Source of the DNA: Yuukianura sp. NJ FZ-2021
Lineage: Eukaryota
Length of the DNA: 64,000 nucleotides
Assembly (NCBI GenBank): GCA_046563655.1
Contig: CM102286.1
Coordinates: forward strand, 7,006,001-7,070,000
Direction of reading: 5' to 3'
The position numbers and the translations under genes were made by a program. Numbering within the stretch: the stretch's first letter is position 1; the number at the start of each line of letters is the position of its first letter. Below the pieces are notes generated by a model. That model was not told the DNA's origin. It did not search any database and saw only the letters and a program-made list of their open reading frames with translations. Positions 1-64,000 of the stretch are shown here, piece by piece.

Positions 1-1235
1 ATTTTCTTCTAAAATCGAAAACACATTTTCATTTCAACCTCCACATCCTTTGAGATGAACCTCATCTTTTGTCTTTTGTTGAATCTCTCCTCCAATTGTG
101 AAGACTTTGGAGGAAATTAGTTTCCCTTTAATCTTTAAGCAGAACATCATTTTTTCTTCAAAGTTCTTTGTCCCTCGTGTGTCTGGATTGTGTATTTAAG
201 TTTAAGTGGTTGGCAGCGTGAGAATGCAAATTTTAAGTCCCTCGAGCTCAAGAAGAAAAAAGACGCTTGTCCATTGTTTGTCATGCCAAAGACGCTTTGA
301 CACCGGACACAAAATAAACTTCACTCAAACCACGTCATTAAACTTCTTCAGCCTCCTACGCTTCTTAAGGAAAACAATGGAAAGACACTTATAAGTCCAA
401 TGTTACATGCATTTTTTAAGGATGGGCTGGAGGACACAACAATCATGGGATTTAAACTTAAAAATAATTGGTTCAATGGAAAAGGAAATTCAAAATTGGT
501 TACAGTTTTGATGTTTTGTTTCTGGGTTTGTAAAACTTTAAAAAGTTTGTAAAATTTTTTTAGAAACAAAGTGAAAGTTAGGGTGGGCGTGAAAAATACA
601 ATTAAGGATTCAATTGAACCAAACTCATTTTCTCTGTCCATGGGAACTTTTTTTTCAATTACAAAAGAGGTTTACTTTTTCAACGTAGCATGAAATTTAA
701 AAGTTCTAATTAAATCGTTAGTCTTGGTTGGATTCGTTCCATCGTTCCTGCTACCAAGCTTTCACTTTCATTTTCTCTGGAGACATTTACAATGGACTTC
801 ATGGAGTCTATGGACATTTCCAACACTGTTGTATGTACACATAAGTTAGGAGAAAAAGCATTGATTAGATTACTTCCAAAACCTCGGAACTGTGCTTCCC
901 CCTAAGGTTCATCGAGCGTCACTTTATCGCTTACGTGGCAATTACACATCAAATATGGATAAGGGCCTAATTAATATACCTACTAAAGTGCTAGGACTTT
1001 CTCCCGCAAAATTTCAAACCACTCCAGCCTTGCCACCACCACGCACCACCAGGATTTGAAATTAGAAATTCCGGGAGAGACCTCATTTCTTCGGTTCAAC
1101 CAACATTTCCTATTCTGCCTCTGTTTGCCTTGTTAACCCCACTTTCACTTCACTTTCTCCACTGACTCAGTTCTACTTTGACAAACAAATGCCTAGGCTG
1201 CAGTTCAAGTCAATTTAATGCCATGTCGAGTATTT

Positions 1236-1409
1236 GGACGTTTCTGGACGGTGGCTCATGAACCAGTATGATCATGGAAAGTGCACTTGGCTTACCTGTT
1301 ACTTTCATCGATGCGTGAATTAGGCTCTGTAGGAATCATAACGGTACAATTTAAAAGTCCAGTAAGCCCGGGTCTTCAGTAGCGCGTAAATGGCCGTCCA
1401 GAAACGCCC
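1236..1409. repeat. 16-bp inverted repeat (arms 1236-1251 and 1394-1409) bracketing a candidate 31-nt exon
   Basis: ggacgtttctggacgg (1236-1251) versus ccgtccagaaacgccc (1394-1409): 15/16 complementary. The single mismatch is a G-U wobble on - strand RNA. Extending outward to ~23 bp adds only transition differences. Confidence 0.6.
1296..1326 (-). other. Candidate 31-nt internal coding exon (phase 1 in, phase 2 out; EPNSRIDESN[R/S])
   Basis: Minus strand reads ttatgattcctacag|agcctaattcacgcatcgatgaaagtaacag|gtaagc, with canonical acceptor and donor. Entering it in phase 2 gives an immediate TAA. No homology recognised. Confidence 0.35.
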
Positions 1410-1928
1410 GGGCATTGCCTAGGGAAGTTGAAGTTCCAACTTTACAATGTCCGGAGGTGGAGTACGGATGCGTGATTTATATAAAATTGACTAATTAAAT
1501 TTCCCACTTCCTATGGAAGCAGGCTGAGAGTTTTATGGGCCAGAACAGCCTCCTAATACGCATGTCGATTGATTAGCCCTAGTCTATTGCGAAGTCGAGA
1601 TTTTGCAAAGTTTCCATTTTATGTAAATAGTACACGGGTCTCTGCGTCCATTGATGGACCAACTAAACAAGTTTCCAAAAGTTCATTAAACAGGGAATCC
1701 TCCTTTCCACGTGTGGCCAACTATTGCATGTGTGAGGCCAAAGGAGGAAGTAGAGACAACGTGACCTAAGGGGTCAAGGGAAACCTTTCCCCATTGTTCT
1801 CTCCCACAAGAGGCAATTATAGTCATGCTGTGAGAAGACAGGCCACATAGGATCTTGTGCCAAATGCATTTAGGTGAATCAATTTGAAATGACATGGGAT
1901 CTGTCATGTCATCATGTCCACAACTCAC

Positions 1929-2159
1929 CTTTCTGTATGGATATTTTCATTCATGCGAGGGATCATGGGCTTTTGGCCTGGGCCTCATCTAATCCCAGTT
2001 GTTACAAAGGCTTAAACCACAAAAATGGGGACCCCAGCAACAAGTAAATTGCATTTTCCTGACTTCTACTTTTGCCAAAGTGTCATTCACATTCCACTTT
2101 AGGTTTTTCGCGCTCTCTTCCTTCGCCTCTCTCACGCTCACTTTGGCACAGAAACGACT
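1929..2159 (-). other. Candidate alternative first exon P3 (Inr near 2159; ATG 1966; MIPRMNENIHTE, phase-2 donor)
   Basis: Inr-like CCAGTCGTT at ~2159, GA-rich leader, strong donor aag|gtgagt at 1928. Confidence 0.3.
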
Positions 2160-5100
2160 GGTCAGAAATTAATCTTTGGTCGAACTCTCCATGTTCTTGA
2201 CCGGAAAACATTTCCTATCGCTTGGCCAGGAACATGGCGGGAATTCGGATATTGGATTTTTCCTTGGCCTGGAAGTGGAATTTGGAAAAAAAATCTTCCA
2301 AGAATAAGGACGCTAAGAGTGTGCAGTCGAATGTGACGGAGACCAGCATACTAAACTTTGCTTCTGTTCCAAAATGGACCCCAAAGTCTCAATTTTGTCC
2401 TTAGACGTCTTATAAGGTGGCAAAGACCTTAAGCAATGTAAGCATTAGGTAGGTATTAAGGTCCACTGGAAGGTATTCCAAATGACTTCCAATTTGAGTC
2501 TACTTTTAGAGTTACAAGGCGAGGTGGGCTTAAAGTGGAACCTAAATTACAGACCTACCACCAATTTTTGCACCTAACAAAATCGTAACAGACCATTTAC
2601 GAGAGTAATAAGAAGAGCATTAAAAAGTCCACGTAATGCTCCATGCCTTTGGTCGTAATGACTCGTTCTGGCCAGTTTGGACACAACTAAAATTGTCATC
2701 ACTTCCCTTCCGTCTGTAAGGTCTACTTTAGTTTTTTCTCGAGTCATCTTTAAATTCATAACGCCAGACAAAATTGTTTTGAAGTTCGAGTTAGTCCATG
2801 TTCGTAGTGACAACAGAAAAAATCTCGTCATTTCAAAACTCGTTATAAAATCTATTCTTCCCGCCCCAAATCAGTGTGTAAAAACCACAGAATGAAGAAA
2901 AAACTGAGAAAAATAAATGCGAGAGAGTAAAGTCCTTTACAGATTTGTTTTTGTGGTGTTTTGGTACGTGCCCCTCTTAAGGAAGGCAGTTATTGCAATT
3001 CCCATGATCACGATCATAGGAAGTAAACCACAAGGGAAGAAGTTGTTACATGTTACGAAAGACAGACAGAGGACATGGTTACTACACTGCTACTACTAAA
3101 TTAGCATTTCCCCTTAAACTTCTGCCAACAAATTGGAAAACTTTGGCAATTTAGTTCAACCCTACAGATATTGCAAATGTAAAATCCAAGTAAAAACGGA
3201 AAAATACTTTCTCTTCAAAAATCTTAATAAATTACAAACAACGACTTGCTCAAAATTACTCACAGGGAACAGAACCGCACGACGTGTATAATGAAAACCC
3301 TAAAACTTGAAAGTTGCCGCCTACACGATTTGTTTTACTTTCCAAAACGTTCTTGTACCTTGAAATTGTTAGTGCAAGTGCAACAGGATTAATTTGAACA
3401 TTTTAGAAGTAAAAGCTTAAAGGTTGTGCTGCCAGCAGAGAAAAGGAGCAGAATCACATTAAGGAGGGGCTTACACCAAATAAAATTTAGTAAAGACGAA
3501 TGGCACGATTAAATTCAATTAGTCACCCTAAAAGTCATTGGATAGAAAAACTGCCCTCAAAGCAGTTTTGTCCACCTCTGCTTCAGGTTTCTGCTTAAGC
3601 TTAACTTTCCTAGATCCCTGATTCATTTACACACTTTACTTTCCCATTAAATCATTTAGCTCTAGGTATCTAAGTTGGTCAAAATCGGATTATTGGCTTA
3701 AGTCGGAAGTGACACATCATAGGCACTAAAACATCCTTTTGTCCTCGCTCTCCCCTAAATCTCTACCATGGTTTCTAATTTGGGCATCCGATTATCACTC
3801 CTGGGAATAAAGTGTAATTTGACACCACTGCGGTAAAAGACTCACGTTGGGAAGAGACATACCTAAAAGTCAGCATCCGGCTAAATGAGAGCGGATTATC
3901 CAAATTCAAAATGGACATTGGGGAAATAATCGTTTTCTTGTGCTCACACCCTACCTTATGTCTCATCATTTTTCTTGTTGTTAATTACCCACAACCCGCC
4001 TACCCAATCCTATTCTCTTGGCTTACACTTACGACAAGATTTCTAAGCCAACGAAGTATTTATGATGTGACGCTTCCTTTAGTCTTGAAACCTCTGTGTA
4101 ATTTATGGCGAAACACTAAGAGAATTTTTGCGAAAAGGCTGCTATAACTAGTACTAGAGCTGAAGAGTGGTGTGTGTTATGGCGGGAGAATTCAAAGTCT
4201 TAAATCTTTTTGCCTAAATACTTTTAGTGGATTAGGAAGGAGTGTATGAAATAACTCATCGGGCTTGCATTACTTTTCTGTCATCTTCTCCCGGGTTCTA
4301 AAAGATCCTCATCTTATGAAATATCTGCACACTTTTTTCAAAAGTGGTTCTCCAAGCATTCCAGTGGGAAATGGGCCTAAAGTTGCTGATCTGCGTTGCG
4401 AATATTCTTGAAAGAGCGGCCCTAAAGTATGAGAAGCGGAAGGGAAATGAGTCCTAAAAGGAAGAGAAGGCCCTTGAAATTCTCGCTGACGCTCGAGCGC
4501 TACTGCTAAATAATTCGGAGCACTCCAAAACCATGTTCCATTTCTAAACTGTAACTGCAAACTTTTGTAGCACCCACAAGAAAAGCGGCCGTCCACAGAA
4601 TTTCAATAACCGAGGAAACTGAAATTTTGGATTGAAGCCAAAGCATTTAGCAGAGAAAAAAGACAATGTTTGAAAATGAGGTTTAAAAATTAAAATGGGA
4701 AGTTCTTTTAGTCTGTTGGCTACGATGACAAAATGGCCTCATGAGAAGAAGCAGTTAGGACGCCGTTAACCGTTATAAAAAAAAAGTTAGGCCTTCTTTC
4801 AAGATGGATTTTTATCCGGAGCAGTGGCTCTGTCAATGCTACAAGGCAATTCGGCACTTTTTTTACTCGTATTATGGCGTTAGTGCTCTACATTATAACA
4901 TTTCTAAAGTAGAAACCCGTTTTGCAAATTTTATTACTCCGTTTTTATGTTGACAAAACGTGTTGAGGTGGCTGAGGAAAAACAGAAACGGAGGAAAACC
5001 CAAGAAAAAAAAATGGGGAAGCTTTAATACAAAAATTACGACGCAGTCCGTGCTACCCTTACTTAACCTACATAATCCCACTCTGATTTTTATTGGATTT

Positions 5101-8100
5101 CTTTTTCGAAAATCATTTGGAAAACTCCCGCTGTTGATTGAAAGCAGACACGACCTCTTCATGTGCCTTCCTGAAATTTTCTCGAAATTTTCTTCCAATT
5201 ATTAAATTTCCGAATCTCTTGGCGAATCGTTTTTAGTAAAGTGATTGGATTCACAAGGCCTAGCGTGATAAAAGCCAAGATTTTCATGTGAGCTAAGTAC
5301 TCGGAAACTGTCTTCTGATTTTCCTTTCATAATACATTTTGACACCAAAATTGAGAAAATTAAGGAGAGTTTTCAGAGTTCAAAAAAATTATATTAGGGA
5401 GCTGTCATTTTCTTAATTTGAAAACAAGTCTTTAGCAAATTCAGCCTGTTTTATTTGCGATTGCGAAGCATTGGATAAGCGAACCAAGATGCAAAGATAG
5501 CTTGAGGCTAAAAAGTGCTTTTGAGCAAATGGTGTATGCCAGTCAGGAAAGAGAGGATTAATGTTCCACGGTCAAAGTCAAGTTGGAGTCAAGAATCAAG
5601 AATGGTCATTGTTAGGCTTAGGATTCCCTCTGCTATGAGCCAAACAATAAGGCGACAGGTGAGTTTCTGCGTGTGTAATTCCCTAAAGTTGATTGAGCAG
5701 CGAAATCTTCCGTGTAGTTTTTCTGTGGCCAGTGCCAATGAACTCATTACATTTGCCAATTGCGTTTCTCGAAGCCTCGTAGCATGCTAAAGGAATTATG
5801 ATCAAGAGTCCATTCAACAATGGGACAGCTTTATATTCTTTTCCTCGGGGCAAAATAAATACTCTCAGTTCCTGTTTTCAAAAAATATGCCATATGCCTC
5901 GTACACATTATCGAGCACCAGGCATACTTTCATTATCGGCTAATAATTCTTTGGTCCAAGGCGTCTAATGAGCCAATTCTTTTTCCAAAGTCTAATTGAC
6001 AGCTCACAAAGAAGATTTGGGAATTTGCTGAACAAACACTTTGAAAACTGCGAAGAGAGAAAGATGAGGGCAGTGAATGGGAAAATAAATAAAGTGAAAT
6101 TCTACACTTCAAGAGAAGTGCGATACCCGGATTTCGCAAAGAAAACACATTTTCGGGCTATCTACAATTTATTAGCTCAGAGCAAGGTGCCAAAAAACTC
6201 CATCAACTTCCCATAAAAATACGGAACAAGAGCTCCGACGTGTGAGAATTCCGAAACCCAGATTTCTTCTGCTTAATGACACATGCTTAAATAATTTATT
6301 TGGTACTGAAAAACTAAACCTTTTTAGAAAAATCTATTTTAGACAAACTCGATGTAAAGAATTGATGTCTAGAGAATTAATTTCCTTTTTTGAAAAATGG
6401 AGCGAAGAGAAACAGAGACAGGATTTTAGTAGCATTTTTACGGCTTCAGTAAAAAAAAAGTTTGGGCGTGGTAAAGTAGTGCGATCCAATTTTTGTATAA
6501 TTGTAACCTGTCTTAAATGTCACTAGGTTGTGTCGAATCCACTTTGACTTGACTTTCTAACGGTGTTTGATGAACGAATAAATTTTCCTTGCATGAACTT
6601 AAAGCGGCTCTGACCAGAAGCAAGAACAGCCATGACCAATTTTTGTCAAGGAAAAAATTATGCAAAGCGACATCTCTGAATCAGGCCAAACTTTTAAATA
6701 TGGACCACTTCTTGCATTTTTTTATTCAACAAAAGCTGATCTGTCATCTCCTTTCAGTTGAACTAATCATGACTATCAATGAGTGTGAATTGGTTTAAGA
6801 GCTGCTAAAGAAATTCAAAAGTCAAAATCTGTCACTACCACTATTCTCTTGATCTTGTTACGAGAAGATCCAAATCTGAATCTGATTCAAACCGTAGCGG
6901 AAACAACTAGATCAAGCTCCATTCTTCCTCTCGTCACGTTTTCCAAAAGAGAATAAATATTCGTTGGAAATGGGCCAATTGACTCTTGCAAGAAAATTAT
7001 GCATCATTACACTTGATTTCATTCCGTTCAAGTGTAACACTGACGCTCAAATCCTTTAGTGTCCATTCTATGACACTTCCTGATCATATCATCACCTTTA
7101 CTTTGTCATTAGTCTTCCGCTTAATACTTGAGCAGACGCAGAGGTTACACTAAAACCAAGAATAGTCAGACGTTAAAGAAAAGTCTCATCTTCGGCTTAA
7201 TTACAGCCTCAAGGTGAGACTTGATCTGAGACTTTGATAGGAGGGATTTGGAAGATCGGAGACAAGAAAATAGACTTTCTTGTTCCGAAATTCATTAAAA
7301 ATGTGCTTGGAGGCCTAAGAAAAGTAATTAAGAAAAGTCAAGCACGTACTCATCTATGAAAGAATCGGTGGAGATGAGGACTGTAACCGTTGAAGGACCA
7401 GAGTTTGACGAACCAAGTCCCACTTTTGAGCCATTGAGTTTAGTCAAATATTTATACTTGGCGGCAGGAGTAACGCTATTTGAAGAAGTAAGAAGTGGAA
7501 TTGCAAAAGTTCCCTCCCACCTTATTATTGGTTTCTTTAATTTCTATTGTCAACGTCACTTGAAGCATGAAGTGCAGGAACGCTAAAGTCCATTAGGGAA
7601 TTAGCATCTGTGATCTTTAATTCATGAGTTCAACGCCAGGCCTAGCTTTACTTAAACCCAACGCAGACGCAACAGTAACCTCAATCTCGGCTCCAACTTT
7701 TTTGCACAAATAAGGAGAGAAAATGTTCAAAAAAGAGGAGCTGTGTAATTTATTCATTCATTCAAAACTTAAAAATATTAACACTTTGTTTAAGAGGTCA
7801 AAAAACTGGTGCTGCGTTTTTTCAAGTTGTTCAAACAGAAAAAAAGTAACGGAAACGAGTTTCTTGAAGAAAGGCGTTAGTATTGGAAGAGTAATTTTTT
7901 TTCATGATTCTTTCCGATCATAAATTTATGTTGCATTGTTTTGGAAAACGAATTTGCTGTTTTTGTTTACGTCGACCAATGAAAAACTAACGGCACTTTA
8001 TCAGTCATTAACAATTATTACCTTGGTTTTGCTCTCTATTGTTATTGCCAAAAATAGTGTAATCTTTAACTCCCAATTGTCGCACAATGCGAATTCGCGG

Positions 8101-10071
8101 AGTAACGACAAATGAAATGGAAAAACATTTAGTTCGTATCACGCCGTAATTGTCGAAGCTGTTATACAGAACACATAACACATACGCCTCTTCCGCATGC
8201 GCAAGTCATCAACAATTTTTTCTTTTAACTAAAGACGCTTTTTTATTTTATAGTTTTGTGATACAATCAATTAATCACTCACGTTAACCATCTATCTTCA
8301 CCTGGCCATTGAATACAATGGGATAAATGGAAAGGACAAAAGGCGGGGTCAAAGTACTGTTACCTCTTTGTGTGGCTAACTGGAATGTGTTACGTTGCGA
8401 ATCTACACTTCTTGCAAAAATCAAAATGTGGGTTCAAAAATGCCGCGAGGGCCAGTTTGGTCTGCATAAAGAAGTTGCTTGAGAGACTCGTTGAGACTAG
8501 GTTAATCGTCATCTTGACTCTGAAACCACTTTGGATCTTGAGAGATTCGATTATGGTTGGGTATTAGTTTGGTGTTGCGTAGGTTTGAACGCATAATTAT
8601 GACTTCAACTCTAACGGTAAAGGCAGCTTTTGTCTCTTGAGGGAGGAATTTATTAAACACAGATCCTTACAAGCTAAAGATCTGTTCATCCCGGGGTGAT
8701 GACACACTTTGTAAATGCAAACACAGGTGAAATCTTCACTTCAACTGACCACTACATTGGTTCACTTCCATTATACTACATAGATACATTGTAAGTTATA
8801 CTAGTTTGACCTCTGACCTTTTGCTTAGTTTCCTTTTTGGCAGCCCTGACCTTACTAATTTTCAATGCCCCTGAGCCCAATGAACAAATAATGCTCGAAC
8901 ACAATAATAGCATGATTTAAGCGTAACCTAACCCAATGTTGAGCAAAAGTTTGAAAATTTATAAGAACTTTTGAAAGTCAATGTCAAAAGCAAACGTAAA
9001 TTCAGAAACAAGCACCAATAGCGAAAGTTTTGGAAAATTTTGACGCTTTCAGACCCTGTAATTTAGTGGATTCAGCTTTATGAGTAATCGATAAAGTTCA
9101 ATTTGGAAAACTGTGAAAACTTCGAAGAAACGATTAAACTAAATAATAAAGTAGTGTGAGAAATACTTTCCGTGCTAACCTCCAATTGTGATTGGGTGGA
9201 CCATTTGCCATTCGCAAATAATTGGCCAAGAAGTTCCGTTATTTTTTGAGTTGCGACTCAAGACATGGACTGTCTTTAATTGGAGAGTGCTTCACTTGAA
9301 TGACTCTAACGTTATGCCCTGTACTAACCTTAATTAAATTTTAAAAAAAGTTGCTGACATTTCCGAAGGATGAGTTATGACTCTCACGCATTAACTGCGG
9401 GAATGCGCAATGATTTAAACCAGGTTGCGCAGACATCTCAAAGGGCTTTTCGCAAATTTAAACTGAAGGCGGCCAATGAACTTTTCCTATCATTTTGCCA
9501 AAATTGATCCATTTCGTTTCGTTTCATCGCCTCTCTCTACTTATTGAGAAGGCTGAGTGCCTTTATGCGAACTGAGATTTGCAGCCTGTTTACAGTTACC
9601 CGCAGAATCCTCTTACTTTTCATTTAATTGCCTGCGCTACTACACTATATACCGCTTACTCCACTCCCACGTTCACAATAATCCTAATGTGAATTTTTTC
9701 CAGTTCCAAAGCCTCAAGCAATGCGCGAAAATGCAAAATGTAGCGTTAGATTTTCCTGCATTTAAAGTTCCATATTGCCAAGAAAGAAGCACAGAACGCT
9801 ACACTAACATAGAATCGCATTATTACCATCAAGTTGTTGCTTAGGGGCAAAAGCGGCTCATAAGCAATCTGGGTTCTGCAAAAAACGGGTTAAGTAAACA
9901 TGTAATTCTACAAACCCGACGTATACTATATACCCTTAAACTCAATTCAGCTTTCCCTCCATTTTTCTTTACATTTCCTTCCTCGGAAATTTGAAAATAT
10001 GAGCCAAGTACACGGCTTTCCATTTAAAGAAAAATAACAAAAGTAAATTTTGAAGAGAGGAAGTCCGAGCG

Positions 10072-10138
10072 GAGGGAAATAATAAAAGTTTTGTATATGC
10101 GCAGACGAGGGAAATAAAAAATTTTCTGCGCAGACGAG
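10072..10138. repeat. Short imperfect tandem duplication (35- and 29-nt units, gagggaaataa...tgcgcagac)
   Basis: gagggaaataataaaagttttgtatatgcgcagac / gagggaaataaaaaattttctgcgcagac / gag read directly. Confidence 0.7.
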
Positions 10139-13100
10139 ATGTCTAATCCGGTTGCAATTTCATTTTTGCTAAAGAAACGTGACTTTTCCACAAGGAAGGG
10201 AATGATGAGACATTGTCTTCTTTCTGTCTTTCATAAAGATTCGCAATGGATGCGCATTTGTGAAGACTCAAGAGACTATGAAGAGTCATTTGGAAATTTT
10301 GGAAATAAGGAAACAAAAGTTATGCCATCAGGAACTCAACGAGGCAAATCCAAGTTCAACGACAAAGGCAATACAAAATTTCCGTAGTTTTCATGTTTTG
10401 TAAAAAAAGGAAATTGAAAATTCAAGTTTCATTAAACATCATTTTGAATCCAAAATGGCAGTCAACAAAAAACTAACATTCAAAACATCCACAATTCTAA
10501 CGTATGGGTTGAGTGGGTACTCAACTGAGTGTGAATAATTTCTCACCTAATTAATTACTACTGTTTGGGACATAAAAAACTAATCATTTCCTACAAATTG
10601 GCACCAGTTGCAGTTTATTCCCACGACAAAATGTGACCATGTGGATATTTTGCGTAATAAAAAATTGCGCAAATCCCAATTCGTCAAAGGTTCAAACGAA
10701 TATTGAAGTTGGCAAACATGGGAAGTTTACTTATTTTTGTCTATTCACTTGGGAGAATATCAAATTAAGTTAGTGTTTTCTTCCAAGAAAACAATTTTCA
10801 CACAACTTCACACTTGGTTACAGAGTCTATAAATTCACAAACGCTCAACTTCCAAATAGAATTTATCACCGGATGCCATCCGCTTGCTAAAACATCCTGC
10901 TTTTCAAGAAATTTGCAAAAATTTGTGGAAACACAAGTAAAAGAAACATACGAAGAAGGGAATGATGGTTGGATAGCGTTATCAGAGTTATGATTATGAA
11001 AAATCGTAAAAATTCTTCTTTTTTTAAAAATGTTGGTTTCCCCTGCTGGTTTAGCCAGTTTTAGTAGAAACGGGCGAAACCTGACATGGCAAGAAAATAA
11101 GACTCTTTTTCCCAAAGTCGTTTTTATTGTTATTTGTGATGCCAATGAAACAGCAGCAACTCCCTGCAACTACTTCATCCTCGCCCATCCCTAGCTTTTA
11201 GAAAAGATATGTTTTTAAGAAGATATGTTAAACGTAGGGAATCTTGCTGGGCTACATTTGACTCTGACTAGGGAACATGACCTGTTCTCTGTAGGGACTT
11301 GAGGATGGGGTTGAAAGGTGTGAAAAGTAGCCTCTCCATAAACAATTCCCAATTTCTGGAACCCATTTTCAATTTAAATTTCACTTTTCACGTTTTTTTA
11401 GGTGAAGTTTTAAAAGCTTAATCCCTCTCGATTCCATTTTATGTGAAAAAGTAACATTAGAAAACAAGTTCCAGGAACATGTTGGGAGTTGGACATTATT
11501 TTGGGTGTTACAAGATGAAACGCCTCCGCTTGGTAGCAAATCTTTCGAGTCATAAACATTTTAAAAGCGCACGGGCAGTGTTATGTGCTTGTAGTTACTT
11601 CGGCGGATAGCTTCAAGTATTTCATCGAGTGTCAGGAGGGCTTGAAAGCCTTTTTGGAAATGGCGTATTGGAAAATATCATTCAACGCCAGATCGTAATT
11701 CTAAAAAAATTGAAAATCTTGTGAACTACTTTCTCCTTTCTCTTTCCACTCTCAAGTTTGCCCACAAAAGAACATCCTGAAATCCTAACTTTACTTGCAG
11801 TGCAGAGAGAGCTGTGGTTTTGGTTGGTTTGGCTGCTCTCTGAGGTGAAGAATGCAATTGGATTGATATTTTGAGCAGATGCATCAATCTCAATCCAAAC
11901 AATCAATCACATGCTTTTTACCACCCAATCCCAACTAACCTGGAACTTCCATTTACGTCCAAGAATCTTTAAAAACTAGAGTGAGAAATTTTGAGTACAA
12001 CCACTCTTCACCTGGACTGCCCTTTCCATTTTACTTTTTCTAAAAAAGTGTGTAAAGTTGAACAATGGAAAGTCGAACACCACCCCTCCAATTACATGTT
12101 AGTTGAACTCTCAGCGTTTCCTTGGAAGCTACTTTTGTCCATAGTCGCATATCTAATCCAGTCCAGCACATATATTATTCATCACGCCTTCTTTTTCCTA
12201 CTGAAGTTGGAAGAAGGGTGGGAAGCCTTAAAATCCATTTCTAGAGTGCATTGATAATGTTCTTGTGGCCCTTAAAGGAGCTTACAAAGTTTCCATCAAT
12301 AAATTACGTCTGGTAGTGGTGGTAGTGGTTTGGAAGTTCCAAGTCCAACGCCTTGCCCTGCTCCATCATCAGAGTTGAAATGCCTCTCTTTCTGTGCCTT
12401 TTGAACCTTAGGAAATATGGTATAAGTTAGGTTTTTGGCTTCGGATTCTAGCGGCTCATCATAACTCAGAACTCGCAAGAATTTTCTCCCAAGAAGAAAG
12501 GGTTTCAATTTCATGGAATCACGCTCAGCTCGTTAGCATCTCTTTGAAAATCAAGACGGATGGAATCACCACATGCATTTTGGCCTAGCACACGTTTTGG
12601 AAGCTCCTGGAGAAGCTGAGGTTCGCATTCTAAATGCTGGTGTTTGGGACCCTTGAAGTACCCAAGCGAACTGATTCCTCTCGGAAGTGGAGCCCTTAAC
12701 TCAAAATCCCCTTTGGACCAATCCCAAAGCTTCTCTAAGGTTTGAAAAAAGTACAATCAAAACAACAATGGATCAAAATTCATTAAAAGTAGTTAGGGCC
12801 CTGCAACTCATTACTGTGGACAGACAGGTAGGGATGGAAGAAAATCTACGAGATCTTCCCCTTAACTTAAAAAAAGCAGCAGCAGGAGGATGAATTTCAG
12901 ATTGAACTTGAGATTCTCTCCCTAACGCTTACTACAACTCTCACAAGTGCCTCTCACACCCTATCAGCCTCTTATCCATCAATTAACATTACAAATTAAA
13001 AGTGTCCATCAAAGTCCTTTGTGTTATGGAGTACAACTGGCCGCTTCAAAACTTTTTGGAAATGAAATTTCTCTGCCTCGAGGGAAACATATACCTTAGC

Positions 13101-16100
13101 TGGATTCAGAGAACAATCAAAGTGTTATTCATCTTTAGAAGCACTTTTTACACATTTCAGCTTCCCAACATATCTTGTCTGTCAAATCCAATTCTTGTAA
13201 TTTAGAATATTACTAGAATACATCTTCAACTTGATCATATCTGGAGGCTGTTACGCTGCAAATTCCATGTCAATAGAAACTGAATCTTCTTTTAAACTAA
13301 TACATGCGAACATACTCCTCACTTGATACGTGTCGAACTACGCATGTTCAGAGAAGCTAGCCAGCGTTACTTAAGAAGTCAAGTCAGAAAGTCTCAGTCT
13401 GAAGCCAAGATTCTGAAATTCATCTTTGAGATTCTTCTTACTTGGTGATGTTAGGAAAGATGCGGAATACTAATAATAAGATTTATAATATATCAAATGA
13501 TACTATGATTATTATTTCCTCTCTGAATCACAAATGACGTTAGTGTCGGCAGTCCTCTGCAGCATTCGTAATAAATCCAAGTCTTCTGAAAATTCAACAC
13601 GCTTGTGCACAAGCGTTGGTGGTCACAGTTTAACTTTTCAGATCCGAAAATAATTCAAAAGTTCATCCATCTCCGTTTAAATTTATATTTGAACATTGCC
13701 AGCCCCCCAACATGCTAAACCTTGAGAGAACAATACTTGCATTTATTTTCAGAAATGACTTGGCAGGAGGGAAGAAAAATTTAAGTTGATTGTTTTACCT
13801 TTTGCTCAATTCTTTTTTCTGATTAGAAAAATAAAATAAAAACGAATGAATTTAGCTCCAAGCAAAAAATCCACCTTCCTCATTTATATCCTTTCAAAGA
13901 ACAATGGATTGGAAAATTTTGAAATTGCATGATAAACTTTTTACTGTCCCATTCACACTCTGTTTAACAGTTTGCAGCCCACCCATTTACTCCCTTGTCT
14001 CTTTTCTTACTTTTATTGTTGTCTGTGCAAATTTCAAAAGATCTCAAGGGCTAAAAAGTGTCTTAAAACTTAAGACTAAGGCTGTTCTGTAAATTGATTA
14101 AGCAATGCTGTGACGACTACAATTAGATTGATCATTGTGTTTAACTTTTTGGCTACATCATGGTTCCCCACGTGCCACTACTAACTGAAAGTGATGCCCA
14201 GATTGAACATTATGCAACATGTGCTATGTTGTAAGCAACGACTTCATTGAAAACAAAGAGCTTCATTTAGAAATTAAGAATCACAATGCTCATATTCCAG
14301 TCACACCTTGATGTGAGTGATGCAGGAAGAATTGAAGTTAATTGAAGGTGGGGATGAAGCGTCTGAACTAACAATGAGTAATGGATTTTTGAGTCCAGCG
14401 TTCCAGTCTGTTCTTCAAAATTTGAAGAAGTTTCTTCTGTTGTGCTCCAGGGGCCCACTGAATTTATGATCAGAAAAGGTCAGGCGTAGAGTTAAATTTT
14501 TTTTTGAAAAGCAAAGTAAAGAAAAGCTTTTTGAAGATGCTGGACAGAAGCGGGATGAAAAGAAAGGCTTGTCCGAGTCGATACATACGTTGTGTCCGAC
14601 ATGTGTCTAAGGAAAAAGCGTCGCTTGTACCAAGGAAAAAGCAAACTTAAATGGAGTGGAAAGTGGAGGATGCTTGTGCACAAGTATCTCTAATTTCCAG
14701 CTCATTGATCTCTGAAGAAGGATAATAGGCATGATGGAATCCGTAATCGCTTTACGCTCCCGTGTCCCCCTGGTCAGTCACCATACAACAAATAATACAG
14801 AAGTAACATGCACAACCTTCCTAAGTTAAGGTTTGCAAACAATGGTCAAAGACAAAGTCCAACTACCAGTTTCCAAATTACGCCACTTTCCTTCGTTAGC
14901 TTTTGTCTCTGAGGAAATTGGACCAATTTTCTTGTCCGCAAATTGACCAGGCGAAAGAGGCTTTAGCACACTCTCCATCATCATTTTTCTCCATTGTCAA
15001 TTTTCCTCTTTCACGGAAAAAAAAGTCAACAATTTCCTACTCACGTTTTCCTTAATTCCATCTTGTTCAAGATGAAAAGAAAGAAGAGTTTGCAAAAAAA
15101 AGTCTTATTCGAATGTGTGATGATGCGACGACGCCTGAAGCATTCAATCGCTTCTCCACTCTGGTCAATGCTCCCTTGTCCCCGTGAAGTCGTCAACATT
15201 TCAGCACAACATCAATCAAAAAATAGTGCTTCGAAGCTGAGCTTTTGAGCAAACTAGAGGCCAGGCAGGGGTAGACTGACCCAGTGACTCGGGACAGTGA
15301 CAAAGTGTACGTCTAGTAAGAGTTATTAATAATCTCGTAGGAATCGGCTAGAGGACAGTTAATGAATTGCACAATTGCCAAAAAAAAAATTAGCTAAATC
15401 ACAGAATCACAGCAGGTAAACTCATTTTCCATTTTGAAACGAAAGAGCAACACAAGAGCCACCGTCTGCTGATCAATCATGGCTTCCCATTCTTTCAGAA
15501 GTCCTCTCAACCAAAACCTAGTTAAATGAGGCAAGGAAATGTTGGCCAATTCTAATCATTCATCTTCTAGCATTGGAGCAGAATTGGGTCTCTGTGCTAA
15601 AAAAAAGTGAAATTGCAAAGTCTAACATATGAGAACAATTAGGTTGCATAGGAAATACTGCCTTTCAACAATTTGGCACTTCACTCCTTCTGGCCTTGCT
15701 TTCAAAAATGAGAAAGGAATGTCAGTCTAATCTAAAAAGAGAAGATGACATCCGAAAATTAATGTTTTGCAGACAAGAATCAGTGGTACTCAAAAGTTCA
15801 ATTAGGGCCGAAGTGATCATTGCCAAATTTCCTCTGAAGTAATCAATTGTTTCTAAAAGGAAGAAATTAGAAGCTCATCTCTCTCAAGATTCGTTTTAAG
15901 AGCTCTTGATAGCATGTCAAGGGCCGTTGCCTCCTCCACAAAGTACTTTGGATGCTTCGTAAAGCACTGAACCTGATCTGTAAAGAATTTTGTGGATGAA
16001 GTGTCTCCGGTTTCCTCAACACTTCCTCTCCGCGTTTTAGTTTTGTGTCTCCAGCAGAAGATAGTTTCTGTTGATGGGTTTTGTTTTTATTTGCTACAAA

Positions 16101-16406
16101 AAAGTTCCTGGAGGGTTACTACTTCCAAGTATTTTCTTTATTTTTTGAAGAAGCATATACTGGATATGCCTTCCGGAAAAACTTTTCTGTTGAGAGCCAC
16201 ACAGCACTTAACACAATCAATCATCATCACTTCTCCAAGATTTTGGAAATTCGTGTTCTTTCTCTTGTTGCTTTTACAAATTCAGTATCTATTCTGCTGG
16301 AAAATGCTTTTTATCACCCTTTCATCCATTAGCATTAAGAGCACTGCATTTAGTCAAGAATTACTTTTTGAAAGATTCTATGCTTAATGGGAAGACACTC
16401 ACTCAC

Positions 16407-16606
16407 CTTCTTGTGTGTGCCACGCAACAGAAAATCTAAAGTGACTTCGACGTCCATGATTCGTCCAGAAACGCAACCGAGTCCAGTCAAGTGTTAACAT
16501 TTACACTAAAGTCAAGTTGGTTCCTTGTCAAAACTGTAATTTTGTTGGACTAAAACCGTTAGTTATTTTCATGAATGCCGTAATTATGGCGCAGTCACTT
16601 TATATA
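16407..16606 (-). promoter_or_regulatory. TATA + Inr promoter and candidate first exon P2 (ATG 16500; MLTLDWTRLRFWTNHGRRSHFRFSVAWHTQE, phase-1 donor)
   Basis: Minus strand TATATAAA at 16606-16599; GCATTC with its A at 16576, exactly 30 nt downstream; strong donor aag|gtgagt at 16406. A second ATG at 16457 gives MDVEVTLDFLLRGTHKK (phase 0). Confidence 0.45.
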
Positions 16607-19145
16607 GTTGTCAATGTTTCTCGTTGTCGTGTTGCTGTAAAGGAGTCAAACCTTGGTCGTGCCCAGCGTGTCAAGTTCAGTCTGCCATTAAGTTGACAGG
16701 CAAGCAGTTGACAGCAGGTGACGTCCATTCTATTGATAGAATTGCTACACGCCTGCTTCACCTTGATGCAGTAATACAACGAAGTGTGTTGTATTTGTGT
16801 ACATAAAAATTTGTGTACAGAGGACGTATTCTACACATGACAAGTACCGGAACACGGAAGTATTTTGTGCTTTCTTATTTGTTTAAACAAAGATGTCAAT
16901 ATCCTTTGCACATCTTTGGTCATGACAGTATTGTTCTAAATCAATGAAGATGGAGAAAAATGACAGTAGTCACGATCCTCCTTCAACTTAAAATGGATTT
17001 TTAAGGACTTTGTCAAAACAAAGGCTGAGCAAAAGTCACAACATAATTTGCTCAACTAGTGTTAAAGTACCGCTAGTTGAAACGCCTCAGGCAAAATAAT
17101 TGACGTACGCTGCAATTTGCAAATGATTCTCCGGGAGTCCACCGAAGACTAACACTTTAGGAAATGATATTGCTAAATTTTGAGCAAAGTCATTAATACT
17201 CATAAGAAGAAAGATTGCCACTTGGGATTTAGCACAAATTCACTTCTGTGTCTCTTTTTCTAAACTTCTTAATATTCTACTTAGTCTGAAATGAAGATTA
17301 GTCTGTGATAAGAATACTTAGTAGGTTTGGAGGATGTGCAGAACACAAGGAGAAAAAAATCTCATCAAGTCGCTTGATTAATTGCTCTCATATTATTACT
17401 TGAGTCTTTTGCTTACATAAACCTCCCTCATAAAGAAAATCCCCCTTGCTCGTGCTCCGGCTACCAAATTCGTTAAAATTCTCAACCGATCCGAAAACAT
17501 TCGAAAAGGAATGGAGGAAGGGGGAGAATTTGAAACTTTGAAAACAGATCTCTAAACAATATTTTGTCACGCCCCAACAGAGATCAACCGAAGTGAAAGC
17601 ATAAACTTAAAAGGAGGGAGGGGAAAGTATAAGTTTTAGGTTGCGAAACATCTCCAAACATTGAATTTGATTCCAAACATCAAATGCCAAGCATGCAAAG
17701 AGTAATCTGTTCTTAAATACTCAAATTAAAACACGAAAGGAGGGGGAGAAAGTACTAAAGTGAGAAAGAAGGGAGAGATTTTGAACTTTTCAAAATCTCA
17801 CACAAATGAAACCAAAGTCCGAATTTGGAATCTGCACAGGCACTCTCGTCTTGTGCTTCCTCAAGGGCGCTTCAAATTCAAAATCTAGTCTTTGTGAATT
17901 TTGAAATGAATTTTAAGTAAATTGAAGTAACTGGCCGCGTGCCGATGTTGGTGATGATGGGGCATGATGGAGCTTTCCAAACTTTCCCCAGAGACTACGC
18001 TGGGATTCTAAAATTTAAATTAATAGGAGAATCCGATTTGGAGGGGAAAGACGAGACTAGAATCACTTTCTAAATTCTTCCTTAGCCAGAAATCCTTCTA
18101 AGACCCTCTTCCAGAACTTTCATGGGCCCAAATTATTCGTTTCAAGTAGACTTTCAAAATGGCAAAGTGTCAACTCAATTAGTCTGATCAAATACACATT
18201 TTCCATTTCATTAAGACGTTTTAGTCCACTCTAAAGCCATCTTGGCCTGTGATGGAGATTGTAATCAAAGTTTGGTTAATCCTTTGAAACACTTCTTGGT
18301 GCTCAACTGAAGAAAAACCACAACCTAATCTATTTTCTAAGGCAACAAACTTAGTTACAAATCCAGTGGAAACAAGATGAATTTATGGACTTCCAAAAGG
18401 AGAAAGGAGAAAGCCAGACTCATTCGTCTTTTATTACAAACATTTCCTTCCCTGCTCCTCGACTAACTTTTTAATGAACACTTCTGCCAATCCGCTTTTA
18501 AAACTTCTGTATTGAATTATTGCGTATAACTTTAAAAAAAGAAAGTTTAGAATTTCTTTTCGAAAAGTTTTTAAAAACATGTTACAAAGCCTGAAGCTAC
18601 TTGAGTTTGCATCAATTAGCCCATTCTAACCCTCCACGTCCCAACAGCATCTCCCTTCTGCTGCATAAGTCTTTTGATTTGTAATTTTCAAAACTTCAAA
18701 AGGACCAAAATTGAAAAAGGTCTCGTTTCATTATTACGCAATTTAATTGTGTGTGAGTAGCTGTTCCCCATTTAGATGAGATTTCTGAGCGAAGCAAGAG
18801 ATGCACAGAAGTTGATGCTTTGATCTTTTGGGTTCTGTTCTGATCTTCGAGATGTTCATCTTGAGAACATGAAAGTGCTTAATGCATATCTTGCGTCTGA
18901 GAAGACGATCTCTGTAGGGAATGGGATGTCAGACTGAGTCATGAACCCTACCTAGTGCTTTTGTAATACTGACGAACAGGTATAATACTTTTAGGTAATG
19001 CTAATCATAAAATGATACTCTGACTTGGCACTATCCAAGAAGGAATTGAAGGAAACCAGAAAGAAGAAAGAAAAAAAGTAAAAAGTAAAAACTGGTTCTT
19101 CCAGTTTTCTTTTTAGTCCAAAAGGTTACTCAGCTTCAACGGGTC

Positions 19146-19181
19146 ATTTTACAATTTTACATTTACAATTTTACAATTTAC
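19146..19181. repeat. Degenerate (ATTTTACA)n micro-tandem repeat
   Basis: attttacaattttacatttacaattttacaatttac read directly. Confidence 0.7.
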
Positions 19182-22100
19182 GGTCCAACATGTCCAACTC
19201 ATAGCATAGACTAAGGAATAGATGCAATCAAATCAACTGATAAAATTGATCGTAAACTGCTTTTTGGAAGAACATGAGTGTCACTCTGGAACAAAACAGA
19301 TTCACGCGCTTCATTTCAAATCAAGAAAAAGTCAAAAGACTTTTTTGGACAAGATTGTCGTAAAGTATAAACCGAAGCCAAAATTTCTCGCTTGACACTC
19401 CGCTTGTGATATTGGCTTGGTTTTTGGCGGATTAGGAGCCTTTTGCCTTAAGACTTATCAAATATTGTCTGTCTGGCTCAATAAATCTTGCGCGGGCGGT
19501 TTGAATTATTTAGAGTGTGTAAGGGATAAAGTCCATTAGGGACTAGGGACTTGGGGAAACAAACGAAGAAAGTATTTTGGACAACTTCCACTTCAATCTA
19601 CAAAATTGGCACACACGCTCACTTTCTCAACTTGGAAGAAAGTGAAGGAGTCGTCGAGGGATTATGAATGAAAACTTATTTCTTGTGTCTCCTTGCATAG
19701 ATACATATGCATTCGTCTTTTGCCAGTTTACTCAATTCTTAAATAACCCCCGCCCCTGCAAAACAGCTTCATCCCCACCCACTCCAGAACTTTTTGGAGA
19801 CGAGACTAAAACAACAACCGGTTTGGAAAAAAGTAACGTGAAATGCAAATAGTCAAGTTTTGGTGCGTACGAAACCCGTATTTTGCGCATACATCGAGCA
19901 CAAATAAAATTGATGGTCATTGCCATCAAGTTCCTGCAGGGCAAGAAGTTTGAAGAAATTTTAATGTGCGTAAAGGAGTCAAGTTACTTGAACCCCGTGT
20001 TCACTACATAGTAAAGAAAACAATAGATGAAAATGCTAATCATTTTTTCAGTTTCCATCAATCTCTTTCTAATAAATGGACGCTGTACGTGTCCTACATT
20101 TCCCTTCACCGGTAATTAATCGTTCAGTTAATTTGCAGCAGCCGTAATCGTTTAAACGCTACTATTGCCTCATTCGGCTAACTCCCATATTTCAACATTT
20201 CATGCAACTTAATTGACTTTTTCATAAGCAGGAGGGCTTCTCGAGAATGAATGAGGAAACACTAACATCAACTCTCAACTTTCTCCTGGTTTTGAAAAGA
20301 AACTTTTTTTTTCGAAACTTTGTTTTCGAAAATGGAATTAGCAGGTTCATAGTAACGCAGGAAGGTCGAAAAAAATGTAAGGTTTAAGGTAGAAAATGCA
20401 GCGAAACGTAAGTAAATTATAGTGTGACTCAAAAAATTCGATGGAAAGGTGGTAACCAATTCAAGTTACTTTTTCCTTGAATCAACTTTTACTTTTTGAA
20501 ATACTAGAAGCGGGAAAGGCAGTGGATTTTCCATGCATCAACTCCCAAAAACTTTTCCATTAGGAAATATTTCCAGGGAGTCCGGATCAGAGTTCCTGGA
20601 ACACTACGGAAATCATCTTCTCCCGGTACTTTCTTCCTAGAAAAAACTTTTTCGGAAATGGACTCACTCTGCCGGTGTGTCTGTTGTCTGGGCTGCCAAA
20701 AACCACCAGGATAAAAGTCTCGGTGGACTTTTAACTTTTGTCACTGGCAGATCCTATCAAGTCAATGTCACCAACCACCCTGACAACAATGAGGGCGGAA
20801 GGAGTGGGATCATAAACATAAGATAAAATATACTTTTCCTATAAATCACTTTGGAAGACTTTTAATAAAAACATTCAGAAAAGCCCGCCTTCCCATTAGT
20901 TACACACCAAGGAATGCCCGGAACTTTCTCCCTCTCTCATGCTTTTACCGGACGGATTCATTTGGCTGATCAATATCGAATGGTCTCCCCCTTCCATGAC
21001 ATCTTCAATCCTCGTCCTAACTGCATCACTTTTATCTGCCCTTTTGTCATATCCAACTCAATATGACATTCCTCCCCTCTTCCTTCATGTCCCGTTCAAT
21101 CGCTATCCATCCCTGCCAAACATTCCCCGAAAAAAATTTCAACCCTCTTGTGAAAAAAAAAATGAAAAGCAAACTTTTCCTAACTTTCTTTTTCAAATTT
21201 ACCACGAAAACCTACCCTCTGGAACCGTTTTTTAATGGAAAATGGCCTTGTTCGTATAATTAGAACATTAGCCTCAATTAATTCTCAACCTCCGGAAAAT
21301 TGGTATGAAACGCAATTTAGCAGGAGAACTGCCGTAATAGCCCAAGAGCTCAGCTGGGACTACTTTGGGACAAAATTGACAAATTTCATGCTTTTGTTCC
21401 CTCTCTGTGACCCCTTGGCAGTATTGTGCCTAACAATTTGTTAACATTACAAACCATGTTTCCACAGCTTTAAGGCTGTATTTTTATTAAAGTTATTATT
21501 ACAGTGGGTCACTATGCTCAGGGTACATCGTAAAATATATTCAAATCGGAGCCATCGTTAGTCTTTTGTTTAACTTTGAACATAAAAGCCAAGTTTTATT
21601 AATCGAAAATTAAACTTTTCAGAAAGTTTAGCAATAGAAATGAAACTGTCAGCAGAAACACTACGCAACATAATAAAACAGGGTGTAGCAAGCGTCTGTC
21701 CGTAGAACCCAGTTGACAGTTTTCCACCCTAAGTTGTCCGCTTGACATTTTCTGAAATTTTCAGAGGACATTGAGACATAAAAGTCGTTCGGACCAAAAC
21801 CAAACAGTCAGCAAGTACCATATTCGTATTGTGGAAAAGTGATCATTGCCATATTCGCATCACTGAACATCAATTGTTATCTGTTAGTGCCGTTGGACCT
21901 TTGGCAGTCACTCAAATCAACTAACGAGACACAAGGGGTAGATGGGGTGGACAGGAAAATGCCCGCGAAACTCCCTCACGATTTCACTGGGCACGACAAC
22001 GACATTTGCAAAGTAGTTATTACTCAGAAAATGAAGAAAAGACTAAAAGGCAAGTGACGAAAACGATGTGTCAATGGCCTAAGTATTTCCCCATTGTTTT

Positions 22101-23998
22101 AAAAGTTTGCCAAAATCAGATTACAATAAGAGGAATACGGCGAACTATGCGTCATGTAACGAAATAACAACCTTTTGATCACTCATAATCCTTGCGAATT
22201 CACCTCGCAAAAATTTTGTACAAAAAGTTGGAAGCTCAATTTAATTAAACTTGTGCTGAGATAAGGGCAGTGCACCTACAATCTATTCATTTGTGAAGTG
22301 GTTTCACAATTGCAAAAAGAGGAGGGCTGAAGAGATGAAGCTTCATCATCGTTTTCGCATCTCGCTGACCTTGTTCTCAGCCCAGCCACAAATGCGAATT
22401 TCGTGTTGAAGGGAAGTTCTAACCATTTTCAGAGGAATAGTCATCCAAATGGAATTTTAATAATATTGAAAACTTATAGTCAGAAAAATAAAAATCTACC
22501 TTAATTCCCATCAAAACCCCAAGAAAGATTACCTTCCAAGAAATTTAAGACAAAGATTTAAGCTCTGTCTGCTAAGCCTCTCTTACCACTTTTTACGCTT
22601 AACAGTTTGGCACTCGTAATTTATTCCCAAAATTTCCAAACCCGTTTTCTAATACCTCTTCAATTTTTGCAATAATTTGTGAGGCCCTCCCACGACACTC
22701 CTGGAACTTTTTTTTTGGTTAAGGCTAAAGTCCTCCTCGGAGAGGTTCGAATTCTCTGAGATCCAATCACGTCTCCAGTTTTTGTCAATTTAATCCTCTT
22801 TGCTTTGTAAACTATAAGTGAAAATCCGAACAGAATTTCCCAAAGGGGTTTAAAGTCGACAATTGAATCACCATCAACAGAAGATGCACATCACCCTACC
22901 CTCTCTTCCTACTTTTGCTGTCAAACCCATGTAAATTCATTATAAAGGCTCATGAGCAGACTTCGAGCAACACTTAATCCCGGATTGGCCAAATCCCCAA
23001 ACTGGAATTTGTCGTCTTAAAGTAAATTCTTTAAATTTAAAAAAATCCTGTGTTGAATTTTTTTAAGTTTTGGAATCTCCAAAAATCTCCGTTTGATATT
23101 ATAACGCTGTTACCTAACCAAGTGAAGATAGGCGTAAAGAGGCATTGAAACGGAAGATTACAACCTCCCAAGGAGCATTTAAGCACATTTGAAAATCTAG
23201 TGCACTTTTGTAAACCAGCCAAGCAACACCATTTTTTCTTAACAATGAGATCAAATCTGTTGGAGCTTCTCAAAACCCTCCTTGAGGACTTACAAGAACT
23301 CCACGAATCGTCATCTTTTAGTACAGGAAGATGAATCTTCCCGCATAAATTGAGAATTTGCAAGTGGGTGGTTCCTCGAGTAGGGCGAAAAGAGCCGTGA
23401 AGTCAATTTGCCCTCCTGACGAGGTTCGTGAGTTTTGGCATAATAAGACATTCAGGTCTTATCCGTCATCTTCCTCATCATCAGACCGTAGGAAACTGCT
23501 AAACGTTGGGCCTAGCCTAACGTTAAACCATACAATTCTAATCTGCGCAAAATCAAAACTTTTGCCTCTCTGTGATTTCTCAGGAGAGAACAAATCCACT
23601 TTGCTAGAGATTTCCCAGATAAATTATTACTAAAGTTGTCATGTCTGTGTCAACGTTCAAATTGTAAAAGCAAATACACCCACAACCTGCAAAGATTTCT
23701 ATCATAATTACTACCTTGACCCTACGGACACGATAGTCCCCGAGGATGTGAGGGAAATTGTTCTCTGTTTTTTTCTGTCCAATTGGAAGTAATTGGTGGT
23801 TCAATGGGCACAAAACGACCGCGAATCCCAGTACTTTGTAGTTTGCCATTTACAATTTTTACGGTTATGACTCTTTCGGCGTCTTTGGGTGAGAAGAAAA
23901 TGTTAGGTTAGGTAGGTTTGTGTGCCGAATTTGCAATTCTAGTTTCATTTTAATGGTATTTTGACTACACAAACAAAGTTACTTCCTTTTTGCCTCAC

Positions 23999-24044
23999 CT
24001 GCCCTTATAAGTTTCCATGTCCCAAATTCCCTTGGACTTGGAGT
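23999..24044 (-). other. Candidate 46-nt internal coding exon (phase 1 in, phase 2 out; DSKSKGIWDMETYKG[R/S])
   Basis: Long pyrimidine tract tttcaatttctttttctcctttgtacgaacag| and donor cag|gtgagg, with an open frame between them. Confidence 0.4.
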
Positions 24045-26992
24045 CTGTTCGTACAAAGGAGAAAAAGAAATTGAAACCTGAACTGTTGACAGGGCAAATA
24101 TACGTCCATAGAAGTTGAAATCAAATAAAAAGCTTGAGTTTCAGAGAGAGGCCCTTCGTATGACGCCCTGGCATTACTCATCAAGGGACATGAAAAGACC
24201 AAAGAAAAGGCTTTCGTTTCAAGTCATTGAAAAATAATGTACTCGGATGTCACAAAAGATTTCAGGCAAAGATTACTCTGTTGGGTTTGAAACTAGAGAA
24301 AAGACGGGATCAAGTCAACTATAAATAAATCCAAAAAACTTAGAAGATCTCTAGAGAGAGTGGTGCTGGTGCTTGAAATTTTTAAGCTTTTCTAAAATTA
24401 CTTGAGTGAGTGGGGGGAAAGGTGAGTGGAAGACTTTGAAAACGGATATGCTTTTTGAAAAAGAAAAAGTTAAAATTTACCCTCTCCAAAAGTAGAGACA
24501 AAAGAGACTTTAAAGTTCATCAAGGGAGAGAGACTGTCATGATGGAAGTGGAGGAGGGAGGGAAATTCAAATCTGAGTAAACACTCTCCCTCCATCCAAA
24601 GAGGTTTTATATTTAATTACGCCCCAAATGAATCAAAAAGTCACACTCTCCTAAAAGAGATGAAGAAAAACCGAAAAAAGAAACTCCAAATTTTAATTTC
24701 AGTTCTCACTTCTACGCACTCCCTTTCCTTTGGTTCATTTAGAAGGAAAGACGAGATCACTCCGAGTCTTGGTGTCCTTTGACCGGAGAGATCATAATTT
24801 TAAAAGACAGTTTTTGGAAGAAGGGATCAAAGAGAGAGTAAAAAGTTCAAAAAATGGGGATGGGAGCAGAAGGCTTTCATTTCGAACTAGCCAAAAGCAT
24901 TTGGTACTCCGTTCTTAAAAAAAAGCATCTCTCTCCTTTCACTTCAGAACTTTCAGTTTCAATTCAACTGATCCTCCAACAACCCTCTCCTCTTTCTGAT
25001 CTTTACCTTTTCACTTATCCCTCTCTAGGATATCCAGAAGATCCAAGTCACAAAATATCATTGAAGATCATCCCCTTCTTCCCTAACCTAACATAACCAA
25101 AGTGTCTCCTCTGGACCAAACTCTAACATTGTTAATGTATCACTCCGGAAAATAAATTTCCCTCGTTTCCCAATCCCCTCATCCGAACAATTCAGATGGA
25201 AAGCTTTCCATTTCCGCCACTCTCGGTCTCCATTTTTAATGACCAGCGACATTCAGGAGGTCAACATCGGCACGAAGTCACGACTAGACAATAAGGGTCA
25301 CATTCCCTGCTTTTTCTGACTTATGCTAACCTAACCTAAGCCTCCCTACACTTAAATATCCAATGACTTTGAACTTAGGCTAGGCTGGCATAAACTGGCA
25401 ACACATGAGCGACATGGGTGAGGGTAGACAACAATGCTCACTTGTAAATTCATGTTCCAAAAATAAAAAACATAAAATCTCTAAAAAGTAATCATAATTT
25501 CCATTTTCCAATGCAGTGTCATAAACTTGAAGAAGACGAATATGCCAGTGAGAGCAACAAGAAAACAGAGTACCTTGCGGTCTGAATTCATTTTATGAAT
25601 TACGACGACGTTGATCTTTTCAGAGCCTTTAGAAAATATTTGCAAAAAAAAGCCTAAGAAAATCCCACCCTAACAAAAACCGAACTGGAAAAATAACATG
25701 CCAAAATCTCTATTCCATTTCATTAGTTTGATTTCATATTGTTAAAGGGATCTCATAACAGCTCCATTTCCCAAGTGACCCATCCAATATGATTCAGAAT
25801 TGCAAATGCCCTCACCCCTACGTCCATACATATAAATTTCAAGAATTTTCCAGGACAATGGGCAACAGAAAGCACCCTCAGCTCTTTTCTGCTTTTAGTT
25901 TTCCATAGCATAACCTTCAACGTCTAAAACCTAAAGGCCTTGCACTACAATTCTTCTGCTTGGGAAGATGAGAATGGGCCAGAGATCACCATAAAATGGA
26001 ACAAGAGAAGCCAAGTGCTCCATAAAGACCTACAAGTCCCTCTGTCCATCCTTATTTTTTTGCATAAAGTATAATTTCTTGAGAGTTCCTTGATGGTGTC
26101 ATGACCACCAAAGTCATAAGAATAGCACATTAAAGTCTCCCTTAAATCCTGACACAGTGTCTCCCACCTTATCTGCTCCCATGCTAAGGCTCTTTGTGGG
26201 ACTTATTCAACAATGGGTACTTCTGATTTATGTGCTTTCCAACTGCTTTACGCGGGAAAATCAATTGGAGACTTTCTTAACTTATTCTCTACGGAGCCCT
26301 TATAAAGTCCTAATCTAACCAATATTTCAAGATGAAGGGCGACAAGAGTCAACCAAACACTTCATCCTACAAATAATTGCTTCCTTTTGTGTCACACTCA
26401 AACTTCAAAATGCATATCAAATTTCCAGATTAAGTGTGTCTTCGTGCAGTTTGGACATGGAGATATTTACTAGTAAGGAGAAAGAGAGAGATTGTGTATG
26501 GTGTCACAGATTCCAAACTTCAAACTTTTCCTCCAGCTTTCCCCGATGTCACTCTCAGCCTTTCCTTCTCCATTTTAATTCCATTTGCGAAAAGGAAAAG
26601 AGAAAGTATATACCTGATGCTGCTGCGTCGCCAATTCCATAACCCCGTCACAACTTCCCACGGGCTTTTCTCAAATCTAATTTTCCCGCCATACACATAT
26701 AGCATATACAGTGATTCTAGCAAAAGAGAAAGCCTTTCCAGCCGGATTCTAATCAAATGCAGATGATTTTAATGCAATCTTGGTGACAAAAGTGAACGTG
26801 TCACCAGCGGTCGGTTCCAGAGTGTGTGGTTTTTCCTTAGCTATTCTACACATCAGAGACTTTTTTCCGAGTACAAGAGACTCAAAGGACTGAATACATT
26901 AGGCATGGCCACATCATGACTTGGAGACTCAAAGGGAACATTTTGACTAAGGGAAATGTCAGACTAAAGGCATCAAAAGTCTTCCAACTCAC

Positions 26993-27004
26993 CTGAGACA
27001 GGGA
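26993..27004 (-). other. Candidate 12-nt microexon (TCCCTGTCTCAG; VPVS in phase 1) or recursive splice site
   Basis: Minus strand cttttttcttcccgtgctctttctag|tccctgtctcag|gtgagt: strong pyrimidine tract, TGC at -12..-10, consensus donor, length divisible by 3, no stop in any frame. Confidence 0.45.
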
Positions 27005-29693
27005 CTAGAAAGAGCACGGGAAGAAAAAAGTATAATTGGATTCGTTGAACTTTTTAGCATGGACAGCGCACAGTGAGTCTGTCAACTTTTCACGCAAAAC
27101 AAAGCCTTTTTTCTAAGAATTTATTTTTTCCTTAGAGAAAAGAGTGAATAAGAATCAAGTTTGAGGAGGTCAAAAGTTGATGGTTTCCTTTTAAAAAGCT
27201 TCGTGAAGGAAAAGTAAAGAATGGCAGGGTTGCTTGGCAGGCTGGAAATTAAAGGTGATGGATCATTAAACTATGCTCTCAGGTCTACTACATTTTCTAG
27301 TCACTAAAGAATTTTTTTTTTTCAAAATTGTTTAAAAATGTGTCAAAACTGACGCTGCTGTAGGAAGTTTGTGACTCATGCCTGAAAACCTTTTATTAGC
27401 CAAATATCTTCTGCCAGAAGACTCAAATCAGGGAGACAATATGTTACTTTCCCCAACCCATAAATTTCCAATAGAATTCTTGGAAGCGGACGCTAGATAT
27501 TAGAGGATAGGAGGCAATTATACCAGAACTTATTGCCAACTGTGGTCACTTCCACGGGAGGGTGTCCTTAGTGTCCGGACCCTCAAAAAGTACCAGGGAA
27601 TGACAAAGTGGTCTCCGATCCAACGGAATTTAAAAAGTACTTCACCAGGGATACTGCTGCGAGCCACTGCTATTAATTTCAAATTCCAAATAAGGGACCG
27701 CCACTGCCATTAGATTAGAAGGCTACCCGGGCATTTTACCACAATTTAATTTTTCTTTTAGGACACAGAGAGGGAGAGACGTGTTGACATCCCCTCCTCT
27801 GTTCACTTGAAATATACAACACGTAATTGGCCATATTATACTGCCGCTACATGCAACGAACTAAGGAAGGGCCGGTTTCAAAAAAAAGCGGGAAGAGAAA
27901 GTGGACGGGCAGCGTCTAAATACCCGAACACGCTATTCAATAAGTATTTTTCCTCCGAAACTTCCAAAAACCTTTTCTAACTTTGTGGAATTGCTGTGCT
28001 TCGGATAATGGATTAATTTTTGATTAAGGAATTGAGTTGGGTGGACGTTGAATTCGGTTCTGGAGGAAAGTCATGCCTGTCAAGCTTTGACCACTGACCA
28101 GACCGAAGTTCTTGCCAAGTCAAGATTCACGACCTGCATATTGCATGCGTCGTCCGGGAATCGGAAATGTCGCTTTACTTTGGGAATAAAGCAACTATTT
28201 CCACCTCCTCCATAGAAACAACACATGAATTGCAGAAAGAATGAGAAAAGGAAATACTCCCACTAGTCGCTGATTTAGATTCAAGATTATGAACACATTT
28301 AAAACACGGACAAACACAGTCTAGAGAATGAAAATAAAGTTCAAAAGCGTCTTAGGAGGCCAAGGAAAGGCAAGCATAACGTCTACTAAAATTAATCTTT
28401 CAAATCGTGTCATTTATCAGAACATAAAGTCACAAATTTTAAAGCAAAACGACCACTAGGAGCCTAGATTCAATTCTTAAGACCTTGCAGCCTAGCACGA
28501 CCCCACAATTAACTTGTTTACTTCTCTCGTAGATTTAGGCTTCAAAAACAATTAATTTCCTATCACTAACAAATCTATGCTTAATAATTGACGAAAAGAA
28601 ATCATTAAAGTTGCCAAGTTTAGGCATCAGTATAGTCCTCTTTGCAAAGATGCAGAATCAGTCCCTGGCTTATTCATTTTCGTTTTGCAAACTCACGACA
28701 CACCAATTTTAGCAGCAATGACCAAATAACAAGAGGAAATCTGATGCAGGCGGCTTCTGCAATCCTGTCTCTTACTGTCTTCAATCAAGCGTCTAATTTC
28801 AATGGGGAATGTACTTTACAGAACGTGTATTCAGAAATAATTTGACTGTATATGTGTCAATGGTAGTCTGTAACATAATGTAAAATTGTACAAGTAACGC
28901 GTTATACATGCAGCTACTTTTGTATTATTCAGTTATGAGGACCAGGTGAATTGCTCAAAAAGTCGAACAAGACGGATGGCGTCTCTGCCCCTTCTTCAAA
29001 TTGTCAACCGCTCTCCAGTGTCCTTTTTGTTAGCCTAACCTAACCTATTCCGAATGTTAACCTAACCGGAGTTTCAATAACGGAACTAAACCCGAGGTCA
29101 GTCTCTCAAGGGCCCCTTTTCAAGTCCTCTTTTGTCGAACCACTTGGAAATATTTCCAACAGTCATTCGTCTTAACAACTCCAGGCCCCAAGGGGCTGGC
29201 CCTAAATGTCCTTGTCAAATACATTTTGACCTTCTTTTATGATCTCGAATTTCGCATTTCTCAGAAAATTTGTGTATCGCACGAATACCTTAACCAAGCT
29301 TATTGTTTTGTCTAACAATATGAAAAAAACCCTTCCCAAAAATAATACGGAAATGCTTAACCTGAAAATGTACGGGTCAGCATCCTGGCGTCGACGAAAC
29401 TCGTGTTAACTTCCCGGAAAGGAAAAAAAGCTTTGTAAATTTGTACAAGTTTTATCTACCTGTCCGACGAATCCCTGAGATGCAAAAATCCCCGGGAGAC
29501 ATTTCCTATTGTTTTCAATATTTGGCTCTGTCGAGGAGATTAAAATCTTAAACAACGCCAACGCAAAGCGTCCATTGACATTTTAAAAAATGCCGCCACA
29601 TGAATTTTTTTAATGAAAGAATCTGCCCATGACAATTCTAAAAAAAGGATAGAAAAAAGTAGGTAACTGGGGAAACAAAAAACTTTCACTCAC

Positions 29694-30209
29694 CCGTCAG
29701 TCCAAATCTGACTAAAGGAGTTGCAGCAGACGTCATTGTCTTGAGGGTGATTAATCGTTGTACGACGACGAAATGACTTGTTCTCACCAGTTGATTCTTC
29801 CTGGTTTCAATCCAAAATGTTCCAAGGTGTCCAAAAGTATTTCAAGGGGATTAAGAACAAGTATCAGAAGCTACTATTGTCATATTGTTCTTTTATTAAC
29901 AAACTATTTATTGGTGTGATGTCCTTGGAGTAATTGGTACAAAGATTGTTACAGTTTTTGTGTAATTGTTAACAACGAAGGGCAGTGGTCCAATTTGTTA
30001 TGCTTATCCTCCAACACTATGCTTCTTCCCTTAAGGCTTCAAAAAAAGTTGATGCGTCCAACACACTTCACAGTTAATTACTATGTTTAGGCGTCACACT
30101 CTTAGAATTTTGACTTTGTGTTGTGGGGAATTGGAAATGCTGGAGTCGTGTTAGGAAATATTTTGGTTGATTTTGAACAGTGTCTATTGAATCAGAAACC
30201 ACAACGACT
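29694..30209 (-). other. Candidate first exon P1 of a large - strand gene (Inr near 30209; ATG 29736; MTSAATPLVRFGLT, phase-1 donor)
   Basis: Inr-like TTAGTCGTT at ~30209; ATG in an acaATG context preceded by an in-frame stop; donor cgg|gtgagt at 29693. Confidence 0.4.
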
Positions 30210-33200
30210 AAGGTTTCTTGTTTGAAACGGTGTTTTTTTTCGGATGTGCTCAAATGTAGGTCTGTAAGATCAGCGTCTCAAGGAAATATAAAAATGGAAA
30301 CTATCTCACGTCGTCCATGAAGTGGGAGATTGTCACACGGCTCTCAAATCACGGGAATTGTCGTTGTGCGGTGGCAGAGAAAGTTCTTGGTCGCTTTTGA
30401 AGTTAGAAGGGGAACTTCGGTGGTGATGCGGAAGGAAAGGGGTACTTTGAATTCTGGATCCGAATCCGGGTATTACCTTTGACCGTTGGAATTCTGTGTC
30501 TCCCTTGGTGTAATAATTTTTATGAAGCGTTGGTTATGGTATGGGGGTACTTTTTCCTGTCTCGTAGGCCTACGAACTTAGGTTTTAGTGGCAGGAACTT
30601 TTGAAAATGGGAACGACAATATTCCACCTGGCTCAGACCAACTCTGAAGTTGAACTGCCTCGCGTATGCCCAACTTTCAGTTCTTTCCCTGTCAGGAGAG
30701 TCCGGGTTGTTTGAGTTTGGTTGCAGTAAGAGCAGGGAATGCCTTGTATGTACAGTCCCTATGGGGGGAAATCCTTAGCTTCCCCTAACCTAACTCTGGC
30801 TTGCCTACGAACGTCGTAAGATCTTGAAGCATTTGTTTGTGTTTTCCCTATGCTTCTACATACTGCATTTGCTTTGCTTCAGTCGTAAGTTGTAAGTTTG
30901 CCTCAAGAGCCACTGCGGCTGACATGCACGGCATCATCCCTACTCCTTTATTCCAATCCACGATTCTACTTCAATTCAATTCCAAAAGGCGATTCTAGTA
31001 TGCATGACTATGTAATACAATCCAAAATGCATTGGCGTATTCCAATTTGAATCAATTCAACTACGGATTCTCTATACTACCAACTTTACATTTACAATGC
31101 GACTCCTTGCGTTTGTAACAACGAGTGAAGCACAAAAAATTATTAAAGTTTAAATCCTGAGGGCTTTTAGGTTTTTGTATTGTCTTCCTTCACTCGAGGC
31201 AGAAGGAAAATCCTTTATACCAATAAGATCCAGCACATAACACATAAGCTACTTACGGATTTGAAGGTGGACTACTTTGTAATTGTTTGGTCATGAAGTG
31301 ACCAATGACCCCGTTGACTAAGCACAAGATAATTTTTAAATGAAAAACTACAAACAATGAGTAAGAACTAAAAGAATTTTTTTTAAGTTGTGAGCAAGAA
31401 TTTGAACATGATTGTTTTGGAACATGACGAGAGAAGACGTTCCATTTAATTTTGTTGTTTTGAAACTGACGCATGATGGACATTTCTTTACAACATTTTT
31501 TGTGATTAAGTTAGAAACTGGAAAGCCTCCACTGTGTGTCCATGCGTTTCCAGCATTTTGCTTGATCTTAGTCCTGTTGACATACAAAGACAAAGGAACT
31601 GTGGAATGAAATCTTGCTGCGTTGCAGGGATTTAATCTTCTTCTTTGATCGTATTTTATTTGTTTCTCCCTCCTTTCCCTCGTTGCGTCTCTGTTCTGTT
31701 GACATTTTCACCAACTACGCACTGACTAAGGGAAGTATGCGTTAGATTCCTATGGACAAACAGTGCGAAAGAAGCCGTTTGCATGCATTTCCAGACCACT
31801 TCCTTTCGCCTTCATTGCTTTCTCCTCCTGCTCTGAGGTTTACGTTAGTTTAGAAGGGAATAAACCAAGGAAATCGACTTTCTACACAGAGGAAACCTGT
31901 GCGGAAAAACAAGGGAACTGTGTATACATTATTTCCTCACTATAATATAGTACCATTTCTTCCAATACACAAACTGCCACCAACAGGGTTTCCATAATTC
32001 CACAGCATTAGAGACACTTCCGGAGCACTTTGGCCAATTGAGACCTCGCGCGTCCACAATCCAAAGCGCCATTGGACCTCAATTTGAGTAATACGCACAA
32101 TTTTCACCATTCCACTTTTTTTGTGTCCTAGTTTTAGCATTCACTTCCATTTGAGGTAATTTGTCAACTTTTCCTGGCATATTAAGTGTATCTCAGTGAC
32201 AGGTCATTTCAATGTTTCATGTGCAAACTAATATTTCACAATATAGGTCATTTCTTTTTCTCCATTTCTAAAAATTTCTGTTTTTTTTTCCCTAAAATAA
32301 TAAAGTTTCGGTTTTTATTTTTATTGAAACCCACTTTTCAAGAAGTTGCTCAAATCCAAATAAAATTTCCTATTTTTTCTGCTCGATTAAACTACTTTCG
32401 AAATCAATTTATGAAAAGCATTTTCTCTCCTAGGCTGTCATGTTTTCACTTTTGGCTAGAAAATGGAATTGGTAGGAAATGATGTTCTGTTTGACCTATT
32501 TCGTGTCTCTTAAGGCGATTACCTGTTCGAAAGGGCTCTATTTGGTCTAATACCAAAAGTGGAAGGGAACATAGGTTGCATGTTGACACTGTTCCATGCT
32601 CCATGTTCCAAGGAATTAAATCTTATGGATTTATCCGAAAACATTAGAAATGAGGGCCCTTAGATAGAAAAGTACATTGAATTCATTACTAAATAAAACC
32701 TATTTTTGTTTTTCCTTAGAAACACGGCAAAAACACAAACCTAAGTTGCACAGGTGAGTGAACGGACAAGTAGATATAGCTGTACACTATTTTTTTTTTG
32801 AATTGGGACTTCCATTTGTTAGGGTACTTTTCAAGAGCTCTAATTTCATGTACAAGGTCCATCTAGTAGAACCCTGCGCCGTGTTTTCTTCAAGTACTCG
32901 CTGGTTTATACTTATCGTCAATTACACAATTTCAACCTAGCCGTCCATTCCAATTCTAACGCTCCCTACTTCAACCTATGGTACTAATGACTTCAATTGC
33001 GTGTTTGGGCTTAAATTTATCCAGAACTGGATCCAGCCCACTATTTATTATGGCTTTGTCTGTTTGTCTCTCAAGACTTCTTACAACGAACCTCTTAGTT
33101 CATATAAGGAACCCTTCAAAAAACAACTTTTAGTTGCCTTTTCTAAAATTGATTGCTGGGAGTTGGATTTTATAGCTTGAAGTACCTGGTCATTTGGCCC

Positions 33201-36200
33201 AGTTATGTGTTCCAAAGGGACCCTTACGGTTTTAATAAGTGCTTTTGTCGTTGTGGTCATACGTTTTGCCAGTGTCAATTAGAAAGTGCTAAAATCCTAA
33301 AGCCTTTGAGTTTAACTTTTGGTTTTGAGTGTGAAAAGGTCGTAACCACATGGAGACAAAATGCCCAGATTTTCTTTTGTTCTTGACCCAGCATGACACC
33401 AAGTACCCTCCTCTAGCAGGCCTTACAGGGATTTTTTGAAAAAAAAAAAAAATAAAAAATAAAAATGTGGGTTGAAAGAACTTTCTGTTTCGTGGAACGG
33501 GTGGGCGGGAGAGGCAGAAGCGAAAGCCGTGTCAGAAGAAATGCTCATGTTACACTTATAACTTACACTTCATCTTGACTTAACTTTTAAAGCTCTGCAC
33601 CCTTGGTGTCATTTTCTGCTGTAAATCTTAATTTTAGAGATTAAGTTCAAGGGAAAGGTCAATTTTTAACTACTTTGGATTTTGGCAACATCCAGCACCT
33701 ACAGTTTTTAGTACATTTCATGGAAATTGTTATTAACTTTCGCATGCAATCTTTAAGAAATATTAAAATCTTTAACAGGAGCTACTTTTTTTTTCCTTTT
33801 CGCGGTAGCACAAAAAAGTTTGAAAATAAATTTCTCAAAAATGTCTGCGGTTGCGGCATTAAAAAGCCACTAGAATTACAGCACGAAATTGAAAGCAAAG
33901 CGAAGAGCTTTGGACATGGTGTTTCTTTTGCAAAGCCTAAAACTTAAGTTCCCAAAGAAAAGTTTCCATTCTTTGCGTCTCCTCCCGCATTTTCTTTGAA
34001 AATGAAGATGTAATCTTGTGTAATTCAATTTGGCAAATGAAGTACGCTCATTGCAGAATCTTAAGGAACTATGTACTATGTACTTTATACTAAAGTCTCC
34101 GGAAGTTTGCGAAACAGAACATAGTAGTTTCCTCATATACGACATGCACTTTATACAATCCCCGCGTAATTGCTGTCCCTCGAAACGCCCGAATTGTCAT
34201 TACCATTTTTTCTATAACCCTAATTTTGTTCAAAGTTAACTTAAATTTCAGACTTCTTTATAGTGGCACTTCTGGAAACCGGGAGAGCAACGGCATAAAA
34301 ACTTTTTTAGTCTCTTTAGAATGCGAACAGTGCGGGCAAAAAGGCTTTTAAAAATGACCAAGTTTTATAACTCGGTTAGCACAAATTTCCGAGGTTGTTA
34401 ACGAGATAAAAATGTAAAAAGAGAAAGTTACACCCACCACCATCCGTGGTTGGAAAGTTTTAATTTTACACCCGAAGGAGACAGCAGACGGAATAAATGG
34501 TTTGTGTTGTATTTTAGCACGAGATTGCATGTCATCCAAACGGCTTCTTCTGATTCTCTGGGTGGGGTCTCTTTTAGTTGTCTCGTGCGTTTTTCATTTT
34601 CAGTCTTCCGTAGACTACCCGGGAGAGGAGTTGCCTGTTCCAGGATAAGCGTTTTTGGATGATGATTGTTGAGGGGATTTATTATTGATGGTGAGAGAGT
34701 AGTCAGGGAATCTGCGGGGATTCAGGTGTTTGGTAGCATAAAATACACATTCACCTGCTTTTTACACACATACATGTACATGTAGTACACACATAGCCTA
34801 ACCTAACAATCGAAAACGCACCTACGAGGGAGTAACTAAACGCAACGGGGGACGTATGAAACCATCAAGGGATCCGGACGTTTGAGGTCACTCTCAGGTC
34901 AGATAACGTCCGTCCGAACAGAATATGATAAATGATGTTGTTAGTTGTCCAACACTTCCCAACAGTCAAAATTTAATTAATAATTTTGAATCTTGTTCAA
35001 TAATAGCTATATAATAACAAATTAATAACATGAAACAAAAAATATTGGAATCTTGCAACTATCGATTTTTACAAATATTGAAAAAAAATTAGTGGCATAA
35101 CATGTGAGCTAATATTTGTTAATAACATGTAATTTTGGTACAAATTTTGTAACTTATTTAAATAATTTTGATAGAAATGTTATGTACAAAATGCGGAATT
35201 TTTTAACAAATAGTTACAAATTACGGTAAAAATTTACAAAATACAAGTTGATTTTATGTTTACGAGTTGAAGGTACTGCTAATAAGTATTATAATTAGTA
35301 CCTATGCGTAGGAATTACATGTAACCTTTCGTGTTTTAAAACTTCAAAACAAAGTTCAAAATTTCAAATTTGGAAATGAAGTGCATGTTAGTTGGCGCGT
35401 ATTTTTTCAGCATACTTCAGCTTATATAAGCCTTTTGAAACTTGTTAGGAATTGTGAAAATGATTGTCCTTAATAACAAAGCATTAGCTTAACAGGGAAC
35501 TTGAGATTGGAAAAGTGGCTTTAATCACAAAATTATGTGCTCTTAATTTCAAAGGAATTCTGCTGTGACTGTGTTCTCTTTTCGCTTGTAATCCAAAGTA
35601 TTTGCCCAATTTTCATTTCATTAACAACGCATTCATGCGGTCCTCACTTCGCATGACACGAATCCCTTCAAACTAAGTTCGAATCCAAAATTTTACACGC
35701 GGTAAACAACCTCAAGGCTTCGCAAAAGTAAGGATTTTGCTAAATTGTGGCCATGCGGAGTCCGAATTAATGTTTGTAACGGTATTGCGAGTTAAGATTA
35801 GACCACTTTTCCATAAATTTGGAACCCAGAAGCTAATTCTCGGTCTGTGAAAACAGTTCGTTTTTATAATTATCACATCGTCGTGAAATCAAAAAACAGT
35901 TATACTCTGTTCTGTCAACAGAGTTGGTCATTTTCAAAGTCGAGATTAAACAGAACATGCAATTTCAGCTCACCAGAACTATGCCTATACGACAAGAGCT
36001 AAAGTTGGTCGCTGGGAATACTAATTTTACACTTAAACATTACACAATAGAGTTTTCATAAGAATTGATTTATGCTTGGAGGTGATGTAAACTTCATTTC
36101 CAATAAATCATGTTAGAACTTTTGAATTTTCCCTGTCTAGTCGTAATTGAGTCCCCATTGTTCCCCTTGGGGAGGTGTACTTTTGAAGTGATTGGATTCC

Positions 36201-37614
36201 TTTGTTGTTTCCAAAAATGAATGAGAAACCTAAGTTGACTTTTGTTTCTTCCAGAAACATGGCCTAACCTTGACGAATTAATTCTCCACGCAAGTATTTT
36301 TTGGTTTGACACCAAGTGTCACTTCTCAGCCAGACTGACTTTTGAGCACGGTCAAGCCCACCAGACACTGGAAACGACACTTTCTAGTATCCTGGAAGGC
36401 GTCGGAGTCACTTTGGATTTTGTTGTCAAGGAAATAATAATAATTTATGAATTTTACGGATTAGAAGGAGAGAGGGAGACCTTTTTTAGACTTGGGCTGA
36501 GGAAATTAAATTCCAAAAATGGGTCTCCCCCGGGTGAGTTTCGGTGACCTGTCATGGTTTGACACTCATGCCAACGTCAACGTCTCGGCGGAGAACTGTC
36601 ACCCACTCGAAAAAAGGAGTTTTTAGTGGAAAGCTGGAAGTGTTTGATGTCAAAAGCCCAACTGGTTCGTGTGGTGGCATCCAAGCGGTTAATCTTCAAA
36701 CTTCGACGACTTTTTCCGTGAAACCGGATTCGGTTTCTCAGAAATTTTGAGTGGAACAAAAACTAAACCAAAAGTGTCGGGGTCACAACTTAAAATTTCG
36801 AAATTAGTTTAGCATGTACGCAGCTGGAGTACAAATACAAGTGTTTGAAGTAATGTTAACAGCACTTGAACTATTAAATTCATAAGTGTATAATTTTAAA
36901 CATTGTAGTTGAAGTATTTACAAAATATTTGTTTCACTTGAACCAAATCCAGAGGAATTTAGTTTTTTGTTAATCGTTTCTTGTTCATCAAAACGTTTAA
37001 GTTCCAAAATTTCTAATAACAATCATTCTGACTGCTATAATTTTGGAATTTCATTTTGAAATTGGACCAGGTTATAAAAAAAACTGAAGTGAAAGTACAA
37101 TTAGGTCGTCGTCAGGTAAAGATGGAAAATGGTGAAGAAGATGAGAATCAACAAGTGGACCTACAGTATACTTTCATCTTCGACTTCGGAGAGTAGCCAT
37201 AAGGCCTTGCCTCACCTGCCTGGCGCCTGTTGATTTTCAAGGAGGCAATCTTGAATCTGTCTTAAAAAAACTAAAACGCAGGAGCATCCTTACTATGTAT
37301 CTCTTGTTAAACCTGATTGTTGCGTCGGGACGCTACGAAGATTCCGTTTTTTAGAACGTAGTAGCCAGCTGTCTCTCCATTGTTTGAAGAATATCTTGAA
37401 GCTTTCTTGACTCTCCAACTACAATTTTACCTTCCCAAGTCCCCCCTCACTTCGACTTTACAAAAAAGCATTGTTGGGCCAGAAGAGGTACTTCAACAAC
37501 CAATGGAAGGTCAGGGGAGATTTCCACACGTTCAAATCCAAATAGGAATAAGAACTTATCTGATCTCCGAGAGGAAATAAATAAGCACCTTCCTTATGAG
37601 AAACGTGGGAAATG

Positions 37615-37750
37615 ACAAGCAGAACTTCCTGCGAAGTCTGTTTTGTTTTAAACCGAATGTCAACCGAAGCTGAATTTTCGACAAAAGTCTCGGACGGGAA
37701 TGGACGAATGGACAGAAGACACGGAAGGACGAGGTGATGACTAGAATAAT
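37615..37750. mobile_element. Possible highly decayed HINE/Helentron-like relic
   Basis: Short hairpin cagaacttc-ctgc-gaagtctg (37620-37640) plus a degenerate GGAC/GGACA run (37692-37730), the same layout as the 50.6-51.2 kb element. No subTIR pair found. Confidence 0.2.
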
Positions 37751-40700
37751 TATTTGCCTTCGCTCTAATTTATCTGACCTAAGAGCTTGCTTTTGATAAG
37801 TTCCAAGACGCTTAGGAATTAATTTTTATGAAGATTGGATCTCCTTAACATGCAACTTAGCTCCAGTCTAACTTTTAAAAGCATAGCATGAAAAGCCGAC
37901 TTTAGAAAAAGTAGATTTGATGTGTGAAGGGATTCTGCCGAGGAAGAAGGTTTTACTTAATTCCTAAACTTGTTCATCCAGTTTCAAAAAATTCAGAGGA
38001 AGACTATAATCTCCTCCTCCGATTGTTAAATGAATCTTTTACATTTTAAAGACTTTGGTCGTACTTGGGCGAAAGACGTTTAGAACCGCTTTGTACGGAA
38101 CAATTTTATGATTGGCCTCAAATATTATGGCTGTAATTCCTTTCAATCCGAAGGAGAGACGGAGGCCACGCATTTTATTTTACAGGAAATAAAAATCCGA
38201 AAGAATTCTTCGTTTGGAAAGAAGTATAATTTCAGACTGGTTTGGCCAATACTTAATTCAACGGCTTCAAACTGTTGTCATATATAATTCAAAAGTTGCA
38301 AATTTTGTGGCTTCGAGGATTTGCAAAATGGTATGTATTTTCAGGAGTTCATTCATTCTTTTTTTCTTTTCGTTTTTGAACTGAAACTTTTGCTGAACCC
38401 GGAGAAAGTAAAAAAAAATAGTCAGCTGAATTAAAAACGAACGAGCAAATCGAAGAAACTTTTTTTCGGTTTTTGTATATTCTAGGTTTGTTTTGAAGGG
38501 AGACACGAGCTAAGATTTATCTTTTTGCAAAATAATGGAGGACGAGAGTTCTCCTGCGGCTGAAAAGGCTCTTCCGCAGCATTTGCTGGAACCCTGAAAA
38601 GCAAATGTCTGCACTCTGGGAAACTTCCGGACATTACAGTAGCCTCTCCATGACGAATCACCATTCTCCTGAAGGTTTAACAAAGGAAATGGTCCCCTTG
38701 ACTCAAAAGACTTTCAAGAGCCCTTAACTTTTCTCCAAGGTAATTGAAGTGACTTTGAGTCTCTATGTTATTCACAACGGAATTGAATCTGTCTATCGCC
38801 AGGCCCTTCTTCAAGAAGCCCTTCGCGTGTCTAGGCCACTGTGACCCCCAACAGGGTCCAGGGGGTCCCTGGGCCTTAACTTAAGGGCTCCAATGAATCA
38901 TGATACATTCAAAGTCCCTTCAATCTTCCTCAATTGACTTTGGATCGAATATCCCAAGGAGCGAAAATGGAAGTTGTATGAAATTGTGTGACAGGGGATC
39001 TGATTAGCGGGAGACACGACTCAATTCTCGGAGGAATAATGCATTGGATGGTTAATCTTTGGAAGGTAAGGTTCCTTTTCAGTCAGCTCCTGGTCATTTC
39101 CTCATAAGCTTTAGTTGTTAGTAAGGTAAGCGTCTACAGTAGTGGTGATCTCTGCCGGGAAAAGCGTCAGTCAATCTAATCATTTTCCGATAGGCTGATG
39201 GGATTTCCTTGTTAGCACATTCCCAAACAACAAAAGAAAACTGGTCCAGCAGCATCTTTTAAAGGTAATTAGAGTGAGAGAGTGGGCTTTTAAGCAGGAA
39301 CATCCGACACTTCGACAGAAGTCAAAATCTTGTCAACCTGCTCAAAAGTTTGACCTGCTGCGTCTAAAACAAATTCTTGGCTGAAGCTCACTCAACCTTG
39401 GAAAATTGACGTCTGTTAACCCTGAACTTGCCTTTGGTGAACTCAAAATGTAAACATGATTTTCCTGTCAAAAAAGACTAATTGTAAAATAACTAAAGCA
39501 AACAGACTAAAGCTTTCATCCGTTTCCTAAAGACGTAGTAATTCTTCACTTCCATATTTTTTAAAACTTTCATGTTAGTCGGAGATGTAATTATTTAGGC
39601 TTAGAATTTTGGAATATTTGGTAAGCTTAGGGGAAGATGAACTAAAGTCAACAATCAAAAACTCGTGCAAGTAGGGAGATTATGAGAACAGGGATTTGCA
39701 AGCGCCTTTTCTGAATAGCGTCGTTTTCTAAACAGAACATCAAAGAAGCACAAGCCCCTTCCCCTAGTGCACTTGTATGGATTGAAGGGATTTAATTGGA
39801 TTTGAATTCCGTAATATGAAAAGTGACTCATCGGAAGAGCTGCAATCTCCAAGATGTTATTTTTCTGTTCACGTCAATCACGTTTCAATCTCTCATGTTC
39901 CCGGTTAAGTTTGAATTTCCTCATTAGTCTCTTATGTACACATACAGTTCCAAAATCAAATAAATGATGGATCCTGTTTTTAGATCTCCCGCCACCTTCT
40001 TGCCACTGTCGGAAGATGGATGGATCTCCCTGGGATAATATCTTTGTTATTACAAAAGTCAAAATCCAGGACGCCGCCAACTATTTTTGAGCAACTTGGA
40101 AATCCAACCTCCTTCTGTTGGAGTTAGACTTAATCAGCGCCATGCACACTTATAAACTTTTTGAATTAATTCCTGAACTCAATCATGATATTCTGTTATT
40201 TCACATGTGCCACATAAGAACAGAGGTTACAGCGTTGGCAACAGCATTCGAAGGAAATCTGCCAAAATTAACTTTTTCTGATACTCAATTCAGTCAATGT
40301 TTCCGTCAGATTCAGTTTGCCTTTCTCCTGGAACTGAAACTTTTTCATTCCAGATGCGAGTGAGTGTGATGCGCTGGGAAAAGTAAAAGTAATACTCAGA
40401 AGTTGAATTTCAAAACTTTGAGTTTGAACTCTATCAAAAAGTCTCGTAGGATGCGGAGTTTCGTTTTCAAAAAAGTTTTGTGGATCTGTGAAATCAAAAT
40501 GGCGTCTTCCGTCTCAGGTGAATTATATATTGGCCCAACTTTTGGCAGAACTCAAACAAGTTTGTTTCTTTTAAAACTCATTTCCAATTCAGAGGAAATT
40601 AAAGTGATGCGTCACAGTCGACAGTTCTTGATGATAGGAATTGATCTCGAAGTGATTCAAAGTTACACAAAAGCTGCTCCTACATTTTCACAAAGTTTTG

Positions 40701-43700
40701 CCCAGGAATTTATTCTTCACTTTCCAATCAACAGCACATACTGATCAAAATTTTTGGAAAAGAAATAGAAAACAAGTCACTAAAGTGTCAAGTTTGAATT
40801 AAAAAGTTTGTCTTCTGGGTAGCCTTTTTTTAAGCAAGAATCAGTTTTGATTAATTTTCTGAAAAAATTAAGATTTGAACCCAAGAAATGAACTTTGGAG
40901 TGAAATTACTCCATTAATGAAAACAATTTGCCCGAAATCAAAATTTTTAATGCACATCAGGAACTGTAATTTACTTCAGGTAGCAGGACTTTAATCGATA
41001 TTAACTAATTCCCGCTTCGATTGCCTCTGGACGTACCAATTTTCTCTTTGATCATTTGAACATGAGTAGTAGAGGTACCATACAAGGAAATTTTCAGCAG
41101 TTGCAGTGCCCTACCCTTCTCTGGATTATTTACGCTCCATGCCTAATAGAACGTAATTGACGGAGAAGCTTTACTGTTCGAACCGTGCAGCAAAACGGAG
41201 CTTTAAAATTATTTTAGCAAATTAAACTTTTCAAAAACACGGGAAAACACAACGTGATGAAACGCTCACAGTATAAAGGTATTTTCCTGCACAACAAAGC
41301 ATTCTTTCGGCTTTGATCATCTTCAAAGCAAACCCAATCTTGTAAGTTTTTTTTCAACAATAAATTTATCTCCATTAACCAACATTTCGGCTTCTGTTTC
41401 ATTTTTATTAATTTATTGTCTCTGATGCAACTTCTTTGTTCCAAGACAAATGTTTCATGGTCTTTTGATAACACACAAAGGACAAACATTATTGACCTCT
41501 TACACAACAAATCAAACGAAAACATTAGATTATTGGAAGATTTGGGAATTTGACCTCTGAACTTTAATTCGTTTGAACCCTAGTCCTAATCCACCAATAT
41601 GTATTCATTGGTCGAAATGTAATCAAGTGTGAATGAAATTGAAGTAATTGTCGTGTTTGTTTAAGGAAAACCAGGAGAGAGATAATTGGAGGCTGCAGAA
41701 ATGCGATGAGAGGCAAGTTGCAAACGTACTAAAATTTCAAACATCTTCTTCCTCCGAGGCTAAATTCTACATAAATGGAATCCCGTTGTGTTCCTCGAGG
41801 TCTAATAAGACAAAGGGGAATTATTAATCCAATCATGATGAAATTTGAGAGTCCAAACTGGTATTAAAGCTCCATTGAAAATGTTTGCATTTCTGACAAC
41901 TACTTCGTGTTACCAAAATTTACCATTGTTTCGGTAAGGTTGAATTTCAGCCAATCTGGGGACAAAACTTGTCGAAAGTGTCAAACACCATAAAATTTTT
42001 TTTCTTCTCAAAAAGAAAGATTTTCACCAAATCAAGTTTGGAAGCTCGAAAAACAAAATTGGGAAAAGTTGGCGACGTGACAAGAGAAACAAATATCTTT
42101 TGTCATTTGATTATGCAAGACAGGGTGAAGATGGATGGACGGCCAATGGCCTCAGGATGAGCAAGTGACTGGGCCATGGACTCAACGAACAGATCGTCCT
42201 CAAGAGGTTATCATCTTCATCTGATGTTATGCGGAGGACGGGAGGTTTAACAGCCTAATTGAAATAATATACTGAAACCACAAATACAAAAGGTTCAAGC
42301 AGGCATAATTTGTTGGCACTTTCAAGTCCCTATTCAACACTACTTAATTTCCCAAATTCTTAGAAAAATTGTTCCTTGACGAAAACTGCAGCTTGAAAGG
42401 TGGCTGTTCATTCCGGTCCAGCCACATTTCAAACGAAAACGTCTGATACGTCATCGTCCTCATGCTGCTTTGTAACCTTTTGTTTCCGTCCGTTGTAAAG
42501 TAAATGCTGAAAAATTTGGCAGAATGTTTACGGTTAAGAAGTTGAAGTGAGCGTTGAAGTTTCCTTGAAGTCTCCTCATGTATAGTTGAAAATTATTAAT
42601 TGTTGTTTTCACTACGCGGGTAAATTTATGTTTCAACGAGTGGGTTCAAATAACTCAAAGTCAGTCAGAATTAAATGAAAATGTTGTTGATTACTACGCG
42701 AGGGGTTTTGCAATTTGAAGGCAGCGGCGCAGGATTAGTCCCAATTATTGTAAATCAAATCAGGTTTAATTACAGGTGAAAAGGGTGTGGTTTCTTTAAT
42801 TTAATGAAATTTCTTCCAACGAGATCTTGATTCTAAGCGTCGTCGTCGGGAGCTAAAGCCTCACCTTTTGAGAGCGAAAAGCTTCAAACTGAGATTATAA
42901 CTTTTGTTTTATGAAATACGACAACCCTATGGTAATATCCATAGTTTCGCAGGGAGATGCAAGGAAACACCTTAACTACGAAGCGTTGAAGCCGAAAATG
43001 GAAACTTTCATCATCAAGCCAAAGGCTCTGATTAGGTTCCATGATTGATGACCTATTTGTTGTAGTTGCCGAATAGTCGGTGGTGGAATGCTCTGCTTTT
43101 TATCGCTTTCGTGCAAAAATTGCAAAGGGAAGTCAATAGTGTAGAACGACGTGGAGACAGTTCCACCCACTATAATTTAAGTTCTACCAAAAGCGCTTAT
43201 TTTTCGTGAGGTGGAATAGGAAGTCCAATTATTACTATATTTCCAACTGCCTTTTAAGCTTGGAGCTCGTAGGTTTTTGGCGTACGGGAAAGTGAAGTCT
43301 AGCGTGACAAATAACTGAGCAAAATATTAAGGCAGAACCAAACCTCTTTGTCAAAAGACGTGCTTTATAAATATAATTTCATATGCTCAATTAGGAAAGG
43401 CATAAAACAAAAACAAATGGCCACGGCATCTTTAGGGTTACCCGGCATAGCATCAATAACTTCCTTTGAAAAACAATGGAAAAGCAAATATAAAATACGC
43501 ATATGCGTGTGAATACGGAGGGAAACTATTACAATAGGGTCAAAACTCATGCGTACAATGCATGACATTTTGGCAGCATTTTAGGAATTTTTTTCAAACT
43601 TGGATATTATTATGGCAATTCATTTTTTCCAGTGAAAAGAAATTTAAGCGTGACATAAATTTTTATTGAATTTGAAAAGACTAAATTGAAGCGTCGCCGG

Positions 43701-46700
43701 CTTCCGTTGAAAATTATGAAAAGCAGATGATTTTCATCGGCTGATTTTTACGGGACATTGAAATATACAAAAAGAGCGTTTGTTGTAGGGTGTGGTCATG
43801 TGAGAAAAGAGGGCGAAAGTTTGACTAAGGCGTCATTTTCTATTGTTTTCGAAAAAGTACGCTTTTGCTAAGGCCCTTGTTGCAGCCCAAGATGACTTTG
43901 GGGTTAGAAGCTGAACTTTTGGTTCCGGCTGACTAAGATCCGGCCTTTGTTTTCCCCTCACTTGAATCCCATTGTCTCCTTCTTGTTTTTCTGTTTCTCT
44001 TCATTTCATCCACTTAAGGCCCCGTGTAGCCCCTTCATTGTCTCCAAAGCCTGGAACTGAAAGTTCTCAAGATCCTGATTCATGTGGCTTCAAAAGGAAC
44101 GAGATGGTCATACAGTTGTTGGAAGAAAGCGGTGGTGGATTCTGGAACCAATTTCATCCCTCCGCCTTCTACAAAATCCCAGTTATAATAATAAGAGCAC
44201 TCAATACACTTTCATCCCCGGACTTTTTATAGTTCGGTGAAGCCTGATGCTGGGAACGCCCGTTGGTCTCGGTCGGAAATTGTGACTCTGTGAGTCACCA
44301 CTCAACTTTCATCTTTAGCCTTTTCGCTAGAAGTGCAGCGGGAAATGGAGAAAGATGAAGGGAAGTCGTAGAAAGTCATGTCGTATGGTTCTGATTTGAG
44401 TCTGGAACACTAACCCAGGAAATGAGCCACACAATGGCCTCATTTGAACCCGAAAATTTGCAAACCTTTACTTTACCCGCAGTGTGTCTTGCCAAAATTT
44501 TGAATTCCAAATTCCAGCGGCTGGATTTCTGCCTAGAAGCCAAACGGATCTGGAATTTTCAAGATCATTTTACTTTTGGAGTTATCGCGTTCTCAGAGAA
44601 AATGAGAATAGAGTTGCAGGCAGAAAGATTTTATGGAATTGTGCTTTTTGGGAATGGACAAATACAAAAGGGGTTCCGTCGATACTTTTCATATAAAAAA
44701 CTTAATTTTCTTTAGATTAGTTCGCATCATTTAACCAAACAGACGTTTGTTAGTTAGGGGGAACCCTTTTATGTCTTATGCATCAACGAATCAAAAACGT
44801 GCGTCACTGGAGTGCATCATCCCCTAAGCTTATTGTTGTTCCAGCATTGCAGTTTTGAAATATCGCCTTTGTTGTGGATTCAAGTAAAGTCAAATAGCGT
44901 CACGGTGTGCGAACGCTTCCTACTATTTACAAAATTGTTCACTTAATTTTGAAAAAAAAATTCCTCGTAGGATATTTTATAGAATTTCATTTGTAAAATG
45001 TTTGTAATTGTGTATTCCAATGTTAAAAATTTAGCCTTGACTCCAGAACTTGAACATTGACACAGGACCAAACAAGTTCTGCGAAACCATTTTTGAAGAA
45101 TTACGAGCTGCGAGCGAAATGCTAAATGGTTTGATTATACAGAATGATAATTGATTACACAGTAGGCGTATATATTTGCAAGAATCCGAGTGCAAGTGCT
45201 TGGAATTATTACACAGTAGGCAGAGTGCAGTTATTAAACGTCGTATGAATGCAAATTTGCAATATAAAGAATAAAGATTGGCTTGTATATTCTGATGAAA
45301 ATTCCAGATAAAAATCAATTTCCATTGCAAATTACCAATTTAGGTGCAGCAGATCTCCTGGTCAGTCCCGTTCTGATTTGCAAAAAGATTTCATACACAT
45401 TGTTAGCAACTGATCTAACGATTGGAGTTCCCACAGTTTCCGTTTCCGCCTTCGAATTTAGTGTGCAGGTTGTAACATTCAGTGGCAATTAAGCTACATG
45501 ATCCTACAAATGTATTTTGGCGAATAAATTTTTTATGGTAGCCAGTTTTCATTGCTTGATTTCTAAGCACGTTCTTTGTTTTTCTGAAAACCAATTTTGA
45601 ATTTTTTTTTATTTTCTATGGCTTGGTTTTTTTACAGTTTTTTTTATTCTTTTGTTAAAGTAGCAGCAATATTGAAAATCGAACAAATGCATTGTCTAAA
45701 GAGCTGTCAGGAAAAGCATTGACTGATGGAAATAACCGAAGATGTGAGTCATCCACCCGAGTAAGTTATCCGAAACTTAACTTTTTCGTTGAACGGAAAA
45801 GCGGAGGAGGACTGATAGTGACATCAGATTCAGCTGCTCCTCTCGATGACAGCATAATGACATTCGGGATTTCTGGAAGGAGATCGTAGGTTTGTTTGGA
45901 CTCTTTGATCCAAGGACTCCCCTCTCTCAGCCTAAGGACTCCCGGGAAAGGATTAAGGGAACTTGAGCACAGATTTCAGCTCCAGCGTTTTTGTTAGATT
46001 TGGATCCAGGGTTAGAATATGGGTGCCTTGAAACCAACAGAGGCACACCAGCGTGCGGTCCTTCCTTCCCTGCTCTGTCCGAAACAAAATGAACTCAAAT
46101 CCTGTTGTCCCTGTCACTTCTGACACCTCCATCACACACTTCAAACATATTATTAAATGAACCAAAGGCTTCGCTACCTCCTCCCCTCTTCACAGCACAC
46201 CAAAGCCTCAAACACAAGGAAATTGAAATCTCCTTTTGCTTCTTAAAATTCAATGGATGACTAAATTCCAACAGACTCTTCAATTTTTTTTTGAATTTGG
46301 CAAAAGCGGATTACAGTTGAAGTTTGGGAAAAGCTCGAAAGCGTGGCCCAAATACATAATAGTATTTCCGCAATACAAAACTTTTGAAAAAAAAGATTAT
46401 AGAGAATCTGAAAACTCAGGATTTGAAGTTTTGGAAAGAAAAAAAAACTGTATACGATGAGTATAAGGCAAATAAATCTTTGAATGTGAATTGGGATTCA
46501 GGATGAATAAAGTTGTTCATTTTTATACAAAAAAAAAATGGAACACGATGGAATGGAAAACTGAAGTCATGTTTGAAACTGAGGCAAAAAGAGAAAGTTT
46601 TGAAAGTCATTTTTCCCGGGTTTTTATTTATTTCTTATGGGTTATTGGAGGCAGGTGAAAGTGGTTCAATGAAGAATCTCTCCCCATCTTCCGATACAAA

Positions 46701-49700
46701 ACTTTTCTCTCCAGTTTTCTTTCCGTAAGGATGTGATTTCTTTTTGTTTTTATACTTTTCAAAATCTGGAGAAAAAAACTTCGGAACTATTTTCCTTCTG
46801 GCTGCTCCGTTCCAGGCCTCTATTACTGTCAATGTCATCGTCGACGCTTGCCTGAGAGAAAACTATTTCTCGTCTCAATATATTCCGTAATGCCGGATTG
46901 TGTGTATGTTTGCCACTACAAAAAAGAAAACCTTAGTTCCAAGTATTGGAGCTTCTCTTGACTTACATTACGCTGATTTCAACTCAAGTTCATCGTCCCT
47001 GCTTTACATAATTTTGTAGTTTCTATACACTGTATTTTCTCCCTGGTTTCTTTTTTTTTATTTTCCACGATTGGGTATTCAGTTGAAATGAATTCAAAAT
47101 AAAAATTCAAGAACCAGGAGAAACTCAAAGCCTTTCCACCACCTCCGCAGCACTGAATTTCCGAGGGAACACTTCGAATTTAAACAATAGCTAGGAAACG
47201 TAGCAGATGAAAGTTGCCAAAAAATGTTTCCGCCAGCGGAACCCACCAAAGTCATTTGTCATTCTATTTCAGAGAATGGAATTAAGGGAACATCTTCTTC
47301 CGACTCCCAAAGTATTTATGAGTGGGAAGTTACAAATTGAAATTCCGCGGGAAAGAACTGGAGCACCTAATGCCACGCTCCATTTGTCCTCTTTTGCGAC
47401 AAAGTTCAAATTTTGGGCAAGTTTATAACTATGCGAGCTTTTGGGCGTTTCTGCGTTCCAAATTTTTGCAATTTTTTACCATTTCAAGCCCAAATAATTA
47501 TTTCCTCCGCATTTGCATTTTCCACCTAAATGCTCACGATTTTGCCGAGTTTCAATTTCGTTGTATTTGTGCTACTTTGAATAACACCGTAACCTTTGAC
47601 CCCAAAACCCTTCATTATACTTACGCTTTTTATTTGCAATACTTTTTACCTCGAGGCAACTTTGTGTAAGTTGATGTAAATTCCTGATTTTCAGCTTAAG
47701 CACTTAAGCGTTATCTGACTTTCACTCGTGGAAAATGCTGGCACAATTATCCTTTAAAGCTTCTTTTTACCTTGATACACATCTTTGACAAGATTGAAAT
47801 TTTTGTTACAAAAGGGGCGAATCTCATTGCAATTCCAGGGCAATGGGTCATGCTACACACAAGAATACCTAGTTTTTCAAAAGAGATCTGAATAGGCTTT
47901 GACCTTTGGAGTATGAGATGGGACAAAAGAAGAATTGAAAGTGATCTCCAAATTGAGATTAGGAAAAGGAATCTTTTGAGTGGAAAAATTCGATTCATTT
48001 CCCATCAAACGACGGATCCATTTCATTTCATCTGCGTCTGTCGGCTTTTTTCAACTTGAAGATCTAGATGAAGATGAAGGGTGTTTAAGCCTACTTCAAA
48101 GTTTATTTAGGAAGATGGAGGGGAAAAGACAGTTTTTGATGGATTGAGATTAACCTAAAACCTTTGCATCTCCAACCTTTAAATTTCTCTGGAATTTCGA
48201 ATTTAACTGTCTAAACTCCAAAATTCCTGATGCCACTTGTTCACTTCAATTTCCTTTTCAATTTAAATTTTTAAGAGCCTTTGGAAGTCAGAATTAACAA
48301 AGATAAAGTGTCACTCAATTGCCATTAAGTGTTGTAAGTGGTTGGAAATCAACAAATTCAGGAGCTAAAGATACAGAAGAATAAAAATGTTGCTGTTGCT
48401 TAGAATAGGAAATGCCGACAACGGAAGATGCTGTATGCAAAGGGACTAGAAGTGCATCTTTTCCTTAATTTCTAAAGTCATCGGCCATTAAACCGAAGTG
48501 GTAATGGGGGAATAAAAGCGTGTTAAAGTCCCCATTTGTATTACACCCATATCACCAACTGCCACATAAATACTGTGCTACTCTGGGACGAAAACTGCCT
48601 TTTCATGCAAAATCAATAGGTTGAAAGGCATCTTCTCACCAGACTGTCTCCGGTTTGCCTCCAGATCATCTCCGGCAGGAAGACTTTAGTTGAAACAAAG
48701 CGACATATTTGTCTTTTACCATTATGGTCTTCCCCAGTTTCTAAGGACTGGAAGTATCCAGTTCCAGGACTTCTTCTAATAAACATTTAAGAAGTGGGCT
48801 CTGCGACATTGAACTTCATGTTACGACCAGATGCTAAACGTGACCCTAGCACAAACGATGGGGTAAGACAATCTCATCTGTTGCCTCTAACGATTTTGGA
48901 ATTTACAAACTAAACTAAGGAATTTACTAAAAGTAGAGAACAAACGATGAGAATGCCTTCGGAGGATGTCGTTTGAACGATCCTGAATTTTTTTTTTTTT
49001 GCAATATACATATCATCGCTTAACCTTGTTTATAAACTGGAAAATGGCCAGTATCTGGAAGTTAATTTTTTAAGTGTTTGCTAGGACTGGAAACATTGAA
49101 AATGAAGTGGAGAGTGAAATGCGAGTTTTTTTAAAAGTTAGTTGATGATTTCTCAAACGACGACAAAAAGTAGTGCACTATACCAATCCATCATCTTTGA
49201 GAAAGTTGAAACGGACCGACGGACAACCGGTAAAATAAATATGTTTTTCAGGAGCAATTTTTTTTAAGTTCTGAAGTGTACTTTATTTGAAACCGGAGGC
49301 GGTAAGTAACATCGAAGAATTACTTTGGCTTCCGAAAGTTTTCTTGGGCACGACTTCTCTTGTTTCAAGATGACAAGATTTTCCCAAGGACTTTTTCCAA
49401 ATACTCTCAAGTCGCCACGAATGAAAAAAAAAAATGAAAGACAACTCTATGTATTAAGCTAATGTTAATTAACTTGTTTATTTGTTATATGGATTTTTTT
49501 TAAATAATTAGAAATTGCCCGATATTTACTACTTTTTCATTTCCGTGGCGCGGAAGTCTTGAACATAAAATAGCTTGCCAAATAGTTAGGAATGTGATTC
49601 AATTCTCACTATGGCTCACTAAACGAATCGAGTACAGTCCTACTGTGTTTCTCAGAATGTCGGCAGTGACATGACACGACATGAACTTGTACCTGGGAAT

Positions 49701-50608
49701 TCTAATCATTGTTTCACAGTTACCGCATAACTTGATATCGAAATACCGTGTGAACATTCCTGTTGCTTTCCATCCAAGCGTCATCGTTACATTTCACACA
49801 GTGGTTTATATTAAAAGTACATTACTAAAAGTTCAAAGTACGGCATTAAATAGAATTTGAAAAGTTTTTGTTTTTGATATTTTCCAGCTTCAGATTTTAA
49901 GGAAAACGGAAATCCTAAAAACGTTAGCTTTTTAACGCAAAAGAGATGCCAAAGAAGTGAAGACAGTCCAATTTTGAAATGAATAATGCCTTACAGTTGC
50001 CTTTTTTGGGTAGAAAATGAAGTGGTGAGGCATAAGACATGAAGTGGTACACATTCCCCAGTATTCAGAATTTCATAATGGGTCATCTGTCTCCCGAATT
50101 GGGTTACAACATCTTTCGGTGGTAACCCACAGAGAGTGAAATCTGACACTGGATTTCCAACCTAAAAAACTGAAACCTTTTGTCAAGCAGCCTTTTCTGT
50201 GGTTTCTTTGCACGCTGAGATGAAGGGCAACATGTTTCCAGTTGTGTCGCCTTTTTTAAATTCAGCTCCCCTCCAAAATCCAGGAAAGAAAGTTTTTGTT
50301 CGGTTGTATACAATAACACGAGAATTTTGAAATTCGAGGAGCAAGCTTTCATTTCTTGCCCGAAATCTTCCAAAAACGAGCAACATTTTTTTTAAAGATT
50401 TCTATTGAACTGAATAACTTGCAAAAACTTTGAAAACAATATTACGTTCGCTGCAAACGTATGGCTACTTACAGCCTAACATAAACAATTTGGCATTCAA
50501 TAACTTAGAATTAACTTAACTTAAATACAAACTTAAATTATTCATTAATACCTAGTTTAAATTTAAGAAGAAAAATTTGAACTTAAACTAAAAAAAAGTA
50601 TTTGAATC

Positions 50609-51245
50609 AAAAATAAACGGTTGCGAACCGGTGTACGAAAGTAACGTAAGCGATTGACCTTTGACCTGATCTGTCCAAATGTGAGTGGGAAAAGTTGTCA
50701 CGTAGTTGAGCAGGAAGGGTAGAACCTATGGGGAGTGGGGGTGTGTTCCTCCATTTTCCCCGCTCCCAGGGGAAGAGGGAGCGGCCCACCCCACATTCCT
50801 GTCCCCCGCCAGGGGGAATGAGGACGGATCCCCCCATTTTCCTGCATCTCCGCCCTAGAAGCAGTGGGGATGGGTTCCCCCACTTCCCCTTAGAAGGACG
50901 TTAAACTGCGAAAAGTTGACCTTTGACCCGGAAGGAGGTCACTTCGGGTCATGTGATGTACACAAAAGTTGCTGGTCTCGATGAGACGAACAACTTTTGT
51001 AAAGGTCATTTTCCAAGTTACCAGGGATGAAAACGGTTGACCTTGACCTTTGACCCAGAAGGAGTTGACCCACCGGGATGATATTCAATAGTGAACATCA
51101 CCGGGTCACTAGGTGTCCACCGGTGAAAACAGATCCCGGAAATGTTGAGCGGTTTCCGAGATAATCGCCGTCGACGGACGGACGGCCGGCCAGACAGACA
51201 GACAGACAAGGTCAAACCATAAAGTAACTTACGTTACTTAATAAA
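50609..51245 (-). mobile_element. Non-autonomous Helentron-derived element (HINE / DINE-1-like), ~635 bp
   Basis: 12-bp subterminal inverted repeats aagtaacgtaag (50639-50650) and cttacgttactt (51228-51239); 5' partial inverted repeat aagtaac..gttactt (51222-51239); (GTCT/GTCC)n microsatellite (51173-51207); 3' stem-loop cggtt-cgc-aaccg (50618-50630) followed by a T run; AT-rich flanks and no TSD seen. This is the established DINE-1/HINE architecture. Confidence 0.85.
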
Positions 51246-54200
51246 TGTATCGGATTATGTAAACACTATAGCTGGTTTAAAATGGAAGCTTTTTTTTAAA
51301 GCCTTTTAAAAAAAAAAAAAAAAACTTTCCCGCCTAGTTCGGTTTCCGAAAGACTGCTGCGGAGTGACATGTCGACACAGAGCGTACGCAGGTCATCTTC
51401 ACTAACAATGTCTCTGGTTACCCTCTACGGCCACACACCCTCCTGTCCCGAAATCTTAGTCCGATTCCAATTTCTTCTCCGAGAAAAGCTTCAGCTTCTT
51501 TTAGAAACAGCTTCTTTGTTCCAAATTCCCGGTAGATCATTTGGTTCCTAAGCTTTAGGCTTTTTCGGAGCCTTTAGCCGTTCGAACTTCATCTTCTTTT
51601 CCACTCTGTCAGCTTCCTCCCTCTCTCCAAAAGTTTTTCTTCCTTTTCTACCATTTTTCAATAGACCTTCATTGAATTTAAGACTTTTTCTGGACACATT
51701 GCTCAGCAAGGGTCCTCTGTGCTCTGAAGTAGCAGACGACAAATAATACGTAAACTTACAATGCCGAAGTTATTTGCTACTTTGACAACAAAAGATTAGT
51801 TTTCCCTAAAGCTTTCAATTTCAACGTGAGAAAAGAAGTCCTGGAATAGGTCAGGAGAGGCAGCCTGAATGAAATCAATACTTTCAGAGAAGAATCAAAA
51901 CGAAGAATCACTAAAATCATTTGTAACTCAGAAGGCCACTTAAGCACTTCCTCCTGAAAACGTCCAAGTTCGAGTGGCTTTTATTTAAAAAAGAATCACG
52001 GGCATTGTGTCCGGAGACAAGATACAAGAATACATGGTGGAAGGCAACAAATATGGCAGCTTCTCGCCCAATATGGATGGGATGTGATACCAAAACCCAC
52101 TACTTTTCGGGAGTGCCCAATGTCACGGATTACTGAATTTTACAAGCTGCCTATTTATTTTGAATTTCTACGAAACTACATTCAATTCAATTGAATTAAG
52201 ATCGCACTTGAGCCGCATTAGGGCATGATATAAAATGATTCGCAGAATAAAACTTTTCAAAGTCGTAAAATCTGTAGATGGAAGGTAATCTTTCATTGAA
52301 GGTGGAAAATTATTGCTGTTGATGCAACGAAATCTTTGCATGGGAAGCTACAACCTTTGACATCTTCAACGCGTGTATTCCAGTGGAGCGAACTTTTGAA
52401 ATTGTTAGCACCCTTTGCTAACAATTTCCTTCACCCTATGCTCTGGGCATAGGATGAAGAAGATTTTTAATCAGGTTTTTATCCAGACACCAGGAGGAGG
52501 TTAGGTCATTCATAAACTGTTGTTACAAGAAACCTACAGCATCCCTAGCCTCCTTGTTCTCATTATCTTCAACGACCAAATTATGCAGAATTTGTCCCAG
52601 GAACTGTCTCATAAAGTGTGAGCACTTGGCAATATTAGGACGACGCTAATGGACGTTAGCACGCAAGTTATGAGCCCTTAGACCTAAAACCGGGAATTGA
52701 TTCCAGTTCATCCACCTAGACACTTCACATCATCCGATGGAACAAGTTTAGGTGGAGTACTCAGAACAAAGTTCTGGACCAAGGACATGCCACTCTGGAT
52801 GACACTGGAAAAGTTTCTTCAAACAACAAAATCCAGCCCCGTCTGAGTTCTGGAACATCTCGTCATTGAATCTTGTCACATCTACACTACAACACAGGAG
52901 CAACGGGAAATGGAAACTGTTGTTGACGTCCAGAAAGCAAACCAACTCATGGATAGATCCAACTGGTTCTGTCAGCCAATGTCAAATGTCAAGTCACGCC
53001 GCCATGTCAGCGTCACTTCGTCACAAACTACACTTTTTCCCACGAGTTTGTATTTTCTTTTTGACAAGGTAGCATGCCACTACTGTTCCACCCTTAAGGT
53101 GTATTTTACGTCCTCTGCGTGTAATTATTCCTGGACAGTTACTCGTTCCAGGGTTATCTAAATTATCAACCTCACAATTTTGTAATTTAATTCTGAAATT
53201 GTTGTATTACAAAGAAACGGGATGGAAATACAATCCTGCCCAATTTGGTCCATGTCAACTGTCAAATGGCGCTTGATTTTTTATTCCAACAATTCAGAAC
53301 CTACATTTTAAAAGTTGGTGATCTTAGAAAGTGCATGTTTGGAAAAAGTGCTGAGTGTAGTTCAGGCGTTGTAAGACTTCTGGAAGGTGTTCCGTTGTTT
53401 CAAAGCAGAGTCACTGATGCTATCGTGTTAAATCAAAGTCAGTAGATAGAGTTTCAAGCGTCTAAGCAAGTATTCCAAACCTAGACCTGTGCTGACTAAA
53501 TTACTAAAACCAGCTTTTTACCCAAATTAATTAGACAGTGTTTCGGATCAGTGCTTAATTTTGTGCTACAAAAGCATTAAACATCTTGTTCTCTTTCCAG
53601 TTTCTTGAATCCGAGCATTTTGAACAAATTCAAATCTTGTAAGATTCTACTCGAAAGTTGTAAGACTTTAATTTCCAGATCGTTTTCGGATAGTCGCTTT
53701 TCCCTGGAATGCTTATCTCTACAACCCAAGAAATCCTAAGAAGGAAATGATTTGATGTGATGCAGCGATTAGAGACGTGGTGACACGGAGTGACGTCGTC
53801 GCTTGGAGGTATGAAATGCAATCCGTAGTGCAGGGACTGCCAGACCAGAAGACTTTAATGTTCTGTAATCCCAGAATTCATATTATTTAGGAAGAGCTTA
53901 AAGTCCGTTGTGTTCGTTGTACAATGAATTTTTGTGTTGCAGGATTTATGGTCAGTCTGATTAAAGTAAAAGGGTTTGGAACGGGGAATGCCGACAGAGT
54001 GAACATTGGTTGTGTCATATCTTGCGTCCCTTAAGTCCTCTTCTACCTTTAAGTTCTTTCTGACTAAATTTCCACTTATGGAATTTCTACTGCAGATGCT
54101 TGCTCTTGGCTTTATATGGACTTTAAGCTTAAATTAGATTGTAAGCGCATTACGGTTCAAGGCATGGCAGGGTTAAGGGTCCAGAACTAAACGCTGGAAA

Positions 54201-57200
54201 GCTAAAACTCTTTACTAATCTTTTTGATAAATTGCTCTTTGTTGCTTCAAATTTTCATTTTAAAAAAGATTTAACAGTAGTTGCTTCCCAAGACTCAACT
54301 ATCTTGAAAACTATGCTAAATTCAACTTCTTAAATTCATTGTTTTATGAATCTACAGAACTCTAAGTGAAAGTCATTCTCTAGACCTATCAATAGGAAGA
54401 AGCGACTTGGCATAAAATTACTCATAATATGTACACGATTGCTTGAAGTGCAACTCGTTTCAATGTTACTGTAGCGATAGTTCAAAAGATGCCGAATACA
54501 TGTGAACTGAAGTGAAGCACATCAATTCAACACTGTGCATTAGCCTATCACACGTCTCGATCATCCAAGTTAAAGTGAAAGTAAACGAAGAAAACTTTTG
54601 CAGCAACCCACAATAAAAGAATAGTTTCAAAATTTTGTTTTAAAAAATTTCTATAACAAAGCATTCTGTTTTGAAAATTTGTTTAAATTTCAACAATTTA
54701 TTGGGAATTATAATTATTGCTTCAAACGACTATGGCCTAAACAATTGTGCAATGTGCCTTGCACCTTTAATTTTTTTACATGCGGCGTAGCTGCTTGATG
54801 CAGTGCTGCGTTTTAAAAGTAGAAAACTTCTACCCTTCTTATTAAAACTTCCACGCTGTACATTTCGGAAGCTTCAAAGTTTAAATTAAAAGAAGGAAGT
54901 TTGTTGCTGTTGCATCTCACGAAGAAAAGAAAATGGAAATTAAAACGGAATTGATGCGTCGGCAGGTGCAGGGCTTCTCAACCCTGAATTTAAAATTCTT
55001 CCTCGTTCAATGTTGTTTTGTTGGAAAAGTTAATGGCTTTTCGATACAGGCGCCAGCAATTTCCTTCAAATTTTAATGTCACTTAACAATTTTTAATTTT
55101 TAAGCGTGAAAGAGGAACACGGGGGCTCAGTAGCAAAGGTCAAACTTTTGTGGCTTTTGCGGAATTCGACAGTAGTGAATAATAAAAGTTTGGTTTAATG
55201 TCCAGAATTTACGTGTAGTTGGTCATAAAACTTGAAGAGTTTTTAAGTGCAACGAATTCCTAACTTGTTATGGCGTTCATTTGTGACCCATAACCTTGCA
55301 CAATGTTCACGGTAGTCGCAAGTTAGAAGCAACTTTGATAACGAAGTTAGCTTTTACGCTTTCAGTTTCATCTGGTTGCATTACAACATGTTACAGCGTT
55401 GTTACTAATTTCGAACAAAAAAAGCTGATTTTTTTTTGTTTAAAGTTCGGTTTTCCTAAAGCTGGTGCATGGTGTGAAAATAAGGATGGAATTCAATTTT
55501 AACCAGAAATTTTGTATTTTTATGGATATAAATCAACCCAATTTGAACATTTTTTGTTGTAATTGCCTTGGAGTGGAAGGAGGCCTTAGAATACAAGGCG
55601 TAATAAACTAATAGCAGCACTCCAAGGAATGAAGGGTACTTAAGGGTCCAAATAAATAATGACAATGAAGGCTCGGAGCTAAACAAAAAATTACTCATTT
55701 AAACAACAATGGATTGAACAAACTAGGGAAAGTGGCCAACAAGTTATACAAGATCCTGGACTCAATTTAGTTCCTGGAAGGCCTTTGGAGAGGCGTGAAA
55801 ACTCCACACGACCATTAATCAGGAGGCAAGGAGTTGTCCAGGCCCAAAGGGATTCATCATCCACAACAACCAACAAATTCTGTGGACCAAAATTCAGTTG
55901 TGGGGATGCTTCATAGTTATTATTCCAAGAACAAAAGGACTCTATCAAAATATTTTCACAACTTGGTATGTGGCTCACTTCACAAAACAAACTTTCCCCT
56001 TTGTTATTCCACGGAGGAGGGAAATTCGTCGTGAAAATCTGAGATTGATCTTTCCAGGGTCTCATGTCTCATCTTTGATTCTTTTTCTTTCCTCTCTTGT
56101 TTAGTTTGCTATCGAAAACAACAAAAACGACAACAAACTCCAAAGTTATAGCTAAACCCACTCGTCTCGAGCCTCTACTGAACTGTACATTGACCTTTAC
56201 ATGGCGTCATGCCATTGTCATAATATGCAGAAACCCAAACTATCGTAAATTTGTCTACAATTTCCTAAAAGCAAACTTCGAATTGAAAAACCGGAATATT
56301 TTTTGGACAGAATTTTTCTTCTGAAAGCATTAAAAATGTTTTTTCTGAGACTGAAGATTGGACTCTGAAGCCGGTTCATCGCTTTCTCGTTTTCTCTGGT
56401 CATAAATCTCGTGCTTATTTTAATATTTTAGCGGTCTGTTTGTAGTCACAACAGAAAGTCACTAGGAACACCTCTTTTGGACAAGGCAGCTGCTGTGTAT
56501 AGTAATTCTATTTCTATATGTAGTACATGCCGTCAATTCACTGCAATCACCATGTCATCTATCTTTATGGGCACTAGCGGCAACGAGTCCATCGGCGAAA
56601 GACGCCAAAGAAAATAAAAACCAATTTCTACACTGCTGGAATATCCAGTAGCGGTCATTTCCATATTGTAATACAAAGTTCAAGCGGAATATATTTACAG
56701 CACTGGACACTTTACCGAATCGACGTTTCAAATATTCGTACTGTATCACGTGTTAAAAACTTAGTCAAAGAGAAACTAAAGCCCTCAACCTGGAATTTAT
56801 AAGGTTCAGGCGTGAAAGTGAAGAATTGAATTAAGTGAAAGTTTTGATATGCCAGTTCTGACGGCTAATCGATTCCAGCTAACACAATTTACAGCCCGCT
56901 TGTTTCAGAAATAATGGTGAGTTTTGGAATTTTCTTAAGTACTTGTATTAGGGATGTTTTACAAAATTTTAGCGTTCTATTGCCACTTGTAAACCCTGTT
57001 TAGAATTTTAATCTGACTTTTAGTAAGAATAACTTTGGGCAGAGTTTAATAAGAAAATGCAAATGTAAGTACTACTTTTAGAACCCATTATTTCCCTGAT
57101 ACACAGGAATCGTCCCCTCTCTCACCTGAATCACCAGCAGAAGGAAACTGCTTCTGATGATTTAGAATGGCTCCGAGGTTCAATCTTAAGGTCCATTACG

Positions 57201-58039
57201 TAACATGACGTTGGGGAATAAGTTCTGGAATAACCTAACCGTCTTCAAAGGGAACTCGTCATTAAGGAGAAAGGCAGTGGCTAGGGGCTTTGATTTCGCG
57301 CTAGAAAGAAAGCAGCTTTGGCTTGAATCGGAAGGGGCAAGCACAGAGTGCAGCGTTTGCACGAACGAATCCCGCTCCGCTTTCTTTTCTATTTTCTTTT
57401 GTTCCAAAGAAATAAAATTCCCGCTTACAACCAACCCTCCAATGTATTTAGGGAGGATTTAACTGGGGGTGGGGGAGAACACTTTCTTTGGTGCCGTAAA
57501 ATGTGCTTGGAAAAGCCAAATTCTGATGTAGAGGGGATGAAAAAATGTGAAGTTCAGAAATTAGTTCCTGAAATCCTGACCAAAACAGTACTAACTCTTG
57601 GTCTTTGACATGTTTCACAAAATTGGATGGAGACTGGTTACATTTTGAACAATGGAGCAGCGAGTTACAACGTACATCCCTGTTTTCAAATGTTGGCTCC
57701 CCTTCCCTTTGTATTTTGTCAATTACAAGTCTTGAGGGTACGCTTTCCTATTAGTTAACACTTTGCCTTTTCCATACCTTCCCACAAATGTAATTAAGGA
57801 GGGAGTCTCTTGATGCAACTAATTCTGTTGAGTGCTTAGTGCGTGTTGTATTAAATTTGTTTAAATTCAATAAAAGCAGTTTTGTTGAGTATCAGCCACA
57901 CTATGAACAATTTGCAAAAAGTGATCAGGGTCAAATGCTATCTATTTGATTTTAGACCCCGCAAATGTTTTCGAGAAGAGTATATAGATTTTACTGAGAT
58001 TTTGGATTGAAAGTGATTAATAAATTTTTCTCAGCGATT

Positions 58040-58139
58040 NNNNNNNNNNNNNNNNNNNNNNNNNNNNNNNNNNNNNNNNNNNNNNNNNNNNNNNNNNNNN
58101 NNNNNNNNNNNNNNNNNNNNNNNNNNNNNNNNNNNNNNN
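58040..58139. other. Assembly gap (100 N)
   Basis: Run of 100 n with near-duplicate sequence on both flanks. Confidence 1.
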
Positions 58140-59031
58140 ACATAGATTTTGGATTGAAAGTGATTAAAATTTGTATAAATTTTTGTCAGCGATTTAACGC
58201 GACTGTATAATGTTATCAAAACAAGCAAGAGAACCCAATAACAATACTTTGTTTAAGCATCTGTAAGATTAGCTATAGCTTCATTTTGTTCCCTGCTGTT
58301 CTAAAATTCTAAAAGCACTGCCTGTTGTCCATAAAGATGAAATGAACGAGTGGAAATTAGTTTTTTCATAAAATATTTCTGCTCATTCGTATTGTATACA
58401 CTTTGTTGCTAGAGATGAATTGTTGCTTGTTTCTTAATAAGGATCATTAATACGATCATACTGCTTAATTGTTCCAGAACTATATTTTCTGGTTAATTTC
58501 GATAAAAACGGGCAGTTTTTTGAGTGATGCTCTCATAATGATGATGACCATCAACTCCAAAGGTAATTACAATTTGTTTTCATTGGAAAACGACACTCTC
58601 AGAACAGAACCATTTGTAATTTCAGAAATAACTCAGGGTAATTAGAACATTGTTCTTTGCGTTAACCTGTTTCCAAGAATTCGTTTAAGTTAATTCCCAG
58701 GGAATAATGACACCATCTCAGGCAATACATTAAACTAAAAAGTAAACAAAAATAAGGTAAAATGTTAACACTATAACTAATAAAAATCACAAAATATTTA
58801 TAGTGTATGTGGCTGTATTTATACAAAAATCTCTTTTTTCAACAAAGTTTGCTGTTTTCCAGGTTTGCAATTGCAGGGAATGCCCTTGGCGTTTAGGTGT
58901 GTGTAGTGTGTCATTTCAATTTCATTTGTGTTGTGGTTGTGGTTAACAAAGTATAATTGACTTAAATGAGGTTTTAATTTCCTTGCAACGACTTATAATG
59001 AGTATTCAACTGCTGTAGTGGCACATGACAT

Positions 59032-59065
59032 TATAAAGCCAACAATTATTAAGTTCAATTCATTT
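59032..59065 (+). promoter_or_regulatory. TATA box + Inr of the lectin gene
   Basis: TATAAA at 59032-59037; TCATTT with its A at 59062, 30 nt downstream and 48 nt before the ATG. Confidence 0.6.
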
Positions 59066-59109
59066 CTGAACATCGTTCTCGTGCTGAGTATTACGAAGGA
59101 AGCAACAAG

Positions 59110-60165
59110 ATGATTTTTAATTACCTACTCAGCATCATAATCGTTTCAATTGTTGCTCTCCCTTCTACAACTGCCCTATTGAAAGATGGTGACATCTATA
59201 GAATTACAAGTGTAGCTGACGGAAATGTAACCAAAACGGTTTTAACTATTACTGTTTGCAATATATTTAAGAAGTGTTTAAATTGTTGAAATATTTAGGT
59301 TTTAACAGTAGGAGGGAAAGCAGGACTGTCTGGGTCAAATATCACTGCAGAGCCCTGGCAGGATGGTGGAAATCAGAAGTGGCTTGCAGTTGAGACAGGT
59401 AGGTCAAGGTATTTCCGAAAAATAATAGTCGCAAATGTTAAGTGAGAAATGCTCTACAGCTCCTTCTTCGGACCGATTTATTTTGATTCCAAAATGGCAA
59501 TCGTGGAACTGGAATGACTTTGCAAAGAACTCCACAAAGGGACAACGAGAGCATCTACCGGATTTTACCATCGCTCTTGCAGTGGATCCCAAATCAGGGC
59601 TTCTGTCAGACCAGGTGAGAACCTTTAAAGTGCATTATGCAGCATTTATATTCACGGAAATTTTCACTGTTTGCCTTCACAAGACAAAATTTTGAATCCC
59701 AACACTTAATTATTTTACAAATTGGTAGATGAAGGCCAAAATAATTTAAAATGCGATGCTTCAGGGTTTCACGGGTAAAAACGGGCAACAGTGGAGAACC
59801 GTCGAAGGGACTGACAAGACAGTCACGGTGAAAAGCGAAGACGACAAATGCATGACAAACCCTGGGTTTGTAAATATCCTTAACAATCACTTTCCTTTTT
59901 GCGTTAAAACTTTAAACTCAATTTTATTTACACTAGGGAACAAGTAGTGAAAACTAAAACCAAGCTTCTTGGTTTCTTGAAAAAGAAGCACAAGAAAATG
60001 TAACAACTCACAAATTAGTTTTATCATCTTCATATTTAGTGGTTAACTTCAGTTTTAATTTGCTCGTATTAATATTTTTCACACAGAATTCCAGCGACAA
60101 TCCGTACCTCCAATTGCGACACTGCAAACAACCAGCAATTGTGGCGAGTGGAGGCTGTTGTATAA
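59110..60165 (+). CDS. Secreted ricin-B-type (beta-trefoil, QxW) lectin-like protein, 183 aa; exons 59110-59226, 59299-59398, 59460-59614, 59765-59865, 60087-60165
   Basis: All four introns are GT-AG with matching phases (0,1,0,2). Protein: hydrophobic signal peptide MIFNYLLSIIIVSIVALPSTTA, then DGDIYRITSVADGNVLTV...NQKW, ...GQQW, KCMTNPG...SNCDTANNQQLW. That gives three QxW motifs and a Cys pair in the third repeat. AATAAA at 60266-60271. Confidence 0.85.
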
Positions 60166-60807
60166 ATTTTTTGCAAAAATATAACCTGATGTGCTAAATA
60201 ACGAATATCCTTCTCACGTAAGCGATGCAATGCGGACTACAGCGTTCCGAAAAAGTTTTGGCGCCAATAAATTGAACTAAACTAGTCGTAAATAGGTCTA
60301 CTTTGGTTGGATGCAAATAAGTTGCTCATTTCACCCAGTTTTCGTACTTTGAATAGTGAGGAAGTGATAATTACAAACAACACTACCATACAGAATTTTG
60401 AAAGCAACAAAACCGAACAATACTGGATTTAAAAATATTAAAATAGGAATGGGTTTTTTAGTCAACTGCCTCCAAGGCATACAGATGTACATAGAAACAG
60501 TTTTTAATATGCCCCCTAACTCATAAATGCATCTGAAGCCATGCAGCACGCCCATTCTAGTCTATATTCTTCAGTTTCATTTCACCAAGATAGTAGAAAC
60601 TGACACTCACATTTTGATTGTTTGCTGATCGCATTCGCATATTCTATCTACCAATAGACCTTTTGGTGAAATTCTACTTCAAAGACAATAAAAGCTGGAA
60701 TAATTCACGATTTGAGTTTCATACGTCAAGAAATATTTAGTTTATGTGAATTTTAACAATAGTTGACGTAAAACTTCGGTTTCATACACTCTATTCAATC
60801 TGCTTAG

Positions 60808-60885
60808 GTAAGGCAAGATTTTAGATTTAAATCTAAGCTTCAAAATTTGAGAACGTGTTCTGAAAGCTTTTTGAATTTGGCATAG
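60808..60885 (+). other. 78-nt spliceosomal intron in the 5'UTR of the DUF1348 gene
   Basis: tag|gtaagg ... ctttttgaatttggcatag|, ending 18 nt before the ATG. Its size matches the short introns of the neighbouring genes. Confidence 0.6.
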
Positions 60886-60903
60886 GTTTGCAAATTCTTT
60901 GAT

Positions 60904-61308
60904 ATGGCGCTCAAACCACCGTTCACGCTCATCACTGCAACAAAGAAAGTTTTGGTAGCTCAAAACCTCTGGAATACTAAAAACCCAGCGTTGGTTGCTG
61001 CTGCGTATACTCCGGATTCTATTTGGAGAAACCGTGATCAGTTTTTTCAAGGGACAGAAGCCATTATTCATTTTCTTCAAAACAAATGGCACAAGGAACA
61101 TGACTATAAGTTGGAAAAAACATTGTTTTGCTTTTCCGACAACAAAATCGCTGTTCACTTTCAGTATGAATACCACAATCGGCTAGGGCACTGGTTCCGT
61201 GCATATGGAAATGAACACTGGACGTTCAATGCGGAGGGATTGATGGAAGTTAGGGACATGAGTTGCAACGACATCCCGATTTCCGAGTCTGAACGTAAAC
61301 TAAAATGA
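60904..61308 (+). CDS. DUF1348 family protein (NTF2/SnoaL-like fold), 134 aa, intronless CDS
   Basis: Family motifs PPFT..TA.KKV, WNT, AYTPDSIWRNR, FL..KW..E.DY.L.K, IAV.F.YEY, WFRAYGNE.W.F...GLM..R..S.ND.PI.ESER span the whole ORF. Confidence 0.93.
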   Translation: MALKPPFTLITATKKVLVAQNLWNTKNPALVAAAYTPDSIWRNRDQFFQGTEAIIHFLQNKWHKEHDYKLEKTLFCFSDNKIAVHFQYEYHNRLGHWFRAYGNEHWTFNAEGLMEVRDMSCNDIPISESERKLK

Positions 61309-62286
61309 TGGAAAAAAGTAATCTTGTGAAATTTTTTTAATATACTTCTAGGTTTCTGGAGTTGATTTGTTTTGTTTAATTTTTAAAAGCACTTGTTAAT
61401 TTTATAATTTTAATTAACAAAACTCTTGTTCGCGTTCGTTATTTTACTTTCGCATTGTTTTACTTAAGAGTTCTTATTTCTTTTAAAAGTATAATATGAA
61501 ATTAAGTTTTAACCGTTAATTAATGTGAACTACAGATATGTAGTTATTTTTTACTTTTCATTTAAATTTACTTTAGTATTATAAGCACTACCTACACTGT
61601 GGAAAAACTTCTGTTGACTTCTGTGCTGAGAATTTCTTGCTCTGATCATACAACATACTGAATTGTTGCCGTAGGGCTCGGAAAAAGTTGTCAAGGTCAT
61701 GCAATAAAAAGTTGGAAACTTAAACTAGACAAAAAGTTCCTTATTTGTCAGAAAGTTAAGAATTGTAAGAATGAGTGTTAGAAATTTTTCATCTTCTACC
61801 ATCATTTAGGAACTAGGAACTGCTGTAAGATTCGTTTACATTGGTGCAGGAAATCATTTGAAAATAGACAATCATCGAAGCATGTAGCCTTGAAGTGAAA
61901 TCATTCATCAAGTGTTGGTGTTGTGCACCTTGATAGGAATTTTATTCCTCGTAACTGCTCAATTCGCAATCTCTCCTTCATACCCACATCAAATCTTGGT
62001 GTGAACACTTTCTGCAAGTAGCCCAAGACGAAGCGGTGTGACAACAATATGGATCTTTTTTCTTCAGTTGCCTTGTTGTACATTGGTTCCTTTCTAATCT
62101 ACGGCCTACTTTTACTTGATTTCAAATACTTTGAAAAATTCGACAGCTCTCTTGTGTCGCCATTCCAAAAAAGTAACGGTCTGCAGCGTCGACTACAGCA
62201 AGAGACGCGGATCGTCTTCTAAGAAACGTTGAAGCAGTAAGAGTATGAGGACAGGAGTGATTGTTTTAAGTGTGATTAATTTAGCA

Positions 62287-63778
62287 ATGACGCTGACCTT
62301 CACTGAGGAAGAGGGAAAGGCCTTGACGACGGTAATTAGCATTTGCTACCACAGCAATATTCAAGTTGTAATGAATAAATGATGCTTTGATGGTAACGGT
62401 TGTTTTAATGTTGCAGCTACTTACAGAACTAGAGACGCTACATCTAGTGGAGAAACTGGAAAGTTCAGAAGACTATTTTTTGATTAGATGGCTTCGTGGT
62501 AAGGCGTAAGGGCAAGCCGCAATCGCAAGGGATTATATGACTAGCTACACTATTTGTTTTGCACCTTTTAATTGAATTTTTAATTCAATGACGCCAAGCT
62601 TTTATCCAAACTAAATTATATAAACTTGTTCCGTTACGATAAATCCAAATACAATGCTGGTTCACGGACATGGGTTTTAGCACAACAGAAAATTATCTGC
62701 CAAATACAAAAGGTTTACCTTTCATTTTAGCCAGAAACCTTCACATAAAGAATGCAACGGAAATGCTTCAAAACGTGAGTCGTTTTGTTAAATTCATCCA
62801 ACTAGTATACCAAAATTTTTTATAATATGAACTAATTAATAACAAGTTTTCTTCTAACCAAAACTAAGATTTCAAATTTCAATTGCAGTATATAACCTGG
62901 AAAGAGCAAAACGAAGACTATAAGGTGGCACACAACAACAATTGGATAGCGCCTCCAATTGTAGTTAATGAATTTAAATACAAATTTACCGGGTTCGATG
63001 CCGATGGGAGGCCTGGTAAGTTAATTCACAAATGTTAAACCAAGCAATCGCAATCGTGATTATTAAAGTATAGCACAAGGCACAACACAAAATTCAGCAT
63101 TTTGCAAATTGTTCCAGTGATTTGGATGCCTGTTGCACGGTACGATATTAAAGGACTTCTGGAGCAGGGGCTGAAATCTGACATTTTTCGCTACTGTTAC
63201 CAATTAATGGACGTGATTCTACTGGAAATTGATCAGCAACGCAAGAAATGTGGTGTATTGCAATTTGTTGCAATTATTGATAGTGCTGAACTGACGATTC
63301 GGAAAATCACGCATGTGGAAAGTAAAGCATTTCTCATCTTTATCAATGTTAATGTATTTCGGAAAATTGTATCATTTCTTCCCTAGAGTATTTATTTTTT
63401 CTTGTTTTTTTTTTACGATTAGCAATCCAGTGCATGCTTCGCTTTATGAAGGAATTCGACGCTTACTATCCAGAACTCATGTACTCATGCTACGTCGTCA
63501 ATGGTAAACTGCGATATTCGACACCAAAAAGCAATACTATTTTTTTTAAATATAGGATCCCAACAGGTTTTCTTTTTCAATATGTTGCAGCTCCATGGTT
63601 ATTTAGCACCATATTCAATTTGGTTAAGCCAATCCTGTCCAGCCACACCCTAAGCAAAATTAATATTTTTGGCTCAAACGAAGAAACCTGGAAAGCAGCA
63701 CTTTTAGCTAATTTGCCAGCATCTTCAATACCCGAAGACTATGGAGGCACTGCTCCTCCAGTTCTAGTTGCTAAGTGA
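62287..63778 (+). CDS. SEC14-like CRAL-TRIO lipid-binding protein, 256 aa, no GOLD domain; exons 62287-62331, 62417-62498, 62731-62774, 62889-63015, 63118-63321, 63423-63503, 63591-63778
   Basis: Six GT-AG introns with consistent phases (0,1,0,1,1,1). Motifs DYFLIRWLRAR (CRAL-TRIO N), GFDADGRPV, IIDSAEL, YYPE...VVNAPWLFSTIFNLVKPILS..T.SKI and IPEDYGGT. Confidence 0.93.
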
Positions 63779-63820
63779 ATTCAAAAATCTCAAAATTTTT
63801 AGTATACATGGTGAATGATG

Positions 63821-63826
63821 AATAAA
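63821..63826 (+). terminator. Polyadenylation signal of the CRAL-TRIO gene
   Basis: AATAAA 43 nt after the stop codon. Confidence 0.5.
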
Positions 63827-64000
63827 TGTTAAACCGATGGCAATATGAATGCAAAAATAAGGTACGAGATAATGATCTAGGCGTATTTCAGAAAAAAGTA
63901 TTATTCTTGCACCTTTTGAATTATAAAGTTCTCCAAACCTTCGAATTTACAAAGTGTATTGCATTGCCAGCATGGTTTTTTCTTAGAAATAAATATTTAA

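Follow-up and report, generated by a model that had tools for sequence, protein, structure and literature searches.

An intact DUF1348 gene in a springtail chromosome, probably acquired long ago from a eukaryotic microbe

Judged from the sequences collected here, proteins of the DUF1348 family otherwise belong to bacteria, to fungi, and to algae and plants. How, then, does an intact member come to lie between intron-bearing genes in a chromosome assembly of the springtail Yuukianura sp., is it really a gene of this animal, and from where could it have been obtained? The original prediction had read the locus as a candidate domesticated horizontal transfer of a microbial-type gene. To answer these questions we analysed the gene within the window, i.e. 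the whole stretch of 64,000 nucleotides (64 kb) in which it was noticed, and all coordinates below are positions of this window unless another contig is named. The features needed for the argument are the following.

58040-58139, no strand: 100-N scaffold gap, situated 2.8 kb before the DUF1348 gene
59110-59870, + strand: small multi-exon gene upstream, ATG at 59110 (exon reading)
60808-60885, + strand: candidate 5′UTR intron of 78 nt, GTAAGG at its start and ATAG at its end (sequence reading)
60886-60903, + strand: remaining 5′UTR, from the candidate intron end to the ATG (sequence reading)
60904-61308, + strand: DUF1348 coding sequence, a single intron-free ATG-to-TGA ORF of 134 codons plus stop
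62049-62222, + strand: small ORF of 57 codons, N-terminal half hydrophobic (ORF list; kept in the related contig L001)
62287-63775, + strand: multi-exon CRAL/TRIO (SEC14-like) gene (PF00650; exon mapping)

The coding sequence at 60904-61308 was read as one frame with neither a break nor an intron. An in-frame TAG at 60883-60885 shuts this frame upstream of the ATG, so the protein starts at 60904, and its relatives begin alike. The PF07080 (DUF1348) profile matches the translated protein with an E-value of 3.2e-59 and 199 bits (cut-off 22.1), covering positions 1-129 of the 130 in the profile, and weaker Pfam matches were to SnoaL_2 and DUF4440, which belong to the same NTF2-like clan. In a sequence search, residues 5-133 matched PDB entry 2imj with an E-value of 4.7e-38. 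The uninterrupted ORF, the PF07080 match and the 2imj match together place the earlier claim of an intact, intronless DUF1348 gene far beyond chance. No second DUF1348 copy was found in the 64-kb window by tblastn.

The AlphaFold2 model of the protein, built on an alignment of 35 sequences (A1), has a mean pLDDT of 97.5, and Foldseek aligned it to 2imj with a TM-score of 0.97, an rmsd of 0.6 Å and 47% identity. After 2imj came ketosteroid isomerases, the SnoaL-like cyclase XimE, the epoxide hydrolase/cyclase SalBIII and LinA. The model contains the alpha+beta cone fold as in 2imj, and a cone-shaped NTF2/SnoaL fold is accordingly what the model predicts for the window protein. The protein in 2imj, the only solved DUF1348 structure, is PFL_3262 of Pseudomonas fluorescens, which has the same family and fold as the window protein; however, this bacterial chain has 166 residues with a C-terminal tail, whereas the window protein has 134 and is without the tail (such tails are visible in A1).

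Whether the gene is resident depends on what it is joined to. Upstream, the product of the small gene at 59110-59870 has a hydrophobic N-terminus and QxW-like repeats, and the piece at 59299-59442 matched PF14200 (ricin-B-lectin) with an E-value of 0.022, which falls below the cut-off; these features hint weakly at a ricin-B-lectin-like protein. Downstream lies a gene with a CRAL/TRIO domain, a domain found throughout eukaryotes. PF00650 was matched on 63353-63775 with an E-value of 1.9e-13, the ATG is at 62287, then a GT follows, and tblastn with the full-length relatives P0280 and P0281 mapped CRAL/TRIO pieces to 62447-62503, 62721-63323 and 63425-63772. The search for its exons among longer proteins gave 2 matches from 584 candidates, and the gene may extend past 63775. 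Between the DUF1348 and CRAL/TRIO genes, the small ORF at 62049-62222 is 47% identical to positions 1738-1932 of L001 (E-value 1e-14). In the window 64 nt separate its stop from the CRAL/TRIO start codon, and in L001 its counterpart (1738-1935, 65 codons) ends 15 nt before the CRAL/TRIO ATG. Two readings of this small ORF seem possible, a conserved upstream ORF or a small membrane protein encoded on the CRAL/TRIO transcript.

L001 is an independent metagenome contig of 2.2 kb, whose DUF1348 protein is 84% identical to that of the window. Its gene order is that of the window, namely the DUF1348 gene, the small ORF, and a CRAL/TRIO-like exon 1 ending in a GT donor. Contigs from public runs also cover the coding sequence and both of its flanks, all of them short and none reaching across the whole stretch. 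One of them (X2 record 14, 61209-61966) links the end of the coding sequence to the 3′ flank, and another (X3 record 20, 61009-61310), which carries a second organism label and comes from a second study, differs at 12 positions, has no gaps and extends past the stop codon. The best-covering runs may be from the window's own sample, and only X3 is counted as independent.

The stretch 58140-64000 is free of N and takes in the DUF1348 gene together with both intron-bearing neighbours. Linkage to native genes is therefore present, by this unbroken stretch, the CRAL/TRIO gene downstream, the order in L001 and the bridging contigs. The earlier statement that the gene lies without a gap between two intron-rich genes holds for 58140-64000, but needs the qualification that 100 N stand at 58040-58139, 2.8 kb upstream. 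The sequence on either side of this gap is near-identical, which points to contig ends that overlap, or to a short duplication in tandem, rather than to missing unique DNA.

The surroundings are AT-rich and gene-poor with short GT-AG introns, and GC content across the 64 kb lies between 33 and 42%. The DUF1348 coding sequence has 42.5% GC, compared with 34.8% in its flanks and 37.4% in the adjacent host exon-ORF. A Pfam scan at strict thresholds covered 141 ORFs in 1-41 kb (minimum length 62 codons) and 137 ORFs in 41-64 kb (minimum length 55 codons in 41-58 kb). CRAL/TRIO was the only clear match outside the DUF1348 gene, and a relaxed Pfam scan, made with P0280 and 19 window ORFs, added only sub-threshold matches for the window ORFs. 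No strict Pfam match was obtained with the scanned ORFs of window positions 1-58000, and Rfam gave no match in the whole 64 kb. The DUF1348 gene thus borders a long gene-poor stretch. We conclude that it is most likely a genuine, intact gene resident in the host.

Comparison of the two DUF1348 coding sequences, in the window and in L001, shows how the gene has been kept. They are 72.6% identical in nucleotides and 84% in protein, and their differences fall on codon positions 1, 2 and 3 in the numbers 19, 9 and 83. Such a split indicates strong purifying selection on the DUF1348 gene. A Nei-Gojobori script gave a dN of 0.119 and a pS of 0.946, a value at which synonymous sites are saturated. 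The window and L001 lineages are deeply diverged, and the DUF1348 protein is strongly constrained in both.

In the 5′ region, the 78-nt segment at 60808-60885 is plausibly a 5′UTR intron as read from its boundaries, and it ends 18 nt before the ATG. In L001 a comparable segment, GTGAGT...CCAG at 267-375, ends 19 nt before the DUF1348 ATG, and this matching position lends mild support to the candidate. Alignment of the upstream non-coding sequences of the window and L001 showed no meaningful conservation. One X2 contig joins 60805 to 60876, skipping 70 nt that overlap the candidate intron. We rejected this joint as a splicing event, its ends being AG..AA and not GT..AG, and it probably reflects an indel, a length variant or a divergent non-coding stretch. 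The DUF1348 gene would probably have its own promoter and a short 5′UTR intron.

To place the gene within its family, relatives were collected by several searches. A single-sequence search gave 163 matches, of which the best 120 were listed. At the top of these stand proteins from metagenomes or read assemblies, 84, 79, 72, 71 and 70% identical. Among the named relatives listed, Apatococcus (a green-algal cluster) and the chytrid Polychytrium come first with 68% each, a fern follows with 65%, and bacteria reach about 53-58%. With a profile of the window clade (the seven-member group defined below), 8000 candidates were scored, 7981 of them with E-values of at most 1e-10, and among the best 120 listed the clade itself scored 226-282 bits and the next match 221. 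Short proteins of 136 residues, one of them named Alteromonadaceae, are up to 64-65% identical in the best 120 listed of this profile search. An exhaustive search returned 2855 relatives at E-values of at most 0.001, and a search of 185,579 prokaryote species, each represented by a single genome, gave at least 600, the best of them 60% identical. No homologue with an animal name occurs among the best 120 of either the single-sequence or the profile search (0/120 in each), where most rows are nameless and weaker animal homologues are possible.

The original prediction had also pointed to motifs that looked partly fungal-like and partly bacterial-like. We counted HWTF, AQNLWNT and YGNE in 141 rows, pooled from the two trees described below, with the following results.

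HWTF: window clade 7/7; named fungi 8/15; plants/algae 4/4; other eukaryotes 9/10; named prokaryotes 0/40; unnamed 5/65
AQNLWNT: window clade 6/7; named fungi 6/15; plants/algae 0/4; other eukaryotes 1/10; named prokaryotes 0/40; unnamed 3/65
YGNE: window clade 7/7; named fungi 1/15; plants/algae 2/4; other eukaryotes 8/10; named prokaryotes 30/40; unnamed 56/65

The mixed look of the DUF1348 protein is thus real. HWTF and AQNLWNT do occur in fungi and in none of the 40 named prokaryote rows, and YGNE is common in prokaryotes and rare in fungi, so that the earlier impression is partly borne out; HWTF and AQNLWNT are found in about half or fewer of the named fungi, and HWTF also in all four plant and algal rows. 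On balance, the sequence comparisons place the gene with the eukaryote type.

Two trees were calculated. Tree 1 has 108 rows, i.e. the window protein, 75 proteins (74 of the best 120, and P0124) and 32 of 80 prokaryote loci, chosen by closeness, names and phylum spread, and its bootstrap was not fully settled. In it the window protein pairs with P0001 (support 100/91), and both fall into a window clade of seven members, the window protein, P0001-P0005 and P0008, which has support of 100/99 in tree 1 and 100/98 in tree 2. The six other members of this clade are all from metagenome or read-assembly sources. Tree 1 further unites the window clade with a fern, a green alga, chytrids and Dikarya in a 29-row clade (96/87); the 14 of its 29 rows that are named are all eukaryotes, and none of the 36 named prokaryote rows falls inside. 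For tree 2, with 106 rows, profile-search matches were added, and the long-branched Thoreauomyces and many redundant rows were left out. Here the window clade joins 24 eukaryote-type rows with weak support (87/66), and in the resulting 31-row group the 17 named rows are again all eukaryotes, with 0 of 30 named prokaryote rows inside. In both trees the window clade stands beside fungi and plants and not inside them, and it is nested in no donor group.

Approximately unbiased (AU) tests were run on tree 2 with groupings chosen after the tree was seen, and under this choice neither the window clade joined to 16 fungal rows (p = 0.239), nor the window clade joined to a 24-row clade of mostly unnamed short proteins including an Alteromonadaceae MAG (p = 0.176), nor a single clade uniting the 41 eukaryote-type rows (p = 0.391, at a cost of 3.5 log-likelihood units) was rejected. 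With about 150 columns and an AU test that rejects neither a fungal nor a bacterial sister, the donor is not resolvable. Elsewhere in tree 2, P0355, a protein from an 'Anthurium amnicola' transcriptome, nests in Dikarya beside a lichen fungus and is probably fungal contamination, and the proteins of ferns and lycophytes form the sister group of the fungi (98/82), a grouping hinting at plant-fungus transfer within the DUF1348 family.

Which history would account for a gene that is intact, linked, under selection and kept in the same order in L001? We consider it probable, from the sequence comparisons, that it is a resident, selected gene that an ancestor of the host lineage acquired long ago from a eukaryotic microbe. 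Whereas the existence of the gene, the fold of its product, its linkage, its conserved order and the purifying selection on it are shown, we infer the transfer and its direction: the gene would have entered the lineage ancestor long ago from a fungus, alga or protist, would then have taken on a host-like base composition, and would have been retained by selection. The reading as a horizontal transfer is partly supported, for the gene in its present place, and is qualified by the position of the window clade, which is nested within no donor group. This same position, basal to fungi and plants in both trees, would also fit old vertical descent from early eukaryotes or opisthokonts, with loss in most animals and retention in the host lineage. 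HWTF, present in 28 of 36 rows of the four eukaryote categories and in none of the 40 named prokaryotes, speaks for such descent, as do the low cost of a single clade of all 41 eukaryote-type rows and the passing of the clade with fungi. We nevertheless regard vertical descent as unlikely, because the lack of any animal name in the best 120 of either search would demand very many independent losses, because eukaryotic DUF1348 proteins are scattered, with a second cluster of 10 eukaryote rows elsewhere in tree 2 (100/98), and because the placement of ferns with fungi suggests transfers among eukaryotes.

Acquisition directly from a bacterium, with the sequence later drifting to host composition, we hold to be less probable again. 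The family is mostly bacterial, as seen from the relatives in one-genome-per-species prokaryote contigs and from the 534 of 613 UniProt members of DUF1348 that were bacterial in 2014 (PMC4608573). The 136-residue proteins, including the Alteromonadaceae one, come close to the window protein in the best 120 listed, their 24-row clade passes the AU test as sister, and YGNE is a motif of prokaryotes far more than of fungi. Yet no named prokaryote row enters the group of the window clade in either free tree, HWTF and AQNLWNT are missing from all 40 named prokaryotes, and the best prokaryote, at 60% identity, remains below the 68% of the chytrid and green-algal matches. Least credible is that a fungal, algal or other microbial gene was brought in by contamination or a chimeric join, or that the whole scaffold is non-animal, and we give this very little weight. 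The 100-N gap 2.8 kb upstream and the fact that fungi and algae are the closest named relatives among the matches listed would point that way, and against them stand the unbroken 58140-64000 with both intron-bearing flanking genes, the identical gene order in the independent L001, contigs of two studies over the coding sequence and its flanks, flanks as AT-rich as the rest of the window, and a remaining 58 kb that is gene-poor and unlike a compact microbial genome. The argument against contamination in the original prediction is upheld by the same neighbours in L001, the uninterrupted stretch and the bridging contigs.

If the gene was acquired from a eukaryotic microbe and kept, what does its product do? 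Since the protein has no N-terminal extension, it is probably cytosolic. Its family is very strongly conserved from one domain of life to another, and its fold is shared with isomerases, cyclases and hydrolases that act on small molecules. In the A1 alignment, which includes the window protein, 34 columns are invariant, and the window protein, keeping all 34, probably retains the ancestral activity of the family. Our best guess, modelled on ketosteroid isomerase, SnoaL-type cyclases and epoxide hydrolase/cyclases, is that the cavity of the cone would either turn over a small hydrophobic or aromatic molecule by acid/base catalysis or bind it tightly.

By analogy with a fungal relative, the role could possibly lie in the tolerance of microbial metabolites. 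Cercosporin is a light-activated perylenequinone toxin. Expression in Neurospora of 71cR, a DUF1348 protein from the fungus Cercospora nicotianae, increased cercosporin resistance, whereas Cercospora with a disrupted 71cR gene showed no phenotype (PMC4608573). According to that report, 71cR is the sole member of the family with an experimental phenotype (PMC4608573). It shares the Pfam family with the window protein and is likewise predicted to be cytosolic, a comparison made by family and not by sequence. Neither tree nests the window gene within Dikarya. One may speculate, although we think it rather a long shot, that a lineage of fungus-grazing soil arthropods captured a eukaryote-type DUF1348 gene, whose product would protect the cytosol from the aromatic polyketide toxins of dietary fungi. 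If true, this would be the first physiological role in an animal for the large DUF1348 family.

Gene neighbourhoods in bacteria were also inspected. In one marine bacterial lineage (L005, 6212-10444) an ABC transporter operon, which includes an NMT1_2-type binding protein, comes immediately before the DUF1348 gene, and a sigma-54 activator lies beside it. L003, L004 and L006 share this arrangement, so the four amount to a single data point. Such a neighbourhood is a possible lead to the substrate of DUF1348 proteins; we set it aside as a lead to function, L003-L006 being one arrangement.

Foreign genes in springtails are already known, and the window gene would add one more case. The genome of Folsomia candida was reported to contain 809 foreign genes (2.8%), with bacteria (39.9%), fungi (32.8%) and protists (24.6%) as sources, and 330 foreign genes are common to F. 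candida and Orchesella cincta (PMC5490193). Like the foreign genes of F. candida described in that report, the window gene is of non-animal type and intact, lies in linkage with native genes and recurs in a diverged relative. The terms DUF1348, PF07080, SnoaL and NTF2 are absent from the searchable supplementary files of the two genome papers, on F. candida and O. cincta, and the gene lists may lie outside these files. In our literature searches no mention of DUF1348 in an animal was found, PF07080 was not found at all, NTF2-like proteins in Collembola were not found, and for SnoaL transfer to arthropods nothing was relevant by title or abstract.

DUF1348 is in this sense an unreported family that would join the list of springtail foreign genes. 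The locus also illustrates that a protein of 134 residues cannot settle its donor, as three conflicting groupings pass the AU test. Its value lies in being a long-kept and strongly constrained copy whose gene order is conserved in a relative, and it offers a tractable animal setting for asking what the widespread DUF1348 family does.
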